Shown here: positions 1-22,575 of the stretch, in pieces
How the letters are laid out: each line of letters begins with the position of its first letter
Position numbering within the stretch: position 1 is the first letter of the stretch
Program-made: the position numbers and the translations under genes
The notes under the pieces: model-generated
Seen by the model: the letters and a program-made list of their open reading frames with translations, nothing else
Database searches by the model: none
Told to the model about the DNA's origin: nothing
UHGV virus genome: UHGV-1464116
Length of the DNA stretch: 22,575 nucleotides
From: a virus
Reading direction: 5' to 3' (one strand)

Positions 1-55
1 CCTGATTGCAAAATTCAAAGAAGCAGGCGGAACGGTCAGAGAGATTGAGGTATGA
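1..55 (+). CDS. C-terminal fragment of upstream gene (probable endolysin), 5' partial
   Basis: Open frame from window edge (..[17 protein letters not shown]) with stop TGA at 53-55 overlapping the Rz ATG at 52 (ATGA overlap); endolysin assignment is from lysis-cassette synteny only. Confidence 0.4.
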
Positions 56-489
56 GCAGAGTAACCGCGATTATCTCCGCTCTGGTTATCTGCATCATCG
101 TCTGCCTGTTATGGGCTGTTAATCATTACCGTGATAACGCCATCGCCTACAAAGAACAGCGCGATAAGGCCGCATCCATCATCGCTGACATGCAGAAGCG
201 TCAACGTGACGTAGCAGAACTCGACGCCAGATATACAAAGGAGCTTGCTGATGCTAACGCGACTATCGAAAGCCTCCGTGCTGATGTTTCTGCTGGGCGT
301 AAGCGCCTGCAAGTCGCCGCCACCTGTGCAAAGTCAACGACCGGAGCCAGCAGCATGGGCGATGGAGAAAGCCCAAGACTTACAGCAGATGCTGAACTCA
401 ATTATTACCGTCTCCGAAGTGGAATCGACAGGATAACCGCGCAGGTTAACTACTTGCAGGAGTACATTAGGACGCAGTGCTTAAAATAA
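52..489 (+). CDS. Rz: Rz-like i-spanin (inner-membrane spanin subunit)
   Basis: 145 aa; N-terminal TM helix ([20 protein letters not shown]) followed by charged coiled-coil-like region; contains an embedded +1 frame lipoprotein ORF (Rz1), the classic Rz/Rz1 architecture. Confidence 0.85.
251..436 (+). CDS. Rz1: Rz1-like o-spanin (outer-membrane lipoprotein), embedded in Rz in the +1 frame
   Basis: Track ORF 245..436 (TTG); preferred start ATG 251 with AAGGAG 7 nt upstream; lipobox-like VSAC followed by Pro-rich [13 protein letters not shown]; fully nested inside Rz. Confidence 0.75.
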
Positions 490-531
490 TTTTAATTTCA
501 CTGAAATTTAACAAGTGACTTTCAGGAAAAT

Positions 532-556
532 GCCTCGCAGATGCGGGGCGTTTTTG
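532..556 (+). terminator. Putative intrinsic terminator downstream of lysis cassette
   Basis: Hairpin GCCTCGC-AGAT-GCGGGGC (one G-U wobble) followed by GTTTTTGT. Confidence 0.45.
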
Positions 557-707
557 TATAGGTATTTCACCGCGCACCGCAGCGCACAATAACCACCGAA
601 CCTGACCCTTTGGAATGGGCCTTTGAGGATACCAGTTAGTGCTGGCGAGCCTCGGTGGGCTGGTTTCCTGTGCGGCAAAGGTTCATTTCGAAGTAGCAGG
701 TAACGCC

Positions 708-1244
708 ATGAATGAATTAATTGTGAATCATGACTTTGACTTTCGCCAGTTAGTTACCGCAGCAGAAGGTCAACCGGTAACTGACACCTTCCAGATCGCA
801 AAGGCATTTGGTAAGCGTCATGCGGACGTATTGAGGGCGCTGAAAAATTGTCATTGCTCTGAAGATTTCCGGAGAGCGCATTTTTGCGTTGCCGAAAAAA
901 TCAATGAGTTAGGGATTTTCGACAAGAAACAGATTTACTACCGCATGGACTTTAGTGGCTTCGTTATGCTGGTCATGGGATTTAATGGCGCAAAAGCCGA
1001 CGCTGTTAAAGAGGCCTATATAAATGCCTTTAACTGGATGTCAGCAGAACTCCGTAAGTACAGCGAAAGTTATGAAGCAGAACGCAACGCCATAATGCTG
1101 GAGTATATGAAAGAGAAGGATGTCGCCAGTATGTCTGGCCGCCTGCTCAATCGCTGGGGAAAAATTAAGAAGCCTCAGCTACTGGCGAGAATTGAACGCC
1201 TTGAACAGCACGGGCAAACCGTAATCCCCGGGCTCACTAATTAA
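708..1244 (+). CDS. rha: Rha-family phage regulatory protein
   Basis: Track ORF 639..1244 starts at GTG; ATG at 708 (MNELIVNHDFDF...) preferred. N-terminal motif ...TDTFQIAKAFGKRHADVLRALKN... resembles the Phage_pRha domain as I recall it. Confidence 0.7.
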   Translation: MNELIVNHDFDFRQLVTAAEGQPVTDTFQIAKAFGKRHADVLRALKNCHCSEDFRRAHFCVAEKINELGIFDKKQIYYRMDFSGFVMLVMGFNGAKADAVKEAYINAFNWMSAELRKYSESYEAERNAIMLEYMKEKDVASMSGRLLNRWGKIKKPQLLARIERLEQHGQTVIPGLTN

Positions 1245-1735
1245 CGGCAGTACCGCGAAGCAACCCAAGCCAGTAAGTGGGGAAATAACACTGGCAGCCA
1301 CTGAAAGATGAACCTCCTGCCTGATGGCAAAAAAGATTCTTTGTGGTGGCGGACTGATGGAAAGACATCGGTTATTGCAGAGGCCATTCAATGAGTGGTC
1401 TCGACAATGGCTTATACCCTACACGGGATAACTTAACTGATATCCCCACAAGCGGATAAAGAGGCTCTCAATGTCCGACATCTACATCATCAAACTGAAT
1501 ACGAACGACGGCGGCGAGTAAACGGGCAAGATGCCACGACGTCAGCCTGAGCTGGTTAATGGCTTTGTGCCGCTGGCGACCTAGACGGGAGGGGGCGTAC
1601 TTCGCTCCTGCTGATGTCAAGTGCGTGTAGTTCACGCCAATATCGGTAGGTGACGATAGAACTGTGGAATAGACATGGCATTATCCTGGACGTGTAAATG
1701 TTCAATCGGAAATGCCATGCTGGTCAGTTGGTTGC

Positions 1736-1954
1736 TTAGACCTTCTTATAAGAGATAGATCTTCCGAATGGTGGATATATAGAAGTTGAATCTTTAATTT
1801 CATAAGTGGCCACTACATTTCCCGCAGCGTCCAACTCACGGTAAAGGTATTCATCGGTATCCTGACCTTTTCGAGCTCCTTTCCAGTTAGAAGAGACAAG
1901 CTCCAGTGTATGGTCATCTGGAATGCCGATTTTCTGTTTGTATTCATCACTCAT
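1736..1954 (-). CDS. Hypothetical 72-aa protein on opposite strand (candidate moron)
   Basis: ORF MSDEYKQKIGIPDD...; AAGGA 6 nt upstream of its ATG; AT-richer than flanks; divergent from the small terminase gene with only 22 bp between start codons; no family recognised. Confidence 0.5.
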   Translation of the reverse strand: MSDEYKQKIGIPDDHTLELVSSNWKGARKGQDTDEYLYRELDAAGNVVATYEIKDSTSIYPPFGRSISYKKV

Positions 1955-1976
1955 GTGAAATCCTTAAAGGTAATTT

Positions 1977-2528
1977 ATGGCACTCACCGACAAGCAAGAA
2001 ATGTTCTGTCGCGAGTACCTCATCGATTTAAACGCCACGCAAGCGGCTATTCGGGCGGGGTACAGCGCAAAGACAGCTAACCGTACCGCATCCGAAAACC
2101 TGTCAAAACCTGACATCAAGTTAAGAATCGCCGAACTGAAAGCGCAACGCAATGATCTTGTTGGTATTAATGCAGAATATGTACTTAATCGCCTTATTGA
2201 AATCGACCAGATGGATGTGCTTGACATTCTCCTGCAAAACGGTGAGCTAAAACCCATCAAAGACTGGCCTAAGGTATGGCGCACAACGCTATCAGGAATG
2301 GATGTCGTGGAGATGGTATCTGCAGATAGCGCCGCACTTCTGAAGAAAATCAAATGGCCTGATAAGGTTAAAAATCTTGAATTGCTTGGGCGTCATGTTT
2401 CTGTTCAGGCGTTTAAAGACAACGTCAAAAATGAAGTTACTGGCGCTGATGGAGGACCAGTCATAACAGAAATTACCAACTTAACGCCGGAGCAGGCTGC
2501 AGAGGCGTATAGAAAAATGATGGGCTAA
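1977..2528 (+). CDS. Terminase small subunit
   Basis: N-terminal motif [25 protein letters not shown] typical of Terminase_2-type small subunits; immediately precedes the large terminase. Confidence 0.85.
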
Positions 2529-2530
2529 GT

Positions 2531-4153
2531 ATGCCGTTACCATTTCCCTTCGATTTTAAACATCCTGATTACCAGATGGTTTTTGAATGGCGGATGGAAC
2601 GCCTACAGCGCATTCGCCAGAATCCTGAAATATTGCCTGCACTAAAACAGTTTTACCGAACCAATCCGGCTCAGTTCATCATCGACTGGGGCATGACAAC
2701 GGACCCGCGTAATATTGATTATGGCCTGCCGGTGACCATTCCGTTTTTACTCTTCCCTAAGCAGGAGGAGTGGATCCACTGGATTATGGAACGCTGGAGC
2801 AATCGGGAGAATGGTATTACCGAAAAATCCCGTGAAATGGGACTTAGTTGGACCGCGATCGGACTGGCCTGCTCGCTTTGTCTCTTCAACAAAGAAATGG
2901 TTATCGGTTTCGGCTCCCGTAAAGAGGAATACGTCGACAGCACCGGTGACCCGAAAGCATTGTTCTGGAAGGCGCGCAAGTTCGTGGAAACACTACCTGT
3001 AGAGTTTCGTGGTTCGTGGGACGAGAAGAAGCATGCGCCGTATATGCGCGTTGAGTTTCCAGATACTGGCGCGGTTATCAAAGGCGAGGCTGGCGACAAT
3101 ATCGGACGTGGTGACCGTACCACGCTCTACCTGGTGGATGAAGCTGCATTCCTCCAGCGTCCTCTGTTGATTGATGCGGCGCTGTCGCAAACCACCCGTT
3201 GCCGTATTGACCTGAGCTCGGTTAATGGCATGGCGAACCCGTTCGCGCAGAAGCGCCACGGCGGAAAAATACCAGTATTCACGTTCCACTGGCGAGATGA
3301 CCCGCGCAAGGATGAAGAGTGGTATCGCAGGGAGTGCGAGAAAATCGACAATCCGGTGGTGGTGGCGCAGGAACTTGACCTGAACTACAGCGCATCTGCG
3401 GAAGGCGTCCTGATCCCGTCCGACTGGGTACAGGCTGCCGTCGACGCGCATATCAAACTTGGTATTCAGCCAACGGGCAAGCGACTGGGCGCGATGGACG
3501 TCGCCGACGAAGGCCGGGACAAAAATGCCTTTTCGACCCGTCACGGCTTCCTTCTGGAGAACGTGCGTGAATGGTCCGGCGTTGGCAGCGACATTTACCA
3601 GTCTGTTGAGAAGGTCTTCGGCTTTTGCGAACAGGACAACCTCGAAGAGTTTCGCTTCGACGAGGACGGTCTGGGTGCTGGCGTTCGCGGCGATGCGCGC
3701 GCCATCAACGAACTGCGTAACGCTGCGCGACGACCGTCAATACTCGCCACACCGTTTCGTGGTAGCGGCGCGGTATTTGATCCGGACGATGAAGCGGTGC
3801 GCGGGGACAACGGACAGGCCGCACGCCTGAACAAGGACTTCTTCGCCAACGCCAAGGCCCAAAGCTGGTGGTGGCTACGCAAGCTTTTCCAGAACACCTA
3901 TCGCGCCGTGGTTGAGGGCATGGCCTACAACCCGGACGAAATCATCTCAATCAGCAGCGCCATGGCGAGCAAAGACAAACTCATCATTGAGCTGTCGCAG
4001 CCGACCTACTCCATTAATGGCGTGGGGAAAATCGTTGTTGATAAACAGCCTGATGGCACCAAGTCGCCGAACCTCGCCGACTCGGTGATGATCAGCTACG
4101 CGCCAATGAATTCAGCCCTGAACATCTGGGAGCTGCTAGGGAGACAGGCCTGA
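2531..4153 (+). CDS. Terminase large subunit
   Basis: 540-aa ORF directly after the small subunit and before the portal; size and position typical of a large terminase; no motif verification possible here. Confidence 0.8.
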
Positions 4154-5622
4154 TGGCACGAAACAAGCAATCCTCTCAGCGAACGGCACAGGCCACCGCT
4201 GACGGCTACGAGAACTTCGTCGCCCGCGTTGGGATGCAGACGCCTAACCAGCATTCAGCATCGACCTACCGGGCGAACTTCACCAGCCGCAACCGCATGC
4301 TGGTGGAATGGTCATATCGCGGTTCGTGGGTTATCGGTGAAGCGGTCGACGCTATCCCGGACGATATGACCCGAAAGGGCATTCGCATCACTTCGGAGAT
4401 TGACGCCAAAGACCGTGGCACCCTCGAAGCGCAACTGGATGAGTTGCAGATCTGGGATGCGCTGAACGACGTGCTGAAATGGTCGCGCCTCTACGGCGGC
4501 GCGGTCGGCTTCATCATGATCGAGGGGCAAGCACCAATGACCCCGCTGCGACTCGAAACCATTGGCGAGGGCAAGTTTAAGGGCATTCTCCCGCTCGACC
4601 GCTGGATGATTAACCCGGTGCTGACACGCCGCATTAAAGAGATGGGGCCGGACCTCGGCAAGCCTGAGTTTTACGACGTGGTGACCACCGCAACGGGCAT
4701 TCCGGCCTGGCGCATCCATCACAGCCGCCTGATCCGCTTTGATGGCGTCACGCTGCCATTCCAGCAGAAGATGACCGAAAACGAATGGGGAATGTCGGTT
4801 GTAGAGCGTATCTGGGATCGGCTTACTGCGTTCGATAGCGCTACTGTCGGCGCGGCGCAGCTGGTCTATAAAGCGCATCTGCGTACCTATAGCGTGGAGA
4901 AGTTGCGCGAGCTTATCGCGCTTGGAGGCCCGGCGTTCGAAGCGTTGCTGAAGAACATCGACCTGATCCGCCAGTTCCAGAGCAATGAAGGTATGACGCT
5001 CATGGACTCGCGGGATAAGTTCGAAACCCACCAGTACAGCTTTAGTGGTCTGGATGACATTCTTTCGCAGTTTGCTGAGCAGATCAGCGGTGCCGTTGGT
5101 ATCCCGCTGGTACGCCTGTTCGGTCAATCCCCGAAAGGCTTCTCTACTGGTGATGCAGACCTCGCCAACTATTACGACCGGGTGAGCTCATTGCAGGAGC
5201 GCCGCTTACGGCTGCCGATGCGCCGGATACTGGACATTATGCACCGCTCGGAACTCGGAAAGCCGCTGCCGGACGATTTCACGTTTGAGTTTAACCCGCT
5301 ATGGCAAATGTCAGACGTTGACCGATCAACGGTGGCCGTAAACACCACCAACGCGATCAGTACCGCGCTGGGCGACGGATTGATGACGCGTAAGGCGGCG
5401 ATGACCGACCTGCGCGAAAACTCTGACGTCACCGGCATCGGGGCATCCATTACCGACGAGGATATCGAGAATGCCGAAGACGAAGCGCCGCCAGGCATCG
5501 GCGAACTTGGCGACAACCCGCCAGAGCCGCCAGGCGGAGATCCGATATCGAACGAGCCTACGGCAGATAGCGCGGGCGGTCGGGGATATCGTAAATGGTC
5601 GCTACGATGGTTCAAACGATAG
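4153..5622 (+). CDS. Portal protein
   Basis: 489 aa; ATGA overlap with terminase stop; acidic Pro-rich C-terminal tail; position between terminase and Mu-F-like gene. Confidence 0.8.
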   Translation: MARNKQSSQRTAQATADGYENFVARVGMQTPNQHSASTYRANFTSRNRMLVEWSYRGSWVIGEAVDAIPDDMTRKGIRITSEIDAKDRGTLEAQLDELQIWDALNDVLKWSRLYGGAVGFIMIEGQAPMTPLRLETIGEGKFKGILPLDRWMINPVLTRRIKEMGPDLGKPEFYDVVTTATGIPAWRIHHSRLIRFDGVTLPFQQKMTENEWGMSVVERIWDRLTAFDSATVGAAQLVYKAHLRTYSVEKLRELIALGGPAFEALLKNIDLIRQFQSNEGMTLMDSRDKFETHQYSFSGLDDILSQFAEQISGAVGIPLVRLFGQSPKGFSTGDADLANYYDRVSSLQERRLRLPMRRILDIMHRSELGKPLPDDFTFEFNPLWQMSDVDRSTVAVNTTNAISTALGDGLMTRKAAMTDLRENSDVTGIGASITDEDIENAEDEAPPGIGELGDNPPEPPGGDPISNEPTADSAGGRGYRKWSLRWFKR

Positions 5623-6244
5623 CATCACCGAAATAATGGATGCGCTGGAGCGCTACAGCGAAATCATCACCCCCTGGGCGACGAAGGTTGCTGAGAACTT
5701 TACCGCCGACATTGCGCGCCAGAATGAAAAGCAGTGGCGTCAGCACAGCCGGAACATCAGTGCAGAGCTGCGCAACATGGTTGACCGCGCCCCGGTAGGC
5801 CAGGTGATGAAATCCATCGTTGCCGAGCAGATTAAGTACATCAAATCGCTACCTCTTGAGGCCGCCGATCGGGTGTATGACATTCAGAACAAAGCCATCG
5901 AGGCCGTTGTGACTGGTGGCCGCGCTGAGCCATTCGCGAAAGAGATAGCTGCGTCCGGTGACGTGTCACGCTCACGAGCGAACCTTATCGCCCGTACCGA
6001 GCTTGGACGCGCAACCGGCGCGCTCGATCAGGCGCGTGCGCTGTCAATCGGCTCGAATGGTTATATCTGGCGTACAGCCGAAGATGGCGACGTCCGGCAT
6101 TCTCATCGGGAGATGGAAGGTAAGTTTGTCGAATGGGGCCGACCTCCAACGCTTGACGGTATGACCGGTCACGCTGGTGAGCTGCCGAACTGCCGCTGTT
6201 ACAAAGAAATCGTCTTCCCCAACCCTCATTCTTATCTCGCCTGA
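5471..6244 (+). CDS. Head morphogenesis protein (Phage Mu F / SPP1 gp7-like)
   Basis: C-terminal motif ...WRTAEDGDVRHSHREMEGKFVEWGRPP...HAGELPNCRCY characteristic of the Mu F-like domain; start uncertain (ATG 5471 overlaps the portal by ~150 nt; alternative ATG at 5636 after the portal stop). Confidence 0.7.
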   Translation: MPKTKRRQASANLATTRQSRQAEIRYRTSLRQIARAVGDIVNGRYDGSNDSITEIMDALERYSEIITPWATKVAENFTADIARQNEKQWRQHSRNISAELRNMVDRAPVGQVMKSIVAEQIKYIKSLPLEAADRVYDIQNKAIEAVVTGGRAEPFAKEIAASGDVSRSRANLIARTELGRATGALDQARALSIGSNGYIWRTAEDGDVRHSHREMEGKFVEWGRPPTLDGMTGHAGELPNCRCYKEIVFPNPHSYLA

Positions 6245-6258
6245 ATCGCAGGTAAACC

Positions 6259-7479
6259 ATGAAATATTTTTTCAATACCCGGCTGGGGGAAACCCGCTAT
6301 CAGCTGGCTGACGGCTCGCTGCTGTGCAAAGACGTGCCGATAGGTCGAACGGGTAAGCAGCTCTACGGCGCTGCCGAACTGCCAAACCTCAAACCCGACA
6401 AGCTCGGTGAGATAGTCGTAACGCGTTCTCCTGAGCAGGTATTCCATCCGGCCACGCTCGCCTCATTCGAAGGGATGAGCATCACGATCCTGCATCCTGA
6501 AGATGAAAACGGGAATGTGCGGCTGGTAAATCCCGAGAACTGGAAAGAGCTTGCTGTCGGGCATCTTCAGAATGTGCGGCGCGGGACTGGTGACCAGTCT
6601 GATTTGATGCTGGCTGACCTTATCGTCAAAGACGAAAGCGCTATTCAGCTTATCGAAGATGGCCTGCGCGAAGTGTCGTGTGGCTATGACGCGGAATATA
6701 AACAGGCTGAGTCGGGTAAGGCTCAGCAGGTCGATATTACCGGAAACCATGTGGCTCTTGTCCCTAAAGGCAGAGCCGGAAATCGTTGTGCAATTGGAGA
6801 CAGAGACACAATGGCAAATCAAAAGAAAAGCTGGTGGACCCGCATGCGCACGGCCATCAAAACGGGTGACGCTGACACCATGAACGAACTGGTGGAGTCG
6901 GCTCCCGCATCGGTTACAGGAGATGAGGGGGATTTGCCGCAGGGCGTTAATCTCAACATCAACCTGTCCCCGCAGCAACCACTACCGGACAAAGCACCAG
7001 AGATGGGTGGAGGTCCAACCGGCGACAGTGATGATAACCTCAAAACATTACTCAAAGCCCTGCTGGCTAAGCTGGAAGGAAATGCGACGGGCGATAACGA
7101 CAATAAGCCTGACGATAATCCGACCGGTGACGGCGAGGACGATGAAGAGGAAACCACGATTACTGGTGACTCAGCCTGGCGTGCCGAGGTTATCGTTCCG
7201 GGTATCGATCTGAGCCGTAAGGTGAAACCGACCGCGTTCAAACGTGATGTGCTGTCCGCCGCTGACAAAACACTGGTTCGCCAGGTTGTCGGTGATGCGG
7301 ATATACGCAAATTGCCCAAGCAATCGGTCGATATGGCGTTTAACGCCGTGTCTGAGATTGCCAAAGGGCGAAACACCCGCAGCACCACGGGCGATGCACA
7401 ACGTCCAAATATGGGCATGACCAGCATCGCTTCCCTGAACAAACAAAACGCCGACTTCTGGTCTAACCGCAAAGGATAA
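6259..7479 (+). CDS. Putative head scaffolding/maturation protein (DUF2213-like N-domain with acidic disordered linker)
   Basis: 406 aa; globular N-terminal ~190 aa, then a D/E/G/N-rich low-complexity segment (approx. nt 6871..7174), then a basic C-terminal region; positioned between head morphogenesis and capsid genes. Confidence 0.55.
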   Translation: MKYFFNTRLGETRYQLADGSLLCKDVPIGRTGKQLYGAAELPNLKPDKLGEIVVTRSPEQVFHPATLASFEGMSITILHPEDENGNVRLVNPENWKELAVGHLQNVRRGTGDQSDLMLADLIVKDESAIQLIEDGLREVSCGYDAEYKQAESGKAQQVDITGNHVALVPKGRAGNRCAIGDRDTMANQKKSWWTRMRTAIKTGDADTMNELVESAPASVTGDEGDLPQGVNLNINLSPQQPLPDKAPEMGGGPTGDSDDNLKTLLKALLAKLEGNATGDNDNKPDDNPTGDGEDDEEETTITGDSAWRAEVIVPGIDLSRKVKPTAFKRDVLSAADKTLVRQVVGDADIRKLPKQSVDMAFNAVSEIAKGRNTRSTTGDAQRPNMGMTSIASLNKQNADFWSNRKG

Positions 7480-7483
7480 TCCA

Positions 7484-7987
7484 ATGACTGCATATCTGTA
7501 CCGGATGCCTGTTGGCATTGCCGGGGCTATCTCTCGCCCGCAGGACTTAACCGTCGAACCGGTGATCCTTAAATCCGCTAACGCCTTCGCTGCCTATGGT
7601 CTGGCTGGCAAATATGACGCTGACGGCTTTTTCGTGCCGCTGGCGGACGGTGACACCGCCGACAAGGTGAAGGGGATCTACGTTCGTCCGTATCCGACCA
7701 CATCGCAGCCAGACATGATTCGCCAGGTGGGGACGGATAAGAACTTCCCGGGTGACGCCATGAAGCGTGGCTACATGACCGTTAATCTCGGTTCTGATTT
7801 TGATGCCAGCACCATCAAAAAAGGCGACCCGGTATACGTTGTCGTCTCCACTGATGAATCCATCAAAGTGCCGCTGGGCGGTTTCATGTCCACGTCCGTC
7901 AGTGGCAAAAACGTGGCGCTGACCAACGCCGAATTCACAGGGGCCGGTGACGCTAACGGCAATGCAGAAATTTCCTGGAAGATTTAA
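7484..7987 (+). CDS. Phage head structural protein (unassigned family)
   Basis: 167-aa ORF tightly packed between the scaffold-like gene and the probable major capsid gene. Confidence 0.5.
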   Translation: MTAYLYRMPVGIAGAISRPQDLTVEPVILKSANAFAAYGLAGKYDADGFFVPLADGDTADKVKGIYVRPYPTTSQPDMIRQVGTDKNFPGDAMKRGYMTVNLGSDFDASTIKKGDPVYVVVSTDESIKVPLGGFMSTSVSGKNVALTNAEFTGAGDANGNAEISWKI

Positions 7988-7998
7988 GGAACAGACGA

Positions 7999-8940
7999 AT
8001 GATTACTTTTGATCAGGCAACCGTTGACAGCTCTGGTGCCTTTCTCATCGGAGAGCTGGAGCGACTCGACCAGACTCTGAACCTGCCACTGGTGGGGTAC
8101 ACATGGACCCGCGATATTCAGTTGCGTGAAGATGTCTCTATCGCAGATGACATTTCCAGCTGGACGAATACCAGCTTCGCCGCTGCGGGTACTGGTGCAA
8201 ATCCGAATGGCAAAAACTGGGTAGGCAAAGACTCAACCGCTATTGCTGGCGTAAACGTGGATATCGGCAAATCCGGTAACCCGCTGAATCTCTGGGGCAT
8301 GGAACTGGGCTGGACCGTTGTAGAGCTGGCAGCAGCTCAGCAGGTAGGTCGCCCGATTGACACCCAGAAGTACGACGGGATGCAGCTCAAATGGCAGATG
8401 GACAACGACGAGCAGGTGTATGTTGGCGATTCCGCATTAAACCTGAAAGGCCTTGTTACCCTGAACGGTGTTCCTGTCAACAACGCTGCCAAAACGTGGG
8501 CAACCTCAACACCGGACGAAATCCGCGCAAGCATTAACCAGGTGCTGTCTGATGCGTGGGCCGCTTCCGGTTACTCTGTGGTTCCGCGTGATTTGCTGAT
8601 CCCGCCAGAGCAGTTTGCTCTGTTGTCCAGCATCATCGTTTCATCTGCGGGTAACCAGTCCCTGTTGACGTACCTTCAGACCAACACCATCAGCTATCAC
8701 CAGAACGGTGTTCCGCTGAATATCCGCGCGGTTAAATGGCTGAAAGGCCGTGGTGTGGGGAATAAGGATCGCATGGTTGCGTACACCAACGATAAAAAAT
8801 ACGTCCGCTATCCGCTGGTGCCGTTGCAGAGCGTTCCTATCCAGTATCGCGGTCTGTATCAGATTGCGACCTACTACGGCAAGCTGGGTGCGGTTGAGCC
8901 AGTGTACAAAGAAACCATTTCGTACGTTGATGGCATTTAA
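7999..8940 (+). CDS. Probable major capsid protein
   Basis: 313 aa; RBS-like AAGGAACAGACGA before ATG; followed by a stable stem-loop; position in head module. Confidence 0.6.
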   Translation: MITFDQATVDSSGAFLIGELERLDQTLNLPLVGYTWTRDIQLREDVSIADDISSWTNTSFAAAGTGANPNGKNWVGKDSTAIAGVNVDIGKSGNPLNLWGMELGWTVVELAAAQQVGRPIDTQKYDGMQLKWQMDNDEQVYVGDSALNLKGLVTLNGVPVNNAAKTWATSTPDEIRASINQVLSDAWAASGYSVVPRDLLIPPEQFALLSSIIVSSAGNQSLLTYLQTNTISYHQNGVPLNIRAVKWLKGRGVGNKDRMVAYTNDKKYVRYPLVPLQSVPIQYRGLYQIATYYGKLGAVEPVYKETISYVDGI

Positions 8941-8947
8941 CAGCCAC

Positions 8948-8968
8948 ATGGCCCCCTGGCGGGGCCAT
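8948..8968 (+). promoter_or_regulatory. GC-rich stem-loop immediately 3' of the capsid gene
   Basis: ATGGCCCC-CTGGC-GGGGCCAT, perfect 8-bp stem with 5-nt loop, no U-tract. Confidence 0.4.
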
Positions 8969-8981
8969 TAAGGATGACCCG

Positions 8982-9203
8982 ATGGCAAAAAATAATGCAG
9001 TAATACACGTATATACCCCGTTTGTGCTCACGCTTCCCGACGGTTCGCGGCGCGAGTTTGTTAAAGGCCGTCATGCAGTGGAGGAAGACGTTGCCACGCA
9101 CTGGTTCACTCGTGCGCACGCGGAAGTATCCGTTGGCAAAGCCACAGACGCGCGTAACGAGGTAAAAAATGCCAAAGAATCAAAGTCTGCCAGCGGTAAG
9201 TGA
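8982..9203 (+). CDS. Hypothetical small head-associated protein
   Basis: 73-aa ORF with AAGGA upstream; overlaps the next gene by 35 nt. Confidence 0.45.
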
Positions 9204-9576
9204 TTTTCGCCGCGACTTCCCGCAGTTTGCTGACCCTGCCAAATATCCCGAAGCGCAAATCCAGTTTCGTCTGAATCTGGCCGATGAACTGCTGAGCGAA
9301 AACGTCACCGGCAAAGATTTGTTTCCGTACTTTGCCGGGTTGTTCGTGGCTCACTACATGACGCTATGGGCGGCAGATAGTCGGGCAATGCTGGTTGGCG
9401 GCCCGGGCGGTTCAACCAATGGTGTTCAATCCTCCAAGTCTGTTGACAAGGTAAGCGTCAGCTATGACACCAGCGCGACGCTAAACCCTGACGCAGGCTT
9501 CTGGAATAACACCCGATATGGCGCTGAATTTTATCAGCTGATCACGATGTTCGGTGCGGGCGGTCGCCAGCTATGA
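9169..9576 (+). CDS. Putative head-tail connector/adaptor protein
   Basis: 135 aa; GAGGT 5 nt before ATG; position after the capsid gene. Confidence 0.55.
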
Positions 9577-10127
9577 GCTTCAAAAGCGGTGTAACAACGA
9601 GGGTGGATAACGCTCAGGCCATTCTGGATGCGCTCAAATCCATCAGTAAAAAAGAAGTGCTGGTGGGTATCCCGGAAGCAGACAGCGAGCGTGAAGATGT
9701 TCCGTTTGGTAATGCCGGGATCGGTTACGTCAACGAATACGGCTCACCAGCGCAAAACATCCCCCCACGCCCGCACCTGATCCCAGGCGTTAAATCGGTA
9801 GAGGAACAGACGGTGCCGCAGCTCAAAGCAGCGGCGCAGGCTGCGCTTGATGGAAATGCGGCGGGTGCGGAAAGAGCGCTTAACCGCGCCGGAACGCTGG
9901 CCGCGAATGGCGTCAGGCGTTACATGACCATTACCGGCTTTACACCGCTTGCTGATAGCACCGTTGAAGCACGCGCACGCCGTGGGCGCAAAGGGGCAAA
10001 AGAGGAACTTGCGCGGCGCGCTGCTGGTGAGTCTCCTGGAACCGATCTGGTGAAACCGCTAATCGACACCGGGCAATATCGCAGAGCTATTACCCATATT
10101 GTGAGGGATAAAGATGCCGACTCTTGA
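9573..10127 (+). CDS. Putative head completion/neck protein
   Basis: 184 aa; ATGA overlap with the upstream gene. Confidence 0.55.
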
Positions 10128-10503
10128 TGTAACAGATGTGCTTTTTGACCCCGATTTTTGCGACTTCAATTTGTGGGTAACACGCCGTGTGCAAACGGTG
10201 GATGAGGATGGGATCGGCAGCGACAGCGAAGTTAAAAAGCAGTTTGCCGGAGTCGTAACTGTTGATCGCTCTCTGGAAAACCGCCGTATGCAGGCAGGGC
10301 AGGTGATCAGCGGTGCAATTCTGATTGTGACGACTGAGCGACTGACGCAGGGACAGACTGGCCGTGATGCCGATATCGTGACGTATCAGGGCCGTGATTA
10401 TCGTGTGACCTTCGTCGACCCGTATACGGCTTACGGTGCTGGCTTCGTCCAGGCTCATTGTGAATTACTGCCGTTTGATGGGGGAACTCCCATTGAGCAA
10501 TAA
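10114..10503 (+). CDS. Putative head-tail joining protein
   Basis: 129 aa in the same operon with a short overlap. Confidence 0.55.
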   Translation: MPTLDVTDVLFDPDFCDFNLWVTRRVQTVDEDGIGSDSEVKKQFAGVVTVDRSLENRRMQAGQVISGAILIVTTERLTQGQTGRDADIVTYQGRDYRVTFVDPYTAYGAGFVQAHCELLPFDGGTPIEQ

Positions 10504-11041
10504 CACCAGCACAGAGCGCGGCTGGCTGACACCCACCAGCGGCGATCCGGCTTATGACGAAGCGCTCGACAGGCTGCTAAGCCAGTGGATGCGCAATGTT
10601 TCCGGCTTGCCGTCTGGAATGGTTCGTCCGCGCTGGCAGAAAAATCAGCCGCCACTGCCACCCGTTGAAACGAACTGGTGCGCGTTTGGCGTTACCGGGT
10701 TGCTCATTGATAACAACCCTGCATTCACCGGGCAGACTGAAGAGGGCGCTCAGCTCTGGAGGCATGAAACGTTCGAGTGCATGGCGTCGTTCTATGGTCC
10801 GGCTGGTATGTCTTATGCGTCCCGTTTTCGCGATGGTATATCTGTCCCGCAAAACAATGCTGAGCTGAACGCGCTTGGTTTATCCCTTGGCGACTATACC
10901 GCTCTGACCCCTTTCCCCGAACTTATCAACCAGCAATGGGTTCGCCGTTACGACATGACGGTGCGACTGCGCCGGAAGGTTGTCCGCGAGTATGGCATCA
11001 AATCGCTGGTGGAAGTGCCAGTCACCTTTTTTGGAGAATAA
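10478..11041 (+). CDS. Putative tail completion/terminator protein
   Basis: Track ORF 10436..11041 starts at GTG; ATG 10478 or TTG 10493 (preceded by GGGGGA) are alternative starts; lies just before the sheath gene. Confidence 0.5.
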   Translation: MGELPLSNNTSTERGWLTPTSGDPAYDEALDRLLSQWMRNVSGLPSGMVRPRWQKNQPPLPPVETNWCAFGVTGLLIDNNPAFTGQTEEGAQLWRHETFECMASFYGPAGMSYASRFRDGISVPQNNAELNALGLSLGDYTALTPFPELINQQWVRRYDMTVRLRRKVVREYGIKSLVEVPVTFFGE

Positions 11042-11044
11042 ACT

Positions 11045-12205
11045 ATGACGCAGGGCTTACCTGTATCCAACGTTGTAAACGTTGATGTGATCATCTCGCC
11101 GAAAGCGGCTACTGGTCGTAACTTCGGCGCATTGCTAATCCTTGGCTCTTCCACTGTCATTCCGGTGACAGAACGTACTCGCCTATATGCTTCCGTTGAG
11201 GACATTGGCGAAGACTTCGGTGTCGACAGCCCGGAATATAAAGCAGCGCAGGTTTTCTTCAGCCAGTCACCGAAGCCGACACAGGTTTATGTTGGTCGCT
11301 GGGCGAAGACGCTGAGTTCTTCCGAGAGTGGAAATACTGAAACTATCGTGCAAGCCGTTAATGCCTGCCTGCAATATACCAACTGGTATGGGCTGGTTGT
11401 CGCTGATGATGTTGTCGCTGGTGGCGATGTGCTTGATGCTGATGACGTGATTGAGGTCGCCAAACTTATTGAAGCGTCCAGCCTTAGCCGTATCTTTGGT
11501 GTGACCTCTGCCGACGCCGAGATTATCAGCACGACTTCGACGACCGATGTTGCGTCGAAATTAAAGGCTGGCAAGTATGCCCGTACCTTTATTCAGTATT
11601 CCACCAGCAGCCCTTACGCAGCGGTTTCTGCTTTCGGTCGTGCGTTTACTGTCAATTTCAACGGCAGCAATACCACCATTACCCTGAAGTTCAAACAGGA
11701 ACCAAGCGTAACCTACGAAACGTTGACGGTAGGCCAGGCGGCTGCGGTGGATACGAAGAATGCGAACGTATTCGTGTACTACGCCAACGACACGGCGATC
11801 CTGCAACAGGGTGTCATGGCGAACGGTGACTTCTTCGACGAGCGCCACGGGCTCGACTGGTTGCAGAACTACGTTCAGACCAACCTCTATAACCTGCTTT
11901 ACACCAGCACCACCAAAATTCCGCAGACTGATGCCGGTGTGACCCGTCTGCTTTCCAACGTTGAACAGTCCATGGATCAGTCCGTCACGAACGGTCTGGT
12001 AGCTGCTGGCGTGTGGAATGGTGGCCCTATCGGACAGCTGAATTCCGGCGATACGCTGACCAAAGGCTATTACGTGTATGCGCAACCGCTGTCCGAACAG
12101 GCGCAGGCCGACCGCGAAGCGCGCAAAGCACCGTTAATCCAGGTGGCCTGTAAGCTGGCTGGCGCAGTTCATTATGCCGATGTGCAGATCAACGTGGTTC
12201 GCTAA
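11045..12205 (+). CDS. Tail sheath protein
   Basis: 386 aa; GGAG RBS; followed by a tube-sized gene, a chaperone with frameshift and the tape measure, the canonical contractile-tail order. Confidence 0.7.
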
Positions 12206-12215
12206 GGAGCGATAA

Positions 12216-12656
12216 ATGGCAACTTATTCTTTTCTCGATGTAACCGCGTCGCTCACCGGGCCGACCGGCGTTATCGATCTTGGTCAGGGTTCTGCGAACT
12301 CTGAGGAAGGTATCACCCAGACCATGGGCGGCAACAAAAACACCATGACCATCGGTGCCGATGGCGAGGTGATGCACAGCCTGCACGCCGATAAGTCAGG
12401 CACCATTACGGTGACGCTACTCAAAACCTCTCCGGTGAATAAAAAGCTGTCTCTGGCGTATAACGCGCAAAGCCAGTCCTCTGCCACCTGGGGCAATAAC
12501 GTGATCGTCATTCGCAACACGGCATCGGGTGATATTTCTACTGCACGTTCGTGTGCATTCCAGAAACAGCCTGATTTCAATAACGCTAAAGAGGGCGGAA
12601 CCGTCGCATGGGTATTCGACTGCGGCAAGATTGACCAGCTTCTCGGGGAGTTTTAA
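12216..12656 (+). CDS. Tail tube protein
   Basis: 146 aa immediately after the sheath; GGAGCGATAA before ATG. Confidence 0.65.
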   Translation: MATYSFLDVTASLTGPTGVIDLGQGSANSEEGITQTMGGNKNTMTIGADGEVMHSLHADKSGTITVTLLKTSPVNKKLSLAYNAQSQSSATWGNNVIVIRNTASGDISTARSCAFQKQPDFNNAKEGGTVAWVFDCGKIDQLLGEF

Positions 12657-12659
12657 CGC

Positions 12660-13085
12660 ATGGAATTCGAAATTAAAGGCGTGAAATATCGCACCGCAAA
12701 GCTCAGCGTTTTCGAACAGCTGAAGGTGTCCCGCAAGCTGTTGCCGGTTCTGGCCGGGATGGTTTCTGACTTCCGGAGCGTTCAGGAGAAGATCAGCAGC
12801 AAAGACACCGAAGGCGCGATGGCTACCATCCTGCCAAAGATTGCCAATGCTGTGTCCGATCTGAGTGATGGCGACGTGGACGCTATCCTGTTCCCCTGTC
12901 TTTCCGTTGTTTCACGCGAGCACATGAAAGGCTGGGTGCCGGTCTGCCAGCATGGCGAAATGGCGTTTGACGATATCGACCTGCTGACCATGCTGCAACT
13001 GGTGGCGCGGGTGGTCGCCGACTCTCTGGGAAATTTTTTGCAAGGACTCCCTACCAGCGAGACGCCCACCCCGCCAGCGGAATAA
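12660..13085 (+). CDS. Tail assembly chaperone (short, in-frame product)
   Basis: 141 aa between tube and tape measure; contains slippery sequence GGGAAATTTTTTG near its 3' end. Confidence 0.65.
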   Translation: MEFEIKGVKYRTAKLSVFEQLKVSRKLLPVLAGMVSDFRSVQEKISSKDTEGAMATILPKIANAVSDLSDGDVDAILFPCLSVVSREHMKGWVPVCQHGEMAFDDIDLLTMLQLVARVVADSLGNFLQGLPTSETPTPPAE

Positions 13086-13273
13086 CCTTCAATAGCCTGC
13101 CGGGCGGTGAAGATTTTATTCTTCGTCCGGCGCTTGCCTTCCATATTGACCAGAAAGACCTTAACAGCGGTGCGGTAGATCTTTGCCGCATCGCGCTTCT
13201 CAATGACTACCTCGACATGCGCGAGGATAACGACGCCCGGATAGATAAATGGAGAGCGGCCAATGAGCGGTAA
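12660..13273 (+). CDS. Tail assembly chaperone, -1 frameshifted long product (G-T-like fusion)
   Basis: -1 frame is open with no start codon from 12971 to stop 13271-13273; slippery heptamer G_GGA_AAT at 13028..13034 (then T_TTT_TTG) in the zero frame; extension reads ...FFARTPYQRDAHPASGITFNSLPGGEDFILRPALAFHIDQKDLNSGAVDLCRIALLNDYLDMREDNDARIDKWRAANER. Confidence 0.5.
13028..13040 (+). other. Candidate programmed -1 ribosomal frameshift slippery site
   Basis: GGGAAATTTTTTG; G_GGA_AAT is in the X_XXY_YYZ register relative to the chaperone frame. Confidence 0.5.
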
Positions 13274-15275
13274 CGCAGATACGATTAAAGATTTCCTTGT
13301 TTCGCTGGGATTCGATATCGATCAGGCTGGCGCTAATAAGTTTGAAGCCGTGCTGAAAGGTGTTACCGCGAACGTTCTGAAGGTCGGCGCGGTGGTGGAA
13401 GGCGCAGCGCTGAGCATTGTCGGATTTACCACCCAGATCGCGAATGGTCTGGATAAAATTTACTGGGCATCCCAGCGGACGGGGGCCAGCGTCCAGGGCA
13501 TCAAAGCGCTGGGCTATGCCGCATCGCAAACCGGTGCCAGCGCCGAGTCGGCTATGTCCTCCCTCGAAGGGCTGGCGGGGTTCATGCGTAGCAATCCGGG
13601 GGCGGAAGGCTTCCTGAACCGCCTGGGTGTCCAGACCCGTGATGCCAGCGGAAAGATGCGTGATACTGCGGCCATCTTTACTGGCGTTGGGCAAAAGCTC
13701 AACAACATGCCGTATTACCGCGCGAAGCAATACGCGCAGATGCTTGGCATCGATGAAAACACGCTGATGGCGATGCGGCGCGGCATGAATGGCTTTACCG
13801 CCGATTACCAGTCGATGCTGCAAAAGACAGGGTTCAACGCTGATAAAGCGGCTGTTCAGTCCAACAAATTCATGACGTCCATGCGCGGGCTTACGTCGCT
13901 GTTCGGCATCATGCGGGACAAGATCGGCTCAAACCTCGCTGGTGGCCTGGCTGGTTCGCTGGACAGCCTGCGGCGGCGCATCCTCGACAATTTCCCGAAG
14001 ATTGAAGAGACGCTTACCAGAGTTATTAACGGCGTGATCTGGCTTGCGAACGCATTCACGAGAATGGCGTGGCGGCTGATACAGGGCGCTGGCTCTGTCA
14101 TCGACTGGTGGAAGCGTCTTGACGATGGCAGTAAAAATCTGCTGAAAATATTCGGTGCTCTACTTGTCGCATGGCGTCTGCTTAATTCTGCGTTCCTGAA
14201 ATCCCCGATTGGAATTATCACCACGCTGATTCTGGCGATCGGATTACTCTATGACGATTACCAGACGTGGAAAGAGGGCGGAAAAAGCCTGATTGACTGG
14301 AGCAAGTGGGAACCAGCAATAGAAAAGGCGAAAAAGGCAATTATCTGGCTGCGAGATAAGCTGTTGGAGCTAAAAGATTCTGTCGGTGGGTGGCAGAACT
14401 CACTGGAAATTTTGGCTACCTTCATTGCAGGGGTATGGTTAAGCAAAATAACCTCTGCATTTGCTAAGTTAGCCGGAATACCTATGCCGCCATGGCTGAA
14501 GCTGTGGGCTATTTATGCCGGGTATCTGGTGGACGACAGGCATAATATTAAAGAAAGCGCTAAATCATCATGGGACTACACCAAAGGAAACATCGGAGAT
14601 GCGCTCCGCTGGATGGGGTTTAATACCGATTTTGGCCGCAATCCCAATACCGTGTATGGCGCGAATATTCAGTCAGATATTCCAGGCGCTGAACCGGAGC
14701 AATACGCCCAGTCAGTGAAGCGCCCACAAGCCACAGCCCAGGGTAAGGTATTGCTCGACTGGATGGGGCCAATGTTCAATAAACTGGAGTCGCTTTATCA
14801 GCTGCCAGCTGGCCTGTTGAAAAGCGTGGCGATCACCGAGTCGGGTGGTAACCAGTTCGCCATATCCGGCGCAGGCGCGAAAGGACTGTTTCAGTTTATG
14901 GATGGCACGGCGCGCGACATGGGCCTGCGTGGGAATGATGTATTCGACCCGGAAAAGTCAGCTCAGGCAGCCGCTAAGTACCTCAGCCAGCTGTTGCGGC
15001 AGAACGGCGGAGACCTTAGCAAAGCACTGGCATCATATAACTGGGGGATCGGGAATGTTAAGCGTTATGGAATGGGGCTAATGCCGCAGGAAACGCGCAA
15101 TTACATTCCGAAAGTAATGAGCAATATGCCCACCAGCGCCCCGGTGATTCAGCAGGAAACGAACATTAACATCCACGGCGTTTCCGATCCTCGCGAAGCT
15201 GCCCGTTTGACTGTTGACCGTCAAAAGGGCGTGAATTCACAGTTAACCCAGCAACTCCCCGCAGGACCGAGATAA
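13263..15275 (+). CDS. Tail tape measure protein with C-terminal lytic transglycosylase (SLT) domain
   Basis: 670 aa; hydrophobic segments in the middle; C-terminal SLT-like motifs AITESGGNQ (Glu codon at 14838-14840), GLFQFM, ASYNWGIGN. Confidence 0.85.
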   Translation: MSGNADTIKDFLVSLGFDIDQAGANKFEAVLKGVTANVLKVGAVVEGAALSIVGFTTQIANGLDKIYWASQRTGASVQGIKALGYAASQTGASAESAMSSLEGLAGFMRSNPGAEGFLNRLGVQTRDASGKMRDTAAIFTGVGQKLNNMPYYRAKQYAQMLGIDENTLMAMRRGMNGFTADYQSMLQKTGFNADKAAVQSNKFMTSMRGLTSLFGIMRDKIGSNLAGGLAGSLDSLRRRILDNFPKIEETLTRVINGVIWLANAFTRMAWRLIQGAGSVIDWWKRLDDGSKNLLKIFGALLVAWRLLNSAFLKSPIGIITTLILAIGLLYDDYQTWKEGGKSLIDWSKWEPAIEKAKKAIIWLRDKLLELKDSVGGWQNSLEILATFIAGVWLSKITSAFAKLAGIPMPPWLKLWAIYAGYLVDDRHNIKESAKSSWDYTKGNIGDALRWMGFNTDFGRNPNTVYGANIQSDIPGAEPEQYAQSVKRPQATAQGKVLLDWMGPMFNKLESLYQLPAGLLKSVAITESGGNQFAISGAGAKGLFQFMDGTARDMGLRGNDVFDPEKSAQAAAKYLSQLLRQNGGDLSKALASYNWGIGNVKRYGMGLMPQETRNYIPKVMSNMPTSAPVIQQETNINIHGVSDPREAARLTVDRQKGVNSQLTQQLPAGPR

Positions 15276-15877
15276 TGGATATTTTATCAGCGATTTTTCG
15301 CCAGCAATCCCGGCGAATTGGCCTGCTGATCCCCAGCGTGGTCGTCTCCGAAAAGCATTCTGATGCGCTCGAAATTACTGAGCACCCGGTGGAGAAGCCA
15401 ACAACGAATAGCGCTTCGGGCTTCATCGCCGATCATGCGTATAAGCGCCCCAGCGAAGTCACAATGGAATGCGGCTTCGCTGGTGGCGGTTCGTTGCTGG
15501 ACTTCATTGATACATCTTCAATCGGCCTCAGCGCCGGACTAAGCCCGAAAGAGACCTATCAGCAACTGCTGGATCTCCAGTCCTCTCGGGTGCCGTTCGA
15601 TGTGGTGACCGGAAAGCGGGTGTACAGCAATATGCTGGTGCGAGCCATCGAGGTGACAACGGACAAAACCAGCGAAAACGTGCTGAACTGCACGCTTACC
15701 CTGCGTGAAGTGATCATGTCGCAAACGCAGAGCGTTAGTGTTGCTGATAAATCAGATATGCAGGATGGCGTCAGCACATCGGCGGTGCAAAATTCCGGGA
15801 CGAAATCCACTACACAGCCAAACGAATCCTTGCTGAGCCAGCTTGGCGGAAGCGTTACATCAGCATTCGGGGGATGA
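15275..15877 (+). CDS. Tail/baseplate protein downstream of tape measure (unassigned)
   Basis: 200 aa; ATGG overlap with tape measure stop; position equivalent to the post-tape-measure gene of Mu-like tails. Confidence 0.5.
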   Translation: MDILSAIFRQQSRRIGLLIPSVVVSEKHSDALEITEHPVEKPTTNSASGFIADHAYKRPSEVTMECGFAGGGSLLDFIDTSSIGLSAGLSPKETYQQLLDLQSSRVPFDVVTGKRVYSNMLVRAIEVTTDKTSENVLNCTLTLREVIMSQTQSVSVADKSDMQDGVSTSAVQNSGTKSTTQPNESLLSQLGGSVTSAFGG

Positions 15878-15878
15878 T

Positions 15879-16184
15879 ATGCAGTTTAACGAAATACCGC
15901 TTTCTCCTGACAATCAGCAGTTCCGCGTTTTGCTGGGCAATACCACCTATACGCTCAGGATCATCTGGCGCGATGCGGCTGGCTGGATCATGGACGTGAT
16001 GGATAGCGGCGGTGCTGCGCTTCTTTCTGGCGTGCCGCTGGTAACCGGTGTAAATCTTCTTGAGCAATATCCTCAACTAGGTATTAACGGGGCGCTGCTC
16101 GTTGGCTGCGATGTAGGCGCACCGGACGAGCCCACCAAAACCAACCTCGGCACATACAGCCACCTCATTTTCGTGCAGGAGTAG
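15879..16184 (+). CDS. Small tail/baseplate protein
   Basis: Track ORF 15843..16184; start ATG 15879 (MQFNEI..) preferred, preceded by GGGGGA and just after the upstream stop. Confidence 0.5.
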   Translation: MQFNEIPLSPDNQQFRVLLGNTTYTLRIIWRDAAGWIMDVMDSGGAALLSGVPLVTGVNLLEQYPQLGINGALLVGCDVGAPDEPTKTNLGTYSHLIFVQE

Positions 16185-16186
16185 AA

Positions 16187-17251
16187 ATGTCTCTTAACTG
16201 GATGCGCCATTTTGAGCTGCAACTGTTGGACCAGAACGGGCAGGGCGTTTCCCTGTCTGACTTTAAGGTCACGTTCCAGATCGAGTGGGCAGACACACGC
16301 TGGCCGCGCGTGGCGAACGTGAAAATTTACAACCTTTCGACCGATACCACGAACAAGATACTGGGGCAGGAGTTTGCCAAAATTCGCATCATTGCCGGGT
16401 ATGACGGTATAGCGCCGGATGTTGATGCGAGCCAGGTCGGCGTCGCCCGAGAGATTTCACCAGACCAGATAGGGCAGGTGAACGGTCAGAACTACGGCCT
16501 GATTTTTGACGGTGATATTCGCTTTACCGTAACCGGGAAGGACAACATTACCGATTCCTGGGTGTTGATTCAGGCTATTGGAGATCATGAAGCGTTCCTC
16601 TACGCGACTACCATCACTACGCTTGCCGCTGGCTATACCGTTGCGGATCTGCACCGGGCGACGATGCAGGATTTCAACGTGTTCGGCGTGACACAGGGCA
16701 TTACCGGCGATTTTCCTGATACCGTGTTTCCTCGTGGCCGCGCGATTTACTCATCCACTCGTAACGTGATGGATAATATTGCAGCGCAGTGCAAAGCGAC
16801 ATGGCAGCTGGTGGATGGTCAGGTCCAGATGGTGCCGGAGGATAAATATATTCACGAAGCCATTGTGTTGAATGCCAATACTGGCCTGATTGGTATGCCG
16901 CAACAGACGATGGGCGGCGGCGTAAACGTGCGGTGCCTGATAAACCCAAACATCCGCATTAATGGTCTTATCCAGCTCGATCAGGCTTCGGTGTACCGCG
17001 CGTCGCTCGGTAATAGCGAAATCGCACAGTCGCCCGGGCGTATCACCGAAACTGAAGAGAATGGCAACCGTGTGCTGACCGGTACGACGTCACAGGCTGC
17101 CAGCATTGCGACGGATGGCGTTTATATCGTCAAAGCTATCGACTATACTGGCGACACCAGAGGTCAGGCGTGGTACATGGATTTGATGTGCTTTGCGCGT
17201 GGCAGTCGTGAATTATATAGTCAGTCGACGCTCCAAAAAGTACAGGTGTGA
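16187..17251 (+). CDS. Baseplate hub-like protein (P2 gpD / Mu gp44-like position)
   Basis: 354 aa; positioned before the spike protein as in Mu-like baseplates; assignment by synteny and size. Confidence 0.55.
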   Translation: MSLNWMRHFELQLLDQNGQGVSLSDFKVTFQIEWADTRWPRVANVKIYNLSTDTTNKILGQEFAKIRIIAGYDGIAPDVDASQVGVAREISPDQIGQVNGQNYGLIFDGDIRFTVTGKDNITDSWVLIQAIGDHEAFLYATTITTLAAGYTVADLHRATMQDFNVFGVTQGITGDFPDTVFPRGRAIYSSTRNVMDNIAAQCKATWQLVDGQVQMVPEDKYIHEAIVLNANTGLIGMPQQTMGGGVNVRCLINPNIRINGLIQLDQASVYRASLGNSEIAQSPGRITETEENGNRVLTGTTSQAASIATDGVYIVKAIDYTGDTRGQAWYMDLMCFARGSRELYSQSTLQKVQV

Positions 17252-17252
17252 T

Positions 17253-17603
17253 ATGACAAAAATTAGGAATGTTATCTGCGGAGCCGTTCTTTCGTTGGTC
17301 GGAGCTTCAACTGCAATGGCTGATACCCAATGCGGGCCATATCGCCTCACCGCAGGTAATGATGGTTTTATGCATATTAATGGTGTAAAGCCAGAAAACC
17401 AGAAAATGACCTTTCTGAAAGCCAAGGAAGATTATCAAAATCTCAAGATGGAATGGACGGTTGCAACTAATCAACCCGGCCGCTGGGTTGGGCTTGAGTA
17501 CATCAAGCGCAACGGCAAAGCCATTCTCAACGCACAGTGGCTGCAAGCCAGCATGGATTCGCCGCGTCAGTATGCAACATACGACTGCCGAAAAGTAAAA
17601 TAG
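17253..17603 (+). CDS. Secreted (signal-peptide) protein of unknown function, accessory/moron gene
   Basis: Track ORF 17193..17603; ATG 17253 gives MTKIRNVICGAVLSLVGASTAMA|DTQC.. with a typical Sec signal and AXA cleavage site; two Cys in mature part; lower GC than flanking tail genes. Confidence 0.6.
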   Translation: MTKIRNVICGAVLSLVGASTAMADTQCGPYRLTAGNDGFMHINGVKPENQKMTFLKAKEDYQNLKMEWTVATNQPGRWVGLEYIKRNGKAILNAQWLQASMDSPRQYATYDCRKVK

Positions 17604-17621
17604 CCCGCCAGATAGGCGGGC
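17603..17621 (-). terminator. Hairpin terminator between convergent accessory genes
   Basis: GCCCGCC-AGATA-GGCGGGC perfect 7-bp stem; on the minus strand it is followed by CTATTTTACTTTT, 5 nt downstream of the DUF4236 gene stop. Confidence 0.5.
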
Positions 17622-17626
17622 ATGCG

Positions 17627-17917
17627 TCAAAAATATTGAGCTTTAATTATAATAAACACAATAATTACGAACAGGATGTTTCTAATTATTTTTTGCTTAT
17701 GAGTAAGTTGTTTTTTTTCTGTCGATTTCCCGGGAGAGTAAAGGTTAGTGGTATGCGACAGCCCCGTGCCGGGAAGGCCATTTGTCATCTTTACGCCTTT
17801 TTTTCCGATGTTAATGGTGGAACCTTTACCACCAATTGAAGTGCTTACTCCGCTTTTACTAATGTTGATCGCGAGTCCGGGCGCAATCCGGATTCTTTTA
17901 CGAAATCTAAATCCCAT
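17627..17917 (-). CDS. DUF4236-like small membrane protein
   Basis: N-terminus MGFRFRKRIRIAPGLAINISKSGVSTSIGGKG...GLPGTGLSHT matches the DUF4236 signature as I recall it; C-terminal hydrophobic helix ILFVIIVFIII; AGGAG 6 nt upstream of ATG; very AT-rich codon usage. Confidence 0.7.
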   Translation of the reverse strand: MGFRFRKRIRIAPGLAINISKSGVSTSIGGKGSTINIGKKGVKMTNGLPGTGLSHTTNLYSPGKSTEKKQLTHKQKIIRNILFVIIVFIIIKAQYF

Positions 17918-18104
17918 TTGTTACTCCTGTAGTCAATAATGCGATGGTGCAGGTCCACTCTATGGCGGCTTCATGGCTGAAATTGATTTTCAATGCTTAC
18001 TTGTTGCAAACATATCCTAATACACCTTGTGAATGTGTGCCATTGCAGCGGAAAAGCCTTACTTCACACTGATGTAGCTTAGTTACTAAGAGATAATTGA
18101 TACC

Positions 18105-18128
18105 AAACCAGCTTCGGCTGGTTTTTTT
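18105..18128 (+). terminator. Strong intrinsic terminator immediately upstream of the spike gene
   Basis: AAACCAGC-TTCG-GCTGGTTT followed by TTTTTTT; UUCG tetraloop. Confidence 0.55.
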
Positions 18129-18139
18129 ATGGGGGTTTT

Positions 18140-18880
18140 ATGCCAATTCCAACTCAATCACAGATCGGGGGTGAGCAGCAGACCGCGCAGGCCATTGCCG
18201 ATTCGGTGTCTACCCAGATGCGCGTAGCGATGCCCGGCATCATTCAGTCGTTCGATCCTGACACTGTTACCTGCACAGTAGAGGTAGCGCTTCGCGGTAT
18301 TGTTGGCGATGGCTCCACCGAATTAAAACCGCTGGTGGATGTGCCGGTTATCTTCCCGCGCGGCGGCGGTTGCACGCTGACCTTTCCGGTAAAAGAAGGC
18401 GACGAGTGCCTGCTGATCTTTGCCGACCGTTGCATCGATTTCTGGTGGCAGAGCGGCGGCGTTCAGGAGACCGTCGATCCGCGACAGCATGACTTATCTG
18501 ATGCGTTCGCCATCGTTGGCCCGCAGTCGCAAGCACAGAAAATCAGCGGTATCAGTACCAGCGCCGCGCAGCTGCGAACCGATGATGGTGCGGCGTTCGT
18601 AGAGGTTGCCGCAGGACATAACATCACCGTTCAAACACCGGGCCAGCTCACGGCTACGGCTGAAGGTGGAACGACAATCACATCCCCGACTATCACGCTG
18701 AACGGCAACGTAACGATTAATGGCAATCTGTCTCAGGGAATGGGCGAAAGTGGCGGTACTGCGACGATGCTTGGGCCGGTGACGGTGACTAACGATGTGA
18801 AGGCTGGAGGAAAGAGCCTCATCCAGCATACCCATGGCGGTGTGCAGAATGGCAGCGGGAATACTACCGCGCCTAATTAA
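18140..18880 (+). CDS. Baseplate central spike protein (gpV / Mu gp45-like)
   Basis: 246 aa; Gly/Thr-rich beta-helix-like C-terminal region (TITSPTITLNGNVTINGNL) and terminal HTHGG motif typical of gpV-type spikes. Confidence 0.7.
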   Translation: MPIPTQSQIGGEQQTAQAIADSVSTQMRVAMPGIIQSFDPDTVTCTVEVALRGIVGDGSTELKPLVDVPVIFPRGGGCTLTFPVKEGDECLLIFADRCIDFWWQSGGVQETVDPRQHDLSDAFAIVGPQSQAQKISGISTSAAQLRTDDGAAFVEVAAGHNITVQTPGQLTATAEGGTTITSPTITLNGNVTINGNLSQGMGESGGTATMLGPVTVTNDVKAGGKSLIQHTHGGVQNGSGNTTAPN

Positions 18881-18896
18881 AAACTACCAAACAGAC

Positions 18897-18932
18897 AAAA
18901 GCCCCGGGTGCGCTAACACTTCGGGGCTTTTT
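18897..18932. terminator. Intrinsic terminator after spike gene (possibly bidirectional)
   Basis: AAAAGCCCCG...CGGGGCTTTT 10-bp stem with U-rich tails on both strands. Confidence 0.5.
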
Positions 18933-18967
18933 ACTTTCTGCACCTTGAGGATAGCAAGGGAGAATAT

Positions 18968-19105
18968 GTGATTAATTTTAGCAAACTGATACGGGAGTTG
19001 CGAGTCATGGGCGAAAAACTACCCAACTGGAAATTCTTCCTCATCTGGGCCGTGTTCTTTTTATTCGGTCTGTCAAGCGTTATTAGCGCTATACGCTGGT
19101 GGTGA
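18968..19105 (+). CDS. Candidate small membrane protein (45 aa from GTG; 32 aa from ATG 19007)
   Basis: AGGGAG 4-6 nt upstream of GTG 18968; product contains a single hydrophobic helix WKFFLIWAVFFLFGLSSVISAI; stop at 19103-19105, 3 nt before the next gene ATG. Not in the ORF track because it is under 60 aa. Confidence 0.3.
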   Translation: MINFSKLIRELRVMGEKLPNWKFFLIWAVFFLFGLSSVISAIRWW

Positions 19106-19108
19106 TTT

Positions 19109-19462
19109 ATGCGATACAGACGTGAAGACACCGACGGTGATTACACTTTCGGGCAGGGTGACGATACTTTCCTTATCGACAGTCCGGAATGTGTCGCCCA
19201 GGCAGTAAAAACCCGCTTCGAGCTGTGGCGCGGTCAGTGGTTTCTCGATCTGACGGAAGGCACGCCGTATGTTCAGTCGGTGCTTGGTAAACAGCGATCT
19301 GACGTCTACATCCTGGCTATACGTGAACGCATACAGGACACACCGGGCGTTCTGTCGATTCTTTCCTTCGATACCAATTATGACGGCACCAGCCGTCGCG
19401 TCACCTTCACTTCCTCCATTGACACAATCTACGGCCAGACGACTGTAACAAGCGAGGCATAA
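19109..19462 (+). CDS. Baseplate protein (Mu gp46-like)
   Basis: 117 aa directly upstream of the baseplate J-like gene, matching Mu-like order. Confidence 0.6.
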   Translation: MRYRREDTDGDYTFGQGDDTFLIDSPECVAQAVKTRFELWRGQWFLDLTEGTPYVQSVLGKQRSDVYILAIRERIQDTPGVLSILSFDTNYDGTSRRVTFTSSIDTIYGQTTVTSEA

Positions 19463-20662
19463 ATGGCTTTGAACCTCGACACGCTGGGGCTATCGGCAAC
19501 GGTAACCGCCCAGGGGATTAGTGCGCCTGATTACCAGACAATCCTTGATACACTGACCAGCTATTTCAGGCAGATTTACGGTAGTGATGCCTACCTCGAA
19601 CCAGACAGCAAAGATGGGCAAATGGTCGCGCTGGTGGCTCTTGCGGTGCATGACGCTAACAATACCGCTATCGAGATCTACAACTCTTTTTCACCGACGA
19701 CAGCGCAGGCCGCAGCGCTTAGCAACAATGTGAAAATTAACGGGATCACGCGAAAAGTAGCGACAAACTCTACTGCTGACCTTCTGTTAACCGGTACGGC
19801 AGGCACGACTATCACGAATGGCTCCGCACGGGATAAAAACGGCATTATCTGGAATTTTCCCGCAAGTGTAGCGATCGGCGTTGATGGTACTGTGCTGGTG
19901 ACGGCCACATGTGCGAATAGCGGTTCGGTTGCTGCGATGGCCGGGACTATTACCACCATTAACACACCGACTCGTGGCTGGGTTTCGGTAACCAATCCTG
20001 CTGCAGCTACTGTAGGCACTCCAGCAGAAACTGATGCGGAGTTACGTATCCGCCAGTCGCAAAGCGTCGCGCTACCATCGATCACACCGTTTGAAGGTGT
20101 CGACGGTGCAATAGCTAACGTTGCTGGCGTGACACGTCACAAGTTGTATGAGAACGACACAGGAACAACAGACAGCAACGGGCTACCGCCGCACTCAATT
20201 TCCGCCATCGTCGATGGTGGGGATGTTACCGAAATAGCCCAGACCATCAGGGGGAATAAAGGACAGGGAACGGCAACCTACGGGACAACTTCTGTCACGG
20301 TGCCGGATACTTACGGTAATCCTCACGTCATCAGTTTTTCACGCTCTACCGATGTGCCAATTTTCGTAGCCATTACCCTGAAAGTTTTTACCGGCTATAC
20401 CTCTCAAATCGGCGAGCAGATTAAACAGGCTGTTGCCGATTATATAAATGGCCTAACAATTGGCGACGACGTTCTGCTGAGCCGTATTTATTCCCCGGCA
20501 AACCTCGGCGTTGTGAGCGGCGGGAATGCCCGCTATTACGATATTACCGACCTGCTGATCGGTAAGTCGTCTGGCAGCGTATCGGCATCAAACATTGATA
20601 TTGCCTATGATGCTTCAGCGTCCTGTAGCACCGCGAATATCAGTATCACGGTGACCTCATGA
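19463..20662 (+). CDS. Baseplate J-like protein (Mu gp47-like)
   Basis: 399 aa; size and position typical of gpJ-family baseplate wedge proteins; TAAATG junction with the upstream gene. Confidence 0.7.
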   Translation: MALNLDTLGLSATVTAQGISAPDYQTILDTLTSYFRQIYGSDAYLEPDSKDGQMVALVALAVHDANNTAIEIYNSFSPTTAQAAALSNNVKINGITRKVATNSTADLLLTGTAGTTITNGSARDKNGIIWNFPASVAIGVDGTVLVTATCANSGSVAAMAGTITTINTPTRGWVSVTNPAAATVGTPAETDAELRIRQSQSVALPSITPFEGVDGAIANVAGVTRHKLYENDTGTTDSNGLPPHSISAIVDGGDVTEIAQTIRGNKGQGTATYGTTSVTVPDTYGNPHVISFSRSTDVPIFVAITLKVFTGYTSQIGEQIKQAVADYINGLTIGDDVLLSRIYSPANLGVVSGGNARYYDITDLLIGKSSGSVSASNIDIAYDASASCSTANISITVTS

Positions 20663-21339
20663 GCAAATACACCGAACTGATCACTAACTACCACGCTACC
20701 AAGCCACTCTTTTTTGACCATATAGATCTGAGCACCCGCCCGCTGATTGATGTGTCCAGCACTATGTCAGGGCTTATAACAGCCTTCGATATCGATACTG
20801 CTGTCGGTGTACAGCTCGACATCCTCGGTCTGTGGATCGGACGCAGTCGCATAGTCAGCCAGCCAATTAGCGGAGTTTATTTCAGCTGGGACACTGACGG
20901 GCTTGGGTATGACCAGGGCATCTGGCAAGGGCCATATGATCCTGATTCTGGCTATACGACTCTAAGCGATGAGACGTACCGCATCATTCTGAAAGCGAAA
21001 ATCGCTATCAACAACTGGGACGGTCGGAACGACTCTCTGCCTCCCATCCTTGACGCTGCTACCGCAGGCTCAGGCCTGAGGATGCAGATCGTCGACAACC
21101 AGGACATGACGATTTCGGTCTGGGTTTTCCCTGAAACTGATATTTCTGATGTGTCTCTCGAACTGATCGCCGCTATCAAACAGGGCTATCTCACCGTTAA
21201 ATCAGCTGGCGTATGGGCCGGTGATGTTGAAACGCCTTCGGTTGAAACACCTTCCGAGGGTTCTAAATTCTTTGGGTTTGATATTGATAACGAATACATC
21301 AGTGGTTTTGATGTAGGGGCATGGGGAGTATTACTCTGA
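20659..21339 (+). CDS. Baseplate/tail protein (P2 gpI / Mu gp48-like)
   Basis: 226 aa; ATGA overlap at both ends; position between gpJ-like and tail fiber genes. Confidence 0.6.
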
Positions 21340-22133
21340 TGGCGAAAAATGACTTTAAAGCGTTTGCAACTGATCGGAATGCCAATGTTATGTCGCAGGA
21401 GGAATGGGAAGCGTTGCCTGCGCTTATATCCGGATTTACAGCAGGGAAAGCATCCAGTGCGCAAGTCAATAAGGTTATTCGACAGGCCAGCTTTATTGCT
21501 GCAGCTCTGGCCCAGTTTGTAAGTGATAAAACGCAACGGGATGTGCTTGATAATGGTGATCTGCCCGGTTTTGTTGAATTGCTGGGATCGGGGTTTGCTG
21601 TTGAATACCTGAGCCGCAAGAATCCGTTTGGCGATATCAAATCGGATGGCACGGTGAAAACGGCTCTCGAAAACCTTGGTTTGGGAGAAGGTGCTCCAGC
21701 TATTGGCGTTCCGTTCTTCTGGCCGTCCGCTGCAATGCCAAATACTGTAATCGACAGCTGGTCCAGTATGGTGTTTTTGAAGTTCAACGGGGCGAAATTT
21801 TCTGCCTCTGATTACCCTGTGCTGGCGAAAGTGTTTCCTTCACTGGTATTACCTGAAGCCCGCGGTGATTTCATTCGTATCTGGGATGACGGGCGAGGTG
21901 CCGATGGTGGTCGCGAATTATTAAGCTGGCAGGAAGCTACAAACTTTTCTCAGTTTGCCGGGAATATAGGCGGAGGTGCGGGACACGCAATTAACTTTCA
22001 TGATGGCATCGCCGGAAATCAGCCAGGATTTTCACGATTTAATTTCACCAGTAACTCTGTGGGTGATGGTGTGAATTTTGTTGCTGTCAGACCGCGAAAT
22101 ATTGCATTTAACTTTCTGGTGAGGGCTAAATAA
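21339..22133 (+). CDS. Tail fiber protein
   Basis: Track ORF 21321..22133; start ATG 21339 overlaps the upstream stop; N-terminal region reads like a conserved fiber anchor, C-terminal part Gly-rich; followed by a fiber assembly gene. Confidence 0.7.
21664..21689. other. Candidate recombination site for a Gin/Hin-family DNA invertase (gix/hix-like), inside the tail fiber gene
   Basis: CTCTCGAAAACC-TT-GGTTTGGGAGAA: 26-bp imperfect palindrome (10/12 half-site symmetry) with AAACC-NN-GGTTT core; 10/12 match of the left half to the hixL half-site TTCTTGAAAACC as I recall it. Confidence 0.4.
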
Positions 22134-22575
22134 TGAAACCTGTTTTTGATGAAAATGGGCTGGCTACAGTGCCGGGCGATATGCGTTGTTTTTATTATGA
22201 TGCTGAAACATCTGAGTATACGGGCTGGTCTGATGAATATATTAATACTGGCGTAAGTATGCCCGCCTGTTCCACTGGTATTGACCCTGGCGAAAACATT
22301 CCGGGAAGAGTGGCAGTATTTACAGGTAAGGGATGGAGCCATGAAGAAGACCATCGCAATGAGACTGTTTACTCAATCGAAAATGGTGCTGCTGTTACAG
22401 TGGATTATATCGGTGCCATCAAAAACGGTTATGTCACGCTTTCACCGTTAACGCCATATGATAAATGGGATGGTGAGAAATGGGTGACAGATACTGAGGC
22501 ACAACACGGTGCCGCAGTAGAAGCGGCAGAAGCACAGCGCCAGTCACTGATTGATGCTGCAATGGCTTCCATCAG
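22133..22575 (+). CDS. Tail fiber assembly protein (Tfa / Mu U-like), 3' partial
   Basis: ATG at 22133 overlapping the fiber stop (TAATG); translation [40 protein letters not shown]... resembles fiber-assembly chaperones; runs off the window end, so absent from the ORF track. Confidence 0.75.
   Translation, partial: MKPVFDENGLATVPGDMRCFYYDAETSEYTGWSDEYINTGVSMPACSTGIDPGENIPGRVAVFTGKGWSHEEDHRNETVYSIENGAAVTVDYIGAIKNGYVTLSPLTPYDKWDGEKWVTDTEAQHGAAVEAAEAQRQSLIDAAMASI

Follow-up and report, generated by a model that had tools for sequence, protein, structure and literature searches.

The region that separates rha from the small terminase gene (terS) in the DNA studied here is, as judged by comparison with related phages, the E. 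coli version of the slot that holds the moron pid in phage P22. This type of slot is already known from P22; its cargo in the present case, a gene for a 72-aa protein, is new and uncharacterised. We consider it probable that the locus works as a pid-type slot with a live 72-aa gene, which has its own promoter embedded in terS, is expressed in the lysogen and plays a role in conflict. The window, i.e., the whole stretch of DNA that was analysed (22,575 nt, UHGV virus genome UHGV-1464116), belongs to an E. coli prophage of the lambdoid/P22-like type, of which it represents the late region, and positions 1245–1976 were the region under study. Six complete E. coli chromosomes contain the segment 1100–2100 with 100% identity. 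The features referred to in the text are as follows.

52–489: Rz, the first gene in order
708–1244: Rha-family gene (rha), with the domains Phage_pRha and ORF11CD3
1245–1460, plus strand: late-operon spacer of 216 bp that follows the 3′ end of rha
1372–1410, plus strand: RNA hairpin, outer stem TTATTG/CAATGG, inner stem GAGGCCATTC/GAGTGGTCTC
1471 to about 1675, plus strand: phrog_6581 pseudogene, the remnant of a 71–72-aa late-strand gene
1673–1720, minus strand: terminator-like hairpin past the 3′ end of the 72-aa gene, CATGGCAUU...AAUGCCAUG, with a degenerate U tract
1736–1954, minus strand: gene for the 72-aa protein (ATG start; 8.2 kDa, pI 5.2, acidic, signal peptide absent)
1955–1976: divergent intergenic gap of 22 bp
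1977–2528, plus strand: terS (Terminase_2, E 7e-40)
2124–2152, minus strand: putative promoter for the 72-aa gene, within terS, with -35 TTGCGT (2152–2147), a 17-nt spacer and -10 GATTCT (2129–2124)
2531–4153: large terminase gene, after terS; the portal gene is next

The layout given in the original prediction was borne out. The minus-strand gene, said there to have a good Shine–Dalgarno sequence (SD) and to be AT-richer than its flanks, starts with ATG, has the SD AAGGA (complement of 1961–1965) 6 nt from the ATG, and has a GC content of 40.6%. The corresponding values are 46.0% for terS, 50.7% for 1245–1735 and 52.8% for the whole window, so that its AT-richness relative to terS is modest only. 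The distance between the divergent start codons, when measured from the sequence, was exactly 22 bp, as stated. Likewise, no ORF of at least 60 aa was found wholly inside 1245–1735. The description of that stretch as non-coding held in this respect, but it overlooked a conserved spacer and a pseudogene, both of which are described below. The largest ORF lying wholly within the stretch has 55 aa (1468–1635, minus strand). It may be noted that a 70-aa ORF with a TTG start (1179–1391, minus strand) begins in the same stretch and extends into rha.

When the region was compared with phage sequences by BLAST, P22-like phages matched through two flanking pieces only. In BTP1, pid lies on the minus strand between rha and the packaging genes; the corresponding interval of P22 is annotated orf25/orf80. 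Alignment with P22 and BTP1 showed 92–97% identity from rha to about position 1430 of the window, and divergence beyond. Just past the start of pid, both phages have some 300 bp that are the decayed 5′ end of a Terminase_2-type terS. This remnant is homologous to 1977–2250 of the window; identity is about 94% over its first 90 nt or so, and substitutions and indels are found further on. The pid site has been described as a moron locus, with relatives that have no insert or have other inserts, and pid itself as divergently transcribed and provided with a rho-independent terminator (Cenens 2013, PMC3573128). The conserved flank on the rha side and the terS remnant beside pid in P22 therefore indicate that the insert in the window is one more occupant of a moron site that was already known.

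For a survey of the contents of the slot, 80 loci encoding relatives of the window terS were fetched. In 24 of 63 distinct terS loci, a gene of 55 aa or more was present on the minus strand, with its start no more than 35 bp from the terS ATG. The cargo-bearing loci, 27 in all, fell into 15 sequence clusters, one or two of which may be chance ORFs, and the length of the divergent junction between cargo and terS was fixed at 8–33 bp. The 72-aa family stands beside terS, with a gap of 21–22 bp, in E. coli, Pantoea (L039), Enterobacter (L104–L107) and the Cronobacter phage phiES15. In Shimwellia (L015) and in another E. coli locus (L016) the slot is empty and the spacer runs straight into terS, and in locus L014 the slot contains a 78-aa gene. 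The comparison with related prophages that the original prediction had called for thus returned either an empty slot or one of about 15 unrelated kinds of cargo. Together with the flank homology to the P22/BTP1 pid locus, the presence in relatives of empty sites and of other divergent small genes upholds the proposal of a moron slot. The region just upstream of a Terminase_2-type terS is a hotspot for some 15 unrelated, divergent small genes.

The locus was also examined for the usual marks of a moron. The site is empty or differently filled in close relatives, and the base composition of the gene (40.6% GC) is unlike that of its neighbours. As regards a promoter and a terminator of its own, the gene has a weak site resembling the pid promoter (Ppid), which is within shuffle expectation, and a hairpin with a weak U tract. 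The flanks at the insertion site are homologous to those of the P22 pid locus. Lambda bor and other lambdoid morons sit between the lysis and the terminase genes, in line with the moron definition of Hendrix and Juhala. Like bor, the 72-aa gene is an accessory gene of the late region on the opposite strand, with deviant base composition and, as far as can be predicted, independent transcription; bor, however, encodes an outer-membrane lipoprotein, whereas the 72-aa protein has neither a signal peptide nor any sequence relation to bor.

The likeness to pid of P22 and BTP1 goes further. By both flanks the two genes occupy one genomic slot, and each is a small gene opposite to the late operon. 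A 3′ hairpin is common to both; pid has a long 5′UTR and a weak promoter in terS-derived sequence, and the like are predicted for the window gene. In either case the sites of relatives are empty or otherwise filled. The cargo itself is different. Pid is an 86-aa helical ORFan, unrelated to the 72-aa protein; it matches phrog_16546, whereas the 72-aa protein matches no PHROG. When the window and 94 loci were searched with Pid by tblastn, only P22 and BTP1 matched, and hence no Pid homologue is present in the window. Moreover, the neighbouring terS of P22 is a dead remnant, whereas that of the window is a working gene, so that here the antisense unit overlaps the start of a live terS. The effect of Pid on dgo in P22 may not be assumed for the window locus.

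Conservation across genera argues that the 72-aa ORF is a real gene under strong purifying selection. A single-sequence search with the protein returned 26 clusters (58–99% identity, 72–81 aa) from E. coli, Cronobacter, Yersinia and metagenomes, and a profile search returned 194 clusters across Gammaproteobacteria. One member, from Klebsiella, is listed in some 3000 index blocks of the searched collection. When 1.84 billion representatives were searched exhaustively with an HMM, 125 clusters at 50% identity were obtained. The family is small and standalone, and the length of the homologues is nearly constant (71–76 aa). For nine homologues, the method of Nei and Gojobori gave pN of 0.06–0.33 and pS of 0.58–0.99; for the window and Pantoea L039 the values were 0.059 and 0.93, respectively, with the synonymous sites saturated. 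Since pN is far below pS, the protein is under strong purifying selection. Depending on the alignment, 11–16 residues are invariant, and these concentrate in two polar loops, RKGQDTD and DSTSxYPPFGR.

The sensitive homology search proposed in the original prediction thus found a conserved protein. The outcome that had been named as fatal to the prediction, namely a chance ORF with no conservation in related phages, is contradicted by the 194 clusters and by pN being much smaller than pS. It is true that the protein has no family annotation, and that the gene is rare in E. coli, being present in 16 of 5426 complete genomes (all copies at least 99.5% identical), as might be expected if the ORF had arisen by chance or were decaying and without function. 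The near-constant length, the invariant residues, a confident AlphaFold2 fold and a junction with terS that is kept across genera all speak against this in addition to the clusters and the pN values, and make it extremely improbable. PGAP annotates the gene as encoding a hypothetical protein, and the homologue in phiES15 is unannotated in the phage record.

The junction between the two divergent genes contains the palindrome CCTTAAAGG (1962–1970), which provides back-to-back SDs for the 72-aa gene (minus strand) and for terS (plus strand). The same 21–22-bp junction, with the motif ACCT(T/A)TAAGGA, is found in Pantoea L039, Enterobacter L104–L107 and phiES15, the 72-aa proteins of which are 66–92% identical. 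As there are only 22 bp between the starts, an independent promoter for the 72-aa gene must lie inside terS or beyond. A candidate was located within terS at 2124–2152. The TSS predicted from it is near 2117, which would give a 5′UTR that is about 163 nt long and runs antisense to codons 1–47 of terS.

The position of this candidate agrees with what is known of P22. There, pid has the -10 element AATCCT, a TSS at nt 40880 of NC_002371.2 and a 174-nt 5′UTR (Wolput 2022, PMC8835761); the promoter was mapped via the up-mutations C-182A and C-183A in this -10 element, reporter deletions and BTP1 RNA-seq (PMC8835761). In our alignment, the mapped TSS and promoter of P22 pid fall in the terS remnant, in the part homologous to 2117–2152 of the window. 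Variants of the hexamers (AATTCT, GATCCT and AATCCT; TTGCGT/C) recur at the homologous position in many terS genes. A built-in consensus promoter scan returned zero sites, and in a PWM scan for sigma-70 promoters over the 260 nt upstream the best score was 10.0, compared with 7.9 ± 1.9 for shuffled sequence, nothing being above shuffle expectation. The Ppid-like hexamers lie in codons of a conserved terS peptide and are equally present in cargo-free terS genes. The claim that the promoter lies inside terS was sustained in that the 22-bp gap logically requires it and the mapped Ppid is homologous; the site itself is indistinguishable from chance. P22 kept only the fragment of terS that bears the promoter and the UTR and lost the remainder, which argues that this fragment serves the cargo. 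The pid promoter of P22 appears to be a fossil of the terS-embedded promoter that serves the hotspot. Pid transcripts exceed a TPM of 100 in BTP1 lysogens. Wild-type expression of pid in P22 is weak in lysogens and higher in carrier cells (PMC8835761).

A transcript starting at the candidate promoter would be antisense to the ribosome-binding site and first codons of terS, and the RNA might then be the main product of the locus, the ORF being a passenger. Such an RNA would silence leaky terS expression in the lysogen, or the terS of superinfecting relatives with the same, very conserved 5′ end of the gene, in the manner of an excludon or of STnc6030. The 22-bp gap and the back-to-back SD palindrome do force an overlap with the terS start, and for STnc6030 of BTP1 experiments have shown that an RNA antisense to late genes can exclude superinfection. 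Codons 2–30 of terS have low synonymous variation (0.99 vs 1.67 bits at four-fold sites), and the variation is 0.72 in loci with cargo as against 1.15 in cargo-free loci, but the constraint is present without cargo too and the two groups are phylogenetically non-independent. Moreover, the 72-aa ORF is under strong purifying selection and also occurs without any terS, and the effector at the homologous P22 locus is a protein, Pid. We consider it unlikely that the RNA is the main product, and retain the protein as the functional product of the unit.

On the late strand, the interval 1471 to about 1675 was found to contain a dead gene. When the 55-aa minus-strand ORF was used as a query in tblastn, it matched other loci, and in these it is the plus strand that encodes the real gene. 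Intact copies are present at 2863–3078 in L021, 2586–2804 in L043 and 5291–5509 in L105/L107, and match phrog_6581 with E values of 1e-33 to 1e-35. The homology of the window copy to these is clear, but its frame is broken by three in-frame stops and a frameshift: in the nucleotide alignment, TAA at 1519–1521, TAG at 1582–1584, a 2-nt deletion near 1591–1595 and TAG at 1628–1630. The 55-aa ORF, which is annotated by RefSeq in one genome, was rejected as a gene; it is antisense to the pseudogene and is itself frameshifted in L013. The original prediction had also allowed that the region might prove to be a decayed gene remnant. This applies to about 200 bp of the stretch, which are the phrog_6581 pseudogene, but not to the 72-aa ORF, which is conserved.

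Between the pseudogene and the 72-aa gene, the hairpin at 1673–1720 folds with z = -2.9. The homologous hairpin of phiES15 is followed by UUUUAAU, and canonical rho-independent terminators follow the 72-aa homologues in L009 and L007. We regard the hairpin as the terminator-like 3′ end of the antisense unit.

The pseudogene is of interest in relation to Tab/anti-Tab of Pseudomonas phage JBD26, in which Tab is the product of an 83-aa minus-strand gene that has its own promoter and is expressed from the prophage (PMC10884400). The layout of the genes is similar, a small minus-strand gene by the small terminase gene with a small late-strand gene alongside. It is conceivable that the 72-aa protein is a lysogen effector and that the convergent phrog_6581 gene is its antidote in the lytic cycle; with the antidote dead in the window, the prophage would be crippled or domesticated. 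JBD26, with a defence gene by terS and a late-strand antidote, provides a precedent for such a pair. Intact phrog_6581 is convergent to the 72-aa homologue in the Enterobacter prophages L104–L107, and both the window and L013 retain a phrog_6581 remnant at the matching place. However, the linkage of this candidate partner is inconsistent. The phrog_6581 gene also occurs with unrelated neighbours or with none (L019, L021, L026, L028, L043), and it is missing beside members of the 72-aa family in Klebsiella, phiES15, Vibrio, Acinetobacter and Pseudomonas. The record of phiES15 nevertheless describes this phage as UV-inducible. A two-gene pair is thus quite improbable. As to position, Tab of JBD26 differs in that it sits between terS and terL.

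The product of this gene was examined for clues to its role. AlphaFold2, when run with the family alignment, predicted a helix (residues 2–9) followed by four long antiparallel strands, with a pLDDT of 85. The predicted fold resembles a cystatin/NTF2-like alpha+beta roll, the match being a generic one. Sequence identity to such rolls is only 5–15% and the Foldseek E value 0.01 or worse, and the 72-aa protein is smaller than NTF2 domains. Neither the cystatin motifs (the QxVxG loop etc.) nor the cystatin profile was found in it, and it had no Pfam match and no PDB sequence match. Searches against Pfam, PHROGs and NCBIfam returned no match, those against the defence profiles of PADLOC-DB 2.0 returned 0 families at E ≤ 1, and a sequence profile search of the PDB gave nothing meaningful. 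A search of the literature on PIN_8 (PF18476) and on WP_053903632 yielded nothing informative.

More was learned from the genomic neighbourhoods of the family. Its prophage copies are antisense to neighbouring genes. They lie in the gap between lysis and terminase genes with three different packaging modules, and the modules found beside them are Terminase_2/3, Nu1/GpA, DUF2280 and a P2-like tail module; in one Pseudomonas prophage the homologue is in the integrase-proximal region. Homologues that are 59–65% identical are found inside type I restriction–modification (R-M) operons, adjoining DUF2188, in the order hsdS fragment, DUF2188, 72-aa homologue, hsdM, (Bro-N), hsdS and hsdR. A preprint cites a link of DUF2188 to defence operons (bioRxiv 10.1101/2022.04.27.489752). 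DUF2188 was considered as a homologue of its 72-aa neighbour and rejected, as no homology was found. One homologue is located in a defence island, between a DUF2326/MC7/CTD11 (ABC-3C-like) system and HEPN_AbiV, and one is a cassette of the Vibrio vulnificus superintegron. Remote members of the family are fused to the C terminus of PIN_8 (PF18476) nucleases (P0227, P0212 and P0162), with library-wide E values of 1.6e-5 to 5e-14 and 97% in hhalign (39% identity over 66 columns). The only contig bearing a PIN_8 fusion is 1.8 kb long, too short for gene context.

A role of the 72-aa protein in phage defence or counter-defence is, hence, likely but unproven; the link is one of guilt by association, from neighbourhoods and fusions, partly via homologues that are only 50–65% identical. 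The most likely reading, at roughly even odds, makes it a small cytoplasmic module for binding or sensing that is used when mobile elements are in conflict, carried here as a cargo of benefit to the lysogen. The settings in which this family, uncharacterised so far, is found form a consistent signature: moron slots of prophages, operons of type I R-M systems, a defence island, integron cassettes and PIN_8 fusions. It is a cheap candidate for phage-challenge screens.

The model that we propose for the locus is as follows. The flanks of the slot, i.e., the 3′ end of rha with the 216-bp spacer on one side and the start of terS on the other, are conserved, and the content between them is swappable. 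In the window, this content is the dead phrog_6581 gene of the late strand and the live 72-aa gene of the opposite strand. The latter may be transcribed alone and counter to the late operon, its promoter being a weak constitutive one in terS that is the homologue of Ppid, and the protein would be made in the lysogen or in the carrier state. Convergent late transcription during lytic growth would presumably shut the gene down. The neighbourhoods and fusions suggest that the product acts in phage defence or in its control, and not in virion assembly. A bolder possibility, which we hold to be unlikely, is that these proteins represent a conflict module of a new, minimal kind. It would be a sensor or inhibitor domain that stands alone, but that is also met with as a fusion to PIN_8 nucleases and as a partner of DUF2188 in type I R-M operons. 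In phages of the Terminase_2 type it would be wired as an excludon, by a promoter inside terS and a 5′UTR that covers the translation start of terS. If so, expression of the moron in the lysogen would also silence the packaging genes of the resident phage as well as those of superinfecting relatives, which would help to account for the unusual conservation of terS over its first 90 nt.

The spacer on the rha side behaves as a conserved joint between modules. It is 92–97% identical in P22, BTP1, HK446 and Shimwellia, and was found in 200 phage records, mostly unannotated; in 151 of these at least 80% of the query was covered. The carriers include P22-like, HK97-like (HK446) and Stx phages, and the 3′ half is also present in lambda-like phages with Nu1/A. 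In L014 and L015 the spacer is 86–98% identical, though the body of rha is only 60–75% identical. At its 3′ end, a hairpin formed by TATCC (1441–1445) and GGATA (1454–1458) is followed by AAAGAGG (1458–1464); this end is the ribosome-binding region for the next late-strand gene, whichever is present.

The original prediction had suggested that 1245–1735 could also hold a packaging-related site or a small RNA. A pac site or another cis-acting terminase recognition element would suit the location just upstream of terS, and the spacer is both conserved and structured; the nucleotide conservation at the 5′ end of terS would also suit pac, yet it lies outside 1245–1976. However, the spacer is common to P22 gp3, HK97-like, lambda Nu1/A and Stx phages, which have unrelated terminases and include cos phages, and therefore it is not a pac site. 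In addition, the DNA between spacer and terS is replaceable or absent, and the G.U pairs of the hairpin described below point to RNA and not DNA. A packaging site in this stretch is thus very unlikely, and we keep to the view of the spacer as a joint. As for a small RNA, the covariance-model scan of 400–2600 against Rfam matched no known family, with no hit below E = 3.8. The best scores were those of OmrA-B (473–557; 17.7 bits against a gathering threshold of 40, E 3.8) and Proteo-phage-1 (1226–1299; 17.6 bits against 42, E 5).

When the folding of the spacer was compared with that of shuffled sequences, z was -3.3 for the plus strand and -1.7 for the minus strand. A minus-strand ‘terminator’ at 1313–1334, which is annotated in phage L too, was found unconvincing, as the T run precedes a stem of 4 bp. 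Covariation in the hairpin at 1372–1410 was assessed from an alignment of eleven diverged copies of the spacer, with the RNAalifold consensus. Seven of its 16 pairs were changed on both sides. In the whole three-helix structure, as in the 1372–1410 helix, 95.9% of the cells were paired, as against about 41% with slid partners, and none of 500 shuffles reached the values observed. The G.U pairs, which are numerous, fit the plus strand only, and therefore the hairpin belongs to the late transcript. It may be a terminator or insulator placed between the lysis module and the packaging module, or else an element for processing or stability; the homologous hairpin in phage Ayreon is annotated ‘terminator’. 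In many lambdoid phages, the late transcript bears this hairpin, backed by covariation, where the lysis module gives way to the packaging module.

The experimentally mapped promoter of P22 pid, together with its 174-nt 5'UTR, falls inside the decayed remnant of a small-terminase gene of the Terminase_2 type. The small-terminase gene that P22 itself uses is a different one. The location of the promoter within a terS remnant is not mentioned in the pid papers (PMC3573128, PMC8835761). The remnants beside pid are as follows:
~2209-2520, locus L002 (P22, NC_002371.2), decayed terS remnant
~2205-2515, locus L001 (BTP1), decayed terS remnant

At the 5' end of the intact terS, synonymous sites were found to be unusually conserved over codons 2-30 (window 1980-2066) when 63 distinct Terminase_2 terS genes were compared. 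The entropy at four-fold sites was 0.99 bits for these codons against 1.67 for codons 31-110, and pairwise nucleotide identity was 85% against 63%. A pac site, constraints on translation start, a recombination joint and the antisense 5'UTR of divergent cargo are all candidate causes.

Further into terS, the minus strand carries a perfect -35 hexamer, TTGACA (2101-2106), followed 15 nt later in the window by TACGGT. The hexamer lies within the conserved codons for ENLSKPD and is found in most relatives. This site could be a second antisense start. In P22, a second, shorter pid transcript has been reported, its origin unexplained (PMC8835761).

The divergent position next to terS is also occupied by a separate 78-aa family (MNSKQIFYRNTGHD...), in E. 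coli PD7 and other prophages, that gave no significant match in Pfam or PHROG:
2441-2677, minus strand, locus L014, 78-aa family
4112-4348, locus L007, 78-aa family

Relatives of the 72-aa protein were encountered in three other contexts. In PIN_8 (PF18476) nuclease proteins, remote relatives make up the C-terminal domain; the single contig recovered for these fusions was too short for gene context. Type I R-M operons from Acinetobacter and other bacteria carry a conserved pair, flanked by an hsdS fragment and by hsdM, in which a 76-80-aa relative accompanies a DUF2188 protein (81 aa); the two members of the pair are not homologous to each other. Finally, a gene cassette of the Vibrio vulnificus chromosomal integron encodes a relative that is 61% identical (tblastn), and its companion cassettes encode HigB/HTH, an acetyltransferase and Tae4/Tai4.
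P0227, P0212, P0162, P0184 (metagenomic proteins) and locus L124, PIN_8-fused remote relatives
about 5750-6240 or equivalent, loci L004, L005 and L111-L113, DUF2188 gene and relative
5001-5219, loci L100-L103, integron-cassette relative

A RefSeq annotation in E. coli ETEC1702 places a gene in the interval between rha and terS:
1468-1635, minus strand, WP_187767215.1, 55 aa
This is very likely a spurious call, since the ORF runs antisense to the phrog_6581 pseudogene and, in another strain, carries a frameshift.

Directly before the late-strand ribosome-binding site, window 1420-1460 can form alternative pairings that overlap:
GGGATA (1425-1430) with TATCCC (1441-1446)
TATCC (1441-1445) with GGATA (1454-1458)
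Among phages, the arms of the TATCC/GGATA pairing are fixed and the intervening loop is variable.

Follow-up and report, generated by a model that had tools for sequence, protein, structure and literature searches.

Programmed -1 ribosomal frameshifting predicted in the tail assembly chaperone gene of a contractile-tailed prophage

Judging from its own sequence and those of its relatives, the gene for the tail assembly chaperone in a prophage with a contractile tail is, with high probability, subject to programmed -1 ribosomal frameshifting. The gene lies in a window (the whole stretch of DNA that was analysed) of 22,575 nucleotides from UHGV virus genome UHGV-1464116. The majority of ribosomes would read positions 12660-13085 and release a 141-amino-acid chaperone, and a minority would slip back by one base within positions 13028-13040 and go on in the -1 frame to the TAA at 13271-13273. 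The outcome would be a long form of 204 amino acids, the final 77 to 79 or so of which make up the DUF6889 domain. By analogy with gpG and gpGT of phage lambda, the N-terminal part that is common to both forms would coat the tape measure protein and the extension would recruit the tube protein, with the rate of slipping fixing the short-to-long ratio that governs tail assembly. We infer from the same analogy that the 204-amino-acid form works like lambda gpGT.

The gene content of the window, as seen in Pfam and PHROG matches, is that of the late region of a temperate, contractile-tailed prophage. Genes are arranged in the order Rz, Rha, small and large terminase subunits, portal, Mu-F-like protein, DUF2213, cement protein, major capsid, neck proteins, sheath, tube, chaperone, tape measure and baseplate. 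The window shares 98% identity with prophages of E. coli genomes and 97% with Citrobacter phage Omnitron. Its chaperone gene is found between the tube gene (12216-12656) and the tape measure gene (13263-15275), as in the tail-chaperone frameshift class of long-tailed dsDNA phages defined by Xu, Hendrix and Duda (2004). The features of this part of the window are as follows.

11045..12205, plus strand: tail sheath protein (Pfam DUF3383, E=1e-101; phrog_205 'tail sheath', E=1.7e-128)
12216..12656, plus strand: tail tube protein (Pfam KPP10_Orf10, E=5.8e-60; PGAP name 'DUF3277 family protein')
12660..13085, plus strand: tail assembly chaperone, short form, 141 amino acids by standard translation (ORF, stop TAA at 13083-13085)
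12971..13033, plus strand: upstream stretch of the open -1 frame, which ribosomes are not expected to read (0 to 65 codons long among relatives, without a start codon)
13028..13040, plus strand: tract G GGA AAT TTT TTG, three overlapping in-register heptamers (from sequence and phasing)
13028..13034, 13031..13037 and 13034..13040, plus strand: the heptamers G_GGA_AAT, A_AAT_TTT and T_TTT_TTG, respectively (X_XXY_YYZ phasing relative to the frame of 12660)
13034..13037, plus strand: U_UUU at the codon of the conserved Phe126, kept more widely in the family than any other element (149 of 154 loci)
13034..13273, plus strand: -1 extension, the C-terminal domain of the predicted long chaperone, 77-79 codons plus TAA (from translation and domain matches)
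13251..13256, plus strand: GGAGAG, Shine-Dalgarno sequence of the tape measure gene, inside the end of the -1 extension in codons TGG AGA (from sequence)
13263..15275, plus strand: tape measure protein carrying an SLT lytic transglycosylase domain at its C-terminus (phrog_2276, E=5e-222; Pfam SLT, E=3e-25)

The product of the 0 frame matches Pfam family Phage_TAC_15 (E=4.4e-33; 114.9 bits against a cut-off of 22) and phrog_1688 'tail assembly chaperone' (E=3.4e-57). In the -1 frame, the codons of which begin at positions that leave a remainder of 2 on division by 3, a stop at 12968-12970 is followed by 100 open codons (12971-13270) and then by the TAA at 13271-13273. The part of this frame that follows the slippery tract (13034-13270) matches Pfam DUF6889 with E=7e-12, its 45.3 bits being above the curated cut-off of 23.9, and phrog_4364 with E=1.2e-17. 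An earlier reading made from the sequence only had held that the gap between the chaperone stop (13085) and the tape measure start (13263) is not empty; the DUF6889 and phrog_4364 matches, together with coding-type entropy, bear this out. The -1 frame that it described as open for about 100 codons from 12971 to 13270 is confirmed too, and its figure of about 200 amino acids for the fusion product agrees well with the 204 amino acids computed here from the window sequence. Its statement that the frame has no start codon stands for the region upstream of 13217, where no ATG, GTG or TTG was found, but not for the whole frame: an ATG at 13217-13219, 18 codons before the stop, is the sole start-type codon. 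As a rough estimate of chance, only 2.9% of the 6,665 in-gene codon positions in the window have at least 79 open -1 codons downstream, and the pattern goes beyond what chance would give. The end of the extension overlaps the start of the tape measure gene by 11 nt, and the TGG AGA codons there (13250-13258; alignment columns 75-76) are near-invariant at all three positions because they carry the tape measure Shine-Dalgarno sequence, so that coding and signal constraint act together. The translation and the domain matches support the proposal that the -1 extension encodes the second half of a longer chaperone, which would be reached by a slip back of one base.

Comparison with relatives points the same way. 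We sampled 71 loci by taking one genome for each species, and added 80 viral contigs as well as some 50 phage loci of greater divergence; these loci are interrelated, and counts over them are not counts of independent events. Translations of the extension from 66 unique enterobacterial alleles can be aligned as protein, and none is interrupted by a premature stop. Past the chaperone stop, mean entropy in these alleles is 0.75, 0.59 and 1.37 at -1 codon positions 1, 2 and 3, the signature of purifying selection on the -1 frame. In the 42-nt overlap the -1 translation has a mean identity of 59%, against 41.5% for the 0 frame, and the -1 protein is conserved right from the slippery tract, 48 nt ahead of the chaperone stop, beginning with the motif FFxRxP. 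No conserved start codon was found before column 58 of 85 in the 66 alleles; in many of them, as in the window, the first -1 start codon appears only well inside the conserved domain. The sequence-only reading had proposed a comparison with homologous chaperone pairs in related phages, and this shows that a long -1 frame (at least 70 open codons from the motif) is kept in 154 of 158 unique loci that range from Enterobacterales to Acinetobacter and Burkholderia; the remaining four comprise two with a -1 stop immediately ahead of the T-run and two that are truncated. The two-frame layout and a slippery tract at the same codons are present in about 150 unique loci, down to roughly 30% protein identity. 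When the fusion was used as a query against phage records, 35 of 40 matched over at least 80% of its length in two frames, with identities as low as 29%. Protein-coding selection on the -1 frame and a layout that is kept in diverged relatives both characterise the chaperone-frameshift class, as does a second, -1 open reading frame that shares sequence with the 3' end of the first and lacks a start codon and ribosome binding site of its own. The match to the conserved frameshift of dsDNA phage tail chaperones that had been proposed from the sequence is thus upheld by gene position, overlap, in-register slippery site and conservation.

The slippery tract is itself unusual in the window: its 26 ORFs contain 21 in-register heptamers in total, and three consecutive ones occur only at 13028-13040. 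G_GGA_AAT and T_TTT_TTG had already been recognised, correctly in register, whereas A_AAT_TTT between them had been missed. Among 62 unique alleles, third-position entropy at the codons GGA AAT TTT TTG is 0.21, 0.00, 0.00 and 0.44, compared with 1.0-1.8 at nearby strictly conserved Asp, Ser, Val and Phe residues. Synonymous variation therefore collapses only on these four codons, and the neighbouring conserved residues vary freely. The tract is unchanged in 79 of the 80 viral contigs.

Among more distant relatives the tract varies in ways that bear on the codon at which the slip would take place. A heptamer is present at the x-Phe codons in 144 of the 154 long-frame loci, at Gly-x in 126 and at Phe-x in 122. 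The tetramer U_UUU at the Phe codon is kept in 149 of the 154, and also in both L032 and L060; in five loci it stands alone, with no full heptamer. L032 reads GGT AGT TTT TTT and L060 reads GGT GAT TTT TTG. Both are without GGGAAAT and have a -1 stop across its position, which indicates that the T-run alone can serve there. Seven enterobacterial genome loci have C or T instead of the first G before GGAAAT. The Burkholderia type, which includes phage Magia, has C_CCT_TTT at the homologous codons, Ralstonia has G_GGT_TTT and T_TTT_TTC, and the Acinetobacter type has A_AAT_TTT with or without the leading G, the first G being lost in loci that read TTA GGA or CTA GGA. The T-run has been lost, with the -1 extension whole, from a Salmonella enterica locus (L061; GGA AAT ATT TTG) and from Bordetella-type loci (L156 and L176-L180; GGA AAT ACT TTC), where G_GGA_AAT is the only canonical heptamer. 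No single heptamer is common to every clade among the 158 unique loci. This pattern suggests that the slip codon has moved in the course of the family's evolution.

The main slip is most likely on the T-run (A_AAU_UUU, U_UUU_UUG or both), and the likeliest core of the slip is U_UUU at 13034-13037. Of the three heptamers, G_GGA_AAT, which the sequence-only reading had named first, is the least supported; it is the T-run heptamers that carry the comparative signal, in L032, in L060 and over the 154 loci. In one option, Phe-tRNA on the UUU at 13035-13037 would slip in the A site (A_AAU_UUU) to give the junction ...SLGNFF-ARTPY; one codon later, a slip on U_UUU_UUG, the motif of P2 E/E+E', would give ...SLGNFL-ARTPY. 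G_GGA_AAU may add to the slipping. The predicted tryptic junction peptide is VVADSLGNFFAR for a slip on G_GGA_AAU or A_AAU_UUU, which the peptide cannot tell apart because both give NFFA, and VVADSLGNFLAR for a slip on U_UUU_UUG; the counterpart from the unshifted 141-amino-acid chaperone is predicted to be VVADSLGNFLQGLPTSETPTPPAE.

Reporter data from E. coli (Sharma 2014, Table S3) show that all three heptamers are weak on their own, against a background of about 0.055%. Frameshifting on GGGAAAU was 0.069% without a stimulator, 0.112% with the IS911 stimulators and 1.05% with the IS3 pseudoknot; the corresponding values were 0.070%, 0.355% and 11.4% for AAAUUUU, the most responsive of the three to a stimulator, and 0.118%, 0.247% and 0.765% for UUUUUUG. 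Our search for stimulators of this kind at the chaperone tract found no significant downstream RNA fold (13041-13130, z=-1.36), and the consensus fold of 18 diverged loci came to -1.3 kcal/mol with four pairs and no covariation or compensatory change. A downstream AAGGA was dismissed as a stimulator since it is not conserved within the clade. Upstream, no Shine-Dalgarno-like element conserved across clades was found. The sequence GGTGGTC at 13010-13016, 17 nt upstream of the T-run, pairs with the 3' end of 16S rRNA (GAUCACC, with one G-U pair), and the GTG codon inside it is kept in 58 of 62 alleles; phage P2 has the same heptanucleotide 2 nt upstream of its slip site (L205, 670-676). We did not count GGTGGTC as an upstream stimulator: other clades do not have it, its spacing is unlike that in P2, and it may be a chance product of Val-Val codons. 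P2 is reported to shift two to three times more efficiently than lambda despite having no RNA structure, so reporter values for isolated heptamers may understate what happens in the natural context. We give roughly even odds to a composite site, in which two or three heptamers would each add a little and so offset the missing stimulator, and in which the active codon would have drifted within a three-codon window: C_CCU_UUU in Burkholderia, A_AAU_UUU in Acinetobacter, only G_GGA_AAU in Bordetella and only U_UUU_UUN in L032 and L060.

Other explanations of the open frame have to be set against programmed frameshifting. That the open -1 frame and its heptamers are coincidental, with no long product at all, might be argued from the weakness of each heptamer alone in reporters; the coding-type conservation, the domain family matches, the spread over distant hosts and the frozen synonymous sites make this almost inconceivable. 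Another proposal is that the DUF6889 region is a separate small gene, with translation beginning at a non-canonical codon (ATA at 13082) or resuming by re-initiation once the chaperone has been terminated. Current annotation leans this way: PGAP calls a 63-amino-acid 'DUF6889 family protein', equivalent to 13082-13273, in E. coli genomes, and separate small ORFs are annotated in Burkholderia phage BgManors32 and Edwardsiella phage ZHS. Yet the annotated start codon is an ATA, the -1 frame of the window has no ATG, GTG or TTG before 13217, and the 66 alleles share no start before column 58 of 85. Moreover, -1 conservation starts at the slippery tract, 48 nt upstream of the chaperone stop, where it exceeds that of the 0 frame, and a separate gene leaves the frozen synonymous sites at GGA AAT TTT TTG unexplained. 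We regard a separate gene as highly improbable. The stand-alone ATA-start gene, which PGAP calls in all 15 listed E. coli genomes (for example L001, 2383-2574), is best read as an artefact of an unannotated frameshift.

The two remaining alternatives accept a fused product and differ over how or where the shift is made. RNA polymerase might add one U on the T6 run, giving an edited mRNA that is read without any ribosomal shift: the shift site does include a homopolymer (T6, or T7 in L032), and one extra U in the mRNA would give exactly the ...NFFA... fusion. A T7 in one public assembly gives an in-frame fusion of 213 amino acids (P0004; L153, 1899-1905, Logan assembly SRR23924998). We did not accept P0004 as proof of the fusion, because it is a single T7 assembly with a possible homopolymer error; the T7 may be an error of this kind, or it may be genuine and lead to the long form alone. 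In bacteria, RNA polymerase is described as slipping productively on runs of about 8-9 or more, next to which T6 is short. Related clades keep the two frames with only T4 (CCT TTT ATT, AAT TTT ATT) or with no T-run (GGA AAT ACT TTC), so that only tRNA re-pairing motifs are left there, and the identical motif of P2 is treated in the literature as a translational frameshift. Transcriptional slippage thus appears very unlikely, and we infer that the ribosome rather than RNA polymerase makes the shift. The frameshift could also be real but take place mainly at G_GGA_AAT (13028-13034), a lambda-like heptamer. This heptamer is in register, its Gly codon, the rare GGA, persists in 60 of 62 alleles, it is the only canonical site in the Bordetella-type clade and in Salmonella L061, and with a strong pseudoknot it reaches 1.05% in E. 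coli, slightly above the 0.77% of UUUUUUG. Against this, it is absent from L032 and L060, where a -1 stop lies across it, and its first G is lost in the seven enterobacterial loci and in the TTA/CTA GGA loci of the Acinetobacter type. Without a stimulator it is at background level (0.069% versus 0.055%), and the A of its GGA is explained equally well by the middle heptamer, A_AAT_TTT. A main slip at G_GGA_AAT is therefore rather unlikely, and ribosomal slipping on the T-run is the reading that we carry forward.

One of the closest known systems is E/E+E' of P2, a contractile-tailed temperate coliphage, whose -1 frameshift in the FETUD tail operon was described by Christie et al. (2002; as cited in PMC3091744). 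In P2, as in the window, the gene is small and has the tube gene on one side and the tape measure gene on the other. The two have the slip motif T_TTT_TTG in common, with no difference in phase (GGT TTT TTG in P2, with the site annotated just after the G), the -1 ORF is without its own start in both, and it overlaps the start of the tape measure gene by 8 nt in P2 (E+E' on gene T) and by 11 nt in the window. P2 has no downstream RNA structure and none was found downstream of the tract at 13028-13040. The two differ in that P2 has one heptamer and the window three overlapping ones, and in the 0-frame tail after the slip, which is 7 codons in P2 and 15 in the window. No sequence homology was detectable by BLASTP between P2 gpE (91 amino acids) and the 141-amino-acid chaperone (E=32).

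In lambda, G binds the tape measure protein and T binds the tube subunit, with a ratio of about 30:1 (Levin 1993; Xu, Hendrix and Duda 2004, 2013, 2014; summarised in PMC5009743, the Atkins 2016 review). The G/GT pair occupies the same slot as the pair in the window, between the genes for the major tail protein and the tape measure. A -1 shift at low level gives it short and long forms with a common N-terminus, and the counterpart in the window is predicted. Lambda shifts on G_GGA_AAG with re-pairing of the cognate Lys tRNA; the corresponding heptamer in the window ends in T (Asn) and is the least supported site there, and the tail is of the myovirus type with a sheath, unlike that of lambda. 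The Pfam scan gave only Phage_TAC_15 for the 0 frame and DUF6889 for the extension, neither of which is a lambda G/T family, and no NCBIfam model matched. The label 'G/GT-type' that the gene had been given consequently survives as an analogy and not as a family assignment, the motif being that of P2 E/E+E'.

Closer relatives have been annotated as frameshifted already. Klebsiella phage Mulock (MN098327) has the same family and gene order, matches the fusion query at 56% identity in two frames and has an identical tract, TTG GGA AAT TTT TTG. Burkholderia phage Magia (NC_070954) also shares the family and gene order, matches the query in two frames at about 35% identity, and has C_CCT_TTT at the codons of A_AAT_TTT. 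The homologues in both phages were deposited as joined CDSs named 'tape measure chaperone frameshift product'. The genome paper on Magia says that a programmed frameshift had been found; the paper on Mulock is silent on the point, and we found no experimental support for the product of either phage. A related tail module, with a KPP10-type tube, an E217-type sheath and cement proteins, is found in the Pakpunavirus/Vandenendeviridae group, whose TAC-N and TAC-NC proteins were described in a 2025 study of phage Adele (PMC12846349). That study makes the same frameshift argument and notes that annotators regularly mistake the downstream ORF for a hypothetical gene in its own right. The phages of the Adele group are lytic Pseudomonas phages with the motif GTTTTT, as against AATTTTTTG, and their likeness to the window is one of the tail module.

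An AlphaFold model of a fused homologue has a confident N-terminal domain, with the slip site at the end of the last helix of that domain; the extension is modelled with low confidence because few sequences cover it. In BFVD the model finds viral proteins that carry the name tail assembly chaperone (E=4.5e-10). A profile search found no relatives of solved structure, and a Foldseek search against the PDB returned no match with E below 1.

If the site is indeed composite, DUF6889 would not be an independent family and would instead be the frameshift-encoded C-terminal domain of Phage_TAC_15 chaperones. The 204-amino-acid long chaperone should be recorded as a joined CDS, and the ATA-start 'DUF6889 family protein' of RefSeq E. 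coli genomes should be retired together with the 'hypothetical protein' calls in several phage records. DUF6889, of which we found no mention in the literature, can in this way be given a role. The mechanism is well known and already annotated in the family of Mulock and Magia: it is an ordinary phage trick that would not surprise those who work on phages or recoding, and opens no question of long standing. The chaperone family does offer a clean natural series on a stimulator-free slip site that moves among adjacent codons.

Three other places in the window deserve mention. The neck terminator gene (10436-11041) contains an in-register C_CCT_TTC with T_TTC_CCC at 10909-10918, from which the -1 frame is open for 58 codons to 11085, beyond the neck terminator stop and across the start of the sheath gene. 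An in-register A_AAG_GGC heptamer occurs at 15224-15230, 51 nt before the tape measure stop, and the -1 frame from it leads directly into the gene for a Dit-like baseplate protein (15275-15877); this is probably a coincidence, because the frame of the Dit-like gene is simply open upstream of its own ATG. Between the genes for the baseplate hub and the gpV-like spike there is a stretch of about 910 nt (17203-18114) without a long plus-strand ORF, which encodes on the minus strand a 96-amino-acid protein (17627-17917; Pfam DUF4236, E=1.8e-20) followed by one of 107 amino acids (17307-17630). The prophage of E. coli AR_0118, otherwise 98% identical, has an unrelated plus-strand gene of 371 amino acids in this slot, and the stretch looks like a swapped accessory (moron) cassette within the tail operon.

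Follow-up and report, generated by a model that had tools for sequence, protein, structure and literature searches.

Fixed and exchangeable genes between the baseplate hub and spike genes of a lambdoid prophage: a putative exported barrel protein and a DUF4236 insert

In T4, a virulent phage, imm and sp belong to the early genes, and the product of the latter, Sp or Spackle, is a helical protein that targets the tail-tip lysozyme. FhuA is blocked by Cor from phages phi80 and N15 as well as by Llp from phage T5, all of them lipoproteins of the outer membrane. HK97 gp15, an inner-membrane protein made by the prophage, has been proven to act in exclusion, and its block of genome entry depends on the tail of the incoming phage (PMC3594210). 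Finally, temperate phages possess accessory hotspots, e.g. Z/fun and old/tin of P2, in which defence or toxin-antitoxin cargo is exchanged at a fixed position near tail or baseplate genes (bioRxiv 10.1101/2024.10.15.618418).

Here, we analyze the region between the baseplate hub gene and the membrane-puncturing spike gene in a 22.6-kb stretch of DNA (the window) from an E. coli-type lambdoid prophage with a contractile tail (Table 1). Throughout the phage group this region is built in the same order, i.e. the 3' end of the hub gene is followed by ORF1, a variable cargo site, a conserved terminator hairpin and the spike gene. ORF1 and the UUCG terminator are the fixed parts of this slot, and the cargo is swappable and absent in some relatives. 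The DUF4236 insert that occupies the cargo site in the window is of an already known kind, namely a moron of the tail-operon type.

Layout of the hub-spike gap

A preliminary description had placed about 0.9 kb of AT-rich DNA between a hub-like gene and a spike gene. Both flanking genes are borne out by their profile matches (Table 1), the spike gene product additionally containing an Apex motif (PF18946) in the Pfam scan, and the base composition proved correct as well: the GC content of positions 17253-18139 is 0.435 vs 0.54 in the tail module, which makes this the lowest-GC 887-bp stretch of the whole window, with 0.05% of such windows being equally low.

Table 1. Features in and around the hub-spike gap (positions in the window).
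Feature	Position	Strand	Remarks
Baseplate hub gene	16187..17251	+	phrog_196, E 1e-82; PF22759 (E217_GP41), 26.7 bits; left flank
Sigma-70-like promoter candidate	17121..17149	+	TTTATA-17-TATACT; within the hub gene (3' end), ~100 nt before ORF1
ORF1	17253..17603	+	116 aa, predicted mature form 93 aa; predicted exported 8-stranded beta-barrel; fixed resident of the hub-spike gap
Intrinsic-terminator-like hairpin of the DUF4236 gene	17603..17621	-	7 G-C pairs, then TATTTTACTT; left end of the insert
DUF4236 gene	17627..17917	-	96 aa; basic beta-meander domain (residues 1-60), linker, C-terminal membrane tail anchor (predicted)
DUF4236 upstream region and leader	17918..18104	-	right part of the insert
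Backbone UUCG-loop terminator hairpin and T-run	18105..18131	+	directly upstream of the spike ribosome-binding site
Membrane-puncturing spike gene	18140..18880	+	PF18352 (spike N-terminal domain), E 1e-41; right flank

The same description had interpreted the gap as an acquired two-gene cassette, closed on its right side by the UUCG terminator and with a second hairpin terminator shared by its two genes. Only the part containing the DUF4236 gene is a true accessory insert, the homology breakpoints confining it to ~17603-18106, whereas ORF1 is fixed. The second hairpin does lie between both genes, but it is terminator-like on the minus strand only. The UUCG hairpin (18105-18124, followed by a T7 run), in turn, does not delimit a cassette but is a backbone element that precedes the spike gene in every relative, also in the cargo-less loci L010 and L023. 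The hairpin is present in 35 distinct versions of this upstream region, derived from 70 loci, and its stem shows compensatory changes: when 31 of the versions were aligned, 94% of the cells were paired and four of the seven pairs had changes on both sides, values that were reached by none of 500 shuffles. Rfam reports a weak isrK-like match at 18045-18127 (23 bits vs a gathering score of 50, E 0.016), which is probably driven by the terminator. A gene for Q-type antitermination is located upstream in a 98%-identical prophage (L005).

The distance from ORF1 to the spike gene ranges from 65 bp in the two cargo-less loci up to 1.8 kb, and cargo is always placed between ORF1 and the conserved terminator. 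Alternatives to DUF4236 comprise Phd/Doc, T5orf172, EACC1, DUF7946, DUF4282, and others, i.e. relatives hold toxin-antitoxin and defence-type cargo at this site. In prophages of Klebsiella, Hafnia, and other E. coli this slot likewise contains homologues of the DUF4236 protein (52-69% identity), and among cultured temperate phages of Klebsiella and E. coli, GZ7, RCIP0034, and Wanchaivirus, for instance, exhibit the same arrangement.

ORF1 downstream of the hub gene

The start codon of ORF1 is located 2 nt past the hub stop codon in the same orientation and, therefore, ORF1 is certainly also made late, together with the tail genes. In accordance with the preliminary description of a plus-strand protein of ~116 aa with a Sec signal peptide, its N-terminus has the classic Sec shape, consisting of MTKIRN with a charge of +2, the hydrophobic stretch VICGAVLSLVGAS, and TAMA/D, a signal-peptidase-I site; a lipobox (L-x-x-C) is absent. 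The N-terminal 20-25 residues vary among the homologues, yet the charge, the hydrophobic core, and the AxA/D pattern are always kept. The mature homologues begin at a conserved D-x-Q-C, Cys27 and Cys112 are invariant in the alignment, and structure prediction gives a confident model of an 8-stranded beta-barrel. From these features we infer that ORF1 is probably Sec-exported, cleaved after AMA, and resides in the periplasm as a disulfide-closed 8-stranded beta-barrel.

In 19 of the 21 loci from relatives, which cover at least 12 Enterobacterales genera, and in all E. coli loci inspected, the gene immediately downstream of the hub gene is a homologue of ORF1 (42-99% identity). This position is kept even where hub identity is as low as 53%, regardless of cargo, and L010 and L023 carry ORF1 although they lack cargo. 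In two loci (L009, L017) the ORF1 domain is fused behind a lipoprotein signal, these being the only variants with a lipobox, and in two others (L012, L033) unrelated exported proteins are encoded at the ORF1 position. With this degree of positional conservation the idea that ORF1 is a recent insert, acquired in one cassette with the DUF4236 gene, has to be abandoned, although its product appears to be exported and not to be part of the virion. ORF1 teaches that an apparent fresh insert can be an old, fixed resident. Morons as defined by Juhala and Hendrix are absent in close relatives, which is not the case for ORF1; otherwise, ORF1 is moron-like in its low GC content, candidate promoter and terminator. 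Its GC content is lower than that of its neighbours (0.42-0.50 vs 0.51-0.57) and it diverges faster than the flanking genes, e.g. in L006, where hub and spike are each 97% identical to those of the window and ORF1 is 64% identical. The ORF1 allele type does not obviously track that of the spike.

Neither the Pfam scan nor the NCBIfam HMMs assigned ORF1 to a family. One homologue is labelled "STY1065/STY2022 family phage-derived protein" in RefSeq, a name for which a literature search found nothing relevant. Comparison of the predicted fold with the PDB returned generic small barrels only, comparison with viral models gave nothing below E 0.001, and a profile search against 1.84 billion representative proteins produced just 59 matches. 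The three long ones among these, which were Flg_new or WD40 repeat proteins, were discarded as repeat artefacts. Lysozyme and transglycosylase inhibitors were absent from the family and fold searches; in particular, the periplasmic lysozyme inhibitors MliC/PliC appeared neither as family HMM match nor as top structural match.

The consensus scan identified a promoter candidate within the hub gene that matches the consensus in 9 of 12 positions. Only 7 of the 174 degenerate codons of conserved residues are represented by one and the same codon in at least 95% of 27 loci, and two of these seven lie inside the hexamers of the candidate, namely Tyr313 (TAT, 27/27) and Thr321 (ACT, 26/27); Tyr320, which is also part of the candidate, is encoded by TAT in 25 of the 27 loci. 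This pattern suggests that 17121-17149 may act as a promoter. Alternatively, the fixed synonymous sites could represent a conserved recombination linker at the module boundary.

The DUF4236 insert and its relatives

The 96-aa protein encoded on the minus strand belongs to Pfam family DUF4236 (PF14020; E 1.8e-20, 73.6 bits vs a cut-off of 27), residues 3-55 aligning to profile positions 1-54 of 55, and both its hydrophobic C-terminal tail (IIRNILFVIIVFIIIKAQYF) and an AGGAG sequence 7 nt before the ATG agree with the anchor and the Shine-Dalgarno sequence described before. Scans against Pfam, PHROGs, and NCBIfam retrieved only DUF4236-type families. The AF2 model (pLDDT 82) consists of six strands and a helix (73-95), residues 1-76 carry a net charge of +14, and the architecture of domain, linker and tail is kept in an alignment of 45 homologues. 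These properties suggest that the C-terminal helix anchors the protein in the inner membrane, with the very basic beta-meander domain being cytoplasmic, and the SH3 domain that follows the helix in Vibrio variants fits this N-in, C-out topology. In fold searches the model resembled nothing but parts of outer-membrane barrels and of RHS shells, which we take as the signature of a generic curved beta-meander. The view that both gene products are directed to the envelope is thus supported by the predictions, and neither has an assigned function.

The insert comprises 0.5 kb (~17603-18106), i.e. the minus-strand terminator, the DUF4236 gene and its leader. Homology with relatives lacking DUF4236 stops at 17587-17602 and restarts at 18107-18120, and in L002-L004, L006, and L007 both flanks are 93-98% identical and 17603-18106 is missing. 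With its absence in close relatives, its deviant base composition (GC 0.41, and 0.39 for the DUF4236 gene alone, the lowest in the window, vs 0.54 in the tail module), and a terminator of its own, the insert has three hallmarks of a moron, so that the DUF4236 gene is rightly called accessory. As the gene runs antisense to the late operon a separate promoter is implied; the consensus scan and an alignment of the upstream region revealed no consensus sigma-70 site upstream of it. The leader of ~50 nt is conserved with that of a DUF4236 gene in an unrelated lambda-like tail module. Protein identities had suggested that DUF4236 separates from ORF1 by recombination. This idea was dropped on the basis of the DNA breakpoints, as only the first ~40 codons of ORF1 differ and the remainder is contiguous with the insert.

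DUF4236 genes are found beside the spike gene even in very distant myovirus baseplates, whose baseplate-J proteins share only 25-28% identity. In lambda-like tails they are located between the gene for gpM and the tape-measure gene or between those for gpK and gpJ, and in two further siphovirus types, including C. difficile phage phiCD146, between the tail chaperone and tape-measure genes. Hence, in at least four tail types, tail-anchored DUF4236 proteins are encoded close to tape-measure, tail-tip, or spike genes. In our sample, which is biased toward relatives of the query, the immediate neighbours of DUF4236 genes look exported in 17 of 59 cases compared with 28 of 444 other genes (p 1.5e-6), and if the ORF1 lineage is left out the proportion is 9 of 41 (p 0.002). 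The earlier notion of a pair is thereby partly rescued, since the enrichment of exported or lipoprotein neighbours extends across unrelated phages. Short DUF4236 proteins are further encoded by the backbones of plasmids or ICEs and in chromosomal surroundings, and at least 550 viral contigs of IMG/VR encode DUF4236. There is next to no literature on this family, a search of 8 million papers having returned one incidental mention.

Possible roles and comparison with known systems

Based on these findings we tentatively suggest, with slightly less than even confidence in the explanation as a whole, that the hub-spike gap is a slot reserved for expressing envelope proteins that are not part of the virion, and that ORF1 and the DUF4236 protein are expressed from it as an envelope pair for superinfection exclusion. 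In a lysogen, ORF1 would probably be transcribed from the promoter candidate embedded in the hub gene, the transcript ending at the conserved terminator, whereas during lytic growth Q-type antiterminated late transcription would pass through this terminator. Judged by gene neighbourhood and by analogy, both proteins may act at the envelope on incoming phages: in the periplasm the ORF1 barrel would meet the tail tip, the spike, or the tape-measure transglycosylase, and at the inner membrane the DUF4236 protein would stop channel formation or the passage of DNA, which would be comparable to the action of T4 Sp with Imm or to that of HK97 gp15. A function of ORF1 in lytic growth is equally compatible with its late transcription, and the association of DUF4236 with tail modules could merely reflect where insertions are tolerated.

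Indeed, the slot may just be insertion-tolerant and hold passenger morons unrelated to exclusion, with roles in host fitness, envelope stress response, serum or bile resistance, or adhesion, similar to lambda bor and lom. The great diversity of the cargo in relatives and the plasmid, ICE, and chromosomal occurrences of short DUF4236 proteins would agree with such passengers, and neither protein of the window matches a defence family of PADLOC-DB 2.0 at E <=1; moreover, the tail-operon junctions that carry DUF4236 are known moron sites (PMC3594210). Nevertheless, we regard this explanation as rather unlikely, because it accounts neither for the fixed position of ORF1 in spite of a hub divergence to ~53% identity nor for the recurrence of DUF4236 beside tape-measure, tip, and spike genes in at least four tail architectures, nor for the enrichment of exported neighbours.

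Another explanation takes the DUF4236 gene as an unrelated insert and ORF1 as a late periplasmic factor that serves the phage in lytic growth, either by restraining the SLT transglycosylase of the tape-measure protein or lytic enzymes of the host, or by sparing the progeny from infected cells and debris, as does T5 Llp. ORF1, lying right behind the hub gene in the same orientation, must belong to the late transcript, its position is as conserved as that of structural genes, and the tape-measure protein of this tail contains an SLT domain. However, the conserved terminator behind ORF1 and the constrained promoter-like site in front of it fit independent expression, the low GC content and the fast divergence of ORF1 (as in L006) differ from those of its neighbours, and the ORF1 searches returned no inhibitor of lysozymes or transglycosylases, so that we consider a purely lytic role improbable.

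That ORF1 is a baseplate virion or assembly component with a hydrophobic N-terminus that is no signal peptide is very improbable: strict hub-spike synteny in nearly all relatives would be in line with it, as would the distant relative E217, whose genes for hub gp41 and tip gp43 are also separated by a gene, but the N-terminus varies and still keeps charge, hydrophobic core and AxA, the mature part starts with D-x-Q-C and contains the invariant Cys pair, versions fused to a lipobox and replacements by unrelated exported proteins exist, E217 gp42 lacks an N-terminus of this kind and is absent from the virion proteins named for that phage, and an exported protein cannot join a tail that is assembled in the cytoplasm. 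As a parallel to ORF1, E217 gp42 is weak, being unrelated and having no signal peptide.

If our preferred reading, superinfection exclusion by the envelope pair, is true, it would provide the first function for DUF4236, would add a new family of entry blockers whose genes are linked to those of the tail tip, and would be relevant to the host range of phages used for therapy against Klebsiella and E. coli. Going further, tail-anchored DUF4236 proteins, each paired with a small exported protein or lipoprotein that varies in sequence, might constitute a widespread, undescribed two-layer module of entry exclusion in temperate phages. Its inner-membrane component would be complemented by one in the periplasm or outer membrane, and the module would travel with the tape-measure, tail-tip, or spike genes whose action it blocks; ORF1, fixed here with a hub-embedded promoter and a terminator, would then be a permanent platform for further defence cargo. 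We consider this generalization speculative and doubtful. Whatever the function, the gap represents a new hub-spike cargo hotspot that can be mined for defence genes by means of its landmarks, ORF1 and the conserved terminator.

Among the known systems, HK97 gp15 resembles the DUF4236 protein in that both are small, predicted or known to span the inner membrane once, and the product of a gene added within the tail operon. Furthermore, the chaperone/tape-measure junction that harbours HK97 gene 15 is occupied by DUF4236 homologues in other siphoviruses. Unlike HK97 gp15/YebO, to which it has no sequence relationship (Pfam gives only DUF4236), the DUF4236 protein is predicted to combine a basic cytoplasmic beta domain of ~60 residues with a C-terminal anchor.

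T4 Imm and Sp/Spackle are similar in concept, i.e. the tail tip crosses two envelope layers, and a membrane protein acts at one of them and a small periplasmic protein at the other. Spackle is helical, whereas ORF1 is predicted to be a beta-barrel; ORF1 shows neither an HMM match nor fold similarity to Spackle (PF25676), and neither protein of the window matches it in Pfam. The exported partner of DUF4236 in a distant phage (L118) has a sub-threshold T4_Spackle match (E 0.021, 15.8 bits vs a cut-off of 27) that covers mainly the signal peptide; a PDB sequence search gave this lead no support, and we leave it as a hint.

Like ORF1, which is predicted to be exported, Cor and Llp are exported phage proteins whose genes lie beside those for the tail tip or for receptor binding; they serve to protect a lysogen or an infected cell. 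They are lipoproteins, whereas ORF1 of the window has a signal-peptidase-I site and no lipobox. With respect to its predicted fold, 8-stranded up-and-down beta-barrels of the avidin/streptavidin type may be among the closest known to the ORF1 barrel. Finally, the hub-spike slot shares with the P2 hotspots a fixed place between conserved genes at which alternative cargo is exchanged, but differs from them in phage group and position, and in containing a permanent gene for a putative exported protein and a conserved terminator.

Architecture of the slot between hub and spike genes

The window represents the late region of a lambdoid prophage whose tail is contractile. Its genes run from terminase, portal and head genes via sheath and tube and an SLT-bearing tape-measure protein to the baseplate, and in an E. 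coli prophage with 98% identity (L005; L numbers denote related prophage or phage loci) the same order lies downstream of a Q-type antitermination gene and lysis genes. The 887-bp hub-spike region is the lowest-GC stretch in the whole window (0.435 vs. 0.54). A preliminary description had taken this region for a two-gene, AT-rich acquired cassette closed by a UUCG terminator; both ORFs, the two hairpins and the low GC content that it listed are confirmed in full (see table), but the limits of the insert differ.

Features of the window and cargo of the slot in related loci
Feature	Locus	Position	Strand	Remarks
Hub gene	window	16187-17251	+	phrog_196, E 1e-82
Candidate promoter	window	17121-17149		TTTATA-17-TATACT
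Divergent patch	window	17221-17375		hub end, ORF1 signal peptide, first ~40 mature codons
ORF1	window	17253-17603	+	116 aa; start 2 nt past hub stop codon
G-C hairpin, 7 bp	window	17603-17621		between ORF1 and DUF4236 gene; T-rich tail on - strand only
DUF4236 gene	window	17627-17917	-	96 aa; Pfam DUF4236 73.6 bits, cut-off 27
Leader of DUF4236 gene	window	17918-17975	-	GCCGCCATAGAGTGGACCTGCACCATCGCAT...
isrK-like match	window	18045-18127	+	23.4 bits vs. gathering 50, E 0.016
UUCG-loop hairpin	window	18105-18131	+	with T7 run
Spike gene	window	18140-18880	+	Pfam spike N-terminal domain PF18352 and Apex motif
Second small insert	window	18881-19108		between spike stop codon and sheath-initiator start
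Phd/YefM-Doc toxin-antitoxin pair	L002	2387-3207
Phd/YefM-Doc toxin-antitoxin pair	L011	3106-3701
Coiled-coil protein with T5orf172/MUG113 domain	L016	2829-4058		409 aa
EACC1-domain protein	L004	2372-2722	-	also in L007
DUF7946	L013
DUF4282	L020
Recurring pair	L017, L021, L026			~250-263 aa and ~130-165 aa, no Pfam match

Relatives were collected by a DNA search of E. coli genomes (52 genomes, 19 spanning the whole query), by a search with the hub protein against one genome per species (21 loci with 53%-97% hub identity, from Pantoea, Shimwellia, Enterobacter, Rahnella, Yersinia, Serratia, Phytobacter, Kosakonia, Trabulsiella, Erwinia and others) and by exact look-ups of DUF4236 homologues, which gave further loci. 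According to tblastn and ORF listing, an ORF1 homologue lies directly 3' of the hub gene in 19 of the 21 species loci, regardless of the next gene; the other two are L008, which ends at a contig edge, and L012, where an unrelated 379-aa lipoprotein is found. Only 65 bp separate ORF1 from the spike gene in Rahnella (L010) and Pantoea (L023), i.e. the slot is without cargo, and in other loci this interval reaches up to 1.8 kb and carries varied cargo, including several pairs of unknown proteins, invariably between the ORF1 stop codon and the UUCG hairpin. In relatives that lack DUF4236, DNA homology to the window stops sharply at 17587-17602 and returns at 18107-18120. Thus, the acquired unit is about 17603-18106 (GC 0.41) and contains the minus-strand terminator, the DUF4236 gene and ~190 bp upstream. 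The DUF4236 gene is therefore an acquired insert, as had been proposed, whereas ORF1, fixed at its position, is not part of it.

Nor is the UUCG terminator the right-hand end of a cassette, as a hairpin is found within the 50 nt before the spike start in each of the 70 loci examined (35 distinct versions), even in those without cargo. The hairpin is followed by a run of 6-7 T in most versions, the Klebsiella versions (L097 and L031 in the alignment) being without it. Stem changes are compensatory (ACCCGC/GCGGGT, AACCAGC/GCTGGTT, AGCCGC/GCGGCT, CCCTCAC/GTGAGGG), and in an alignment of 31 versions 94% of the cells are paired, with both-side changes in four of seven pairs; the observed values were reached by none of 500 shuffles and pairing collapsed when partner columns were slid. 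The terminator thus belongs to the backbone, and we regard the architectural part of our reading as close to certain.

In Rfam, isrK, a Salmonella prophage sRNA, is weakly matched by a segment that ends at this conserved terminator, which probably drives the match; no + strand promoter was found upstream of the segment. The second small insert, downstream of the spike gene, comprises a terminator-like hairpin at about 18898-18935 (AAAGCCCCG...CGGGGCTTT plus T-run) and a short hydrophobic ORF without Pfam match (GTG 18968 or ATG 19008, end 19105; 45 or 32 aa, MGEKLPNWKFFLIWAVFFLFGLSSVISAIRWW). L006, L060, L063 and L069 share these 228 bp, Klebsiella (L028) has part of them, and in L001 the spike and sheath-initiator genes abut.

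ORF1 and the candidate promoter in the hub gene

The Sec signal peptide described for ORF1 is present, the N-terminus reading MTKIRN, then VICGAVLSLVGAS, then TAMA↓D, i.e. the standard pattern for Sec and signal peptidase I. In a 42-member alignment the N-terminal 20-25 residues are free to vary while always proceeding from charged to hydrophobic to AxA↓D, and the mature protein is conserved from D-x-Q-C-G on. Cys27 and Cys112, near opposite ends of the mature chain, are invariant, which suggests a closing disulfide. Most homologues (17/19) stand alone and have 111-122 aa; in L009 (Enterobacter bugandensis, 7098-7988) and L017 (Phytobacter ursingii, 7074-7940) the ORF1 domain, modelled as a β-barrel, is C-terminal in a lipoprotein of 288-296 aa (lipoboxes LVTGC and IVAGC). 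The lipoprotein of L012 (Serratia sp. PL17, 7067-8206) is related to these two in its N-terminal region and is without the ORF1 domain, and none of the three has a Pfam match. We infer export of ORF1 from its signal pattern and Cys pair, from the variants fused to a lipoprotein and from the fact that other exported proteins replace it in L012 and L033.

ORF1 has no match in Pfam, NCBIfam or PADLOC. The family is small, with only 59 clusters at 50% identity among 1.84 billion representative proteins searched with a profile, and appears limited to Enterobacterales prophages and temperate phages, e.g. Klebsiella phages ST11-OXA48phi15.1, GZ7, RCIP0034 and Mulock, Salmonella SEN34, Escherichia vB_EcoM-683R1, Citrobacter Omnitron and Yersinia YP3. 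The great majority of loci have a lower GC content in ORF1 than in the hub gene (0.42-0.50 vs. 0.51-0.57). Divergence is also faster in ORF1 than in the adjacent genes, identity to the window in L006 being 97% for hub and spike and 64% for ORF1. The differences cluster in the signal peptide and the first ~40 codons. A short patch here diverges sharply even among prophages with 95-97% identity over the rest of the region; it may represent a scar left by recombination or a segment that determines the specificity of ORF1. In the structurally solved Pseudomonas phage E217 a 177-aa gene, gp42 (L126, 7595-8128), separates hub gp41 from tail tip gp43; it is unrelated to ORF1, has no signal peptide and is absent from the virion proteins named in the E217 structure paper.

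A consensus scan revealed a candidate promoter ~100 nt before ORF1, inside the hub gene, although the scan alone is weak, with ~2.6 such sites expected by chance in the region scanned. We then checked synonymous sites of the hub gene in 27 loci, where 174 codons have a conserved residue and a choice of codon. Just seven of these use one codon in at least 95% of the loci, and two of the seven sit in the candidate hexamers, Tyr313 (TAT, 27/27) and the four-fold degenerate Thr321 (ACT, 26/27); Tyr320 is TAT in 25/27, and codons nearby vary freely. By our own rough hypergeometric estimate, the probability that two of the five hexamer codons fall among the seven is ~0.015. This constraint fits a unit of promoter, ORF1, cargo and terminator that can be transcribed in the lysogen. 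A recombination linker conserved at the module boundary would account equally for the fixed hexamer codons, so the promoter stays a candidate.

The DUF4236 protein and its genomic neighbourhoods

The minus-strand gene encodes, as described earlier, a DUF4236 protein with a hydrophobic C-terminus: residues 1-76 carry a net charge of +14 and the chain ends in the tail IIRNILFVIIVFIIIKAQYF. The order of conserved domain (1-55), variable low-complexity linker and C-terminal hydrophobic stretch is constant in 45 short homologues, the stretch being conserved in character, not in sequence. The model consists of a six-stranded β meander and a helix (73-95; pLDDT 82), and a fold search with it was uninformative. 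Variants from Vibrio and Photobacterium have an SH3_3 domain past the helix, which fits a cytoplasmic N-terminal domain and an outward C-terminus, i.e. a predicted tail-anchored topology. A literature search on DUF4236 returned one incidental mention only. About 50 nt before the DUF4236 start are conserved with L034 (about 4950-5000), a Leclercia lambda-like prophage with no other backbone in common with the window, and the copies in L036 (P. syringae) and L041 (metagenome) share a different conserved leader, suggesting that the gene moves with a regulatory leader.

The locations of DUF4236 genes are the most informative result of our analysis. Homologues with 52-69% identity occupy the same slot, between an ORF1-like gene and the spike gene and on the opposite strand, in Klebsiella, Hafnia and other E. 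coli prophages and in the cultured Klebsiella phages RCIP0034, GZ7 and Wanchaivirus. As hub and sheath initiator of these loci are 62% and 71% identical to the window, the divergence of DUF4236 is similar to that of the structural genes. In IMG/VR, relatives are encoded on at least 550 viral contigs, and among the best 80 the gene adjoins the spike gene also in a very distant myovirus group (baseplate-J identity 25-28%, spike identity 38-41%), where a gene for a signal-peptide protein comes after it on the same strand. In two of these myoviruses (L118, 6001-6961; L109, 3479-4372) the hub-spike gap holds a DUF4236 protein of 167-177 aa; the signal-peptide partner in L118 resembles Pfam T4_Spackle below threshold (E 0.021, 15.8 bits), chiefly across the signal peptide, and no PDB sequence match backs this resemblance. 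In lambda-like tails DUF4236 genes lie between gpM and the tape-measure gene (Leclercia type) or between gpK and gpJ (Pseudomonas syringae type), and in two further siphovirus types, including C. difficile phiCD146, between tail chaperone and tape-measure gene, the position of HK97 gene 15. HK97 gp15, the founding moron, is an inner-membrane protein whose block of genome entry depends on the incoming tail (PMC3594210). Some homologues reside outside phages, in plasmid or ICE backbones and chromosomal contexts.

Neighbours were compared in 31 non-redundant DUF4236 loci by a crude gene call and a simple criterion of a hydrophobic N-terminus. Exported-like proteins make up 17/59 immediate neighbours vs. 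28/444 of the remaining genes of these loci (odds ratio 6, p 1.5e-6), and 9/41 once the ORF1 lineage and one duplicate lineage are removed (odds ratio 4.2, p 0.002), by a rough method and in a sample biased toward relatives of the query. The partners, unrelated to one another, are lipoproteins (L041, L082, L096, L102, L111) or signal-peptide proteins (L109, L114, L111), and L034 and L036 have, by eye, small N-terminally anchored proteins. The DUF4236 membrane protein thus tends to travel with a small exported protein, so that the pairing proposed for the window regains support as a functional trend, not as one insert.

Possible roles and comparison with known systems

The antisense orientation of the DUF4236 gene, its own terminator and the embedded promoter candidate point to lysogenic expression. 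Promoter, ORF1, cargo and terminator would be transcribed as a unit in the lysogen, and Q-modified late transcripts would read through the UUCG terminator. By analogy with T4 Sp and Imm or with HK97 gp15, ORF1 and the DUF4236 protein may act at the envelope against phages that try to enter. The linkage to tail-tip genes would make sense, since entry blocks are specific to the entry machinery. On these analogies we consider such exclusion a tentative reading whose chances fall slightly short of even. That both proteins are instead host-fitness passengers, unrelated to exclusion, seems rather unlikely, and a periplasmic role of ORF1 in the lytic cycle, such as protecting progeny or keeping the tape-measure transglycosylase under control, somewhat more so. 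A virion or assembly role for ORF1 is highly improbable, as an exported protein cannot belong to a tail assembled in the cytoplasm. Going beyond exclusion in this prophage, it is doubtful that DUF4236 and its exported partner constitute a two-layer module for entry exclusion that is widespread and linked to tail-tip genes.

Morons in tail operons, exclusion proteins and cargo hotspots of phages are well established (PMC3594210; bioRxiv 10.1101/2024.10.15.618418). The locus is not categorically new; what it adds to them is an orderly, conserved platform for expression together with two protein families so far uncharacterised.

Follow-up and report, generated by a model that had tools for sequence, protein, structure and literature searches.

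A 26-bp site within the tail-fibre gene of a myovirus-type prophage, very probably the left crossover site of an invertible segment

Does the fibre gene of a prophage, as we read it in a single assembly, tell us all that its virions may display at the tip of their tails? The question is raised by a short imperfect palindrome lying within such a gene in the virus genome UHGV-1464116, of which we analysed a stretch of 22,575 nucleotides, henceforth the window. A first-pass annotation, made from the sequence alone, had likened this 26-mer to the sites of Hin/Gin-type DNA invertases and proposed that it bounds a segment which may be flipped to change host range, the partner site and the enzyme being expected further downstream.

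The window holds the late genes of a prophage of myovirus type, in the order Rz lysis protein, Rha-type regulator, terminase, portal, Mu-F-like protein, capsid, sheath, tube, tape measure, baseplate and fibre. Two features of this region may be recorded for their own sake. The Rha-family regulator (Phage_pRha and ORF11CD3; 639-1244, + strand) sits between the Rz and small terminase genes, and is separated from terminase by some 700 nt that hold short open reading frames only. Further on, amid the otherwise one-directional baseplate block, a 96-residue DUF4236 open reading frame is found on the opposite strand (17627-17917, -), with about 220 nt free of called genes after it; it is present in all sister prophages and looks like a moron-type insertion.

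A crossover site at the constant/variable junction of the fibre gene

The tail-fibre gene (21339-22133, + strand) codes for 264 amino acids, its ATG overlapping, as ATGA, the stop codon of the preceding Phage_Wedge1 gene; relatives annotate a 'phage tail protein' that is likewise of 264 amino acids. The 26-mer, CTCTCGAAAACCTTGGTTTGGGAGAA, is found on the + strand at 21664-21689 and occurs only once in the window. It comprises an outer half, CTCTCGAAAACC (21664-21675, +), a core dinucleotide TT (21676-21677, +) and an inner half, GGTTTGGGAGAA (21678-21689, +), that is, two imperfect 12-bp half-sites around a 2-bp core, in the manner of the gix and pix sites. It starts 108 codons into the gene, in keeping with the 'about 110' first proposed, and spans codons 109-117, with the core TT in codon 113. 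The centre AAACC-TT-GGTTT, on which the site had been spotted, is exact (AAACCNNGGTTT), with one match in the window and none in 100 shuffles.

What makes this a crossover site rather than any palindrome? Its symmetry had been put at 10 of 12 positions. The correct count is 9 of 12, and this cannot be taken as significant by itself because the window holds 13 sites of the 12-2-12 layout with a symmetry of at least 9/12, where shuffled sequences hold about 10. Palindromic symmetry, being at chance level, was accordingly rejected as evidence. The true signal is identity to known invertase sites, which is far above chance. The 26 positions are all identical to those of the left site of prophage e14, inside stfP/ycfK (E. 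coli K-12 record), and they are also identical, 26/26, to those of the left site of a segment in the Mu-like prophage of enteropathogenic E. coli (EPEC) O127:H6 E2348/69 (L034; Goldberg et al. 2014, PMC4272514). Consistently, the e14 repeat TTGGTTTGGGAGAAGG is present 16/16 at window positions 21676-21691, while the inverted repeat published for EPEC, AAACCTTGGTTTGGGAGAA (PMC4272514 Table S1), is contained 19/19 in the window site. The resemblance to Hin/Gin-type half-sites is upheld against the annotated record of phage Mu, where the boundary sites of the G segment are TTATCCAAAACC-TC-GGTTTACAGGAA (gixL) and TTCCTGTAAACC-GA-GGTTTTGGATAA (gixR).

The placement of the site at the junction between the constant and the variable parts of the fibre, as in Mu and e14, proved right as well. 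On its left, the constant 5' part of the gene (codons 1-112; 21339-21675, +) is kept in both orientations; sister prophages that have an identical wedge protein share it, and diverge from it after the peptide ENLGLGE. On its right begins cassette A (21676-22133, +, from core to stop codon), which lies inside the invertible segment and codes for the C-terminal, receptor-binding end of the fibre that is expressed at present. It is precisely at the left site that homology begins between cassette A and the side tail fibres of the lambdoid phages mEp213 and mEp043, as well as phage 500465-2. Counting from ENLGLGE, 132 of 155 residues are identical between cassette A and its EPEC counterpart; a Pfam search with cassette A returned no domain. 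The next gene, tfaA, is a tail-fibre assembly (chaperone) gene (Pfam Caudo_TAP, E = 2.1e-27), which starts at 22133 on the + strand and is cut by the end of the window at 22575, as the first-pass annotation had it.

A further observation concerns the DNA immediately ahead of the site. About 52 nt (window 21612-21663) are 96-99% conserved with fibres of the e14 and EPEC types, amid constant regions that are otherwise unrelated, so that the conserved unit exceeds the 26-bp site. In this part of the gene, DNA homology with e14 is limited to positions 10274-10356 of contig L006, which we now describe.

The other end of the segment

Exact look-up of the fibre protein retrieved several contigs, one of them being Ga0134545_1000021 of the JGI metagenome 3300029310 (L006). 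Over 11,237 bases this contig matches window 11339-22575 at 100%, and we therefore take it to continue the window (subtracting 11338 from a window coordinate gives the L006 coordinate). There tfaA is complete, coding for 197 amino acids with a stop codon at window-equivalent 22726 (L006 11388). Convergent with it comes tfaB (L006 11360-11776, -), also a Caudo_TAP match, followed by cassette B, a silent fibre C-terminus with a Gp53-like_C domain (L006 11779-12248, -): this is the oppositely oriented pair of assembly gene and fibre end that had been anticipated. The inverted partner, or right crossover site, TTCTCCCAAACC-AA-CCTTTTTTATAA, is located at L006 12235-12260 (+). Its inner half and core are the reverse complement of those of the left site at 14/14 positions, with core AA for TT, and the arms of the two sites are 1,883 nt apart. 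Its outer half, in contrast, is degenerate: read inward, as TTATAAAAAAGG, it matches the other half-sites poorly. Finally, where a serine recombinase of about 190 residues had been predicted, there is a gene for an intact 182-residue enzyme with Resolvase and HTH_7 domains (L006 12320-12868, +). Just past it, at about L006 13005, the prophage ends and adjoins a YCII-family gene; this end corresponds in position to the attachment site, of phi80 type, that is annotated in mEp237, as well as to yciI of E. coli AR_0118.

The same region gave a few side observations. The 3' ends of tfaA and tfaB overlap by 29 nt (L006 11360-11388, window-equivalent 22698-22726), as they do in e14 (L012 5518-5546). 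The final 286 nt or so of tfaA match e14 tfaE and the tfa genes of sister prophages at about 89-91%, including where the cassettes are not alike; this stretch could be a second seam for cassette shuffling. Scans for tRNAs and Rfam families across the window and L006 found nothing, and a consensus scan for promoters and terminators around the right site yielded nothing above chance.

At this point we may weigh the most economical objection, namely that the palindrome is coincidental and has no function in recombination. A symmetry no more frequent than chance predicts is what this objection would lead us to expect. Against it stand the complete match to two sites that are reported to work, the presence of the inverted partner, the alternative cassettes and the invertase, all where predicted, and the coincidence of homology breakpoints with the left site. 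The outcome that the first-pass annotation had named as fatal to its proposal, lack of a partner site and of an invertase within a few kilobases, did not occur. We hold the coincidental reading to be already refuted, its chances being practically nil.

Inversion in silico and a plausible mechanism

When the segment is flipped in silico between the core dinucleotides, both sites are regenerated and the first 116 residues of the fibre are joined in frame to cassette B, to give a protein of 268 residues with the Gp53-like_C domain. These constant residues can be joined to either end because the crossover falls in the same codon phase in both cassettes, each of which is an in-frame alternative C-terminus with an assembly gene of its own (both tfa products are Caudo_TAP proteins). 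In our view the 26-mer very probably serves as left crossover site to an invertible tail-fibre segment of the Pin/Gin type, of the same kind as the P segment of e14 and the G segment of Mu.

The reaction that we infer for the adjacent enzyme would proceed as follows. One dimer of the 182-residue serine invertase would sit on each of the two inverted 26-bp sites. The dimers would synapse, and the four strands would be cut with a 2-nt stagger at the central TT/AA and become covalently linked to Ser9. Rotation of half of the complex by 180 degrees, followed by religation, would then leave the 1,911-nt core-to-core segment inverted. In the present orientation, the constant part and cassette A would make the 264-residue fibre, with tfaA co-expressed; after inversion, the constant part and cassette B would make the 268-residue fibre with its Gp53-like end, with tfaB co-expressed. 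There being two alternative fibre ends, a population of lysogens would therefore release virions of two receptor specificities.

Comparison with known inversion systems

The P segment of e14 (PinE; stfP-tfaP / tfaE-stfE) illustrates how much is held in common. Its right site, TTCTCCCAAACC-AA-CGTTTATGAAAA, has the same inner half and core, 14/14. Gene order is the same, with baseplate J, wedge, fibre and tfa, then tfa' and the fibre C' on the opposite strand, then the invertase, and so are the convergent overlap of the tfa genes, the codon phase and the ENLGLGE junction peptide. The differences are that e14 is a decayed remnant where the window has a full late-gene region; that its constant region is unrelated save for the last 52 nt or so; that its cassettes are others; that PinE is 54% identical to the invertase found here; and that the outer half of its right site is CGTTTATGAAAA instead of CCTTTTTTATAA. 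The 1,797-bp e14 segment is reported to invert between TTGGTTTGGGAGAAGG and CCTTCTCCCAAACCAA, by the action of PinE, PinQ or PinR in K-12 (PMC12529663). Sequencing of clonal K-12 cultures showed both orientations, with 51 +/- 6% forward (PMC4272514).

The EPEC segment (NC_011601.1, 2749478-2751398) is likewise found in both orientations in clonal cultures, with 60 +/- 8% forward (PMC4272514). Alignment to the 1,911-nt segment described here runs from end to end, at 93.8%, which means that EPEC carries the same pair of A and B cassettes. We consequently count as established that this site and this cassette pair invert in other strains. EPEC differs in its backbone, of YmfQ/GP46 type, in its constant region, and in a right site and flank that are of the e14/Pin type. 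Its adjacent invertase is a pseudogene (L034 5042-5134), yet the segment is reported to flip, so that another enzyme, presumably encoded elsewhere, must supply the activity there.

The G segment of Mu (Gin; gixL/gixR; S/U versus S'/U') shares the architecture. A site lies, there too, where the constant and variable parts meet, in the same codon phase, and the sites have the 12-2-12 layout and the AAACC..GGTTT centre. The junction peptide is QNLGLQE in Mu, for ENLGLGE in the window and in e14. Mu differs further by a segment of about 3 kb, a CG/CT-type core context (CC-TC-GG), other cassettes, and an invertase, Gin, that is 52% identical to the one studied here. The Hin/hix system of Salmonella, Cin/cix of P1 and Min of p15B also use 26-bp sites and interchangeable serine invertases, and require Fis together with an enhancer; Hin inverts a promoter, not a gene end, and Min drives a multi-site shufflon.

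Both orientations, and the possibility of a locked segment

Is the flipped state to be found in nature? The predicted 268-residue fusion has a full-length relative, itself of 268 residues, at 97% identity, which represents 42 cluster members (P0016; E. coli and Salmonella). The contig that codes for this relative (L016) is 97-98% identical to relatives of the window prophage up to the last base of the 26-mer; beyond it comes cassette B, at 98%, oriented for expression. Another contig, L036, is collinear with both the EPEC segment and that of the window once these have been flipped in silico: cassette B and its tfa are expressed, while tfaA and the start of cassette A stand inverted against the right site, followed by the invertase flank. 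The A/B cassette pair thus occurs in nature in both states.

For the exact combination, that is, this constant region with the A/B pair and the 182-residue invertase, only the A state was retrieved, with no flipped copy. Exact look-up of the predicted fusion protein in the protein collection gave no match; in complete E. coli genomes, the flipped left junction found no record with a query coverage of 80% or more; and two metagenome scans for junctions specific to the flipped state gave 0 hits each. The whole module had no full-length match among complete E. coli genomes, which implies that the exact combination is absent from them and that orientation cannot be polled there. The thought that sister prophages might be flips of one another was also entertained, by comparing L017, L022 and L023, flipped in silico, with L018, L019, L021, L024 and L026; it was rejected, as these carry different cassettes.

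Such results might fit a locked relic, in which a former crossover site survives only because it codes for ENLGLGE and the segment no longer flips, the cause being either a divergent invertase that does not act on the sites or is hardly produced, or an outer half of the partner site that is too degenerate. All retrieved copies of the exact prophage type being in the A orientation, the negative searches for flipped junctions, the weak outer half and the strong hairpin over the ribosome-binding site of the invertase gene (see below) all go in this direction. Locking has plausible precedents among relatives: L004, L005 and L010 (12192-12422) keep only a 76-residue stub of the invertase, beside a host GGDEF gene; L024 (6006-6031) has a G-to-A change in its site (ENLDLGE) and no invertase; and L018 lacks both an invertase and any copy of the inner half-site within 1 mismatch. 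It is exactly in these elements that the locked relatives have decayed, whereas here the inner half-sites and cores make a perfect inverted pair, and the invertase frame is intact, has all its catalytic residues and is 99.5% conserved in a viable phage. Furthermore, the EPEC sites are reported to flip despite the adjacent pseudogene, and three enzymes, PinE, PinQ and PinR, are reported to invert the e14 segment (PMC12529663), from which it follows that any Pin-like enzyme of the host could drive the segment of the window too. A locked segment thus appears distinctly unlikely to us, and we retain a segment that can still be inverted as the preferred reading.

Another way to look at the switch is that it would mainly serve the host, inversion changing a free fibre fragment made from an ATG located outside the right site. 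Such an ATG does exist (L006 12262-12264, -; window-equivalent 23600-23602): it abuts the right site and opens a frame, MVIKKVGLGE..., into the silent cassette, and the equivalent open reading frame has been called or annotated in relatives (L017, 116 residues; AR_0118, 161 residues). There is also a parallel with e14 stfE, as StfE2, a chimera created by inversion, is reported to block adsorption of phage T2 (PMC12529663). No promoter-like site reading leftward into the segment rises above chance, however, and the prophage, unlike e14, appears structurally complete across the window, from lysis genes to fibre, which makes the host range of the virion a simpler purpose. We consider a mainly host-serving switch to be very unlikely; the idea is compatible with the main explanation, that of an invertible tail-fibre segment.

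The invertase

The enzyme encoded next to the right site (Resolvase E = 5.6e-39, HTH_7 E = 1.5e-9) is a small serine recombinase with a helix-turn-helix domain, nearer to invertases than to resolvases: among solved structures its best match is Gin of Mu (3uj3, E = 2.5e-56), against 7e-25 for gamma-delta resolvase. Residues R7, S9, D64, R65 and R68, together with the C-terminal STLYK recognition helix, are the same in PinE and Gin, and in Gin the catalytic serine is S9 (PMC3575834). Overall identity to Gin and PinE is 52-54%, whereas these two share 78%, and this makes the enzyme an outlying lineage of the invertase family. With the annotated 'DNA invertase' of mEp237, an isolated lambdoid phage, it shares 99.5% identity, and its 90% cluster has 402 members, with E. 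coli and Citrobacter freundii as source names.

How might its activity be controlled? In hin, gin and cin the enhancer, acting in cis, is made of a pair of Fis sites that lie within the 5' portion of the invertase gene. A scan of the present gene with a degenerate Fis motif found one match, centred on nucleotide 132 and aligned with a match in gin; paired Fis sites at the expected spacing were not found, and even gin yielded no clean pair with this motif. On the helix that holds H106 and M114 in Gin, the enzyme has R and Y at these two positions. A single change on this helix, M114V, frees Gin from its requirement for Fis. Upstream of the ATG (L006 12320), a hairpin with a perfect stem of 11-12 bp, TTTCTCCTGTT ... 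AACAGGAGAAA (L006 12288-12316, window-equivalent 23626-23654; -22.7 kcal/mol, z = -4.7), buries the AGGAGA ribosome-binding site and may keep translation of the invertase low. It is kept in mEp237, with the outermost pair changed in a compensatory way (T-A to C-G), and no such hairpin is found upstream of e14 pinE.

The low identity to Gin and PinE, the R and Y residues, the hairpin and the portability of the module lead to the idea of a distinct, uncharacterized Gin/Pin lineage, of the mEp237 type, perhaps controlled unlike the classical enzymes. We would regard this as possible, if rather unlikely. If true, we would have a naturally Fis-independent invertase, throttled at the level of translation, whose site doubles as a junction for swaps of fibre cassettes between unrelated phages.

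Crossover sites as seams of fibre gene mosaicism

Every homology block that we mapped, against lambdoid, P2-like and e14-like phages, ends at one or the other of the two crossover sites. From the left site onward, cassette A is held in common with mEp213, mEp043 and phage 500465-2; up to the site, cassette B is held in common with an e14-like prophage (L014) and a P2-like one (L015). Sister prophages with an identical wedge protein have fibres of 236 to 328 residues, which diverge after ENLGLGE or LTYLGLGE. This pattern is the known mosaicism of tail-fibre genes, with the crossover sites as its seams.

The seam at the right-hand end extends further. Positions 4913-5689 of mEp237 (L032, JQ182730) are 96.7% identical to L006 12232-13008, a stretch that starts with the right site, takes in the invertase and reaches the annotated att core. 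As judged from this alignment, the right site, the invertase and the att-proximal end are a module common to a myovirus-type prophage and a lambdoid siphovirus. The 'DNA invertase' module of mEp237 shares the inner half of the right site, the hairpin and the att-proximal position; it differs in belonging to a siphovirus, and in having one site and no recognizable invertible cassette pair in the 10.5 kb examined, so that its invertase looks orphaned. A literature search on mEp237 returned unrelated matches only.

One junction among the sister prophages deserves separate mention. When L019 and L026 are compared with L017 and L022, homology at 100% breaks off at about 6099-6115, some 3 nt beyond the core dinucleotide (LTYLG|IKD...), and unrelated DNA stands in place of the inner half-site. 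The junction has the look of an earlier exchange, at the core, with a non-cognate site.

What the finding means

The mechanism is already known, and of a textbook kind (Mu, P1, e14): the family being long known and the site identical to characterized ones, there is little new in it. For the biology of this prophage, the segment would mean that it can alternate between two receptor-binding fibre ends. As there are two, a host-range prediction made from one assembly is incomplete, and the silent cassette B must count. Annotators should likewise see the fibre gene of such assemblies as one of two states, and be aware that contigs often break inside the segment. The new points are modest: a divergent lineage of invertases, and an exchange of fibre cassettes among myovirus-type, P2-like and lambdoid phages whose breakpoints fall at the crossover sites.
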